The notes under the pieces were generated by a model, which worked only from the letters and a program-made list of their open reading frames with translations, made no database searches and was not told the DNA's origin. A stretch of DNA of 63,449 nt, the filler included, from Globobulimina sp. (taxonomy: Eukaryota), in assembly GCA_003354225.1 (NCBI GenBank). It is 31 parts of 31 records of this genome, joined end to end, with 100 filler letters (N's around TTAATTAATTAA, not from the genome) between each part and the next. Parts side by side here need not be neighbours in the genome. Positions count along the whole stretch, not along the records: positions 14,361 to 16,311 come from PIVH01010271.1; 30 more parts are not named here. One strand, 5' to 3'. The translations under genes were made by a program, and so were the position numbers. Numbering within the stretch: the stretch's first letter is position 1; each line of letters begins with the position of its first letter. Below are positions 1 through 63,449 of the stretch, piece by piece.

Positions 1-94
1 GATTTGGACTGCTCCAAGGCATTCTTTTTAATATCTGAAATGAAAATGTAGCAATACACCCCCTGGTCGCTACTCAAACAATCAAACTTCAACC

Positions 95-1802
95 ATGGCA
101 GCATTATTTCTTTCAGTTGCTATAATCGCCAGTGCAACGGCGCAATTTGCAACCACCGAAACAGACGATCCATTCGCAGCATTCTCGGGAGAACTTGAAC
201 CAATGGATTGGATCTGGATTGTTTACGCCGTGATTGCATTATCATTATCATTGTGTTGCATAGTGCCAAAGATTGGTTTGTGTAATGCATGGTGTCAAGA
301 AGAAAAATACGACGCATTAAGTAAACAATGCTATGATCAAATACTAATTGCACGCGGCTACAATGCCGAACAAACCGCAGTCGGTGATCGACGACCATTG
401 TCATTATTAGTTTTACGGCAAGATTTAAAAGAAAAACAAATATGGCATCATGACTGGAAAAGAGATTTTGTGGTCTTTTTACGCAACGAACACGCCCTAT
501 TTTCGACCTGTTACAGCCATCCGGACCATCCATTTTCGCGTAGGGACCGTCGATGCATTTTACTCTCTGTCATTTTGTTGGATTTTGGCGTGGCTATGGC
601 CATCACGTATGGCTTTACACAAATTAAATTGTCGGAGGGAGTGACGTTCACTGTCGATTTTTTAATCTCATATATTTTCGGCGCTATAATGAGTATTCTC
701 GAATCTATATTGGTTTCATTTGCTGTCTGTGCTGCTGTAGAAAGTTATAATTTCCATTGAACAATGTTTTACATTTAAAACAGTTTAAATATGCTCTAAG
801 ATTTTGTCGGTTGGATATAATTTGATACCATATTTAAACTGTTTTTAATCACATTTAACTGCACATTTTCTGTGCTAATACACCGCAGAATGTCCGAGTT
901 GTATCCGTGATCTGTGCAAATGTTGCGGTACAATGGTAATTACGTCAGTTTTATGCTGGGCAGTGGTCGGATTTACAGTGGCTATAATTATCATTATTTT
1001 GATCGCCAAAGAAGATAATTCCTCTGCGTTCTGGGAAGTGTTTGCTTTGAATTTCTTCGTCGGTCTGATCCAAGCGTGGTTTTTAATCGATTTAATTATA
1101 ATGATATTGCAATTCCGGAGCAGTTGGAAAGAAGCACATCCTCCGCCACCTGGAGCGGAGAGGGAGGAGCTTGAAAAGAAAAAGAAATCGACGGCTTATC
1201 GGTGCTTGAAATGTTCCTTTGTGGTTTGCTGTTGTCCGATATGGATGTTATGGCAATGCTGTTGTTCAAAAGGAAAGAAAAGTGATCCTTATGATGATGG
1301 GCAGGATGATTTTGGTGTGAATTATAAGGAATATTTAAAATGGAAGAATGGCGAAGAAATTGTGGATAGAGATTTGCCGCAGTCATATCATGCAATTTCT
1401 ACTGCTGGAATTGAGAGGAAATTACAGAAGGCTGTGGATCAGAGAGTAGATGCTGTAAATCAGAAGGTTGACACTGCAAAACAAGGAGTTGTTAAGGTAG
1501 TATACACCGTGAATTACATAATGGAATTTATTTAAATTGAGTTGTATATAGCTTGATATTATGATAAATGATATAAATTAAATTCCATTATTTATATTAT
1601 GGTGCTCTACTTTTAGACGTATGATGCAAATGTGGCGGGTTTGCAGAAGAGCCAGGATGACTTGAAAAAGAAAGGTAAAATGTTTGGTAATAAATGGAAA
1701 GCAAAAGCAATGGGAATGCAAATGAAATTGGGTAAAAAAACAGGTGATGATCAAAAAAACATTAATTCTGAGGATGTTGAACTTGTTGTTGGAGATAAAT
1801 AA
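95..1802 (+). CDS. Multi-pass membrane protein with signal peptide; exons about 95-743, 889-1496, 1617-1802
   Basis: GT-AG introns 744-888 and 1497-1616 join the ORFs in frame to TAA 1800-1802; motif EHALFS..HPFSRRDR resembles polycystin-type TM segments (weak). Confidence 0.65.
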
Positions 1803-1952
1803 GGCTTTCTTTTGTGTGTAAATAATATAAGCCAATGATTGATATTATCTGAGAATAAATATAAGTACTTAGCTAAGTTTTGTATATAATATTGAAAATT
1901 ATTGTTTGTGCTTAGAAATCATGACAACCTCAGTCGTGAGGATTAATAGACA

Positions 1953-2052
1953 NNNNNNNNNNNNNNNNNNNNNNNNNNNNNNNNNNNNNNNNNNNNTTAA
2001 TTAATTAANNNNNNNNNNNNNNNNNNNNNNNNNNNNNNNNNNNNNNNNNNNN
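1953..2052. other. Artificial contig spacer N44-TTAATTAATTAA-N44 (first of 30; recurs about every 2050 nt up to 61401-61500)
   Basis: Identical 100-nt block with six-frame stop linker; contig lengths decrease 1952 to 1949. Confidence 0.99.
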
Positions 2053-3432
2053 TAAAGATATATTCCATGATTGAGCATATCCATTAACAATATCACCATT
2101 TAAAAGATCAAAACTATTTTCCATCCATGAAATTAATAAACTACTTGAATTCTGCAATATATTCATACAAAATGAATACCAAAAATCTCTGCCATCATTG
2201 CTATTTACAAAATAAACATTATTCAATACCTCCACATTCCATACATCATTGCAATCATCGTATGCTAATTTATAGACAAACCCTGTAATACTTTTCATAT
2301 ACGACACGACCACCAATATATACCGAATAGCAGCACTTCCAATCGATTTAATCTCTGTTACTGCAGCATCATAAATAATGTCATAATCCATTGCAACATT
2401 CATAACAGTTACAAACGAATCCATTAAGTCCGTGTCAAATACATTTAATCCAAAGCCATCCACCATATTAAACATTAAATTCAATTTGTCATTCATGGGT
2501 GCTTTGAATAATGAAATGAAACAGCATTCGTTATACGATTCAGTATATATTCTTATCGTATCATAAACAGAAACATTGGAAAGGTTCACTGTTTCTGCTG
2601 TTTGTATATCAAACATAATCACAGTATCTTTAACCTCCAAACCAGAATCAATTCCATTATATTCTGCTAAAACATAACCAATGCTTTGATTTTTGGCATC
2701 CATATAACTCATTAAAAATAAGCTATCCTCGATATCAACAGACACAGAAAAGGTATTACTGCCCACATCCATCTCTGTATTGGTAAAGTTGAACAAATCT
2801 CGGTTTAATACGACAACAGTACCATTTAAGTCGAGTGTGGAATATTTGATGGCAAAGTTAGTCCAACCATTATCTAAACGGAGCGCATTGATCCAGCTTA
2901 CAACGTAGCCATCATTCATACATTGCACATTGCCACCTTCATCAAAATAACTATGAATATATAAATCAGTTACCATGGTTTCCTCGATTTGCCAATATGG
3001 CGCATTGGCTTCATCATCAAATAAATCGCAATCAATATAATTGCATCCACCGCAGCAGGATTGGTCAGAATAGCAAGTGAGAATATCGCCTGTTTTGGGG
3101 GATTGACAGGTTGTTAATGTATTTGCGCGCGTATCGAATGCGATGAGATGCGGTAATTGTTTGCTTAAATTGTTGGATGCCACATCAAATTGTTGGATTG
3201 ATTGATATCATTGATTATACACGTTCGAGTCTGTAAAATTTGTTATCATTTGACTGAACCAATGATAATAAGAAGCATCTGGAGCCAAATAATTTGTAAA
3301 TGTGCATTTATTATCAAAATAGCCAAGACTCGTAGTCGTAGATAATAAGTCGACAGGTGTTGTTGCCGTAAATTGGATGGTGTCTGAATTGCAACATAGT
3401 AATTGAAAGAGAAAAAACAATAACATTGCCAT
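2053..3432 (-). pseudogene. Secreted protein gene (3' truncated) with a single in-frame TGA at 3210-3208
   Basis: ORFs 3208-3432 and 2005-3183 share a frame: ..VYNQ*YQSIQQFDVASNN..; hydrophobic N-terminal signal. Confidence 0.55.
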
Positions 3433-3557
3433 TGGTAAATATTTTTCGAATTAAGAATTTTACTCAAGCTGAACTGCTGTGGCTTAATTAGAAAAATATT
3501 TTTAAAATATAGAAATGAATATGCGTGATACGTGTACACTTGTCATGATTCATTATA

Positions 3558-4004
3558 TTATAACCAGGTGTGCTCTGATGCCTGTTTTGCATTGAATCTC
3601 TCCTTTTTATCAATATTCAATAATTTTTGTACCAAATCTTTTGCTTCATTTGATACATTAATCCATAATGGACCTTGCATTTCATATTCACCATTAACTA
3701 TCATGTCACGCAATGCTTTCAACCAACTGCCAGTATCATTGTAATCTCTTCGCGCCGCATGAAAAGGCGGAGCGCCACACAACATAATATATAACACAAC
3801 ACCAAGTGACCACATATCAACTTGTGTGCCATACATTTGTTTTAAAATCATTTCCGGTGCAATATAATAATTATCACCAATTATCCCTTTCAAACCACGC
3901 TTCGGCACAATTTCCATAAATTCATTATTCATTACAACAAGACAGATAATAACTGTTTTAATATTATTTTCACTGAAAATTCATCCAAACCACCACCAAT
4001 TTCA
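3558..4004 (-). pseudogene. CAMK-type protein kinase C-lobe fragment lacking the HRD-DFG segment
   Basis: YIAPE, VDMWSLGV, GAPPF, VSNEAKDLV..ERF..HTWL; upstream out-of-frame LDEFSVKIILKQLLSVLL (subdomain VIa) abuts the activation-loop sequence at about 3933. Confidence 0.7.
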
Positions 4005-4184
4005 NNNNNNNNNNNNNNNNNNNNNNNNNNNNNNNNNNNNNNNNNNNNTTAATTAATTAANNNNNNNNNNNNNNNNNNNNNNNNNNNNNNNNNNNNNNNN
4101 NNNNACATAAATCTATCCGCCAGACCCATCAAAACCTTATCCAAAAACACACAAAAAGCGCAATCCAAACCCGCCCTAAATACA

Positions 4185-5907
4185 ATGGACATTTCCTACC
4201 ATGACAAGAGATATAAGCACCATCAACAACGACAATCTTATTCCAATACAAAGTCCAAATCACGCTCCAAATCCAAATCCAAATCAAAGCGTTCCAGATT
4301 TAAAAAACGAGTCTCTGCTCCCATCATTTTACCGACCTCCACCACGCCATCGCTGTCCATCACTGGTATAAAATCTCAATATATATTCTATATTATGTGA
4401 TTTGTATATTTTGTACACAGGCTCAGCAACAGCAAATTTAACAAATGTAACAACTCCATATTATAGCAATCTTAATCACAGCATCAATTCTGACTTATTT
4501 TTGGACGAAAAGGAGATCAACAAAATGATCCGTACAAGTCGTCGTATCTCGAAATCGCGACCCAGAGCGTACTCAAATATCCGTTTAAATTTCGAGAACA
4601 CGCACAGTCTCCGCACAGTGCACAAGGATAACGATAGCGATTCGAGCACCGACTCAGACGTAGAAGAGGAAGGCAAACACGATTATCACGATACTTTATG
4701 CAAGTATGGCTACGTTGAGATTTGTGTGATTGCTAAGTCATTGCAAGGCATCGTGATCAAAGCGCGACCAATCAATAAAAGCAATAATGTGGCGGTCATC
4801 ATTAAAATAACGGATCGCAGTCTCCACGCCAAGAAAATCAGCAATAAGCACGGCAAGTCCTTGTCTGTGGAGGAGGACATCATCAAAGAGAAGAAATTAT
4901 TGATGTACCTGACCGCTAACAATGGGCCTCGAGAATTGGTGAAGTTTTTGGGCTTTTTTAGTGACAAACACAACTATTACCTGGTGATGGAAAATGGTGG
5001 CTCAGATTTCTTTGATTGGATCGTAAAGTGCCACAAATGGATTCGTGACGGAAAGTTGTCGCTGAAACAATGGAATTTGTATATTCACGATCTGATGCTG
5101 CAAATCATTAAATTCATAAAATGGCTGCATTGTAAGATGAATGTGTGTCATTTGGACATCAGTTTGGAAAATATGCTGATCAAAAATAATAAGTATAAGT
5201 CTGATGGAAGCGGCGGGATTCGGCTATCGCGGAAGATGCAAATCAAAATCTGCGACTATGGCTTGGCGGAGTATTTCAATACGGAAACGAATGGCTTTTT
5301 GTGTCGGAAATATGTGGGGAAAACGCACTATAAAGCACCCAAAGTATATGGTAAGAAGCACGCGTTTGATGCGCGGAAAGCAGACATTTGGAGCCTGGGC
5401 GTCTCCTTTTTTATGATGTTGATCGGTGCGCCGCCGTATAAGTTGCCGACGGAGAACGACGACCACTTTCCGCTGATTCGCGAAAATAATGTGATGGGAA
5501 TATTGAAGCGTTGGGGGAGAGACCATTACATTAATAAGAATACAGAGGTTTTGTTGAATAATATGTTGAATATTAATGAAGCGGACCGGTTGAATATATA
5601 TGATATCGAACAATGTGTGTTTATGAGCATGAAATATAACGCTTGCGGTGGGCGCCAGGGACCATTTAATATTGCTAAGAGAGCGAAAAAAAGTAAACAG
5701 AAAAATAAACATAGACAAAATAGAAAACCATCGAATCCGATTCATTGTAATATTATGGCGACGTACCACGATAAAGGCGCGTTGATGGAGTATCCAACTG
5801 AACGTACGAAAGGAGGCAATAATCATAATATATTTCAGCATCTTGTGATGTCACAAGAGGATGGACAGCTATTTCGATACAGAAAACGTAAACTTACGTC
5901 TACGTGA
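4185..5907 (+). CDS. Ser/Thr protein kinase (HLDISLEN / YKAPKVY type); intron 4366-4420
   Basis: IIK, CHLDISLEN, ICDYG, DIWSLG motifs; 55-nt GT-AG intron joins the 4185 and 4402 ORFs. Confidence 0.9.
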
Positions 5908-6156
5908 AATATATTTATAATTTATTCTATATATTTATATTTATTATTTTGATTGTTTTTAGTTTTTGAATTATTCTTTAATTAACTTTTTTATTTTTTT
6001 ATGTTTTTCATAAACTTTTTTTTCCACATTTTTTTATTTTTAACTTTTGCCGTCTTNNNNNNNNNNNNNNNNNNNNNNNNNNNNNNNNNNNNNNNNNNNN
6101 TTAATTAATTAANNNNNNNNNNNNNNNNNNNNNNNNNNNNNNNNNNNNNNNNNNNN

Positions 6157-8107
6157 AAGGCTGTCCAAATACTACCTATAATTATTCCAGTACCAATCCA
6201 AATGATCCAAATAGTATTTATCACTGTCATAATGGCACATGGTATGATTTTATCTATATTCTCATCCTTGCACTCAAAAAATATACATTTTCATGTTGCG
6301 TTTTTGCGTATAACTGACATATATGACGTGTGATATATATTATATATAAACAGGATATTAAGGACCTCGGGTCGTTTAGCAGACTGGCAAGACACTTATG
6401 GCCGTATAGAAATATGGGAAGTGGATGACAATGATATTAAATGGTTGCAATTTAGTTTAGAGTTCAATTGGTGGAATAGAAGTTGTTTTATCATCGACGA
6501 TGACCCCGAGACACTCGAGGTAGAAACCATCGATTGCCCGGTCTTACCATTAACCGGTACACAAGAGCAAGCCGCTTATTTTGAGTTTACAATCCCTAAA
6601 AAATACGGCGATTCGCGTACGGCGCCATTAGTTGTGGTATGGTATGATATATTGTCCATACCTTATTCGTTAAAACCAGAATTGGACTATGAATATCTCA
6701 ATTTTACATTATACGTACCGACCCAAGGCGTCTCTTTTGGTTTAGACGACGCGATGCAAACCTTTCGCCCTGCACTCGTTGCTGCGGGTATATTATTTGC
6801 ATGTTTTTTAGCCGTAATGTTATTATCCTGCTTTGTGAGTGGTGACAAGAAGAGAAAGTCCGATTTTATGATCGATACTCGTAATTTAAAGACCACCTTC
6901 CGTCATACACCCGAAACTATCATTGTCCCGCCGTCAGAAATTGAAAATCGAGCGAGATTTAGCTGTGCCAGACATGGGCCGTGGTTATTAGTGGTGTTAG
7001 TGGCCAGATTAATTTATATGTTTATCTTTACCTTTACCTTTTTTGGGTTGGCTTTCACCGCCGTCAATCAGGAGCATTTTGACACGTTGAACCAATACGA
7101 TATATTTGCTGTGGGGAGAGATGCCCAATTAAAGGAGCAATCGCAATTTGTGGAGGTGCATTATGCGAATGAAACCGCTCGGATGGAGATGGAATTAGAA
7201 ACGCGACAGCTCCATTGTCAGGAGGCATATCTCAACCAAACCCTATTACGCTTTCTCACCGGTATGAAAAACCAAGTGGAATACCACAACGATCAGATGA
7301 ACAATCCCATGGGTAACTTATCGCTCAATTTTAGCGCTTTTAAGGAGATCTTTGTCCAAGGCGATGGCCTGACGGCCTGCAATTTAGTGGATGGTGCTAT
7401 CGTATGGGTCAATTCCAAGCAAACGCAAATTGTGTACACACCCGACATCACGCAAACCATAGTAAATTATAGTTCGCCGACCAACGCGACGTATACACAG
7501 ATTGTGCCGGGCAATTTAACTGCGTTGGTGGGAGATGGCTATGACACGTCCTTCAGCAATTTCAGTGAGGTTCAGAACGTGTTGGGCCCCGCCTGTGAGC
7601 TGGCCACTTGGTGCTATGGTTGGGGCTTTGTCAACCGCGATGGCAGTGACCCAGCATTTTATGTCATGTTGAACGAAATGGGCGACCCTGTGGTGGAGGA
7701 AGGCGTCTCCGGCATTTGTTTCGGTGCCGTCAACTTCGAGGCGGAGTTATCTTTTTTGGCCTTCAATTCCTCGTATTTTGAAGATTACGCCGATAAGTTG
7801 AATCAACAGTACTTGCAAGATTTCCAATCGTATGCCGATGATATGTACGACACCTTATCCGGGCTATGGAGCGCCATGAATGACTTCCCCACCAACTTTA
7901 ATTTCTCTGCAGATGGAAAGACGCAAATCTTTAACTATGACAAAAACATAAATAATGAAGCCGGTGCCGGTTACTCTTTCTCGCCGGCTTACAAAGACTT
8001 TCGACCGGGCGGCAGCGATGCCAATGGCACCCTGAAGGCGGATTGGTTCTGGGATTTGGACATCGCGTGCGAGGACTGCCCCAAAGGCAATTTCACGCAG
8101 GCGGCGT
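6157..8107 (+). CDS. Uncharacterised membrane glycoprotein fragment (at least 2 TM, many N-x-S/T sites)
   Basis: Long ORF open to the contig end; two hydrophobic helices; probable intron near 6243-6353. Confidence 0.6.
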
Positions 8108-8207
8108 NNNNNNNNNNNNNNNNNNNNNNNNNNNNNNNNNNNNNNNNNNNNTTAATTAATTAANNNNNNNNNNNNNNNNNNNNNNNNNNNNNNNNNNNNN
8201 NNNNNNN

Positions 8208-10158
8208 GTCAGATGCACAAAAATTGAAAGAGAGAAAAAATATAAACTGGATAAAGCAAAGAAAACAAGAACCAAAGAAGAAAAGAAATATCCAACAAGA
8301 CTTCAACCCAAGAGGAAAGCCAAATCGAAAACGATAGAGGAGAACCCAGAGGTATATAAAGAATCGAATTATAAATCAAAATATAACAAATCCAAAAGTA
8401 ACAGTCTTCTGACTTCGGTCTTAGAGACTGTACTAGAGGATGATATAAAACCTGTGATAAAACCTGTAATTACGGTTGGAGGAAACCAAGAAAGAATAGA
8501 AAATCTCAAATTAAAAGCAGAAAAATTAAATTGCCCCAAAAAAGTTAATGTAGAATATGTACCGCTGGGTCTCGATAAAATGTATGCATACCCAATAGAA
8601 GAAAAACTTGAAGAAAGTCCTCCCACTATGACGAATGTATGTACAATTGCTGTAGGTACAAATGCAATATGTTCAGACGTATTACATAGGGGTAGAAATC
8701 TGCTGGAAATAACTGAAAACCGTAGGGGCATATGGAATGAGTATAGAGAACATATACCAATTATTGATAGACCTGAATATATTAGAACACCTTATTATAA
8801 AAAATCTATATTAGATCAGAATAATGCGATAGAAAATTCTGATCATGAACATATACCAATTACTGATAGACCTGAATTTACTAGAACACCTTATTATAAA
8901 AAATCTATATTAGTGCATGCTTTCGACGAATGTGATAAAGATCTGAAAAATGCGATAGAAAAATCTGATCATGTATGTACTCAAAAGAGTAAAACACCGG
9001 AGGCAATATGTGACGGTATAATGAAGAGACGAGAAAATTATAAATCGATTCAAGTACAAATTGGCACGAGGCCAAATGTAGATAGACCAGAATTTATTAG
9101 AACTCCGGGTAAATATCTTGAACGTACACACGATCTAAAAGATGCATTAGAAAATCCCATAGCGGTGCAAAGTCTAAATGACAATATAACGAAGTCTAAA
9201 TCGATAACATGCCATGACAAAGAAATATCAAGCAGGCAAGAATATATTAGAACTCCTTATGCATGTAAATATGCTGATAAACAGAAACCGGTCAGACATA
9301 AAGGTCGGTCAGTTAAAATAAAAGAAAATATACGGTATGATGTAAAAACCCAAATTGAGGCAAAATTAGACTCCTCTGCGGGTTATTCACACTGCCAAGA
9401 CTATGTAGAAAACAGTCAATTAAACGAGAAATATTTATATAAAATAAATAAAATTGATAATGAACACGATTTAGAAATAGCAAAAGTCCATAGAGACAAA
9501 CTACAAATTAATTTAAATTATTTATCATTATTAATTAATAATTATAAAGATGGGCGCGGAATTGAATTGACGGAAATACCGGTCTCTGCGTCAACTAGTC
9601 ACGGTCCAAATTTTCACACAACAGGAATTGAAGAAATATACAGTAACCAAGACGGGATAAATTCGGTAGAACAACACGTACACGATGAAAATGTAATGTG
9701 CGCAGAAAAAGGAAAAATAGAAAATTCTGGAATCATTTTGGAAGCCGACGACGTACACAAACGGCAGCGATCAAGTAATTTGGAAGAAAGAATTAAATTG
9801 TTGGAAGAATTCATCGAAAAAGAGCCAAAATTGGACGAAAAAAGGGAAAGAAAGCCGGACACAAAAGAAGGCAAAGAAGATCGTCATCAAATAGTAAGTG
9901 AATTTAAATTAAAATTTGAGCGTCATAAATTAGAAAATTTAGTAGAAAATTCAGATTATTATAAATTAGAAAATTTAGTAGAAAATCTTGTAGAAAGTAA
10001 ATTTAATTTAATTAGAACTAGAATATATAAAAACGCTAAAATGCACTCTATTACTGGGAGAAAGGGATATTCCTCTACCCGTACTAAAAAGGGAAAACTT
10101 AAACCAAAATCTAAGTTAATTAAAAAATTCGAGAAAATTGCTCGAGATGAAGAAGAGA
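8208..10158 (+). CDS. Intronless K/E-rich ORF fragment with repeated DRPE(Y/F)IRTPY motif; function unknown
   Basis: One frame open across the whole contig; 99-nt internal duplication starting 8748 and 8847. Confidence 0.6.
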
Positions 10159-10258
10159 NNNNNNNNNNNNNNNNNNNNNNNNNNNNNNNNNNNNNNNNNN
10201 NNTTAATTAATTAANNNNNNNNNNNNNNNNNNNNNNNNNNNNNNNNNNNNNNNNNNNN

Positions 10259-10728
10259 ATATATATATATTACATACTGCGGATGGACAATATGAGCCTT
10301 TCTGTGTACATTGCATCATACAGTACATATCTGCTGGACAATAATAGCCAGGACAACAGGCTCTTGTGTATGGGTAATATCGTTGGTAACAAGTTCCATT
10401 TTTTGTCATATTCCATAGTTGATTGTTATTAAATGGATATGGCGGTTTTGCTGAGATATTGATTGGATTAACATACATAAAACCACTCAAACACGCTGAT
10501 ACTTGAAATGATGTGGAACAGATTGATCCAATGGCGATGTTGCTGAGGTGGTCATGTTCATTGCAAATTGGAATTTGAGAACATTCTGGGTACAAATTTT
10601 TATGTCATAGCAGATATTAATTAAGATGGTAATATTTAGACTTACCTTCATGTGATGGTGGCGGAATATTGCATGTTATATTGGATGCATTTGCAGGAAC
10701 TGTTTGACAGAAGGGGCTGATTGGCATC
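10259..10728 (-). CDS. Cys-rich extracellular region resembling the N-terminus of plant-type ABCG24/28 transporters (fragment)
   Basis: ACCPGYYCPADMYCMMQCTQKGSYCP resembles the CCxGFFCP..CMIPCPLGSYCP pattern; GTAAG donor at 10645. Confidence 0.5.
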
Positions 10729-10909
10729 TTCCCCTCAGTCTAAAATAAAGTTTTTTTGTTGGTAAAAACATTAATTAGCTAGCCAGAAATGACGGATTAT
10801 AGTTAAAACATTCAAACGCATACAGTATAATTTGTCAAAAAAAGAAGAAAAATTAATGTAAAATAACAATCAATGTGACAGAGAGGACAGTCATAAGTTT
10901 TACTAAGTA

Positions 10910-11847
10910 CTAACAAGTCGGTAAGTCGCCCCAACACGTCCCACTACTTTCAACTGCAAAAAATGTCGATGCTAATAAGGAAACAAAATAGCAAATCGAT
11001 AACACCGCAAAACTAATTTGTATCCATTTCACTCTATTCGCCATCCATGATATTGGCAACGTGGCCGTATTAAATGCAAATCCTAACATTATGCCAGAGA
11101 GCCAGCCACCTAAATGGGCGAAATTATCAATGCCGGACATTGAGATTCCAATCATAAATATGATAAATAGCCATGTTATCATAGTACACATTCTTGGACA
11201 TGGCTGCGGTAAAATGTCCCTATTATTCCAATTCAATAATATCCAGGCCATATAAGCGCCGATTATGCCCAACAATGCACCCGAGGCACCCACCGATATT
11301 GAGTCCGCTGAGCATACGGAGGATAATAATGTCGCACCAAATGCAGTCTATGATTATGTCAGTGATAAATTTTAGAGGTTACGGCAATTCGCAACAAAAA
11401 ATGCAAGTCACTTAACAGCAAAATAAAATGCTGCCATTCTCCACATTCCCCAATGTAACTCGCACGTATATCCAATCATAGTTTGCGAGACTAAATTGGT
11501 AAATATGTGCAATATGCCCGCGTGTAACAGTGCGGGCGTTAAAAATCTCCACACTTCGCCTGCTTGAATGCATGGTAAATATTTGGCGCCCATCCATTTT
11601 AAGCACGTGGCCGATGGGCCAGCCATATCATTCCCAGTTACAAAGGCACCACAAAACCACAACTGGCCCACTACTAATTCTGTGATGAACACAAGGATTT
11701 GGATCACCGATATTACAAAAATGAAGGATTTGGGCGTCCAATTGGGGGCTAACACTTTGTTTATTGGTGGATACATTGAACCGCCGGCACCGCCGCCACC
11801 TGCGCCCATCATAAAGGGACTCTGCCCTTGCGGTGGTCCTGTTCGTT

Positions 11848-11882
<35 letters not shown>

Positions 11883-11968
11883 TGTTGTTGTTGTCTCATT
11901 GCTTGTTGACGTTGTGCGTTGGGATTTGGCATTGGTTCCACATCTCCAAATCCACGAATGTTCGCCAT
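10910..11968 (-). CDS. Rhomboid intramembrane serine protease with N-terminal polyQ; intron 11416-11348
   Basis: WRFLTPALLHAGILH..N, catalytic VGASG, AHLGG; splice gives FYFA|TAFGATLLSS. Confidence 0.93.
11848..11895. repeat. (CAG/CAA)n polyglutamine tract in the rhomboid gene
   Basis: tgttgctgctgctg.. run on the + strand. Confidence 0.9.
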
Positions 11969-12309
11969 CACTCACTTCAATCTTTCAACTATTTGCTTTA
12001 AAAGTTTTGCTTTACTTAGAGTAAGTGGCACATATTTCAGAAACCAAAAACACACAAATGAGTGATTGTGCTCCGTCGAAGATCTTATCCACAAATGTCA
12101 CCATTATATATGGTGTGTTCTACGGATTATTATTATTAGTGATCAGTATTTATTCATTTAATTATTTGATGGAATTTGATGCCAAATTTCAGCGATCCGG
12201 ACGTTTCAANNNNNNNNNNNNNNNNNNNNNNNNNNNNNNNNNNNNNNNNNNNNTTAATTAATTAANNNNNNNNNNNNNNNNNNNNNNNNNNNNNNNNNNN
12301 NNNNNNNNN

Positions 12310-14260
12310 ATTGGGTAATCATGTTCTTATAAAACCATTGCAGGATTTGTAGCATTCAGAATTCACGTTTATTGTTGGTGCCGTTTCGTAAAGTGTTTCT
12401 CATGGATTGGAGTGCTTTTTAGCGCAAATTTGATGTACGAACGTATACAAAGCGTTAAATCAAAAAGTGAATGCTACAAAAGATGTAATTCGTATATATG
12501 ATGAGGATGACAGCTATCATTTTGGATTTAATAGCACCCATATTTTTCATTAGACAAATTCGTATGAGATGGAGATATAGATATGAATTATTCCATTTTA
12601 TTGCTCTTTATATCCATACCTAATCATATTTTAATTTTCATAGAATTCCACTCATACATTCCCTTTCAAATAACCCTTTTTCCATAACTTTATACAAATA
12701 TTGCTCCGTGATAACGTTTCCATAAGTTTCCGTATAATAATAAATAAAACGTCTAACTTTGACCATGAACTTTTTCATCCAAAAGCTTGGCCGCCAAATT
12801 TTTAATATCCATATTATTATTCTTTATCATCTAAACCTAATATGGAATGATTTATAGCTCAAAGCAATTTCTAAATAATTTGTTCTGTATCCATCGATAT
12901 AAATCACGTCCATATTATCCGCAGCAATGATTACAAGCCATTTCTACAGCTTTTAGGTGCTTTAGAAGCATTTCGATGGATCCATGCTCGATTGAGTAAC
13001 TTCTTCAGGTTTTTTTGTGATGTTTGTGTGAAAAGTTTAATCCAGCTCAAGCATGGCACGCATGGGCGTGATGAGAACTTGTGATTGGAAATGGATCATG
13101 GATGAATTTGAGGATGCTACATATAATTCTTTATTTGATTGGACATATTCATTGGATGTCGGATGAATGTATTTTGATTTAACGCGCTAATTCGCACATA
13201 TAAAAAATGTACGTAGCACCAGAAAAGTGTAACAATGGAACGTGGAGGATATGAGAGTGGAATCAGTGGATGATATGAAAGTGGAGGGTATGGAAGCAGT
13301 GCGCCAGTAAAGAGACAGAAATAATGCGTATGACAAAATAATGCGGATGCGAGAAATAATGCAAACTGGATATTATTGACGAAAAAGTAGAGATTTTTAT
13401 GGATATAACGTAGGGAAAATGGATACTTTTATGGTATAAAAAGATTGGTAAATGTATATATAAACGTATATTGGATGAGGACGATAGGAATTCTGGCAAC
13501 ACTTTGTAAATCAAACTTGTTTGCAAGGTTCTAATTTCAACTTTAATTATAAAATTCTAAGATTTGCGCATAAATGCTGCATATTTTCTAAAACAAATGA
13601 CGTTCTCATCGTCAAGATGTAAATGTCAGCAACTAAGACCACTTAAAAACTTGAACAATCGAGCATGGAACCATGGAATGCGTCTAAAGCGCTCAAAATC
13701 ATTACCAATCGCATCTAATGATACTGTGGATCTAATAATGGATTTTTATATTGATGGAACGATAACTATTTATTTTGAAATTGTATTATCATATAAATGG
13801 GACCACATTGGATTCAGATGATATTGAATAGGAATATCGATATTAAAAAAAAGCCCCCCAAGCTTTTAATCAAAAAATGCATTGGTTTCTGTTGGCCTTT
13901 TTATCGCAGATTCTATGGAAACGCAAGGAAAGTTCTTGAGAAACGGAATCTAAATAAGTCGACAGAAATCGATGCATATTATGGAGATGTATGAGTGGAA
14001 TTGATTGAAACTGAAAGAAATAGTTAGAGACACACATAAAGGTTGTGTCTAATCAAAAAAATGGCTGATTTGGCAAACAAAAATATCGTGGTATTTTTTT
14101 GGCGCATCACCGAAGGGGAAAAATATGGGTGTAGGTCGTGGCAGCTATCAACGCACACCAAACGGATAAGAAACACACTTTACGGTTTGTATATTGCTTT
14201 TGCAAAAAGACATATATAGAAATTGAATACCCAAATAAATCACATCAATGCCATGGTATA
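12310..14260 (+). pseudogene. Probable heavily decayed coding sequence
   Basis: No long ORF; purine-rich + strand reads as protein-like in stretches interrupted by scattered TAA/TAG/TGA. Confidence 0.3.
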
Positions 14261-14360
14261 NNNNNNNNNNNNNNNNNNNNNNNNNNNNNNNNNNNNNNNN
14301 NNNNTTAATTAATTAANNNNNNNNNNNNNNNNNNNNNNNNNNNNNNNNNNNNNNNNNNNN

Positions 14361-15741
14361 CTACTGGCAAACAGATTGACCGCACTGCGCCCGAATGTTG
14401 ATATACATTGGCAATTTTTTGCAATGAATTGACATTATTATATGCCCGAATTGAGGCTATCAAACTGTTGAATAATTTTGCCACATTTTTAAACTCTTCA
14501 AAATCTTCAAAACTCGTCACTTCCATAACCGTCACACCATACTTTATCACAATTGCGTTCATATCATTTTTTATTTGATATTTGTCTTCTTTGTTTCTGA
14601 CCAAATCATATTTGTTTAAAACAATAATCATTGGTTTACGATATGAATAATTATTACCATTTTTCACCAAATCAACAGTATCATACACTTCATTCACTGA
14701 CTCTTTTCTTGTTGCATCACACACAAATGCATAAGCATCAAAACTGTCGGTCTCAGTTTGATACATATCAACATTTATTACCTCAATCACGACATCAATC
14801 ACTGAGATAAAGCCCAAACATTCATTGTTAAATTTTTCTGTATTATCAGCGCCTAACTTAGGTTCCGGAGCTTTGAATGGTTGTTCATTTGTGATGACCT
14901 CTTTAAAATATTTATTTGAGTTGTAATCATTTGTATATTTCTGTGCTAATGAACTTTTACCCACGTTATGACCGCCGAGCATTGCAATCTTTATAGTCAT
15001 TGTATCTCCATCCTCCTCTTTTCCTTTTGCGTCAATATCGGTTTTATTTGCAGCATTGGTGCTACGTTTTTTATTGCGTCCACAACAACTACATCCATCA
15101 CTACTTTTGTTTGATTTTTGATGCTTATTCAATGCACTTCTGATCAATTCATCAAATGCATTCTTTAAATTATCTTGGGTCAAAGCCGAAATTTCCATAA
15201 ATCCGTATCCATAATAATTGCAAAAATCCTGCGCTTTTTTTTGAAAAATATGTCAACCAAAAACCAGGTATATATAGGAAATAAAACAATACCTTCCATG
15301 GTGGACACATGTCTGTGTTCTTCCAAATCACTCTTATTCCCCAATATTACCATAGCAGCCTCAGGAACATGATGTTGTATCTCTGGAATCCATTTACTTG
15401 CAAGGTTCTCAAAAGAAGACCGTGAGGTTATGCTATACATCAATGCAAATACATCTGTTTGTGGATAGGACAGCGGTCTCAATCTGTCATAATCTTCTTG
15501 ACCTGCAGTATCCCACAAACCTGAATATTTCGAATCAAACTTTTTATTACAAAGGGCAGCATACATAGTTAAATATGGTACCCAAGTTTATCGGCTTGCC
15601 ATCAACGAATACATTGGCAGAGTAATTGTCGAATACAGTCGGAATATAGTCACTGGGGAATGCATTGGTTGTATAGCTGATGAGTGTACAGGTCTTGCCG
15701 GTGGCGCCATCACCAACAAACACACATTTTATGTTTTGCAT
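14361..15741 (-). CDS. RAC: Rac/Rho-family GTPase fused to a second Ras-like GTPase domain (3' truncated); introns 15581-15521 and 15292-15234
   Basis: [49 protein letters not shown]; continues without a stop into [18 protein letters not shown]. Confidence 0.88.
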
Positions 15742-15796
15742 AGTGAAAACTGTCAAGAAAAGATCGCTGATCGGAGTGGTCGGATTTTTTATATCT

Positions 15797-16311
15797 TCAA
15801 ACATATTGTTTCATCATAGTCCATGCTGCCTTGCAATATTCATAGTATTTTGAGATATTTAGTCCATAACTACTGAGTGCAAAGGGTGGATTCACTTCTA
15901 CCAATGCCCATTTCCCATTATCTAACAATCCGATATCAATTACGCAGTGACTGAAGGGATTAATGTCCATGATTTCATTCAAGAAATCAATCGAAGGCTC
16001 TTTTGATTGTATTATTACAGAATACAAAACATAAAGACTTGATTCTTGCATTGCAAATATTTTGTTATCGGCAATAAATAATCTGTATTCATTTACAAAT
16101 TGCACCACCTCACATAAGTATACTTGTTCATTTTTACATATATTTGAAGATAAATAGTCCAAATCACAATTTTCTGTCACTTTTGTGGCTTCAAAATCTT
16201 TATTGTTACCACACGGTTTAATAAAGAATGGTTTCTGTAAAGATAAACATTGACTAAAATATATTTTTTCTATTTTCCGGTTGTAAAATATTTTAAAACA
16301 ATTGGGATATG
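15797..16311 (-). CDS. ATP-grasp (DUF4343/R2K-type) protein, 5' truncated
   Basis: [39 protein letters not shown]. Confidence 0.75.
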
Positions 16312-16411
16312 NNNNNNNNNNNNNNNNNNNNNNNNNNNNNNNNNNNNNNNNNNNNTTAATTAATTAANNNNNNNNNNNNNNNNNNNNNNNNNNNNNNNNN
16401 NNNNNNNNNNN

Positions 16412-18362
16412 GGGTAAACGATGAAAAGAATACATATTCGCGATCGCAGCGTAAGTTCGCGCCGCATTTAACGCCCAGTTTCACGCCGGTGACGGGGAAG
16501 GGCAGTCTGTGCCATTTGAATAGTAAGCCAATGGAGAGCATGATTTTGGCCGCCCAGACTGGCCAAAAGTTGCGCGATGTGCAGGACGATGTTGATAGCA
16601 AATTGTTGCAGCATATAAAACTGTCAAATTCCAAGATCGTTGTACTGAAACAAATTATGGATGAGATCAACGCGAAAAGTCAGCAATTACATAAGAGGCT
16701 GTTTGCGGTGACTAATAAAGCTGGAGCTGCCCATTGCAAATTTATTAATGTGTTGGCCTCGTATCGAGAGCTGATATCTGAGTTTGAGCCGGGAGCTGAG
16801 TCGAATGCGATGTTAATAAAATCCAAATCGACTGAGGAGGAAAAGAAAGAAAACGTGTTTTCCATCAAAAGCAGACATCGAAAGAGTTCCAGTGTCGACC
16901 ATCAACAAACGCAGTATGTTTTTTTTTTAGTTATTATGAACTGGCACGGTTTGAATGTGTAGTGTCTGGCATGAATTTGTATGAATTATTTGTCATAATA
17001 TCACTGTTCAAACCTGGCTGGTTTATGCTAATTTTATTTGGTTTGAGGAATATAAAAATGTGGCTGCACTTTTTGTTGCTGTTCAGGGAAACGGCGAAAT
17101 CGAAACTGAGTCATTCTAAAACTAGATCTTTGGCGAAATTGGCATTGAAGAGGGTTCGCAGTGAGAAAACAAAGAATTTCTTAAAACGTAATAAAAAACG
17201 AACTGCCACAGTGACGGTGGCTGATTATCAAAGAAACAGGAAATTAGAAATTATAGAATCGCCACGAAGTACATATGTAAACAACGCGATCAATGACACA
17301 ACAAACGGTGGATTGACATTTGATTTTGGCGTTCGATATTATTACTGGCCATATTATAAAGAGAATAACGACAAAGATAAGGCTTGGAACAATGGGCGAA
17401 AATATAAATATTGGTATATTGCAGCAAAAGAAAATAATCTGAAATTAGAAATGTTCAATTTATCACAGTATAATCCCAAACATGCAGTAAAAGTAAAACA
17501 TAACAAAAATAAAAAAAGTGAGCATAATACTTCGACAGCAAAAGTTTTATTAAAATTGAAAAATAAGTTGAGTTTACGGGACAATACGTCAATAAAAAAA
17601 CAAGTGAGCGAGAAAAAAGAAGCAGAGCAGGAAGAAGAGGCTGATTCCGATGGCGATGGCATTTGTGGAATGAGCATGGAACAATGGAATGACATCGAAG
17701 AGAGAGCGCATTGTTTGCATAAAAGTATCAAATGTAAGCAAATAAAGTGTGATTTGTCAATCTGGGCTGCAGAATATGGCATAAATGAAGCGGATATTAT
17801 AAAAAAACAACATATCATTGCTTTACTAATATTTTGTACTTTTGATCGAATTCGAAATGAATTTCTGTTAACTTTCAATCAATATTATAACACGGCGTTG
17901 TTGGCGGAAGATATGATAAATAAAAATCGCTTTGGAAGCAATAAATCAACAAAGAAAAAAAATAAATTCAGCAATTTTAACTTTAATTCATTTCATTATA
18001 ATTACGAGCGAGGTATTGAATCTATGAAGAAAAATCATAGTTTTTTTAGTAATTTAGGTCGATTGTTACGGGAAGCGGTGGAATGTTTTGGTGAACGCTT
18101 AAATAATAATATGTTTGCAGGGGATCTGAATGAAGAGAAAATATTTTATTTTGGCGTGAATAATGGTTTGGGTTTGTTTAAAAAGACGCTCTGCCAATTT
18201 AAATTACCATTATTATGCTCGAGCTCCGCCAATGTTTTATTAAATTACATCTCCACAGCGGATAACAACGATGGTTTACTCATTGAAATCAAATATTATG
18301 ACCCATTTATCCGCTATTTCGATTGTTCGTTTTTTACAGAATTTTGCAGCGAGAATGAATGT
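16412..18362 (+). CDS. Large protein fragment with a divergent ADP-ribosyltransferase-like C-terminal domain; intron 16914-17086
   Basis: HIIALLIFC, LLREAVECFG, IFYFGV..PLLCSSS..FDCSFF..ENE, spaced like the ART YRG/STS/ExE motifs. Confidence 0.5.
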
Positions 18363-18462
18363 NNNNNNNNNNNNNNNNNNNNNNNNNNNNNNNNNNNNNN
18401 NNNNNNTTAATTAATTAANNNNNNNNNNNNNNNNNNNNNNNNNNNNNNNNNNNNNNNNNNNN

Positions 18463-20413
18463 ATATTTGCCTGCAAATCGTCAAAAATATTAGATATTGC
18501 AGATTATAATTTTTATTTTAATACATTTCATTATGACTTACAATCAACAACTCAAGAAATTGCACTTGACAACAACCTACATTTAAATATAAATCTACAA
18601 GATTTCACAATTGATGTCATCGACAACAAAAAAGAAACATCTCTTTTATCATTAGATATTCTAAACGATAACGACTGGAATGAAATAGCATTAATATCCT
18701 CCATTGATAACTATACAACCATACAATATCATCAATATATTGCTGTTCAAAAATCCTTAAATTACCCAGACGCACAATTACATTGCAAAAAATATTATTT
18801 CGCTAATTTAGCCTCTATAGATCCGTCGCAAAATCATATAGTTAACACATTGTGCCATATGCTGCCACATACTGATAATTGTTGGACAGCTCCATCAGAA
18901 TCAGACTCACCGTCATTAAAATTATGCACATCAACAACTAATGCCATATCCTGCGATATCCAACAACCATTTGTCTGTGAGAAATCTCGCCTATTTTATC
19001 GTTCCCGCTTTGTCGGTGTTGCCACCACTTTCGATAACGAAGATGCACAAAATTATTGTCTGCAGAAATTTGGTACACGTTTAGCACGGTACAACAGTAA
19101 ATATTTAAACTTAGCCATCGACGCATGCAACGATACAAGCAATGGCGCTTCGTGTTGGATTTATAGCGATAGCGACCTCTGTGTGAAATTAAACAGTGAC
19201 GGCATGATACAGAGTACAAATTGTGCGGAAACAAATTTCTTTTTATGTGATAGATATATTACACCGGAAACACTTGATGTGGGTCATAGTGACAGTGATG
19301 GTGATAGACGACGTCTTGGTGGTAATCGATGGGATAATTATGGGTATAATTATTATTATGATCATGACCTACCGCCACAAGCTGCCGTCGGTGAGTCACA
19401 AGAATATGAAGAACCGGCACCTGCAGCTGGCGCATCAGCAGAAGAAGGTGTACCAGCACAAGCAGCTGGATCTGCAGAGGGTGGGTATGAAGATGAAGAA
19501 GGTGCGTATGAGGATGAACCGGTTGGTAAAGCAGCCGCACCTGCAGCAGGTGGAGGAGGTGCAGGAGATGAAGGATATGAAGAAGAATATGAGGAGGAAC
19601 CAGAGGGTAAAGGTATACCTGCAGGCAAAGGGGTGTTACCATTAAGAAAAAAGAAAATGATGACACCTATGATGAGGAAAAAGATGATGATGAAAAAAAG
19701 GATGATGCACATGACCCCACGCATGAGAATGTTGCATATGATGAAAATGAGGCGTATGGGAATGCATCCTGGCATGATGGGACACCATATGATGCATCCC
19801 GGGATGATGGGGCATGGTATGATGGGACATCCTATGATGGGACATCCTATGATGGGTGGAATGGGTGGCATGAATCCTATGATGGGACAGATGGGCGGCA
19901 TGGGTATGAACCCTATGATGGGTGGGATGGGTGGAATGGGAATGCCAGGAAGGCTGGGCGGTGCTGTATGTTGTATATATATATTTGTTTGCTTTGTGCG
20001 TGTTGTTAGTGTTTGTTGTTTGTTGCTTACATATAACAGCATCATGTGTATGATTTACATTCTAATAATAATAATCAATGGAGACGGCAAATGAGAAAAA
20101 TGTTGCGTATGATGAAAGATATGGATATATTACACAGTGCACATGGTCGCTATAGACATCATTATGGTTCTGGTGGTGGTATGCATCCGAATCCGATGAT
20201 GATGGGTGGTGGAGGTAGAGGTGGAGGTAGAGGTGGAGGTGGACATGAAGGTGGTATGCAGCATTGTGTATTTTTTGGTAAAGAATTAATGTGTAACATG
20301 GGAATGCCAATGGTACAGCCTGGCATGATGATGGGTGGAGGAATGGGAGGAATGGGTGGAATGATGGGAGGAATGGGAGGAATGGGAGGAGGCATGGGTG
20401 GCATGGGTGGCAT
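18463..20413 (+). CDS. Two C-type-lectin-like domains followed by acidic and Met/Gly/His-rich low-complexity regions; intron 19966-20039
   Basis: AQLHCKK..LASI..CW..FVC and AQNYCLQKFGTRLA..CWI..C..FFLCD; frame open from the contig start. Confidence 0.7.
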
Positions 20414-20721
20414 NNNNNNNNNNNNNNNNNNNNNNNNNNNNNNNNNNNNNNNNNNNNTTAATTAATTAANNNNNNNNNNNNNNNNNNNNNNNNNNNNNNN
20501 NNNNNNNNNNNNNTAAAGGTTGCTTTTGCATTTACAACCAAAACAATAGCAATAATCGCAATTATTCTTTTAGTTGTATCCATTTTACTGTAAAATTGTG
20601 TTTTAATTTTTGGACGCTAAAGATAAAAGATGTTAAATTTTTTATTTGAATTATGATAATTGTCCTGTTAATCACCGCTTGATACTGCAGCTGCATATGT
20701 ATAGTGGTAAATCAATGAGTT

Positions 20722-22143
20722 TTGAGTGGTTTTCAAAGTAGTGTCAATAGCATGTTTGGTCCGCAACTCCCCAGCCACTTGACACAAACACAAAAAAAGA
20801 GGTCTCTGCCTGCTGGACATGCACCAGAACGGCCTTTGAAACGAAGAAAATTGAAATTGAATGACAAAGTTGAAGATGAAAAGGAGAGCGAGGAGGAGAA
20901 GAAAGTCAAAGGGATGCATCGGCGCAACATTTATAGAAACAATAAACCAAACTATCACAAATTATCATTAAAATACAAGTTTTTCCAAGAAGTGGTGCAA
21001 CAAAACAGCAAAACGGGAGCTTATTACGTCGATTATAACGATGCAAAATCAAATGTGATGCTCACCAAAGTATTATTGAAAGAGGATTTTGATTTGGAAT
21101 TTGAGCATCCGACAAATCATTTATGTCCACCGATAACACAAAGATTAAATTACATTCTATGGGTCCAAGATTTGCTGCAATGTCTCACTAAAAACGAGAA
21201 TTCGAAGAAATATCATGGCTTTGATATTGGCGTTGGTGCTTCGTGTATTTTTCCTTTGTTATGCATCAAAATTGGAGAGCAACAAAATGAATCATGGTCC
21301 TTTATTGCATCAGATATTGATCCCAAATCCATTCGATTTGCAAATACAAACATTGAAATAAATAATTTAAATCACAAAATCAAAATTATGCATCAAACGG
21401 ATCGGCAACACATTTTTAAGGGCATTGTTGATGGAGATATGTTGCTTGATTTTACTGTGTGTAATCCGCCATTTTTCCAACACGCTCAAGAAACACAACT
21501 GAATAAATCGAGAAGAAACAATGCGACATATTCCGAGTTAGTGTACGAAAATGGCGGCGAAGTTGGTTTTGTCTCGTTAATGATTCATGAAATAAAAGAA
21601 TTGAAATTGTTTGACAGAATAAATTGGTTCACAACAATGTTAGGCAAGAAATCGTCTGTAAAGTTGATAGAAAATATGTTGAATAAATCGCATCTGAATG
21701 TATTTGTTGTGACATCTGAGTTTTTTCAGGGAAAGCAAGTTCGATGGGGCTTGGCATGGACGTATAATATGCACATTAAACACAAATATAATTTGATCCA
21801 CGCCAACCACGCCAGCCACGATAAGAAAAATAAAAAGCAAGAAAATGAATTTCTATTTGATTTACTGGTCGATGCTGAGGCGACTGATTATAATCAATGT
21901 GTAATCAACAAAATAGAAATATTATTCAGAAAATATGGAATTAAATGTGAGGATGCTTTGCAATTAAATGGCGATGGCTGCATTGAAATGGATGATATTC
22001 GGAATAATGGGTTTTCATTCAGTATGAGGTGGATAATGCAAGCAAACAAAATGAGATTATCCATTGTTATGTCTTTTCGTTATCTGAAAGGTGACAAACA
22101 ACTTTTTGATGGCTTTGTGAAATGGTTTCGTCACTCTTTATAG
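20722..22143 (+). CDS. METTL16: RNA N6-adenosine methyltransferase, METTL16/RlmF family
   Basis: LCPPITQRLNYILWVQDL, DIGVGASCIFPLL, CNPPFF, GGEVGFV, WFTTMLGKKSS, QGKQVRWGLAW. Confidence 0.92.
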   Translation: MSGFQSSVNSMFGPQLPSHLTQTQKKRSLPAGHAPERPLKRRKLKLNDKVEDEKESEEEKKVKGMHRRNIYRNNKPNYHKLSLKYKFFQEVVQQNSKTGAYYVDYNDAKSNVMLTKVLLKEDFDLEFEHPTNHLCPPITQRLNYILWVQDLLQCLTKNENSKKYHGFDIGVGASCIFPLLCIKIGEQQNESWSFIASDIDPKSIRFANTNIEINNLNHKIKIMHQTDRQHIFKGIVDGDMLLDFTVCNPPFFQHAQETQLNKSRRNNATYSELVYENGGEVGFVSLMIHEIKELKLFDRINWFTTMLGKKSSVKLIENMLNKSHLNVFVVTSEFFQGKQVRWGLAWTYNMHIKHKYNLIHANHASHDKKNKKQENEFLFDLLVDAEATDYNQCVINKIEILFRKYGIKCEDALQLNGDGCIEMDDIRNNGFSFSMRWIMQANKMRLSIVMSFRYLKGDKQLFDGFVKWFRHSL

Positions 22144-22563
22144 TTGTGTCAGACTGCAGTGTATTAAGGACATTGTTGTTTGTTTTTAATTTTTATCTTG
22201 TTGTTAAAAAACGTGTGGTTTAGTTTACTTCGAAAACTTTGTCACGAATTCAACAGATTAAAAAAGGGTAATATCTCATCAAATATTTCAAATTGATTTT
22301 GTATGGTGCACTTATGAAGCATGACAATATCAAAAATGGTAAGCAACAGCATTGAATTGAAGAAACAAGAAACAAGAAACAGTCAAACATTGCTTCTATG
22401 GGAAAGCTTTTATAGCATCTTCTGGTGTTCTATTTTCAACAACAATATGGAAATCATGGTATTNNNNNNNNNNNNNNNNNNNNNNNNNNNNNNNNNNNNN
22501 NNNNNNNTTAATTAATTAANNNNNNNNNNNNNNNNNNNNNNNNNNNNNNNNNNNNNNNNNNNN

Positions 22564-22873
22564 AAGAGCATATAAGGTTGGATTTGAATATTTGTATTTT
22601 CAAAATAATGCTGTTCTCGCACAGAAACGTTTTGAAACAGCATTGGTAATTGACCCTACTTTTATTCATTGTTATATGGGTTTGGTGGATATTTATTCTC
22701 GACATAGGCGCACTATACATGTGGTTGAGAGATTTCTAAAAATTGCATACCTTCTCAATCCACAAAATAATATGGTAAAAGCACGTTTTATGAAATTTTT
22801 GGAGATTAAGGGTGATTCAAAATTGTTACAACATGTTAGCGCCGGTCAACCTTTAACCTCTGACTTTTTTTAA
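22564..22873 (+). CDS. TPR-like protein C-terminal fragment
   Basis: A..FETALVIDP and FLKIAYLLNPQN helical-repeat pattern. Confidence 0.45.
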
Positions 22874-22923
22874 ATTTATCCATGATTGAAGATTTTCGGT
22901 GAAGTAGCCAGTCATCCATCATC

Positions 22924-24166
22924 ATGTCCGTTGCAGACAGCGCATTAACTATTTTAACATTAGTAGCTGAATTCTTAATCATCGCAGGATTCAGTTGCTC
23001 CATCGATTTGAAGCTATTTGCCTCTTATGTGAAACGACCAAAAGGAATCACGATTGGGTTACTTTGCCAATATGGTTTTTCTCCGTTAATTGCGTTCTCA
23101 GTCTCAAAATTATTAAATCTCCCACCATTACAAATGATCGCGTTAATTATTACAGGAAGTTGTCCGGGCGGCACATTCTCCAATTTTTGGTGTTGGTTTT
23201 TCGGTGCCGATTTATCTCTTTCTATAGCTATGACCACTGCTTCATCCCTATTATCATTCGTTTTTCTTACACTTAATAGGTTTGTACTCTCGTACAACAT
23301 TAATTAATTTATCTATTTATCCATATATCCAAAATACAACACAGCTTCCTATATATCCAAGTAATAAATGATGGCTCTGTTAATATTGATTATGGAGCAT
23401 TAACTCTCTCCGTTCTAGTCTTATTAGGCGGCGTTGTCGTTGGCGTCTACATAGCATTCAAAAACCACGAAAAAATAAAAAAAATATTCCACATTCTCGG
23501 TGCTATATTCCTTGTGTTATTAATGGCTTTTGGGCTTTACAAAATGCGTTGATATCAGATGTGCATCTTTGGGAATTGCCTGGCAACGTTTTTCTTGCTG
23601 CTATAATGTTGAACTTTTCTGCATGGTGTATATCGTTTACGTTTTCATATTTTATATTCAAATTGGAACGTAATCAATCCATTGCGGCCTGCATAGAGTC
23701 GACGAGTCAAAATGTTGGCTTAGCCATAGCCATCGTGCTGTTGACTATGGACAACGAGGACGCCAACGAAGCGCTGGGCATTCCAATGCTGTACGGGGCT
23801 CTTAATATTGTTTGCAATCTGTTGTTTGGAACCGCTTTCCGTTTAACTGGCTTCATCGAGGATAAACAGGATGGCAATTATGAGCGAGCGGGGTTTACAA
23901 AGTGTAGCAGATTGTGCGTGACAGCTAAAGCAAAGGAAACTGCGCAGGAAACGGAGGTGCAAATGACAGTGGTGACCAATATTGACACTACAATGGGAGA
24001 AGCTAAGATGGATAAAACGGAATCGCGCGATCATGAACAAAAAGATGACCTCGAGGTAAATGGACATGTACCGAGTACACGGTCACATACACAATTGAGT
24101 GAATTTACTCTTCCATCCGCAAACACTGCGTCTACGCCTCATGGTGGAACTGCACAGTTATTATGA
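22924..24166 (+). CDS. Bile acid:sodium symporter (SLC10/SBF family); intron 23280-23344; apparent -1 frameshift at A4 23541-23544
   Basis: GLLCQYGFSP, CPGGTFSN, DLSLSIAMT, IESTSQNVGLA. Confidence 0.88.
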
Positions 24167-24613
24167 TTTTTTTGTTAATTTGTATTGTTGATTTAATAGA
24201 ATCCGAACTCGTTTGTTTTTTGTAATTTATGTTTTTGTTTTTGTTTTCAATGTCTATTTTTGTTGGGTTGACATTGAAAATATATTATATGTTTCAATAA
24301 ATTATTCATATTCTTCGGTACAACATTGTATCATTCACGTTTTAGGTATTGCTGCCATATTTATTTTTTGAGTTTGCTTATTAATAATTTAATTTCTTTG
24401 ATGGAATATATCGTTAAGTTATACTTATACTTTTTTATGCAGGTTCTTAATTAACTTTTTTGGCTTAGTTTCGTTTCGTTTCATTTCAACGATTAGAAAA
24501 GTTTTTGGTTAGCNNNNNNNNNNNNNNNNNNNNNNNNNNNNNNNNNNNNNNNNNNNNTTAATTAATTAANNNNNNNNNNNNNNNNNNNNNNNNNNNNNNN
24601 NNNNNNNNNNNNN

Positions 24614-24740
24614 AATAGAAAAACTTTGTCTCAAACTTTGTGATTGAATAATAGGAAAACTTTGTCTCAAACTTCGTGATTGAATAATAGAAAAACTTTG
24701 TCTCAAACTTTGTGATTGAATAATAGACAAACTTTGTCTT
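24614..24740. repeat. 36-nt coding tandem repeat (QSLRQSFSIIQS) in the ABCC linker
   Basis: About 3.5 abutting copies of aatagaaaaactttgtctcaaactttgtgattgaat. Confidence 0.85.
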
Positions 24741-26563
24741 CTTTGAGGATAACTTTCAACGAGCGATTGTCTCTTTTTTTTCACCTTATCTGTCACTTCA
24801 AATTGTGTTAAATCAATATTTGCTTTTTGTAATTCATTCAAAGTGCCTTGAATTTGAATCCGTGAATCTTTCATCACAATAATGTTTTGTGCATATTTTA
24901 AAAATGCGATAGAATGTGTTGATAATATTATTGTTTTGTTATTCTTCTTTAATAATTTTATAAAACATTCTTTAAAAATATGAGTAGCAACTTCAACATC
25001 GAGTGCCGATATTGGATCATCAAAAATATAAACATCTGCTTCACTGTAAACAGCACGTGCCAATGAAACACGTTGTTTCTGCCCACCACTTAGATTTATA
25101 CCTTTTTGTCCAATTTCAGTTTCATCTCCGTTTCTAAGCATTCTTAAATCTGAAGTTAATCCACACGCATTGATCACTGTATCATAAAACATTTCATTAT
25201 ATTCTTTACCAAATAATATATTTTCTTTAATGGTTGCGTTTTGTATCCATGCAACCTGTGAACTATAACCGATTGACATATTATCATAATATTTGATAGT
25301 GCCATGTTCTTCACTTTTATTTAAACAACCAATAATAGCAGATATCAATGCAGATTTTCCTGACCCTGTTTGTCCAATTATCATTGTCAATGATCCAACT
25401 TTAAAATCACAATTAATATCTTTTAATGCAGTGTGTTGCAATCCATCATCCCAATAAAATGTCGCTTCTCTAACAGACAATGCATGTTTCTTTTCATCTT
25501 TAGCATTTGTAACATATTCAATTTGATCTTGTGTCACATTTGGAGAACTAAGAAATAATCTAATTCTTTTGAAAGAAATCGATGCATCGATTAAGTTTAC
25601 GATAGATCTGTAATATAAATATGTGAATATAGAATTTACTTAACAATATAGAATTTACTTAACAGTGGAAGTAGCTCAAATGGAGCGCTAATTTGATCCA
25701 GAAACGCCATGGTAACAAATACTTTTTTTGGTGTTAGAGTGTGACCAGAAAATGCATAAACACCAAATGGGATTATATTCATTAATACAAGTATGGAATA
25801 CAATATAACATTAGTCATTGATTCATATATATTGTATTTACGTAATATTTTCAATTCATTTTTACGAATACCATTGATTTTATCTGCATATTGTAGCTCC
25901 CATGCATACATTTTTATAGCTCTTATTGCATCAAATACTTCATTTACCATAGACAATCTGTCATCTCTTATTTTAACCAATTGTTTGCTCGCATGATTAA
26001 AGTTAATTAAAACTTTGACTATTTTTTGTAAAAACATATATTGAAAAAAAAAGAATTAAAATGAAATAAGAAATTAGATACTAAACTTTGTATAGGTACT
26101 AATATAAGAAGTACAAGTCCTAATCCAGCAAATAAACTCCACTGAAGCTCTTGATATATGAAATATAATATTGCCAATATAAAAAACGGTAATGTAAATA
26201 AACATTTAACAGTTGACGCTGCATTTTGTAATTTGTTACAATCAGTTGTGATCATATTCATTATATGACCTGAACCATGTTGGTTTTGTGAAGCTACACT
26301 AATTGTTAATAATTTATCATAAATAGCTGCTAATAAACTACCACGGATCCTTGCACCAAGTGCACATTCTCGATGCAACATTTGGTCATTTATCATGACT
26401 TTGACAAGCTTTACAACAAATAAAAGTGCAGCATAAAGAAATAGTTCTTTTTGATTGTTCGCTTCTGCTGAATCAATAAATGCACCAATGATAAAAGGAA
26501 TAAATATACCTGTGATATTAACTATAAATGCTAATGGAAAAACCACATAAAATTCTTTGCCAA
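24614..26563 (-). CDS. ABCC/MRP transporter, TMD1-NBD1 fragment; introns 26086-26019 and 25663-25608
   Basis: IKMYAWE, GQTGSGKS, EIGQKGINLSGGQKQRVSLARAVY, IFDDPISALD. Confidence 0.93.
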
Positions 26564-26663
26564 NNNNNNNNNNNNNNNNNNNNNNNNNNNNNNNNNNNNN
26601 NNNNNNNTTAATTAATTAANNNNNNNNNNNNNNNNNNNNNNNNNNNNNNNNNNNNNNNNNNNN

Positions 26664-27102
26664 AATTCAGCAAATATTCATCCTTTGCGGGATTTGGTTT
26701 TGTTGCCAAAAATACGCCATAATCTTTTGTTTGAAATTCAATCGGTTTATGTATATTAGCAAAACCTTTTGAGTATAATACGTGGACAGAAGCCAGGGTT
26801 GCATGGCCGCAAAATTTAACTTCTGTCACAGGAGTCCACCATCTTAAAAAATATTTGTTTGTTACGGATGATACGTTCTCTGATTTGTCATAAACTGGCA
26901 CTAAAAACCTGTTGTGTGTTTGTAACGCATTTATCATGAAATATAATTATTGATTTGATACACACGCTGTTTCTGATAAATTGATTTCAGCTGCTATTTT
27001 TTGACATAATTGTTCGTCATATTGATTAATTATTGCAACTGCGGCTGGATTGCCACAAAATGGAGCTGTTGTGAAGGCGTCAACTGTCCATAATTGTAGC
27101 AT
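26664..27102 (-). CDS. PhzF/PBLD-family isomerase (3' truncated), one intron about 26965-26909
   Basis: VDAFT..FCGNPAAV, AAEINLSETA|F, LRWWTPVTEVKFCGHATLAS. Confidence 0.92.
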
Positions 27103-27265
27103 CTTTAGGTACAAGTTTTTCTTGTTTTTTTGGCTGCATGAAAAATCATAGAAACAAAAACGATTACTAGTTATATATAAACGTCTGATATCCTTCATTA
27201 TGTATATGGGTTGTGTAAAAATGAATAATAAACGACGGGTTATTTCCGAAAAACTTCAAAAACAC

Positions 27266-28613
27266 ATGTTTCATCATGTCGTCTTGTGGTTTCTTCTTAT
27301 GCTCATTAAAGACACAATACCTATGTCCCAAATACTAACTACATCAAATGAAAACGAGTGGATAAATGGTGTTTGCATTCGCAATCTTTCACCATCAACA
27401 ATCACCACTACTTTATCATCTTGGGATATAATTGTGAATCAAGATACTGATCAGTGGGGATTATGGATCAAAACAAATTCAACCTGGGGCTTCGATTCAA
27501 CATTACCATCATCATTCAGCATGGAATTGCATGGTAATACTATCAGTTCCTCGCCTGATATCTTAATCTCATTTAGTGATGGGATGGATACAAATTATGC
27601 CACTATTCTTATTCGATTAAATGCTCAAAATATAAACCAAATTGCACCTGGCTGTGATACTATATTCAATCCATCACAACCATTAATGTCTGGTGATGTA
27701 TACTATACAATGGCCGACATGCCACCACCTGGTAACAGACAATGTAGGCCTGCATACATTGATGCATCCAATACATGCTCATATACAACATTTGGTGCTG
27801 CTGCTACGATAGTATGGCCATTAACTTTTACAATTAATAATTATCCATTGCAGGATTACAGCAGCATCATATTGCATGATTCAAATGGATATTCAACTAC
27901 AAATTGTGGTTTTGGTGAATCATTTATATCTGATATTGGTATGAATATATGGTTGACAACTCTTGTGAATGATAACTATGAAATCAGTAAAATAAATTTA
28001 AATTATTCCACATTGCTTACAGCAAATCCAACTATACATCCTTCCATATTTCCTACCACAAATCCAACAGTAAAACCTACCGCGAATCCAACAATAAAAC
28101 CTACCGCGAATCCAACAGTAAAACCTACCACGAATCCAACAATAAAACCTACCGCGAATCCAACAGTAAAACCTACCACGAATCCAACAGTAAAACCTAC
28201 CACGAATCCAACATTTATACCTTCAAAACAGCCATCTGTAACAATATCTAACCCAACATTGACACCAACAATATATCCAACCTTGAATCCCACCACAAAT
28301 GAACCATCCACATCCATGCCAACAATATTACCAACATCTAATCCATCCATAGCACCCACTAATAATTCATCTATATCACCATCGATATATCCATCATTAC
28401 CACCAACTACTCCATCAACAACAGATCTGCCCTCTATATCCGCAGTAATAATCCCGACCATATCACCATTGATATATACAACCATAAATCCAACAATGCC
28501 GACAGATAACGTTAACCCATCATTATCACCGATATCTCCGACCACAGATCCAACAATAATCCCAACAACAACTTCATTGCCACCAACAATAACTTCATCA
28601 ATAATATCTACCA
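27266..28613 (+). CDS. Secreted/surface protein with PT (PTxxPT) repeat stalk
   Basis: Hydrophobic N-terminus; 24-nt NPT(V/I)KPT(A/T) tandem repeats at about 28061-28212. Confidence 0.8.
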
Positions 28614-28713
28614 NNNNNNNNNNNNNNNNNNNNNNNNNNNNNNNNNNNNNNNNNNNNTTAATTAATTAANNNNNNNNNNNNNNNNNNNNNNNNNNNNNNN
28701 NNNNNNNNNNNNN

Positions 28714-30663
28714 TTACAACAAAATAATGGGGCATGGCAAGGATGGTCGACCATCGGTGTCGATTATAATAAAATAAAGGAATGCTGCATACCAACAGTC
28801 AATGTCAATGCCATCATATCGGGAAATGGCGATGGCGACGGCGATGAATATGAACAGAAAGACAGCAATTTGGAGATAAAAATATCGGGACAAACCCAAA
28901 GAACGATCCGTGGCTCTGGTCGTGATGAACATGGCAATTTTACGCTTTCCGGTTCATTCAAAGGGGCAAATTCATCGAGTATAAATGGATCGGAGTTTAC
29001 ATTCGATAAAACATATCCGGGTAAACACACTGTAAAATATACTGGATATTTACACGACAACTTATCATTACAGGGCTATTGGTCCATTCCCACGCTCAAA
29101 TTGGGCGGATTCTTTTATTTCGAGCCCTTAGCAATATTACAAGCGCCACTATCTGAATTAGAAGGACATGGCCCATTATTATTATCACATCGCGCCGATA
29201 CCCATCCGTATATTATTGAATTGAGTGACAATATGTTCACGCAATTATACATTCAAATGGATTGTATGTTAAATAAATTGAAAAAAAATAAACAAATTAA
29301 AAATGCGCATACGATTCAATATCATTTAAATACATATTTGAAAATGTTTAAAATACATTTAGAACAATTGAATTATTTATTTTCTCCCTATAATCATGAT
29401 GGAAAAAAAGAAATGTTAAAAAAGGAAAACAAAGAGTTAGATATGAAAATGTGGGAAAAACTATTAAAACATGAAAAAAATAAATCATTGCAAGCCATAA
29501 AAGACCCAATCAAAACAAAAACAAAAAGTAAAAAAGAAAGCAAAACAAATAAATCAAAGAAACAGCCCCCTCATGAACCAAAACAGATATTTCCAAAATG
29601 GTCGGCCACCCAAAATATGAGGAAATTATTATTAGAATTGGTGTTTTTTGATGATTCAAATTTGCCGTATCGACATACCATACAACAATTGCAAGCAAAG
29701 GAGATATTGTCGAAAGCCGTTGATACCAAAATTATATCTTCAAATGACGATAATAATGACAATAAGGATGGTGATGGTGATGGTGATGTTGATGTTGATG
29801 GTGATAAAAAAGAAGAAAAAGAAGAAAAATTGGACGTTTATATTGCAAAAAAATTAGATTACTACACCGAAATAGATGATGATGAAGATATAATTGAAAA
29901 TATCCGAAATGAATCAATTGAGACATTGACGGGTGCATTCGAGATGATGTACCCCTACGCCGAGGATAAATTGGCATTTTTAAGTGAAACCATTGCAAAT
30001 ATTCGTGTTCATGACATGAATGATATGATTGATGAACGACAAAAACAGATCCATGAAAATGTATTATTTGCGTTATTTGAATGGTTTTCGCATCAATCGC
30101 ATTTATCCGATTATTTATTACCATCTGCGAAAAATTTGAAAAAAGTTAATCTGAACATGAACATGAACATGAATATAAATACAATAACACCACCATCAAA
30201 AGCATTAAATAATGAACAAAAACAGATTGAATCAGATATGAATAAGCCACAATCTTTAGTCCGAACCCTAAGCGAGGAACATTCTGTAAATGTGTTGCAA
30301 GAATTGGTTGAATTTTGTGTAGAAGCCCATGAACGGGGATTAATGCATGATTTAGAACATCATAGATCTGCGCAATCGGCAATTCATTTACTGAGCAGTT
30401 TACAAAAAGATTTAATATTAAAATCACAATTATTTACAAATAACGAACAAAAGGAACCACCACCACTCAATAATAAGGATAGTAATAATAATAACGAGAA
30501 AGATAAAACAGACGGACACTTTGTGAGATTATTACAGTATTCGAGTATTATGTTATTGTCTGCAACACGCATTGTACAGAGACAACTGCAACATATGAAA
30601 AAACACGAGCACGAAGAAAAAGACAATGACAAAGAGGCAGACGCAGAGAATGAGAATGACAAT
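28714..30663 (+). CDS. Internal fragment of a large uncharacterised protein (beta-rich GSGRDEHGNFTLSG domain plus helical region)
   Basis: ORF of more than 600 codons with low-complexity D/N/K inserts. Confidence 0.6.
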
Positions 30664-30763
30664 NNNNNNNNNNNNNNNNNNNNNNNNNNNNNNNNNNNNN
30701 NNNNNNNTTAATTAATTAANNNNNNNNNNNNNNNNNNNNNNNNNNNNNNNNNNNNNNNNNNNN

Positions 30764-31264
30764 TATCAGTTGAGGAGTAAAATATCACTTCATCGGTTGG
30801 CATCGACAAACCATCCTCGATTGCGGACAATACCCAGAGTTTTTATGTGGGATTGCTGTGACGGTATATTATTTACGTTTATTTTAATTATATATAATTG
30901 TTTTAGTTTAGTTTGTATAAATTCAGGTGATCAAGAAAAAAGTGGGGATGTCGCTCATTTGTGTGAGCATGCCGAAGCAGGTAAAAATTTCGGTGTTTCT
31001 GATATTAAAATTGAACAAAAAGATGATGAAATTTGGAAAAGAAACCAAGTAAACCCGGATTATAAACTGACTACAATACATGGAGCAAATGAAGGATTCC
31101 AAGCAAAGATGAATTCGATTGATGGATCGTATTTAATTTATGAATTTGTCAAAGCAACGATTGTGAATATTGAAACAAAAACGAATTTATTTTTTGGTGA
31201 AATTGTGGATAAAGTCCAGGAGGATTTGCATGATGCCGGAAAACAACAAATTAAAACAACGTAA
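30764..31264 (+). CDS. Hypothetical protein exons (fragment)
   Basis: Probable intron about 30864-30927 (GTATAT..TTCAG) and GTAAGT donor at 31261. Confidence 0.4.
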   Translation, partial: YQLRSKISLHRLASTNHPRLRTIPRVFMWDCCDGILFTFILIIYNCFSLVCINSGDQEKSGDVAHLCEHAEAGKNFGVSDIKIEQKDDEIWKRNQVNPDYKLTTIHGANEGFQAKMNSIDGSYLIYEFVKATIVNIETKTNLFFGEIVDKVQEDLHDAGKQQIKTT

Positions 31265-31895
31265 GTTTGCACTCATTACTCGACTTTTAATAAAAGAATA
31301 ACAGTTAAACGATACATAGATATAACAATCATACGAGATATTTAAAATTTCAATCAAATCCGGAAATGGATAGAAATGATAGAATGCAAAGTATGTCTCA
31401 CTCTCAGACTGAGATGGAGGGCCATATAATATTTCATATCTAGAGAATTTCCTAAAAAACAAAGGGAAAAATATATTTTTGCTAATTTCCTTTGGTATAC
31501 AAATATATTTTTGCTAATTTTTTTTTAGTTTTGTATGCATGCGCTGATCATTATTATATTGTGGTGATCCTCTATATTAATACTTGTATATCTATTATTG
31601 TCCTATTTATAGTCTTTATTATTCTTTATCTTTACTTTACTCATACATATAATCTATGACATTCTACAATATTTTATTTTATTTTATTTTTCGATGTCTT
31701 TTGATAGGATCTTATGTGTGTTATTTGCGGAACAATCAAATGGCGAGGTGGGTAATGGGTTTTCCAGCCCCTTTGTTAAAGTGAGTTATAATTCCAGGAC
31801 TTTCCTGCTGTTTTCCAGCCCATTTGTCTTATAAAAGTGCGTTTGTTCACTATATACATATTAATATTATACTAAAAATTATTGTATATTACAAT

Positions 31896-32713
31896 TTATA
31901 TAACAGATTTTGTTTCGTCAATACGTTGATCATCTTTTAAGCAGCAACAACATACTTTATTTCTAAAAAAAGGAAATATATAATCAGTACACCAAGAAAA
32001 CAACATAATCATTTCAGATTTTGTTGTCTCAATATTTCCATTTGCGTTGTTTTTGAGTTTTTGCCCGATTGCCTCCAATTCCTTTTCATTGGGTACTTTT
32101 TTAATCAGTATCAATGCAAACAAAGTGGTTAAATTTGCCAAAACAATTAATAACCACAAATACTGAAAATCACAAACCACACTATTTTCATCCATTGGGT
32201 CTTCAACACATTTAATCCCCACCGCATCCACGAGAAATGAGGATAATTGCAAGTCTATATTACCCGCAGCATTCGGTACAGATGCTAAAACAGAAAAAAA
32301 TACTCCCTCTATTCCTGGTGGACATAACCGAGCTTATTAAATACATTGCAAATAAAAAGTATACGTACAGTATATCAGATATACAAATATATGTATACAG
32401 CATACCTAATAAAATGACCGCGCCCATATTTAACATTGATTTTGCAGTCTCAACAAACACAGTGTCAGAAGCCATGAATAAAAAATCTGGAATGCCTACC
32501 TTTTGATTCAATTTAAATACCAATATCAAGGCCAGGAATGGGAATAATGCAGCGATTAATGTCCATACAAGATACATTCTCCTTAAACTAAAATTTGCAT
32601 TGGATTCGCGAGTCTGAAATGCTAAAATTGCAACGGATATTAAGAAGGCAACACTCGCCAAAATGCCTAAATATCCAATTTGAACGGAAGTAAATCCTAA
32701 CTCGAACATCAAA
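31896..32713 (-). CDS. Folate-biopterin transporter (BT1/MFS) C-terminal fragment, one intron
   Basis: ELGFT, NQKVGIPDFLF, GIEGVFFSVLASVPNAAG after splicing, LWLLIVLANL. Confidence 0.8.
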
Positions 32714-33467
32714 NNNNNNNNNNNNNNNNNNNNNNNNNNNNNNNNNNNNNNNNNNNNTTAATTAATTAANNNNNNNNNNNNNNNNNNNNNNNNNNNNNNN
32801 NNNNNNNNNNNNNGTGACACATTGCCATTTCTTGCCGCATGAAGATGAGGGAATGATCGTTTATTTTCAGATCGTGGATTGTATTGACGGCGAGAACAGA
32901 CCGTATATGGATGTTGTCAATAAGACGTTGAATCCGTTTGGTTATGATCCATTGAAAAATAAACATGTTCCCGATGAATGTGATATATTTCGAAATAGAT
33001 TTGAATGATCGATATCATTTTTGTCATACTCTGTGATGTACAGCTTGTCATTTTTGTGATTTAAATAGAAAAACTTAAAAACTAAAAAACTTGAAAGAAA
33101 AGAAATAAGTTTATTTTGAGAATCAATAAAATTCAACCAATCACAAAAAACTCCTGTTCCACGTATAAAACAATGTGTTTTTGGTTCCTTAATAAATTGT
33201 ATAATATTTAGTATATTGATAATAAGATTTGAATGGAGATAAATTGAATGAGAGGAAATGATTAAATAATGATAGAATGTGAATGATACATGAAATGAAA
33301 ACTAAATGAATGATCATAATGTACGAACGGGTGGGTAAATTTTATTTAAATTTAACAAATATTGTTTCTTGATTTGTACACAAACAATCAAAAAACAAAA
33401 GACATACTAAATATAAAACATAATACTAAAATAAACTAAACGTAATAATAAACCCTCCCGCTCATAA

Positions 33468-34763
33468 TTACTTATCTAATAAACCTAAACTACTTTTCTT
33501 TTTGTATTGAGATATAAAATATTCTTCTTCTTCAGCATCAAAATCAAATTGATTGTATAAATCAAATCTTTCTGCTTGTTTGGCATTAAAATATATCTGA
33601 CTTAATTTACTCATTTCCCCTTCCGAGTAATTCACATAAATATAAAATGACTCTTTCAAAAACCAACGACCGACCCATGCGACTTAAATGTGATGCAAAT
33701 CCTTTGCGCAATGCGTGTGGTTTCCGTAATCGTTGAGATTGAAAGAAACCAACATAGTCAACCATATCGCCGTATATTTTGCGGAAATTATCAGTGGTCA
33801 TTGGCTTATCTTTGTGTTGAAATAAAAAACAGTTTTTATTCCACGAATAATGTGATGGTAATTTTCTTGCTAAAATATTTAAAGTATGATATAAATCAAA
33901 GATCATTAAAGCTGGATCAATGGAACAATTTGATCTACCAATCATAATAAATGCAGCATGACCGGTATTTCTCATTTTGCTGTTTTGAATATTAATTTTA
34001 AGACTGTGAAATGTGTTGATGTTTAAGGATTTATTGTCAATAATGATTTGATATTTGCCTGATTTATTAAGTACTTTGTGATAAATTGTTATATCACATT
34101 TGCGAATACCATATGAATGATTTTTGATATCAATCGGATGGAACACTTCACCTATTCTCATACCTGTAATCGCCATTAAATTCGAAGCAATTAAACACAT
34201 TCTGAGAGGCATACATAATTTGAAAAATACAATTTCTTCTTTCACAATTAAATAATAATATGATTTTTGTCTAAATAATAAATCATTTGAATTTGATTTA
34301 ATGTATAATAGCTTTGAAGTAATAGTTTTGTTGAAGCGAATTAAATGATTTTTAGTGAATGGTAATGCTGAATTGCATGGATCTGATTTATTTCGACGTT
34401 TGCAAAAGTCAATAATGCTCATTAAAGCAGGATTATCCGACCATGAGGTTGGAGTCATAGCCATCTTATTATAATGATCTATAGCAACTAATTTGTATCG
34501 AATTGTGCTGTAACAGTTGGGTTTGGGTTGAATTAGCGCCCAATGTATAATACAAACAACCAAATTGATGTTTGGAGTTGGAAAGGTTAATATTTCTGCC
34601 TTGGTAAATCCACATTTTGTCAATGTATTGCAATATACAAAGAAATTTGATTTATATGTACCTCCTGTCGAGTCTTTTACACCTCGATCTAACATACGTT
34701 CTAAACCCGAGGCATGTAAAGGTAGTCTGCTCCAAATATCATGATTGTAAATACTGTTTGTAA
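33468..34763 (-). mobile_element. Tyrosine recombinase of DIRS/Ngaro/Crypton type, disrupted by a short deletion and frameshift at about 33672
   Basis: STGGTY..YC, STIRYKLVAIDHY, LPFT, TGMRIGE (R), HALRKG (H-x-x-R); GRWFLKESFYIY in the shifted frame. Confidence 0.85.
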
Positions 34764-35424
34764 NNNNNNNNNNNNNNNNNNNNNNNNNNNNNNNNNNNNN
34801 NNNNNNNTTAATTAATTAANNNNNNNNNNNNNNNNNNNNNNNNNNNNNNNNNNNNNNNNNNNNGCATTATAGATTCAACAAATTGGAATTCAGCAATTAT
34901 TGAACATGGTGGAACACCCGGTGCCACAAACTCGATGACGATTGGGAAAACTTGATCGAGGAATGGAAAACATCAATACAGATGCAAATGCAGGTGCTGA
35001 TGGACGAAACGAACCAAACCTCGTTCGATCGTTTAGCGTCGACGATAAATCTAAATCAAAGCAGTGGCAATTATTCAGTTGATTGTCCAAATAAAATTTG
35101 ATTAAATTTAAAAAGGCTTCACCCAAATACAAAAACAAAGTATTACGAAAATAAATGCGCGATGGGCTAAACAAAAATAAATAAATAGGGACAACAATCA
35201 TTTTTAAGGTAAAAAGGAAACAAAAAAAAAGACACTCTTATTATTTATGAAGAAAATAGCATATAAAAATTTTAATCTACGAAAGATGATAATCTACGAA
35301 AGAAAATATCTTTTTTTATTCAAAACTATTCTAATCATACAATCAAAATAAATCACCAAACATAAAAGTGACAAAAAAAAATAAAACGATACATAAATAC
35401 TTAAACCTTTACACTATAAATCAT

Positions 35425-36812
35425 TCATTGTAATTGCAACAACGAATTGGCCACTCTCTGCACATTACCTTTCTGTTTAATTAATTCATTTTTAATGTTC
35501 GTATCATCCGCAATATTCATCGCACGCAATTGCTCCAATTCCTGTTGATATTCAAATGCATTTTGTACTGCCTCCACCGGCGGCGCCGACACCACATCAA
35601 AAACCATACCATTATCATTTACATTTGGTATAAATCCTTGCATTTGATACTCGACGCACGAACCACACAAATCATATCCTTCCGGATGGGCAACGGATTT
35701 CACATTCGGACAATGATAGATAGGCGAGGCCGACGCGCAAAACTTGCCACAAATATCACAATTTACCTGAGCTGAACTGCTGTATGCCTCAATGGGGGAG
35801 GTTTTGTGCAAAACGGTGCCGCAAACACACGATATGGCCGACAATGGGACGTCAGCCAAATTAATACGGACACTCTCGATTTCGCGCTCTAAATCCTGCA
35901 CTGCGGCATTCGCGATGTCATCCAATAGCTGCTGCTCATCGATCACATTTTCATTTTGTAATTTATCCACTTGTTTGTTGATGCGCTTTTGCTGTTTTTC
36001 CAACTTTTGCTGCTTTTGCACCAATTTCACAGAATTCGCATTCTCGCCTTGCAAATCTAACGCTTTGTTGACATTTTCCAATTTCGACGCCAATTTATGT
36101 CGTTTCGCCTGCAATTTCAGCTGCTTTGCCTCCAATTTCTGCTGTTTTTTGTGGCTTTTCCCACTCTGCGCATCCACCGCAAATATGTCGACCCAGACGC
36201 GAGGCCCAAAATATTCGCCATTGCGTTGCAGCCGGTAATACGAGCAATATCGGCCCGGTTTGCGTGGCGTTTTGATGACCGCCGACACTTCGACTTCTTG
36301 GCCCGGCTGGGCGTTAAGAACTGGATATCGCTGTTCTAAGGTTAAGGACTCATTGCCTTTGAAAAAAACCAATTCTACGCTGGCTCCCCATTCATAGTCG
36401 CCATTGTTTTTCATCCGCCACGTTTTCGTAAGCACCGTGTCGATGGGATACGAGGTGCGATCTTTCAGAGTCACATCGCGTACAAAGTCCGCCATTACTT
36501 TGACTTTCTTGTTCTTGGCCGAGACGGAGGACTGGTTCGCCGCCGCCTCGTTGGCCTCGTTTGGGCCGCGATTATCGCACCATTCCTGCCATGGATTCGT
36601 GGCGCAATCATACGGAGCTTGCCATTGATTGTTGTGCTGCGGGTATCGGCCCCATCGCTTCCACGCACCGCCACCGCCACGGCCATGGCCCGCCTGCCAA
36701 CTCTGTGCACCCTCTCCATTCCACCACGGCTGGCCATTATTATGGTGCGCCCGCTCTTTATTTTTGTATTTGGCGAAGCGCCCTTTCCAATGATGTCCGA
36801 ACCATTTATGCG
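35425..36812 (-). CDS. NBR1: NBR1-like protein: FW (NBR1 Ig-like) domain, coiled coil, ZZ-like zinc finger, C-terminal UBA (5' truncated)
   Basis: FVRDVT..LTKTWRMKNNG..W..PG.Y.SYYRL..FGPRVWVDI; CDICG..HC..GYDLC; ELEQLRAM..N..LIK.KGNVQRVAN.LL. Confidence 0.8.
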
Positions 36813-37681
36813 NNNNNNNNNNNNNNNNNNNNNNNNNNNNNNNNNNNNNNNNNNNNTTAATTAATTAANNNNNNNNNNNNNNNNNNNNNNNNNNNNNNNN
36901 NNNNNNNNNNNNATTTAGACGACTGGTGGTGCGCAAGGGCGTGCTCCGCAGCAGTATTTATATTTAGAAGACTCAAGTTCAGAGTACTTTTAAAAATCTG
37001 TAAAACTGAAACGTAATCCTTTCGAACCAATCTACAGGGAAAGTAAGTTAAAGCGTGTTGGTTTAAATAAATGTGTGGATATCTGGTAGAAAGCAAGAGA
37101 GAGCGAAGCAGCCGCCACCAAAGAGATCCTTCAGATATATGACATCAATATTTCTGTGATATTCGAAAACAACACCTAATTTAACACAATTTAACACAGA
37201 AAAAAAAATAATAAAAACAGCTAAATAATAAATAAGAAAAATGTGTGGACTGATCAGCCGGCACACTCATTACCATCGATACTGTTAGCTTTCTCTTTTT
37301 GTTTTGAAGCACGTTTATTTCTTTGTTAGTAATATTTGTGATTGCATTTTTTCTTGGGAAATTTCTTGGATATTATCGCATCAATCCTCGTAACGAGTAT
37401 ATACTTAAAAATATATTTAAATTTAAATTAGTAAGTTTTTACAAAAGTTTTGAACTTCTTTGGCAAAAACAACATAGGCAAACAATTGGATCAATTGAAC
37501 TTCTGTAGTATTTGTACGTAATTTTTACTACAGAATTTAAAATAAAACCTAAAACAGATATAAAATCCTTTTTATAACCAAATATTAGTAATCCTGTGAT
37601 TCTATTAATTATTGCAGCTGTTATTCATTTGCTACTATAAATACCAATTGTATTGGATCGCATTATCGCAAAAACCACACA

Positions 37682-38861
37682 ATGACATCATCCAATTCTA
37701 ATAATAGAGTCAATACACTCCATACACCCTCTAATTTTAATAACCACAGCCATATCAACACCAACCCCTTCATTCCATTAAATAATAACATCATGCCATC
37801 ATTTCCAACCATGCCAATCATACCATCCATACCAATACCAATCATACATAGCATGCCTGCCATCCCAATAACACCCCTTCAGCTTCTACCTCAACCTCAG
37901 ACACTCACAGCCGGTGTCCAATATTTTATCCATCCCTCCATGCCAAACACACCAATGATTCTCGTACCAAACATCTTAATGAATATCAATGCCAACAATA
38001 ACCACAATAAACCACCTCCCAATAATGCTAAAATCCGAGCTATTTTATCCAAAAAAAAGAGTGGAAGTAAGCCATTAACAAATCAAGAAACGCAAATCCT
38101 GGAAGCCGCTGTCAAATCTGCGAGACAGCAATTTATGTCTTGGTATCAACAACAAGTCATCGCGCAAAGCATACCTTTGTCATTAATTAATCCCATCCAA
38201 TTGCAGCAGTTACAATTATTGCGCCAGCCGCCGATACAGACATTGACTCCAAAACAAATGGTCGCCATTCAGCAACAACAACAATTACAATTGCAACGGC
38301 AACAAATATTACAATTACAAGCGCAGAGATTACAGCAACAGCAACAATTATTACAGCAACAAATACTCGCAAATAATATATATAATAACAATAATATCAT
38401 ATACAGCAATAACAGCACTGCTAATAATTTAGCACAGAATAATAATACGCCGGCGCCCTTGGATATGGATACATATTTTGCATTGCCCAAACCACTCGAA
38501 TTTGATGATATATTTTATAATGATGATGATATAAAGGAGGACAATGATGACGCACAAGATAATGGTTTGCTGCCTCTGTTTTTTAACGATACCAATGTAG
38601 CTGTACACAATTTATGTTTTAACATTGGATTATGTGGCATTGGAGTGCTGTCGTATGGCGGTAATCATTATAATAAGTCATTAAAAACGGAAACGTATAA
38701 CAAATGTAAACGCGATAACATGTACAAATTGCTTGGCGTTACAGGTATCTTTTTGTATTTGTATTTGTCTCCGATTGTTGTTTGTTATTTGGTTGCTAAG
38801 ATAATACGAATGAATGTTGTGAGTGGTTAATACGAGATTTAATGCGAAGTCAAAGTGAGTT
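37682..38861 (+). CDS. Q/N/P-rich low-complexity hypothetical protein
   Basis: 382-codon ORF; probable intron from about 38745. Confidence 0.5.
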
Positions 38862-38961
38862 NNNNNNNNNNNNNNNNNNNNNNNNNNNNNNNNNNNNNNN
38901 NNNNNTTAATTAATTAANNNNNNNNNNNNNNNNNNNNNNNNNNNNNNNNNNNNNNNNNNNN

Positions 38962-40910
38962 TAGCCACTGAGACTGCTGCGATTGCTGCGTTGTTTATTT
39001 TTGCTGTCTTGCTCAGCTTTGGCAAACTGCGCAGAACGGGACAATACACGCAGTTTATTCATCAATTTATGATATTTATCGATACAATTTCGGCCGTAAT
39101 CCTTGCCATCGCCATATAAGCGAACTGCATCAGACGCAAAATCGGCGAAATTAATGCGAAAATCAATGGCAATGTTGCCTCGTTTCTGCAGCAAATTGAC
39201 AGCGATCCCGGGGATATCCACCATAATCACCATCCATTTGAGCAATAATTTGTCCTCAATGGCGAGCGCGTGAATTAATTTATTAATATTCTTCCTGCGA
39301 TGCATATATTTGTCATCAATTTCGTCGAAAAAAGACAAAGTTTGCTCGATTTCTTGCAGTAAAATATGGAAACACCAACAAAAACACTCATTTTGCCAAC
39401 ACCGATTCACATATTCAAGCTCGGCTTTTTTGCCCATCACAAACGAACACTTTTCCGTCTCCGCATTGTGTCCGCTCGAGGCACCACAGAGCTCATTGCC
39501 CATTGGCACAGTTTGCAAGTTTGAGGATAAAATATCAGCAATGGGTTTCCATAAATTGTCCCTGTCATTTGCAGGCACAATAAATTGTTGTACGCTGCCA
39601 TCCAAATCGGAGTGGAGCAACCAAAATATCTCCAAACATTTGGCTGTGACATGTGCGTATTTACCAAATGCATCCTCGTGTTTAATGATTTTGAATAATA
39701 ACTTTAATAATGTGTTTGGTTGTTGCTTTAACAAAATATGCCGTAATCTATTTTGGTTCGACATAAAAATACATAACAAATCCACCAAATTGCAAGCTTT
39801 GCGGACATCGCTGGGTTTCCTCCATTTGCGAATATGCAAATATTTGCTCATCCAGCCATTTAAGCGTTGAATCTCAGTCATGTTTGTAAATAAATTCTGA
39901 TAAGGAAAGCTGGAGTTTGCTGGGAAAATATGACACAAAAATTTGAGGAATTTAATGCATTCATTCACAATCAGGCTGTTGTTGTATTTTTGCGATTGCT
40001 GCATAAATTGACATAACTTATCCGCCACCGATATCTGTTCAAATGCATCCCGTGGATCATTCAATTTGTGTGAGATTTTGAGAATTATTTCCTGTCTACG
40101 CTTCACATCCAAACTGACCAAAATGTTTTGCAATATCTTCATCGAATTGGTGATGATTTTACACACAAACACCTCGTCACTGCAACGTATCTGCGAGCGG
40201 ACAAAAGTTAATATCTCCTGGCAATAAATAATTGGATCGATAATGAAATCGCGAAAGCCGTCATCCTGATCAGCACAAAATTTATTCACCACAAAGCTTG
40301 AAAATGCTTTCGATTTTACAATGTTATAAATTAACTCACTCGCTTTGCAATGCAGCTCAATGCAATAGGAATGCAGCGTAGTTTTGTCATTTTCATTCAC
40401 ATTGAAACTGGTCATGGGATAAAACATGGGGTAGATACCAAGCAACGTCTGTACATAGCTGAAAATATGCAAATCCCAGCTCTGAAAAGAAAAAATGTCG
40501 CGGTTAATAAATATCTTATTTACGATGTCAATCATATATCCAATAATATTCCAGACGCATTTTAATTGATACTGCGACTTTTCAAATGCTAACTCGTCAC
40601 ATTGCTGGTTATGCGTATTACGAATACATTGCGCCAACACTTGGATGGCGGTCATAATTAACTTACTAAAAAAGCCATGATCATTACTGTCAAAATCATG
40701 CAATATCTTAATAATAATATCACTGTTTTGCTGCGTCACAAACTTAAAGAATTGCGTCGAATCTTTAAATAAATCCAAATTCCAATCATAATTATCTTTG
40801 GTAGACTGCAATGCGTTGGTTATAGAATGTGAATTATAGTCATATTCTTTCAGCCGCTCCATGCAATGCGTAAAGAGCTGGAAGCTCAGCAAAGGAATGC
40901 CGCCATTCTT
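38962..40910 (-). CDS. Alpha-helical (ARM/HEAT-like) hypothetical protein fragment
   Basis: About 650 open codons with amphipathic helical pattern. Confidence 0.55.
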
Positions 40911-41282
40911 NNNNNNNNNNNNNNNNNNNNNNNNNNNNNNNNNNNNNNNNNNNNTTAATTAATTAANNNNNNNNNNNNNNNNNNNNNNNNNNNNNNNNNN
41001 NNNNNNNNNNTATAAATTATATAATTGTTTCATTGCATGCATGTATTTATTGGCAATGGAATTTATTGTTCTTTTTTTCTTCCTTTTCTCAAGACGTCCC
41101 ACAATTTTCTGTTTCGTTAATGTTTCAAGTGTTCTTCTTCAAAAACGTCGAATGTTAAAAACAGAATATTAGCAGAAAAAAAAAGGAAACACAACACAAA
41201 ACAAAACGGGGTACGTACAATAACAGATTAATAGTGTTTGCATGCAAATAACTATTATAATTATAATATCACAAACATTATT

Positions 41283-42959
41283 TTAAAAATCTTCACACCA
41301 TTCATACGCAGTAACATCATTCACTAACTTTTCATCAATATATTCATCCTCCGGATAATCATCAAAATGCGTTATATCATTCGCACCATTTATACTCGGG
41401 ACATATGGTGGTGTCATATTTTGTTGTCTCATATCATCCCAATCCAAACCTTGAAACCAGGCATGATTTATTATTTCCTGCGAGCCATTATTTCCATTGT
41501 TATCCGAACCTAACCGCAGATTTGAATCCTTTTCCAACAAACCGGATATTAAATGTTCCACTCTTTCCGTCAATTTTGTGGTTGGTGGGAATTCAACCTC
41601 ATATGTTAGTATTTTTTCATACATTTTTACTTTTCCATCCTGATCATCATCAAATGGCACATAGCCAACAACCATTTCATACATAAATATACCTAATGCC
41701 CACCAATCGATTGCAAAACTTTGCGAATAATTTTGTATGACCTCCGGCGACAAATATTGCGGTGTTCCACACAATGTGCATGAATTATTTTTTTTCTTCG
41801 CAAAGCCAAAATCGACCAGTTTGCAATAACCATTTGATGCAATTAATAAATTCTCGGGTTTGAGGTCGCGATAAATAATATTATTTGTATGTAAATGTTG
41901 GAATGCTAACACAACACAGCAAGTGTAAAAACGTGCAGTTTTCTCACTAAATGTCTTGTTCCATCTGAAAATTAACGAGTTTGTTTATAACACAACAATA
42001 TAAAATCAATCCAAACGTGCTTTCAGCAGATGATACATAGTTAAATTCATATTTGTGCTGTACATAATATTCGGAATTTAGAATGTATGTACATTCGTTT
42101 TCGAATATTATGCACATTCGTCTGCTGAAAGAATGTTTGGATTTCAATAAATACTGTCATGGCATCCCCGTATTATTGTACCTTAACACTGTAAATAGCT
42201 CGCCGCCTAAAATGGCTTCCATTAAAAAATAAATATTTAATTTATCCTGATACACTGCGAATAATTTCACACAAAACGAGGAGGTCAGCAACGATAAAAC
42301 ATATCTTTCATTTCGAATATGTTGTTGTTGGTGGGTTTCGATAATCTTATTTTTGCGTATCTTCTTCAACGAATATGTCATTTGCGTATTGACCGACTTT
42401 ACCAACGAAACGCGACCAAACGAGCCCACGCCTAAAATGCCGATATTTTCAAAATCTGACAATTTGCAGTCAATTAAATTTTTGATTGACCCTCTTTTCA
42501 AATCATTGAGCGACGCGCTGTCGTCGTACGAATTTATTTTTTCTTCGAGTTTTTTACTAATGAATGGATTTGCTAATAACCGCGCAAAATCACTGGATTT
42601 TATAACGTATATCCTGGCACTGGTCGACGTCACAAGTATTGACGCGGCACGTTTCTCCTTCAAAAATATACCCCGTTCGCCAAAAAAATCACCGTCACAA
42701 TATTTCCTCACTATTTTTTCATTCTCATTCATTTTCATCACAGCTTTGGCCGAACCTCTCTTTATTAGATAAAATTCCTTGGCATCGTCCCCCTGTTTAA
42801 TAATCAATGCATTTTTATGATACTTTCTCTCCTCAATTTTCTGCGCCATTGCAACCAAGTCCTCGTGCGGATATTTGTTGAATAATTCGATTTTTTTCAG
42901 AAATTTCACAACTTTATACGTTTTATCGTTGATTTTCTGCGATATTTTCTGTTTTATCT
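41283..42959 (-). CDS. PRKG: cGMP-dependent protein kinase-like (cyclic-nucleotide-binding domain + AGC kinase); intron 42181-41965
   Basis: FFGERG..RAASI; GVGSFG, GGELF, YRDLKPEN, DFGFAK, TLCGTPQY, HFDDY..WCEDF. Confidence 0.9.
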
Positions 42960-43179
42960 NNNNNNNNNNNNNNNNNNNNNNNNNNNNNNNNNNNNNNNNN
43001 NNNTTAATTAATTAANNNNNNNNNNNNNNNNNNNNNNNNNNNNNNNNNNNNNNNNNNNNCCTGTTACACCGAGAGAATGGTGAATTACACATATCAGTTT
43101 ATAGAAAGAAAACAGATAGTGGTAGATACACCCACTATTCATCATGCCAACCGATTCAGCACAAGATTATTTCCATAGA

Positions 43180-44290
43180 CCAGGGGGGGGGTGTAACGAG
43201 GCTATATTACTGAAATATGATGCGAGCCAGCTACTTAAAATTGAATAACTCCTGAAGGGAGAGACCAATCCGAAAACCCTTTGGCACGGATACACTACAC
43301 GTTCACATCTATCTAACCCCGTAATCACAACTTTTCGTAGGTCACGTGACCAACGATGACGTCATCGAACAAAAAAAGCGAATTTTCTCAATTTTTCAAA
43401 ATAGGCTGTAGCCTTGGCCGATTCAGCTAGAAAGCTGAAATTTCTTATGTACATTCTTTTGGCAACTATCTATCTAATGAAACAAACCAGGATTCTCTAC
43501 TACCTTTGGATCCGGAGTTATGACCTTTCAAACATGGGTCACTTTTCTGGTCAAAAATTTCAATATTTTCACGGAAATTTTTTCAAGTTTTTTGACGCTG
43601 CTCGCTCACGAAAAGCACGTTTTGCATCATTTGGGTGACGATTAGAACCGCCATACTGTGCTGCATCCAACGGTGAAAAAATTGGAAAAATTCGACCATC
43701 CGTTGGTCCGTCAGCTTCCGTTGAACAAAGCATGGTACGGTCAAAAAGTCATGACACCCCGTTTTTCTGGCCCGTTTTCGCAAAATCTAGGACCTAAATC
43801 AAAAAACTGCTTTTGCCATTTTTTTCGCCTTTACGAGAGATACATTTTTCACTATTAACATGTGGAATTTGATTACGTTTCACATGTGGACATTTCGTTT
43901 GTTTGAAATCGAACAATTTATTACTATATTCAATACACAAAATACTCATTGAAAATCCTATCAAAAGATGAAATTATCGAATAATGGCCCCAAAAACAGT
44001 CGAAAATGACCAATTCCACCACGCTGAGCACGACTGTGACAGTTCCGAAATCAGTTGACCACTAAAAATATCCCTAATTACATTATTGGTGCCATATTTT
44101 AAGCCAATTCTGGCAGTATTGTTAGTATAAACACAATTTAGGCATTCGAACAACTTTATTCTCTCTAAGTACAATATAACTAGCATATCCTACGTTATTT
44201 ATTGGACAATCAAGTTTCGGAACAGTAACCGACCGCCGTCGACGGTTCGACCCCCGGTGTGAGAACTTTATTTTTATTTTTTTTATATCT
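43180..44290. repeat. Putative non-autonomous interspersed repeat with multiple palindromes
   Basis: No real ORF; perfect palindromes at 43340-43351, 43354-43367 and 44236-44245; ends in a T-rich tract. Confidence 0.35.
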
Positions 44291-44472
44291 ATTAATATTT
44301 TATTTTTAGGCATTCTGCAACAGTTGTACAGTATTGATAACGCTTTGCAAAGGGTTGAAGGGAAGGTTTTATTGTTCAGAAAGAATCAGATATATTATTT
44401 AATACAATGTACTGCATGTATGACATACCAGTTCATTTAACTAAAAAATACTCAGCTAACAATATGGCTGCT

Positions 44473-45008
44473 TCATATACAATACTGCCCATAGAAGTGT
44501 CGATTAAATATTTCGGATTCAATCAAATATGCTATATTCTTGGACCACTCTCCCAGGTTTAACATATTGTTTTCGTTATATAAACAGCTTTGTTCGTAAC
44601 TAGGAATAGTTTGTTGACAGTTGAGCACGTCATTTCTTTTCGAACAGAAATGCATATGGAGAAACATGGCCTTCTCAGCATTCTTTGACATATCACTTCT
44701 GAACTTTATCAGCTCTTCAAAATTATTTCGGATCCATCTAATAAGGAGCGAAATGTTTCCAAGGCAATTTTTTTGGAACGCTTTGACAAGAGCACTATCA
44801 CAGTTGAGTTGAGGGGTTTGTAAATTTAAGCTAACAGATTTTCGAATGAAGTAACCATTAGACTTGTCGCAGTACTCATCTGGTACTTTCACAATATCAC
44901 ATATTTTTGCGCATCGTTCCACACAAACATGGTATGTGCGCATAATATCATTAACACAAATGGCCCTTGCTTCCATGTCATAATATCTGTGATTATTTGA
45001 TGGAGAAA
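44473..45008 (-). CDS. Hypothetical protein fragment
   Basis: 167+ codon ORF, no family recognised. Confidence 0.3.
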
Positions 45009-45434
45009 NNNNNNNNNNNNNNNNNNNNNNNNNNNNNNNNNNNNNNNNNNNNTTAATTAATTAANNNNNNNNNNNNNNNNNNNNNNNNNNNNNNNNNNNN
45101 NNNNNNNNTGGCGTTTCAAGATTTAAATAAGGATTTTAGGCATAAATTTCGACATATTGTACCGATTGGGCCTATTGCCAATTATGATAGTTTTATTAAC
45201 CCAGCAATAACAACCACAGATACTACGACTACTACGACGACGACGACGACCACTAAGAAGAAGAAGGATCAATCGCTGTCACAAACAGCTGCCACAACTA
45301 CCAAGCAATGAATTATTGAATGAATGATTCCAAATTAAATTGACACACATACATATATATATATATATGATATCTTTTTATTTTTTATTCTTATTTTCTT
45401 TTCTTTATATATATAAATTTATAATTAATTTGAA

Positions 45435-46214
45435 TCATTCTAGTTCTTTATAGCTGATATTTTTTTGTGCAAACAACGAACAAGATTTGATGCGCAGATA
45501 TTTCGACGCGATTATGTTTATACTATCTCTCAATGCATTCATTGTTACCGTTTTCTGCACATCAATTATTTTACCATTAATCCCAATATTTCCACTGCTT
45601 ATTTTACAGTGGTTACCAATAATCAATGAATCTGTTACAATCAGTATAATATTACTGTTTTCTGATTCTTTTTCCTCACAGGTTATTATATTTGCATCAG
45701 ATTCCATTATCAAACTCTTACATTTTATATAAATATTGCCATATTTTTCAGTCTTAATTACAGCAAAAGATTTCATTTTAATATCACCGAATACATTTAT
45801 GATGACATTGCCATAAGATATTCTTTTATCCACTCGAATAGTAGAATATTGTGCCATTATTAAATCACCCAATATTGTTATTTTTAACGTTGGTTGAGTA
45901 CAAATGATATATCCATCTGTTGCAATGTAAACACTATCAAATATATGTTCTTTTGAATCACATATTACATAAATTGAATTCCTATTTTGCAATTCAAGGG
46001 GCGGATATGCATATAAATCACAATATTTGCAACATAATTTTATTACTTCCTCAGGTATTACATATCTATCATTTACATGGATTCTCCAATAATTTGATAT
46101 TAACATATATTTATCTGCTACCACTGAATGCACTGATGGCAAATTATGATTAGCCACCATATTGTCAATATCATCTGCTCGACGTGACACTAAACATGAG
46201 ACCGATCTACCCAT
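45435..46214 (-). CDS. Hypothetical protein with IPxxVIxLCxxY motif and beta-helix-like Ile-rich repeats
   Basis: Complete 259-aa ORF; periodic G(N/D)IxI strands. Confidence 0.6.
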   Translation of the reverse strand: MGRSVSCLVSRRADDIDNMVANHNLPSVHSVVADKYMLISNYWRIHVNDRYVIPEEVIKLCCKYCDLYAYPPLELQNRNSIYVICDSKEHIFDSVYIATDGYIICTQPTLKITILGDLIMAQYSTIRVDKRISYGNVIINVFGDIKMKSFAVIKTEKYGNIYIKCKSLIMESDANIITCEEKESENSNIILIVTDSLIIGNHCKISSGNIGINGKIIDVQKTVTMNALRDSINIIASKYLRIKSCSLFAQKNISYKELE

Positions 46215-46441
46215 TGTACGCTACAATTGTGCTTTATCTGTCTTGTCCTTGCACTCTGGTTAGCTTGATCGATATGGCAAACATAAAACACACAGCACAC
46301 TCAAATGCGCTGAATATAATGTTCCAATTATTGTTTTAATAAAAAAGTCAATATTTGCAACAAAAAGCAATCACAGTGAAAAAATGTAAAAGATACAATT
46401 AGAAATTTAGAAAACAATCCATGCGATTTTGCGAATGGGAT

Positions 46442-46873
46442 CTAAATATGAAGCATTTTAATAAATTCATCTTTTGATAATTTACCGTTGGTACCGGCTA
46501 TATCCATAATTTCATCCAATTCCTCCTCAGTACATTTTTCTCCAATGGATACAAAAAAGTCTCTTAAATGATGCTTTGTAATTTTAGGAGCTTCTTCAGC
46601 AATAATTTCAAATGCTGTATTTATTTCTTTTTCTAACTCATTTTGATCTTTATGGCCAAACATTTGTAAAAATTGATCATATTTAACTTTACCATCTTTA
46701 GTTCCCGTTGCTACCAATATCAAATCCTGAACCTGTTGATCGTTAAAACCAAATTTTAATGCGCGAAATTGTTCTGTTAAATCAACGTACGACAATGAAC
46801 CATCTTTATCTTTGTCCAATAAACCAAATCCTGCCGTAAATTCACGTTTTTCGTATTCTGTTAGTCCTGACAT
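46442..46873 (-). CDS. Calmodulin/centrin-like EF-hand protein
   Basis: LTEYEKREF..F.LLDKDKDGSL, EKCTEEELDEIM, NGKLSKDEFIKML. Confidence 0.88.
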   Translation of the reverse strand: MSGLTEYEKREFTAGFGLLDKDKDGSLSYVDLTEQFRALKFGFNDQQVQDLILVATGTKDGKVKYDQFLQMFGHKDQNELEKEINTAFEIIAEEAPKITKHHLRDFFVSIGEKCTEEELDEIMDIAGTNGKLSKDEFIKMLHI

Positions 46874-47157
46874 TAATATATATGCTATGTTTTATGTGTA
46901 ACAAAGAGGCCCAAAAACAGTACTGGTACAATGGCTGAGAGAAAGGAAAATGTTGAAGGTTGAATTTTGTGATATTCTATGAATTTTGTGTGTTCAACGT
47001 TAGAAATATTGTTATTGATATTCAGACAGTAAAGCGATGCAAATTATAAATCAATTANNNNNNNNNNNNNNNNNNNNNNNNNNNNNNNNNNNNNNNNNNN
47101 NTTAATTAATTAANNNNNNNNNNNNNNNNNNNNNNNNNNNNNNNNNNNNNNNNNNNN

Positions 47158-48892
47158 GGATTCATTGGCGATCAAAGCATGTGTCATAACCAATGAATTT
47201 GATAAAGGAAAAACAATTCATTCTGAAATGGATGCAAATAATAATGATTTATGCACTAACACCGCATTGATAGAATTTTATGGCCATTTTGGTGATGTCA
47301 AGAAGGCGTTGAATATATTTGAGTCAATACTGGCACAACGCAAAAATAGCATTGTTGTCGGAGCTGTTATGAAGATATTAATCAATAATCAGCAAAATGA
47401 CAAAGCATTGGAATTATACAATCAATACAAACATTTGCATAATGATACTATCCACAATCTGGCACTTACCGCATGTATCAAGTCGAATAATTTTGAAGTT
47501 GGAGAAGAAATTCATAAAATTTCAAGCACAAACAACATTCACTTAAAATGCACATTAATTGATTTTTATGGTCACTCTGCAAAAATGGATGATGCTCAAT
47601 ATGTATTTGATAGCATTGATAGGTTTGATATGAATGCTGTTTGTATTGGATCAATGATGAAAGCATATATTGAGAACAATGGAAATGAGAGAGCTTTAAA
47701 TTTGTACAATTCTGCCACTATTCAAACGAATGACATTTGCCATATGTTAGCTATCAAAGCCTACATTAATTTGAATGCGTGGACTGAATGTAGGCAGTTT
47801 ATTGCATCTCTGCATATCGACAAAAACAGTCATATTCCATTGAAAAATGCAATTATTAAATTTTATGGACAGTCATCAGATATAAACAGCGCAGAGAAAA
47901 TATTTGCGTTAATTGAGCAGTTTAATATATTCAGCTTTTGTCATATGATGAAGGCATATATTCATAATGATGATAACCAGAAAGCTTTGAACTTATACGA
48001 TTGCATTGATTGCCATAACGATATCAGTCATTTGCTGGCTCTCAAAGCCTGTGTAGGTACAAACAATTTAGATAAAGGCAGAATTATTTATGACAGCTTA
48101 GCGGAGAAAAGAATGAGCAATGAGTTGAAACATACTTTGATTGCATTTTTTGGACATTTTGGGGACATTGATTCTGCCATAAATATATTCTCATCCATTC
48201 AAGATGCAAAAAAAAGCATTATCACTTTCAATTCACTGATGGCGGCTTATTCCAATAATAAAATGAACTGGGAATGTTACAGATTGTTTGACAATTTGCG
48301 GACTGATTATGTCAATGTGAAACCAGACTGTATTTCATACGCAATAATGTTGAAAGTTTGTGCACGAGAACCATTCATTCGATTTGGTGAATATATTTAT
48401 GAGAAACTGCAATGCGATGACAATCAATATATATTAAAAGATCTATCGGTTCAAATCAATCTGATAAATATGTTCGGAGTGTTTGGAATGCTGAATGTCT
48501 GTGAAACGATTTTCAAACAAATCAAAGAGAGAGAATATGAGAAATATTGCAATGAGATTATTGTGTGGAATGCTATGATGAATGCTTATGGCAAACAGCC
48601 GGATTCTATCAAAGTATTGCAGCTATTGCATGAAATGCAGCAAATCAATTTAATTCCAACCAAAACTACATACATAACATTGATAAATGCGCTAAGTCAT
48701 TGTGGCGATGTAGATCAAGCCATTGTTATTTGGAAAACTCAAATCATAGATACAAATATAAAATATGATCATGTTTTGATCACAACATTGGTTGATTGCA
48801 TGGCTCGGAATGGGAACTTAAAACTCGCCAACGAATTGATTACAGAATACGAAAAATTCAATGAAGCGATACCCAGCCCCTTGCGTAGATAG
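47158..48892 (+). CDS. Pentatricopeptide repeat (PPR) protein fragment
   Basis: Repeats such as LIEFYGHFGDVKKALNIF, VWNAMMNAYG, TYITLINALSHCGDVDQA. Confidence 0.9.
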
Positions 48893-48959
48893 CTACCTGT
48901 AGCTGTTTTTTTTTTAACTTCTTGAACTAACTTCTTTTTAAAAGATTGCCGGAGAATTT

Positions 48960-49106
48960 GCTGCTATTACTAACATTATCACATCTACTAACTACCCTAC
49001 TACCATTACTACCACCACTGCCACTGCTACTACTACCACTGCCACTGCTACTACTACCACTGCTACTACTACCACTGCTACTACTACCACTACTACTACT
49101 ACCACT
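48960..49106. repeat. (CTA/CCA/CTG)n microsatellite
   Basis: ctactaccactg.. run to the contig end. Confidence 0.9.
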
Positions 49107-49206
49107 NNNNNNNNNNNNNNNNNNNNNNNNNNNNNNNNNNNNNNNNNNNNTTAATTAATTAANNNNNNNNNNNNNNNNNNNNNNNNNNNNNNNNNNNNNN
49201 NNNNNN

Positions 49207-51155
49207 AATTATTATAAAAATAATATCTCCAACAAACCATACCATATCATCTGGAAACACATAATACGCGATGACAGCTGGATAATATCCAAGATGCATC
49301 ACATGTGCCTGATGTACGGCAAACCATTGCAGATTGTGTCCCATCTGCGGTACCTAGGCGCCCATCTCTGTTCAGATGACATAGACAATCTGGTATCCAC
49401 TAGCTGTACCAACGCTGTGTTCCTAAACAAACTTGACCAGAAAGCGAGGATGCTCGGTAAGCTGGATTTTAATCATAGTTTTATTTCACTAAGTGACAAA
49501 ATACGCATTTTAAAAACGTTTTATCTCGTTTACACAGAGATATTTGCACAAGTCCTTGACTGTAAAGCAATTAACCTGCTATCTGCCCTTGAAAAACAGA
49601 TAAAAGTAATTCACAAACAAACACAAATCACAAATTTCAAATTCAAACAGTTCTCAATCTTTTCCGGCATCCCTTCTCCATCCGAAAGATGGGTGGTCTT
49701 AAAACTCGCCTTCTATTGGAAATTGACAAAAAACAAACCAATCTCCTATATGCATATATGGAGCAGTTTGCCGAATATCCTCAATTATACTCTATATAAA
49801 CAATACCATGACTTAAAAAATGAATGGCTCCCAAATGAAATCCAATTAATTGAAGGTGCCCCCACAAACATTGACATTTTTGAAACAGTTACTGGTCCAT
49901 CGTAACTACGCCCAATTATCGTAAAAAATCAACACATTAAAATAGTCAATTCGTTCCATGATTACCACCCCCTTAAAATCCTCCAACACCATCTCTCTGA
50001 CTACAAAGCAATGAATACGTACGAGCTTCCAGACTTGGATGACTTTGTCAAGGCCCGTATGATCCCATTATACCGAGAATTATTCTACTTTTTCAATCAA
50101 AAAAGCAATTTCTGTAAACTCTGTGCCAAGAATACAACCATCCCAATAGAAACACATCTATGTATCCAATGCCCAATCCTACAAAATCTCCGATATATTT
50201 ACTGGAATCATGCGCGCGCAGAGTTTGCCAAATTAGGCTCCAAAATCAATAGATTCCATAACCAAATATTCATGCAACGCCTAATTGAGTTTTGTGAGGA
50301 TGTCAGAGTGGATAATAACATACTTTGGCAAATCATTTGTGGCGCTAATTGTTACCATGAGGAATTGATGCGGTTCACATACAATCACTCCAATATAGAC
50401 ATATCTCATTCTAAAAATGCCCTGTACAAAAGTATCATCTCACAGACACATAGGTACATTGACACAGTTTACCGCATCCATAACAATGAGATCTCATTGA
50501 ATTACTGCCTCAATCAACACAGCTATGTACCCAAACACCTGATACTGCATCATATCAGAAATGATTCCATCATTGATTGGAATAATTATAGGCACAAAAT
50601 AAGATCCAATGACATCATAATCTCCACTGACTCCTCCAGTGAGAACAACAGGACAGGAATTGGCATAATGATAAAAGACAACCATAAAATTCACTGCTAT
50701 GCCCAACCAATTGGCTCCCAAACCAACCACTATGGTGAACTTCTTGCAATTGGCAAATCCAAGTTCCTGTTAAACCATTGTAAAATACAAACAGCAAATA
50801 GACGCATAATACTATTCACTGATTCCATGACCAATTTCCTTTCCCTAATCAACACACCCAAAAATATCAAGAAATTAATGTACGTTGACCTATTTAAAAC
50901 CACACAGAAACACATTATTGATTTACAAATAATACTCTGGAAAATCAAAGCACACACTAAACCCAGAGAGCAAGTCTTCAACTGCATTGCTGACAGATTA
51001 GCGTATGTTGGACGACAGCACCCAAATAATAGCAATCTCATTATACCTTCAATTAATTCCACATCATTTGCCAAATATAAATGCTTCACCCTTTCACCCG
51101 AACCGAGTTTCGGGTTCATATACTCCCTCGCAGGGTTGTTCCAGCAATCTGTGAG
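49207..51155 (+). mobile_element. Non-LTR retrotransposon ORF2 3' part: RT thumb, CCHC knuckle, RNase H; one in-frame TAA at 49903-49905
   Basis: RYLGAHL; CKLC-x10-H-x4-C; RNase H ISTDSS, NHYGELLAI, ILFTDS, KIKAH, NCIADRLA; intronless. Confidence 0.85.
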
Positions 51156-51336
51156 NNNNNNNNNNNNNNNNNNNNNNNNNNNNNNNNNNNNNNNNNNNNT
51201 TAATTAATTAANNNNNNNNNNNNNNNNNNNNNNNNNNNNNNNNNNNNNNNNNNNNAATTCGCTGAGTGCCATGACGAAAGCAAAATGTTATGTTTCTAAA
51301 TGACAAAAGTTTTTTTTTCTTCAATTATCAAAGCGT

Positions 51337-52998
51337 TCATTGAAGAAATGAACTAAAAGCAAAAACCCTAATGTACCGAGCCTGACCGATCAAACTCTGC
51401 TTGTTCGCCCAGGTCGTGGTCAATATGCCATTAAGCGCATTTTGTAATATTTCCTGTTGTTGGTGCATGAAACTCAAAATCGAGGGCATTTTGTGCAGAA
51501 TTTGCGCCATTTCCACTTTAATTTCATTATTCTGCGCTCTTTGCAAAGCGACTTCGATCGCCGACATTGATAATTTCTTTGGAAAACGTGGCTGATTTTG
51601 CAACAATATCTGTAACTGAATCTTGTCATATTGACCTTGCAATTCTTGCAATTTATTATAAAACGATTGCACATTGCTGTAATTTGTAAAAGTGTCCATC
51701 AATATCTTCGTCACATTGTTATAATCGCACAATATCTCAAAATATCTGCGTACTTCTACCAAATTACTATTTGTATCCGCATCCTCGAAATTTGCCCATA
51801 CCACACATTCGCAGGCATGGCATAAATGATTTAGCTCTTCTTGCGACAGTACGTTCGCTGCCAATTTGGGAAATCTAGCATGCAGTTTCCGTACTAATTC
51901 ATTGGTGTATCCACCCAAAATCTGCCCAAAACGGTCAATGAATGTCTCCCGCATACCGCGCATAGTCGTATTGCAAGCAATTTTTACTATTCCTGCATCC
52001 GTGGATTTGCTCAGTATTTCATAATTTTTGCCACTGCGATCTGTAAACAATTCCTGTTCATTATACTCATTGTCGACATACACGGCATTCACTTTGGCGG
52101 TCAATGCACGCAAAATGTCCTCAAACCATGTCAACGAGAACCGAAACTCGAACCATTTATTCGCCACTGGACAGTCGCAAAACTGCGCGAAATGTTTATG
52201 GCAGCAAACCTGCGAAGGGTCGCATTGACAGCGCACGCAGGCAATGTACAAACAACTGTGACATTTCGCGCACTCTGCGTCTTCATACTTGGCCTCATCC
52301 AAATATTTATCCTCTCCCTCCATCCGACCCGTACCATCCGCAGTGTCTTCGTCGTCCGTTTTGGGTTTGACCCATTGAGTGGCATCGTACTGCCACATCC
52401 GGCCACGGGTCACGTTGGCGGACAGCATAGTTTCTATAAACTCATAATGCGACTTATAAACAAATACAAACGGTTCAAACAACCATTTCAAAGTCGGCAA
52501 GTCCAGCACTTCCAACTTCGAACACAAATTACAGACTAACTCATTGTGAGCAAAAGCGTGCCTTCGCCCAAAGAGTTTGTATCGTTCAGCGCATTTCAGG
52601 CCGAATGAGAGCCAGTCCGCAGTGCAAAAGTTGACTGCTTCCGCCACATTGAAACCTAAATTGAACCCACAATGATAAGCTTGCGGGAAAGTGATGACAA
52701 ACTCGCCCGCATTCTGCCGGGCTTTGTAGATGGGCACATTGTACTTTTTATGCAGCACCAACGGCGAGATAAGCGTCACCAAATCGAACTGTTCAAATTT
52801 GCCGTCGAGAAACTGCTTGGAATTCATAGCTCGCTCCGCCAGATCCGCAGACAACGCAGGAATGCCATACCATTGCTTGACAGCGCCGCAATGGTTATAA
52901 TTGACAGAGTATGCGTAGTGGTCTTCGTAATGCCAACCAAATGAAGTGAATAACATTCTGACGTAAATCCACGGATAAGTCATGCCAGAAATGTCCAT
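51337..52998 (-). CDS. KDM5: JmjC histone demethylase of KDM5/JARID1 type with C5HC2 zinc finger (fragment)
   Basis: DISGM.PW, WHYEDHY.YSVNY, KQWYGIP, QNAGEFVITFPQAYHCGFNLGFNVAEAVNF; CAKC..CQC..CHKH..CDC. Confidence 0.9.
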   Translation of the reverse strand: MDISGMTYPWIYVRMLFTSFGWHYEDHYAYSVNYNHCGAVKQWYGIPALSADLAERAMNSKQFLDGKFEQFDLVTLISPLVLHKKYNVPIYKARQNAGEFVITFPQAYHCGFNLGFNVAEAVNFCTADWLSFGLKCAERYKLFGRRHAFAHNELVCNLCSKLEVLDLPTLKWLFEPFVFVYKSHYEFIETMLSANVTRGRMWQYDATQWVKPKTDDEDTADGTGRMEGEDKYLDEAKYEDAECAKCHSCLYIACVRCQCDPSQVCCHKHFAQFCDCPVANKWFEFRFSLTWFEDILRALTAKVNAVYVDNEYNEQELFTDRSGKNYEILSKSTDAGIVKIACNTTMRGMRETFIDRFGQILGGYTNELVRKLHARFPKLAANVLSQEELNHLCHACECVVWANFEDADTNSNLVEVRRYFEILCDYNNVTKILMDTFTNYSNVQSFYNKLQELQGQYDKIQLQILLQNQPRFPKKLSMSAIEVALQRAQNNEIKVEMAQILHKMPSILSFMHQQQEILQNALNGILTTTWANKQSLIGQARYIRVFAFSSFLQ

Positions 52999-53080
52999 TC
53001 CGTGATTCCATCCAAATACCCATAATAAATACCATAATATACATATAATAATACCATAATAAATACCAAATAATTTGTTG

Positions 53081-53151
53081 GGGCTGCCTCAGGCTTTGAA
53101 CCTGAATCTTCTGGATATATCTATCCAGTGCTCTACTTGAGCTAGGCAGGA
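53081..53151 (-). other. tRNA-like element (pseudo-tRNA or tRNA-derived SINE head)
   Basis: TAGCTCAAGTAGAGCA D-arm/A-box, CTGGA/TCCAG stem, TCAGG-TTCAAAG-CCTGA T-arm, 5/7 acceptor pairs; D-loop lacks GG and the anticodon loop is 8 nt. Confidence 0.7.
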
Positions 53152-53304
53152 GTTTGTGGACTGTGCATTGGATTGAGATTGCATTTGTAATTCGCTGAGT
53201 GCCANNNNNNNNNNNNNNNNNNNNNNNNNNNNNNNNNNNNNNNNNNNNTTAATTAATTAANNNNNNNNNNNNNNNNNNNNNNNNNNNNNNNNNNNNNNNN
53301 NNNN

Positions 53305-55004
53305 TGTTAGATATATGAAGCTGCAAAAAAACGTGACTTAACTTTCAAAGAATTTGGCAGTTCCACAGTGGAAATATCAATACTTTTATCATCGCCAATC
53401 AGCACATTCCACAGCTTAATAACACCTCCTTTTATTTTCTTATCGGCACAATAATTGCTCACAGCATTAATAAATCCCTTTCTTTGCATATTGACAACAG
53501 TGAATCCGTTCATTTTAGTATCCTCAAAATAGGACACAATCATTGCTTTATTTCCATTCAATTTGACATGATTCAACTTGTCAATAATATAATTTTGCAG
53601 CAAATAAACCAATTCTCTGCAACTACATTGTGTACACTCCATTAAATTGTATGTATTCTTGATAACAAATGGCGTGTTAAGAGCAACAAAATCAAACTTT
53701 GACAGTGCTTTACGTACTGTCAACGCCGCGCCATTGGCTTTTTTATCACCGTTACAATGTTTGACAAAATTATTTGAAAATTCTTTTCTTTTCATAGCTG
53801 TAAACATTGCACCATCCATTTTATTGTCGGTGAAATATGATATTATGCTTTCTTTGTATTTGCTGTGTGGATTTTGTAGAATAATATGTCTGTTTAAAAG
53901 GCATAACATTTGTGCTGCATTACATTGTTCAATGCATATTACATAATTTTCAATGCGTTTTAGGTCAAATTCAAGGATATATTTATATAATTTGAGGCAA
54001 ATACCATTCAATTTGGTGTTATCGCAATTGATTTTGCTACCAAAACATTTTCGTTTCATAGCAATGATCTGTTTTCCAGTGAAATTATTTTCTTTTATAC
54101 ATTGCATAATTTTGTCTTTGTTTTCATTGATTTTGTTCCTTAATTTCTCGTCTTTTGCCTCAATGATCAACTCATTGAATATATATTTATCCAATATGTG
54201 TAATATATGTTCATTGCTACAGTCAATAATTTGTGCAATTCCATGCCAATCTAATTTGTTATTTTCTATTTTTATATCACTATCCTTGCACTCCGATGAT
54301 CTCTACATAAATACAAAAGAAATTGTAAAAATAACACAAAACCAGTTTGACTGAACTTTTATGGTTGGTTTGACCCGGGAATGTTTTTCGAAGTTATTGC
54401 GGATATTAACAGGTTCGGTGGGAATCGGAATGGGCTTTGTTTCAAATGTATATTCCTTGATAGCTTTTAATATTTTCCGTAGTTTCCCCGCCGGAATGTT
54501 GTATGGTTTGGCCATTTTTTGTAATTCAATATTTGTCATATTAGCAATGTGCACGCCATCAATTTTTTCATTTATTATCAGATTTTTCACATTTTCAATG
54601 TTTATTGCTTTTTTTGCAGTTTTATTGAGGGTTTCAACGATGTTTATTGAGATGTTTACGATGTTATAAGTACTACATTCAGTCAATGTATTTGGTTGTA
54701 ATTGGTTGCTATTCATTAATTGATTAATGTCAGTTATGTTATCCTTAAATATTTTGATAAGAAGTGTTTGTAATTCATAGTTTATATTGTTTACATTTTT
54801 AATTGTATCGGAGACAGAATGTAATATCAGAGAGTCGTTCAAATCTTGTAAATCATCTAAAATCTCAGCTACTTCTTCATATTCACCTTCATCAATTATT
54901 TGGTGCACACATTGGCCAAGTTGTGCGTTGTTAAATATTGTAGAGACAGCGTGGTCGACAAAGTTTAACTGTGCAGTGAAGTTAGCATCTTCTGAATGCG
55001 CCAT
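53305..55004 (-). CDS. Protein with about 4 SAM-like repeats (xDGxxFxxMxRKxF); intron 54356-54303
   Basis: NEKIDGVHIANMT..L..IPAGKLRKILKAI fits the SAM pattern; three related downstream repeats. Confidence 0.6.
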
Positions 55005-55647
55005 GTTTTCTGAAAACTGAAGCTAGTGAAAAACTTTTGAAACATCATGTTCACTGTTCAGGATAACAGAAATCCATTAAAAGCGATTAAGCACAAATTA
55101 CAAAAGTTAGTAAGGCCATTATTAAAGAAAAAAATGCCATCGCCAATTCTTACTCCATCAAATTCACCAATTCCTTTTCCATCACAATCGCCGTCAACAA
55201 AATCATCCGAAAATCAAGAACCATTGCTATTTTGTAACAGATTATCCGACAAANNNNNNNNNNNNNNNNNNNNNNNNNNNNNNNNNNNNNNNNNNNNTTA
55301 ATTAATTAANNNNNNNNNNNNNNNNNNNNNNNNNNNNNNNNNNNNNNNNNNNNCACCTCAAAACAAGAAGATATATATATTAAATTATATATATATATAT
55401 ATTAAATTAAAGTTCAAATTTATATGAAAAATAAAAATAAAACCAATCAGTATTGTTTCCTATACAAGAAAATCAAAAAATAACTTGCAATCATGCAAGT
55501 ATCGGTGTTTTTGTTTTTTGTGTTCATTGACAGTTATCGTTTTTATTTTTTGTAATAGTATTTAAGGTTTAAACTTGTGGGTTGTACGTATTCTGACTAA
55601 TAAATTTCGTTTAAGACTTAGAAGTAACAGAAAACTGTCGAAAAACT

Positions 55648-57302
55648 ATGATTCCGATGAACATGCAACCGTTACAAAGCAGTATCGTAGCAAATCAATA
55701 CCAACAACCATACACTCCACAAAAACCATATCAAGAAATCGTGGACGATGTCGCATCAACTGGCAAAAAAGGTGCATACATAAATATATAATATTGTGTG
55801 ATGTGTCATATACACTAACAATAATAATGCATAATATAGATTCAATAACAAGTGAATTATTGACTGCTTTATCAAATCGATTGGGATATCCATTAACAAT
55901 CTCCTCGTTATTCTGGAACAAATACAGCAAATTACGCATCAAATCGTGGGGTGGTTCCGTCACAGATTCGACTCTCTTAATCGATAATAAACGAATGCCA
56001 ATCATTCGAAAAGCAAATCATTCGCAAACAAACTGGAACGTTTCCATCGATACAATACCGATTACGGTGGGGAATCACATTCAAAATCCACAATTTAACG
56101 ACAAGCAAATTATCTCATTACGGCAATATCTCTCTGATATCAACCAATATATTTCCACAAATGGACAGCAAAGCGATGCTAATTTGCAATTTGATGATGA
56201 CAACAAAGCCAAAGACAAAGACACTGCAAATAATACGTCATTGCCCGTGCGTAAAATATCATTGTTGTCAGCCACAGACAACACAGTTATGATGGATACG
56301 CAGTGCTGTTTAGTCCCATTAAATCCATTGGGAACCACCCAATATACGCTCGCTACATTGAATTGGAAATCTGGCTTGAAAAACCCAGCGTGTTTATATA
56401 TTGTGAGCAGCAATGAAGGCACCTCGTCAGTTGTGATTGAGGGCAATTTCCAGAAGATATATTACAATAAAAATGGTATAAAAGCACCTTTCATTATGGA
56501 TGCGAATCATATGCAAAATGATCCCAATCAATGCATCAAAATTATCCAAGTACCTTTGCGGCAAAAGACACGGACACAAATCGAACAAGAACAGGCTTCC
56601 TCGGCGTCGTATGGATGGGGTATGGGGCTTACGAATTGGTGGTCGAGTAACAACCAACAAAGAACACGACGAGTATTTGATGTGTTGCCCACCAATTGCT
56701 TCGATGCAAAAGTTCAAGCATTATTGAAAGAGTATGGGTATCACGAAACTGAGGAGGAGCAAAAACAACCAATCTCTGACGAGAAACCTAAAGTATCCAG
56801 GTATAGAACCTGCATTTTCCTGAATTTGCGTTGTATGCACTCGCGTTTATCATCGATCATATCACTTTGGCCCAGTTTGCAACACTTGCGTCAGTGACAT
56901 GGTGTGCTGATAAATGTTAGTCAAGTAAAGTAAAACTTTTTTAACGCACATTTTGTGTGTTTCTGCAATTCCAAGGAGTGGCATTAAAGTGATCCCGTCC
57001 ACACTACCAACCTATTGCTGTACTCGCACTTTGGTGAAATCTGCAGCAGAAACCTGTTATGGCGAAAAGAATGCGAACATCACAGTGAGTTGCGATGGCT
57101 GTGGTGGTTCCTTCAGCGGCAAAGATATAATCTGGCACTGTCCGGAAACCATCAAAGAATTACACCCAAATGGCTACGATTTATGCGATAAATGTGCGCA
57201 GAGACAATTAATCCACGACGAATTGCGCGGTTTAGACGGTTTACGAAGAGATGAAAGGTATAATATACGCGTTACCTTATTATACTATCAACCAATCGTA
57301 AA
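55648..57302 (+). CDS. Uncharacterised protein with an inserted ZZ-like zinc finger; introns about 55772-55839 and 56801-56975
   Basis: MPIIR..VGN..ISLRQYL..QCCLVP..NPA..GTS..QVPL..RDERYNIRVT; CDGC..WHCP..HPNGYDLC. Confidence 0.6.
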
Positions 57303-57845
57303 NNNNNNNNNNNNNNNNNNNNNNNNNNNNNNNNNNNNNNNNNNNNTTAATTAATTAANNNNNNNNNNNNNNNNNNNNNNNNNNNNNNNNNNNNNNNNNN
57401 NNTAAATGGATATAATCCGACAAACACATTAAATATGACTCACTACAAAGTTCAATAAATATCGATTCCTAATTCGCGTTATTCTCTTTGGAAGACAATA
57501 ATTGGTAATATCGTAAGCCATATGCTATCCGTGACAAATGATCGCAATTTTTGATGATTTCATCTTCGCCCTCACTGCAATTACATCGCGTTGTGTTTGT
57601 TTTAAATATTTTAAAATCAAGTTCCTTTTGTTCTTGTTTGCATTCCTTTGTACAACAAAATAAAAAACATAAAAAAATAAAACAAAAATATATATCGGAC
57701 CTGTGAATGTGATTTGTGTTCAGACATATTGGTATTGAGCAGGCAGAACCTGTCTTATCTGATTTACTTGGTTTCACAAAGACGAAAGGATGAACTCAGT
57801 AAGACACTTTTTGTTTTGACAGAAAACCTTAAATAAAGTGTAAAC

Positions 57846-58936
57846 ATGGTTCGTTTGGCTGTTGTAGGAACAGGAAGGATGGCATCTGTTCACTTTACAA
57901 ATATTTGTAATCATCCAGTTGCCCGTTGTACGCATGTTATTGACATTAAAACAAAATGGAAATAATATCGACGGTGTAGTAATTGCATCGAGTTCGCAAT
58001 ATCATTACCACCAAATCAAACAATGTCTATTACATAAAAAAGCAGTATTTGTTGAAAAGCCAATGGCTGAGACATTATCGCAAATCGATGAGTTATATGC
58101 TATCGCTTCAACCAATAATGTCCCACCGATATTGGTTGGATATCAACGCAGATTCGATCCAAATATACGCCATTTATACAAAGAGATTCATCAAAATAAC
58201 GCATTAATGCCATGTACAAATATCGATGGATTAACAGCCACAATTGGCGGAATTGAAAAAATCATCTCAATTTCAAGAGATCCAACCTATCCAAATATAG
58301 ATTATACGACAGGTTTGCATTTATTATGCATTGTAAATGACGGATTTGTTTATTATAATATCGGACAATGATATGGATAATAAATATGATACAAATAATC
58401 ATACAATGCATAAAAAAGGAAATTTGAATGGATTCTATGACAGTATTATTCATGACATAGATACAATATGTTATTTAAGCAAACAATATCCGCACAAAAT
58501 ATATTCGGCAGCACATGCACATTATGGACCTATTGCGAAATTGAATGATTTTGACCGCGTATTTGTTACTTTACATTTTGAATCGGGTTTGTTAGCAATG
58601 ATTGATTGGTGCAGACATTCCGGTTTCTCATACGATCAAAGGTTAAATGTCTTGGGTTATAATGGAATGTTAGAGCTCACCAATCAGAGAAAGAATTTAT
58701 TGGTCAAACATACAGAGAATGGCGCACAAAGCGCAAAGGCAATGGATTATTTTTTGCAAAGATATAACGATGCGTATAATGGTGAAATAAATGAATTTGT
58801 TGAGATAATTCAAGGAAACAAGGAAGTGATCACTACGCATCAGGATGTGCGCAATGTGCAGATTGTTGTTGCTGCTGCGGAGAAGTCTGCGCGTTTAGGG
58901 AAAGTTGTTGATATTAAATATAATGATTTCGCTTAA
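57846..58936 (+). pseudogene. Inositol 2-dehydrogenase-like Gfo/Idh/MocA oxidoreductase with internal deletion/frameshift near 57950; intron 58313-58418
   Basis: RLAVVGTGRMA, IDGVVIAS, VFVEKPMA, VGYQRRFDP, DSIIHDID, YDQRL, FLQRYNDAY. Confidence 0.8.
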
Positions 58937-59165
58937 ACTCTAGCTTAAGCATTGATATTATCAGATTGGTTATCATTGCATGGCTGTTTTCCTTGTGTAT
59001 TGCTCGAAATCTCCAATCATTCTTCATCACATAATCCAAACATCCAATGATGAGCTTATGCATCGTTGCCTGATCAATTAATAATTGACACTAGTTTGTA
59101 TAGCGCGCACAAGTCGATAAATCAGAAAAAAAACTTAAATGAAAATAATACAAAAACAACTATAG

Positions 59166-59351
59166 CTACACCAAAAAGATTTTGTGGTGTCCTTTAATCC
59201 CATGTACATTTTTAACATGTTAATTATACGCACTTTTCTGTCTATACGATTTCCTACAAATCTCACAAGTGTACGGTCTCTCTCCGGTGTGTACTCTCAT
59301 ATGGACATTTAAATTATGCCCGCCCGTAAATCGCTTGCCACAAACCGTACA
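59166..59351 (-). pseudogene. C2H2 zinc-finger gene 3' end with an in-frame TAA at 59222-59220 (absent from the ORF track)
   Basis: [49 protein letters not shown]. Confidence 0.8.
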
Positions 59352-59451
59352 NNNNNNNNNNNNNNNNNNNNNNNNNNNNNNNNNNNNNNNNNNNNTTAAT
59401 TAATTAANNNNNNNNNNNNNNNNNNNNNNNNNNNNNNNNNNNNNNNNNNNN

Positions 59452-60326
59452 CAGCTGCATTCTTATTATAACTGTTATTGTAACACGTCCACTGCGTGCC
59501 ATCATCACTGGAATCGATCCATATGGCTCTCACAAACGACGCATTATGCGGTGAGCCTTGGATGCGCAACTTGGAGACCATCGTTTTTGTGGTTAAATCC
59601 ACCCAAATCCAGGAATTGTTTAATTTTATATATTTCTGGTTTGGTTTCCAACATGAATCCGGATTATTTAATCTGCACTGATATGGTTCGAAGCCATCCT
59701 GACAGGAACTTGCACCAATTTGAGTGGGATGGATAAACTGTGTTATTGCATGTGTTTCTCCTTTGTATTTTGTATACTTTTTTGTATCGTTTTCGAAAGA
59801 TATAGAAACAGGAAAATATACCTAGCAATTTCATCGGTTTGTGTTGTTTGACATCATCGAAATCTGAGGAGTCGTCGATATCTTTATTTTGATAATATTT
59901 TAAGCCCAATGATTGACTCTTATCTATGTCCAATATATCTTCGCGAAATGTTATGTCAATTTCGTTATTTTCGTTTGTATGCTGTTTAATTAAGTTCTCA
60001 ATGTATGTGGTGGTAACATGCGATATGTTGCCTGAGTTGGTTTCGTTTGTTATATTGACGCCGTTGATTTTGATGATACGAACGCCTTTTGCTAAGCCCA
60101 TTCTTTTCCACCGGGAATGTTGTTTTTGGAAACGTTGATTTTTTGTTTGTTCTTCTGTTGCTGATAATAAACTATCTACGCAAACTATATTATTGGTAAT
60201 GTCGTGAGAAAAGGGCAATTCTGTTGCATTGTTGAATGTTATTGTAAATTCTCGTTGTGAATCGAAATGATATTTAGGAAATTGGAGTGTAAATAGTTGT
60301 GACATGAGAGGATGAATTTGGTTCAA
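59452..60326 (-). CDS. PDZ-like plus discoidin (F5/8 type C) domain protein, with an intron and an apparent -1 frameshift near 59641
   Basis: GLAKGVRIIKINGVNI; IGASS..EPYQCRLNN..CWKP, SWIWVDL..RIQG..FV..SDDGTQW. Confidence 0.7.
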
Positions 60327-60424
60327 TGTTTTTCAGGAAAGAGAAAACGAAATCTAATATAACACTTTACGATATGTCAACGCGGTCTTTGCAGTTTGAA
60401 TGTGTCCTGAAAATGGTTGATTTA

Positions 60425-61317
60425 TTAAACTTGTTGTATTGGTTGATAGTTTACCACTGTTTTCATAAATGATAATGAAGTCTCAGTTAAAAGCCATATA
60501 TTACAAAATTGCCACATTACTGATTCTCCCCAATACGCTGCAGCATCTGCATTAATAATTGCATTTTGATAATAAGCATACATCCAAATATACAAATGGC
60601 GAAACAAACTATCCACCAAACACATAAACATTGCACATTGCAAATAGGTTTGTATAACAAATTAATTGTTCCAAATATGATAGTTAATCCATTTAAAATT
60701 ACTGTACAATAAAGCCATATTTTAAATTGCAATGTATATAAATCATTATATATCCATGCATATAACGCAGCAAATATTATTGTTATGATTGTTGTGAGGA
60801 ATAACCAAATAATGCGAACCATATTTGACTTGCAATATGATTGGATATTATGAAATATGCCAACAAAGCCATGATACCGCATCGCAAATATTAACATTAT
60901 CAAATATCCAATCATCATAAATAAAGATAAATAGGCTGAAAAATTGCCAATCCAACATGCCACATAACTGTCATCATACAATTTAATAAAAATACTGCAT
61001 GAATCAGTTGTAAATTGCAAAGCAAAGATGAAAAATACTGAATCACCAATAAATAATATGATCATTACAAAAAAATATAATAAATCTAAACGCAGCAGAC
61101 ATTTGTTTTGAAGCATTAATATTGAAATCACGATAAAGAATAAACTCCCAACCAGTAAAATCACAACTGATGCAGTGAATGTTGCGCCAGGTTGTGCATA
61201 GCCAGATGGATAACCTTCAAATGATATTGGTAACCAGAAAATAGATATTGTTGTTACGCACACACCAACAAATATATCACGATTTGTGCCAAATAAACCC
61301 TCAACTAAAGCTGACAT
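60425..61317 (-). CDS. Multi-pass membrane protein, unknown
   Basis: At least 6 hydrophobic segments; possible C-terminal frameshift. Confidence 0.55.
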
Positions 61318-62329
61318 GGTTGCAAAAGCTGTTTTTGTTTTGAGGTTAAATTAAAAAGATTGTATAAATCATGGCTCGTAGATCTGGAAGCGGTGCTGCA
61401 NNNNNNNNNNNNNNNNNNNNNNNNNNNNNNNNNNNNNNNNNNNNTTAATTAATTAANNNNNNNNNNNNNNNNNNNNNNNNNNNNNNNNNNNNNNNNNNNN
61501 AAATTACTGTTTTTACTGTAAACTCTTTGAATTTACAGTTTTTTACAGATTATTCAAAATAAAAACATTGAAAGTCAAAATTGAATTCTTAAAGGTTGTG
61601 TTTCATCGGGAACCATTAATTTTCCTTCCAATTAATCTGGGTTTAAAATTCAGATAAAAATGTTAAATGGATTCAAAAATAAAAACCTACGTTGGAGCAA
61701 AATTACGTTACAAAACATAAGTTGAATTTATGATTGCAACCAATTCTTTCCTTCTTTTTTCCAATATTTTTTCATTTTTATTGAATATGCTTTGTTTCGC
61801 GGGCAGAGATAATTATGCTTAAAAACTTAGGTTCAAAAGTCAAAACCGTTGCTTTCATTATGGACACTTAGAGTCATGCCTCACAATTTGGATTCAAGTT
61901 GTTCACAATAACAAAAACATGAAAACATGGGTATTGCGATAGTGGTATCGGTATTACATGCAATAGTGGTAACATATATGTTCGTATAGTATTGTGACAA
62001 AGGGATTATGATAATAGTACATATGAAAACAATGTACCTGCATTGGTACTACTATCCTTGTACTATCATCAAGGTCATTTTTTAACTCGATTTTCATATG
62101 AATAAAACACTAAATTGGGTTAAATTCATTAAGTCGTCAATCTAAAGTGTAGGTGACATTAAACTGAAGTTTTAAGTTATGCCTCTTAGAAAATAGTTAG
62201 TTAGCAGTCTAATGGTAGAATAAAATGAAAGTTATCCTAAGGGAGTGAGCACAACCATATGATGGCAATGCACTGTATTATCTTAAGGGGTTGTGACAAA
62301 AATCAATGCAAATTTTGAACCAAGATAAT

Positions 62330-62495
62330 ATCGGATCCATATCTTATCCAATATTCCAATTCGGATCCAATTCCGATCCAATTCGGATCCACTAGATCAC
62401 TTCAAAAAACGTTTTGGGATCAATGATTTGACATTTGAGACCATAAACACGCACAAAATAAAAACTGATTCACACTGATTCACACTGATTCACAC
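62330..62495. repeat. Short tandem repeats (CGGATCCAATT-like and ACTGATTCAC x3)
   Basis: Direct reading. Confidence 0.6.
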
Positions 62496-62551
62496 AACAG
62501 AAATTGCAAACATAAACTGTGAAAAATCTTAACATCAAACATCAACAATTA

Positions 62552-63449
62552 TTAAATTTCATCATATTGGGTTTCAACAGTTACCATAGAAGACACTCGC
62601 GCCAATTTTTCATTTTCATCTTCAACAACTTTATCCATTGCTTGATTTTCTTCAATATCGGAGGCAACATTTTGTTCAAGTCGTTGTAATTTATGTGCGA
62701 CTTCTTTGAATGTTGGTCTTTTCTCTGCGTCTTTATCCCAACATTTCTTAATTAATGTTTTTAATCCGGATGGCAAATCCCATAAAAACTCGGGTCTTTC
62801 ATCCTTCATACAAACATTCATTGCGGTATTGATGGCATCCATATCTTCATACGGCTCCCTACCGTACATAATCTCCCATATTGTAATCGCAAACATATAC
62901 ACGTCCGTCTTCTCATTGTACACTTGCTTTTGGATCGATTCCGGGGCCATCCACTTATACGGACCACCATCTTGCTTGGTTTTCTGCACTTTATTATTCT
63001 CCTCATCTTTTCGCGTCATCCCAAAATCTGTTATTTTCACTTTTGTATTACTATCAATATCTGTTCCATATTCACCTAATAATATATTCCTTGCAGCAAC
63101 ATCTCGATGATGTAAATTATATTCTGTTAATTTTGCTAATCCATAACAGGATTTTACTAAAATTATAAATTTCTCAATCACAGAAGGTATCGGTTTATTT
63201 GTTAATCCATAAACTAATTTCTGTACTGATCCACCGGCCATATATTCCATAACAACACATAACGGTTTACGACAAAAACCATTTATTCTGATAATGTTTG
63301 GATGCGGCGGTATCGATGTTGCTAAAACAATCTCTGAATATAACTCCTTATATTGTTCGTTATCAATCAACATCTCATCAATGTGCTTAACATTGCCCGC
63401 AACTGAGACATGAGAATGCGAGGCATTGGTATTTGCATTGCCTGAAAAA
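62552..63449 (-). CDS. Tyrosine kinase / TKL catalytic domain (5' truncated)
   Basis: HPNII..G, HRDVAARN, ITDFGM, PYKWMAPE, TDVYMF..WE, CW..RPTF. Confidence 0.9.
   Translation of the reverse strand, partial: FSGNANTNASHSHVSVAGNVKHIDEMLIDNEQYKELYSEIVLATSIPPHPNIIRINGFCRKPLCVVMEYMAGGSVQKLVYGLTNKPIPSVIEKFIILVKSCYGLAKLTEYNLHHRDVAARNILLGEYGTDIDSNTKVKITDFGMTRKDEENNKVQKTKQDGGPYKWMAPESIQKQVYNEKTDVYMFAITIWEIMYGREPYEDMDAINTAMNVCMKDERPEFLWDLPSGLKTLIKKCWDKDAEKRPTFKEVAHKLQRLEQNVASDIEENQAMDKVVEDENEKLARVSSMVTVETQYDEI

Follow-up and report, generated by a model that had tools for sequence, protein, structure and literature searches.

A Rac-like domain and a degenerate Ras-like domain share one open reading frame in Globobulimina sp., probably as the N-terminal part of a larger foraminiferal membrane protein

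The window analysed here (the whole stretch of 63,449 nucleotides from Globobulimina sp., assembly GCA_003354225.1) is a series of contigs of ~1951 bases, one of which, PIVH01010271.1 (positions 14361-16311, 1951 bases), carries on its minus strand a gene whose product opens with a Rac-like GTPase domain and passes through a linker rich in Cys and basic residues into another, degenerate Ras-like domain, hereafter G2. The gene runs off the contig at 14361, so the "tandem GTPase" of the original prediction is only an N-terminal fragment; the elements lie at the coordinates given for them, but 14361, taken at the time as the boundary of the feature, is the end of the contig and not of the gene. 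An ATP-grasp open reading frame ends 55 nt upstream of the Rac ATG. The features of the contig are as follows.

16311-15797, minus strand: R2K.2-type ATP-grasp open reading frame, stop at 15799-15797 (Pfam R2K_2, E 6.8e-25)
15741-15582, minus strand: exon 1, with the ATG at 15741, G1 (GDGATGKT) and switch I of the Rac-like domain
15581-15521, minus strand: intron 1, 61 nt, GT..AG, skipped by X2, X6 and X7 contigs
15520-15293, minus strand: exon 2, with G3 (WDTAGQE), switch II and G4 (NKSD) of the Rac-like domain
15292-15234, minus strand: intron 2, 59 nt, GT..AG, skipped by X2 and X7 contigs
15233-14361 (contig end), minus strand: exon 3
15233-15130, minus strand: start of exon 3, with G5 (EISAL) and helix alpha5 of the Rac-like domain
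15129-15001, minus strand: linker, 43 residues, basic and Cys-rich, including [18 protein letters not shown], with CSCC at 15082-15093
15000-14440, minus strand: G2, Ras-like and degenerate by profile against KRas and by AF2 with Foldseek
14950-14976, minus strand: G1 motif of G2, GGHNVGKSS
14752-14781, minus strand: G3 site of G2, lacking DxxG
14605-14616, minus strand: G4 of G2, NKYD
14512-14523, minus strand: G5-like motif of G2, EVTS
14440-14475, minus strand: helix alpha5 of G2
14439-14361, minus strand: short connector, then the opening residues of the first WD40 repeat ([13 protein letters not shown]), aligning where the WD40 part of P0002 and P0008 starts

The gene is genuine, spliced and transcribed. 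Contigs from three public runs (X2, X6 and X7) omit precisely the two short GT-AG introns that had been predicted, with joints at 15233 to 15293 (59 nt skipped) and at 15518 to 15580 (cut +2, 61 nt skipped), and both skipped stretches end in CT..AC on the plus strand. Depth in X2 is 2.06 in the bin that mostly covers intron 2 versus 9.05 in the adjacent bin. Another run, X1, retains intron 1 in its record 7 and therefore behaves as DNA. That X2, X6 and X7 derive from RNA we infer from their intron-free contigs, their recorded kind being "?" for X2 and a guess, "RNA?", for X6 and X7. Once spliced, the coding sequence comprises 420 codons with 0 stops and reaches the contig end still open; 213 open codons would arise by chance with a probability of ~7e-7, given the composition of the contig (34% GC, stop probability 0.0645 per codon). 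Substitutions among the runs are split between synonymous (17/33) and nonsynonymous (16/33) in the scored set, with 38 further ones outside it, which may be taken as weak evidence of constraint on the coding sequence.

The Rac-like domain and G2 lie in one open frame. Record 24 of X7 covers exon 2 through exon 3 to 15004, while records 12, 10/11 and 9 of X2, overlapping by 30 nt, cover 15819 to 14361 and extend 156 nt beyond, and the linker is tiled by DNA-like as well as RNA-like contigs. None of the RNA contigs on its own extends from the Rac exons far into G2, and continuity is given by the overlapping contigs together with the assembled transcripts of other species. Besides the two introns, no joints are listed in the run contigs, so neither a stop or splice after the Rac domain nor a chimeric join is seen. 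Indels in the linker in other runs (+6, +3 and +3 nt) are every one in frame, two of these variants carrying an extra Cys.

The first domain retains G1-G5, T35 and Q61; GDGATGKT, the T of [19 protein letters not shown] and EISAL can be read directly. The Pfam Ras profile (PF00071, 162 positions) is matched by exon 1 over positions 1-50 (E 1.7e-12), by exon 2 over positions 52-125 (E 4.7e-24) and by exon 3 over positions 129-160 (E 8.4e-10). When the 75-residue piece from exon 2 was compared with solved structures, 43 of the 60 best listed matches were Rac1/2/3 (E from 2.6e-27) and 17, ranked after Rac, were Cdc42 (E 4.5e-25); among these matches the domain appears nearest to Rac/Cdc42, not to Ras or Rab. 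The start of exon 3 aligns with residues 153-181 of Rac1/Cdc42. Residue 69 of exon 2 corresponds to Rac1 residue 123 and residue 10 of exon 3 to Rac1 residue 153, leaving 16 residues in the window protein against 29 in Rac1 (positions 124-152), and hence the Rho insert, typically 13 residues within the G4-G5 interval, is missing. Intron 2 is located at the site of the insert without coding for it, and the insert is absent from a related protein, P0002, as well, whose residues 5-163 fit Ras profile positions 1-160. In addition, G4 reads NKSD in place of TKxD, and a CAAX prenylation box is missing, the frame staying open for >240 codons past helix alpha5. The domain had been described as a complete and canonical Rac: the G-domain is indeed complete, but in lacking the 13-residue insert, TKxD and CAAX it is not a canonical Rac.

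Where a hypervariable tail and CAAX box would otherwise stand, there is the linker, which reads as originally described and leads without a stop into the second G-domain. Judged by the window protein and two orthologues, which have 3 Cys in 43 residues, 7 in 41 and 6 in 45, respectively, its Cys-rich character is a conserved feature, and lipidation of the linker is plausible.

At the level of profile and model, G2 keeps the Ras fold. Profile A1, built on G2, matches KRas across the whole domain (positions 4-189, E 4.8e-11), and the best 60 of its 572 matches are all KRas or HRas (E from 4.8e-11). The AF2 model of G2, made from a 5-sequence alignment, is of moderate quality (pLDDT 63), and its best Foldseek matches are Rab27a, MRas, KRas, HRas and Rem2, with a probability of 1.0 and target-normalised TM values of 0.53-0.75 to Ras/Rab structures. 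In the alignment to KRas the motifs of G2 fall on G1, G4 and G5, while DTAGQ finds no counterpart, in line with the motifs and the lost DxxG reported originally. DxxG is missing from 5/5 aligned sequences, and GK is followed by S, R, G or H in 4/4 sequences with a P-loop, on the basis of which G2 is probably a non-switching pseudoGTPase; its switch-II region varies in length and sequence among orthologues. GxxxxGK is nevertheless retained in the 4/4 sequences covering that region, and in [N/H/T]KxD neither the K nor the D varies (5/5), so G2 may bind guanine nucleotide, and pseudoGTPase is a call made at the level of sequence; the G5-like E-[VT]-[TS]-S is retained in three orthologues. As the term is used in PMC12490416, a pseudoGTPase does not hydrolyse GTP and may or may not bind nucleotide, class i doing neither. 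A recent tandem duplication of the Rac domain was considered as the source of G2 and is excluded, since the score of G2 is 16 bits against the adjoining Rac domain of its own chain versus 46 bits against KRas.

The unit of Rac-like domain, linker and G2 is shared with proteins of Nonionella stella (P0002 and P0007) and Bolivina argentea (P0008), named as in EukProt and predicted from transcriptomes, which are 66-67% identical to it. Thus the fusion of a Rac-like with a degenerate Ras-like domain, which the original prediction had proposed to look for in foraminiferan transcriptomes, occurs there in two species as well as in the RNA-derived contigs. The spliced coding sequence matches residues 1-417 of P0002 at 67% identity over 421 columns, exon 1 being 89% identical to residues 1-54, and P0002 begins at the Rac Met. 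Two domains are not the whole protein, as had been supposed, because the contig cuts the chain: P0002 matches Pfam Ras (E 1.6e-62) and WD40 (E 1e-28), with many propeller models over residues 400-800, and in the orthologues ~400 residues of WD40 are followed by 6-7 hydrophobic 19-residue windows (P0007, P0008 and P0004). From these predicted proteins, the chain of the relatives continues through a WD40 propeller to a putative multi-pass membrane domain of 6-8 helices, for a total of >1100 residues. Helix alpha5 of G2 is separated by ~15 residues from the first WD40 repeat, of which the window covers just 13 residues; the loose end of an X6 contig past 14363 supplies ~10 more in an open, WD40-like frame that, translated by eye, resembles P0008. 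Matches to the WD40 and membrane parts were found in no other contig of the window.

The family is sparsely represented. Only 5 of 1.84 billion representative proteins match G2 at E <= 0.001, and a word-indexed protein search with exon 3, restricted to near lengths, gave 614 candidates and 0 at that threshold. At longer lengths, the protein search with profile A1 returned P0002, P0008 and P0004 only. A search with residues 60-330 of P0007 gave 59 matches, 57 of them through the WD40 repeat alone (11-52% query coverage), the G2 part being covered by P0002 and P0008 only. Scans of metagenome contigs with profiles A1 and A2 produced 314 and 186 pattern matches, respectively, and none was confirmed. 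Among solved structures, WD40 matches dominate for P0003, a paralogue with a putatively Ras/Rab-like first G-domain, and do not place that domain in a family. The membrane domain has nothing above the Pfam cut-offs (best DUF6404, E 0.0053) and an AF2 model of low pLDDT (42.8), while an Atlas feature search places it with unnamed eukaryotic clusters (score 0.95); PF06011 "TRP", found there in 25% of cluster members (score 0.90), stays a lead only, because Pfam gave it no support.

Based upon these features, we consider it probable, at roughly 0.7, that what lies here is the coding sequence for the cytosolic N-terminus of a large, lineage-restricted membrane protein belonging to a foraminifer (or a close relative), consisting of a Rac-like domain, a Cys-rich linker, the pseudo-Ras domain G2, a WD40 propeller and a membrane domain, and that this protein functions as a scaffold. 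The Rac-like domain would be its sole true GTP switch and, instead of being prenylated and cycling in the cytosol on RhoGDI, would be permanently tethered to the membrane, both by the C-terminal membrane domain and, probably, by S-acylation of the Cys string. G2 would have ceased to switch and would act as a fixed element, structural or for docking, through which the Rac switch is connected to the WD40 platform; this platform in turn would recruit partners. Taken together, a sole Rac switch, a membrane tether and the docking of G2 to the WD40 platform would make the whole protein a self-contained, membrane-resident Rac signalling scaffold. Service to the very dynamic cytoskeleton and membrane of foraminiferal pseudopodia is plausible but speculative.

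Several other readings of the same evidence have to be weighed. The strongest of these, although we regard it as unlikely, is that G2 is alive as a non-canonical GTP/GDP-binding domain, comparable to RGK proteins or the second domain of Miro, and that two switches, each regulated by nucleotide, thus follow one another in the protein. RGK proteins are unusual in their G3, and the G-domain of Rem2 is among the best structural matches of G2 (TMt 0.75, rmsd 3.6); the retained GxxxxGK, the invariant K and D and the G5-like motif of the three orthologues also speak for it, whereas the loss of DxxG throughout, the variable residue at the Mg-binding Ser/Thr position after GK and the divergence of switch II among orthologues all speak against it. 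Somewhat less likely again is a larger product or a bicistronic mRNA: the R2K.2 ATP-grasp upstream, predicted to be a peptide ligase that modifies proteins, would be carried on the Rac mRNA and, in at least one strain, form one polypeptide with the Rac-like domain. Such ATP-grasps belong to a family described as bacterial and phage-borne (PMC4431377). The one here would place a protein ligase of phage/bacterial type in a eukaryote. The ATP-grasp stop lies only 55 nt ahead of the Rac ATG, X6 and X7 also have the two adjacent, and record 12 of X2, which is spliced, extends from exon 3 past that stop to 15819, so that the ATP-grasp is possibly on the same transcript. Furthermore, at 15802 X2 is one base short (in 1 contig, at depth 9.05 of 9.05), and dropping this base joins both open reading frames: the 242 codons between 16309 and the exon 1 end then contain 0 stops. 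However, the deletion is absent from X1, X6 and X7, the lone depth-9 contig may be in error, the spacer of X6 differs by a length not divisible by three, the Nonionella stella protein P0002 starts at the Rac Met, and 23 open codons 5' of the ATG occur by chance about 1 time in 5. A further reading, a slightly longer shot, takes the protein to be a device found in Foraminifera alone, a "receptor plus G-protein" in one chain, in which a multi-pass membrane sensor or channel would act through a G-beta-like WD40 part and a frozen Ras-like adaptor upon the tethered Rac; in at least some strains the R2K.2 ATP-grasp would be transcribed or translated together with it and could modify the module or cytoskeletal targets.

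The remaining two readings concern whether there is a single protein at all. One open reading frame could yield two proteins, a free Rac-like domain and a G2-WD40-membrane protein, either by a restart at the conserved Met of G2 or by cleavage of the linker. T-M-[TQ]-I-K-I-A-M opens G2 in all three orthologues and the linker is weakly conserved and variable in length, which would suit such an arrangement, but internal translation initiation is uncommon on eukaryotic mRNAs, a freed Rac would be without CAAX, no stop codon separates the domains in three species, and every indel of the linker preserves the frame; we consider it improbable. As for an assembly artefact or pseudogene, with a Rac gene chimerically joined to unrelated sequence or a decaying duplicate, the suspicion comes naturally with a 1951-base contig from a fragmented assembly and with X1 and X2 contigs that break at 15020-15049. 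Those breaks are 30-nt overlaps at a two-allele bubble and no discontinuity, the identical join appears in runs of three studies and in the transcriptomes of two other species, and 420 codons are open, by which this reading is effectively refuted.

The membrane-resident scaffold that we favour has several partial parallels among known proteins. The first G-domain of Miro (RHOT1/2) is Rho-like and lacks the Rho insert. As described in PMC4100572 and PMC4810086, Miro also has two G-domains per chain, no CAAX and a C-terminal hydrophobic hold on the membrane. However, two pairs of EF-hands lie between its G-domains, as opposed to a 43-residue spacer here, and no EF-hand family was among all 9 Pfam families found for exon 3 (E up to 1). 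Moreover, Miro has a single tail anchor, whereas here WD40 follows G2 and, in the orthologues, precedes 6-8 predicted helices, and the first domain is much nearer to Rac1 than is that of Miro (E 2.6e-27 over 75 residues). RhoBTB and Dictyostelium RacA (PMC8305917) similarly combine a G-domain of the Rac lineage, without CAAX, with C-terminal interaction domains. Those of RhoBTB are tandem BTB domains, in contrast to the pseudo-Ras, WD40 and membrane helices here, and no BTB turned up in the Pfam listings, which cover 25 of 45 families for P0002 and all 9 for exon 3; the original view that neither Miro nor RhoBTB fits was therefore sound.

Other parallels concern the domains that follow. In p190RhoGAP (ARHGAP35/5), a G-domain is followed in one chain by pseudoGTPase domains, which are GTPase-like but devoid of the G motifs (PMC5593906). 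Yet that protein is soluble and ends in a RhoGAP domain, and its pseudo-domains are reported as non-binding, unlike G2, which retains G1, G4 and part of G5. ROCO proteins (LRRK1/2) carry a Ras-like G-domain within a large multidomain protein with WD40, as outlined in PMC5241559. The Pfam Roc profile matches the Rac-like domain of P0002 (E 1.8e-26) and scores 25.4 bits against G2, under its 27-bit cut-off. COR follows Roc directly in ROCO, whereas here just ~15 residues lead from G2 to WD40, and neither COR nor kinase domains were among the Pfam families listed for exon 3 and P0002 (25 of 45). Finally, EhRho1 of Entamoeba histolytica is a stand-alone small GTPase, unlike the Rac-like domain here, which heads a protein predicted at >1100 residues. 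What the two share is membership of the Rho family without the Rho insert helix, the hallmark of that family (PMC3641396 and PMC8305917).

We found no description of a Rac/Rho-Ras-WD40-membrane architecture, or of foraminiferal tandem GTPases, in the main texts of the open-access literature. The family is very small in present databases and annotation has so far missed it. Rho-family GTPases are normally small, prenylated proteins that shuttle between cytosol and membrane, and known multidomain exceptions are few, namely RhoBTB and Miro. In this protein, a Rac-like switch would be built into a membrane protein while lacking both the Rho insert and CAAX, the pair of features by which the handling of Rho proteins is defined. 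As far as we are aware, the pseudopodial networks of Foraminifera are among the most dynamic known. The protein may therefore be regarded as a natural experiment on what a permanently tethered Rac is capable of, on what pseudoGTPase domains are for, and on how Foraminifera have rewired cytoskeletal signalling. If the reading as a receptor joined to its G-protein were true, it would represent a new, direct coupling of membrane to Rac, without GEF-driven recruitment or RhoGDI cycling.

The fusion reported in the original prediction, a Rac domain joined to a second, degenerate Ras-like G-domain (G2), is confirmed in its core. Its description as a "canonical" Rac does not hold, and the "tandem GTPase" is incomplete, apparently representing the first third of a much longer protein. 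Rather than one genomic stretch, the 63,449-base window is a series of about 31 contigs, each roughly 1951 bases long, with N44-TTAATTAATTAA-N44 spacers at the joints; anywhere in the window, features touching a spacer are cut by a contig end. Because the gene is located on the contig 14361-16311, the coordinate 14361 marks where the contig, not the gene, stops. The following features were identified:

15741, minus strand: ATG start codon of the Rac-like frame, by direct sequence reading
15581-15521, minus strand: intron 1, 61 nt, GT..AG; removal needed to keep the frame
15292-15234, minus strand: intron 2, 59 nt, GT..AG; removal needed to keep the frame
15797-16311, minus strand: ORF containing a complete ATP-grasp domain of R2K clade family 2 (Pfam E 6.8e-25)

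The scripted spliced CDS contains 420 codons and 0 stops, and the chance of 213 open codons is ~7e-7 given the contig composition (34% GC, 0.0645 stops per codon). The Pfam Ras model is matched by all three exon pieces, which take up profile positions 1-50, 52-125, and 129-160 of 162, and the linker and motifs initially described, including the missing DxxG, are all present in the sequence.

Contigs from four public sequencing runs were compared with that of the gene, three of which (X2, X6, and X7) come from two studies other than that of X1. X1 behaves as DNA and may be the window assembly's own source; its record 7 spans 15288-16045 without a gap and retains intron 1. The intron 1 joint (15518->15580, cut +2) was found in X2, X6, and X7 and the intron 2 joint (15233->15293) in X2 and X7 only, both with CT..AC ends on the plus strand, and the introns are skipped exactly as predicted. 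The records list none of the three as RNA (X2 is labeled "?", whereas X6 and X7 are guessed as "RNA?"). Because their contigs are intron-free and X2 depth falls to 2.06 in the intron-2 bin, we infer that they derive from RNA. No joint besides the two introns is listed among those of the four runs, so the linker loses no sequence to splicing. X7 record 24 begins in exon 2, crosses the joint, and stops at 15004, four bases short of the Met codon opening G2. In X2, successive overlaps of 30 bases link record 12 (15819-15105, spliced) to 10/11 (15134-15020, two alleles) and these to 9 (15049-14361, with a further 156 bases), as would be seen for one path with an allelic bubble. Separately, depth in the RNA-like runs reaches 1032-1666 in the 15615-15680 bin and 279 for X2 in the 15351-15416 bin. 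The short, very abundant contigs at high-depth bins match only the most conserved Rac stretches and probably derive from ordinary paralogues of Rac with high expression, or from other organisms present in these runs.

The linker varies in length at 15065-15081, both between alleles and between species, and always in frame: X7 carries +6 and +3 insertions and one allele of X1 and X2 carries a +3 insertion. Two variants place an extra Cys next to the CSCC cluster, one through an inserted TGC and the other through codon 181 (GGA -> TGC), and the linker Cys count in three species is 3, 7, and 6. Among 33 scorable substitutions (38 others not shown), 17 are synonymous and 16 non-synonymous, most of the latter within the linker; as a sign of constraint, these counts are weak evidence.

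In the first G-domain, the best solved-structure match of the exon-2 piece is Rac1 (2.6e-27), followed by Cdc42 (4.5e-25), and direct reading finds G1, Thr35, DTAGQE, G4, and G5 all present. In the alignments, residue 69 of the exon-2 piece corresponds to position 123 of Rac1 and residue 10 of the exon-3 piece to position 153, leaving 16 residues in between vs. 29 in Rac1. The 13 missing residues are the Rho insert, which PMC8305917 describes as the most characteristic signature of the family, typically 13 residues in length, with Entamoeba EhRho1 as the known exception (PMC8305917, PMC3641396). The insert is likewise missing in the Nonionella stella orthologue. Furthermore, G4 reads NKSD vs. 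TKxD in Rac1 and the CAAX box is absent, because the frame runs on.

G2 lies much nearer to Ras than to the Rac-like domain beside it. A profile of five family members matches KRas and HRas across the whole G-domain (E from 4.8e-11), and the best 60 of its 572 matches are all K- or H-Ras. In an AlphaFold2 model (pLDDT 63, built from a five-sequence alignment), the beta-alpha order is that of a G-domain, and the model's Foldseek matches, at probability 1.0, include Rab27a, MRas, KRas, HRas, and Rem2. A recent internal duplication of the Rac domain is ruled out, since G2 scores 46 bits against KRas vs. 16 bits against its own Rac neighbor. Within the G2 alignment, GxxxxGK is retained and NKxD has an invariant K and D; DxxG is lost in 5/5 sequences, and the residue following GK, a Mg-binding position in Ras, varies between S, R, G, and H. 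On sequence grounds, G2 is a putative pseudoGTPase that may still bind nucleotide; class i of these is characterized in PMC12490416 as neither binding nor hydrolysing.

A full HMMER scan with G2 against 1.84 billion representative proteins returned only five at E <= 0.001. The best, P0002 (3.2e-79, 60% identity, 881 residues, matched at residues 206-417), is from N. stella, as is P0007 (1148 residues) in the same cluster, and P0008 (1066 residues; 66% identity to exon 3) is from Bolivina argentea, all as named by EukProt. Both species are foraminifera, and the anticipated fusion is present in each. P0002 begins with MQNIKCVF, as does the window gene product, and the spliced window protein aligns with its residues 1-417 in a single piece at 67% identity. 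Its order is a Rac-like domain (Pfam Ras 1.6e-62), Cys-rich linker, and second G-domain, followed by ~400 residues of WD40 repeats (WD40 1e-28, many propeller models) and a hydrophobic stretch. P0007 and P0008 reach further, with 6-7 strongly hydrophobic 19-residue windows, and a low-confidence model of this region has eight long helices. The last 13 residues that the contig encodes align where WD40 repeat 1 begins in the relatives, and an X6 contig loose end past 14363 stays in frame and resembles the next P0008 residues (translated by eye). Because the relatives and this loose end run on into WD40, the complete protein would comprise the Rac-like domain, linker, G2, WD40, and a multi-pass membrane domain. 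No other contig of the window matches the WD40 or membrane part. No Pfam family was found for the membrane domain, and an Atlas search lead to a TRP-like family is unconfirmed.

Two distant relatives were called by an intron-ignoring gene finder and their ends are not reliable. P0004 has an incomplete G2 followed by WD40, membrane helices, and an extended tail, and P0003 has the C-terminus of a first domain, linker, G2, and the WD40 start. Residues 1-70 of P0003 have a Ras/Rab-like, not Rac-like, end (ETSAK, read directly), and thus the G2-WD40 module may have been combined with different small GTPases. In a search of solved structures with P0003, WD40 matches dominate and the family of the first domain is not separated.

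The ATP-grasp ORF lies on the same strand as the Rac-like frame and stops 55 nt short of its ATG. Upstream, the ORF is cut by the contig end, and the part on this contig has no in-frame ATG. PMC4431377 describes R2K family 2 ATP-grasp proteins as bacterial and phage-borne, with a predicted role in joining peptides to proteins; among phages, the closest matches to this ORF are 4 jumbo-phage records at 26-28% identity. The spliced X2 record 12 starts in exon 3, includes the Rac ATG, and reaches 15819, beyond the ATP-grasp stop codon, and the two ORFs therefore share an RNA, given the inferred nature of X2. X2 also lacks one base at 15802, and with this deletion the ATP-grasp and Rac frames become continuous, with 0 stops in 242 codons; the deletion was not seen in X1, X6, or X7.

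Several known systems offer partial parallels. Miro likewise combines two G-domains with membrane anchoring, but has EF hands and a single tail anchor, while RhoBTB shares the Rac lineage and CAAX loss, but has BTB domains. p190RhoGAP similarly has a G-domain followed by pseudoGTPase domains, and ROCO proteins pair a Ras-like domain with WD40, but have COR and kinase domains. Pfam did not find the defining extra domains of these systems in the window exon pieces or among the families listed for P0002. In agreement with the original prediction, Miro and RhoBTB do not fit, there being no EF hands or BTB domains among the Pfam matches listed.

Beyond the architecture, splicing, expression, and motif status established here, with the runs taken as RNA from their intron-free contigs, a mechanism can be proposed. 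The Rac-like domain would be the working switch, presumably unable to cycle on RhoGDI because it lacks a CAAX box. The C-terminal helices would instead hold it at the membrane, with S-acylation of the linker Cys string as a probable further hold. G2 could then serve as a fixed adaptor between this switch and a WD40 platform, which would bind partners.

No description of the Rac-linker-G2-WD40-membrane architecture was found in the literature searched. The architecture is unusual and well supported, although protists commonly have domain fusions peculiar to one lineage. The protein can be placed among the multidomain atypical Rho GTPases, as a variant so far confined to foraminifera and a few other assemblies.
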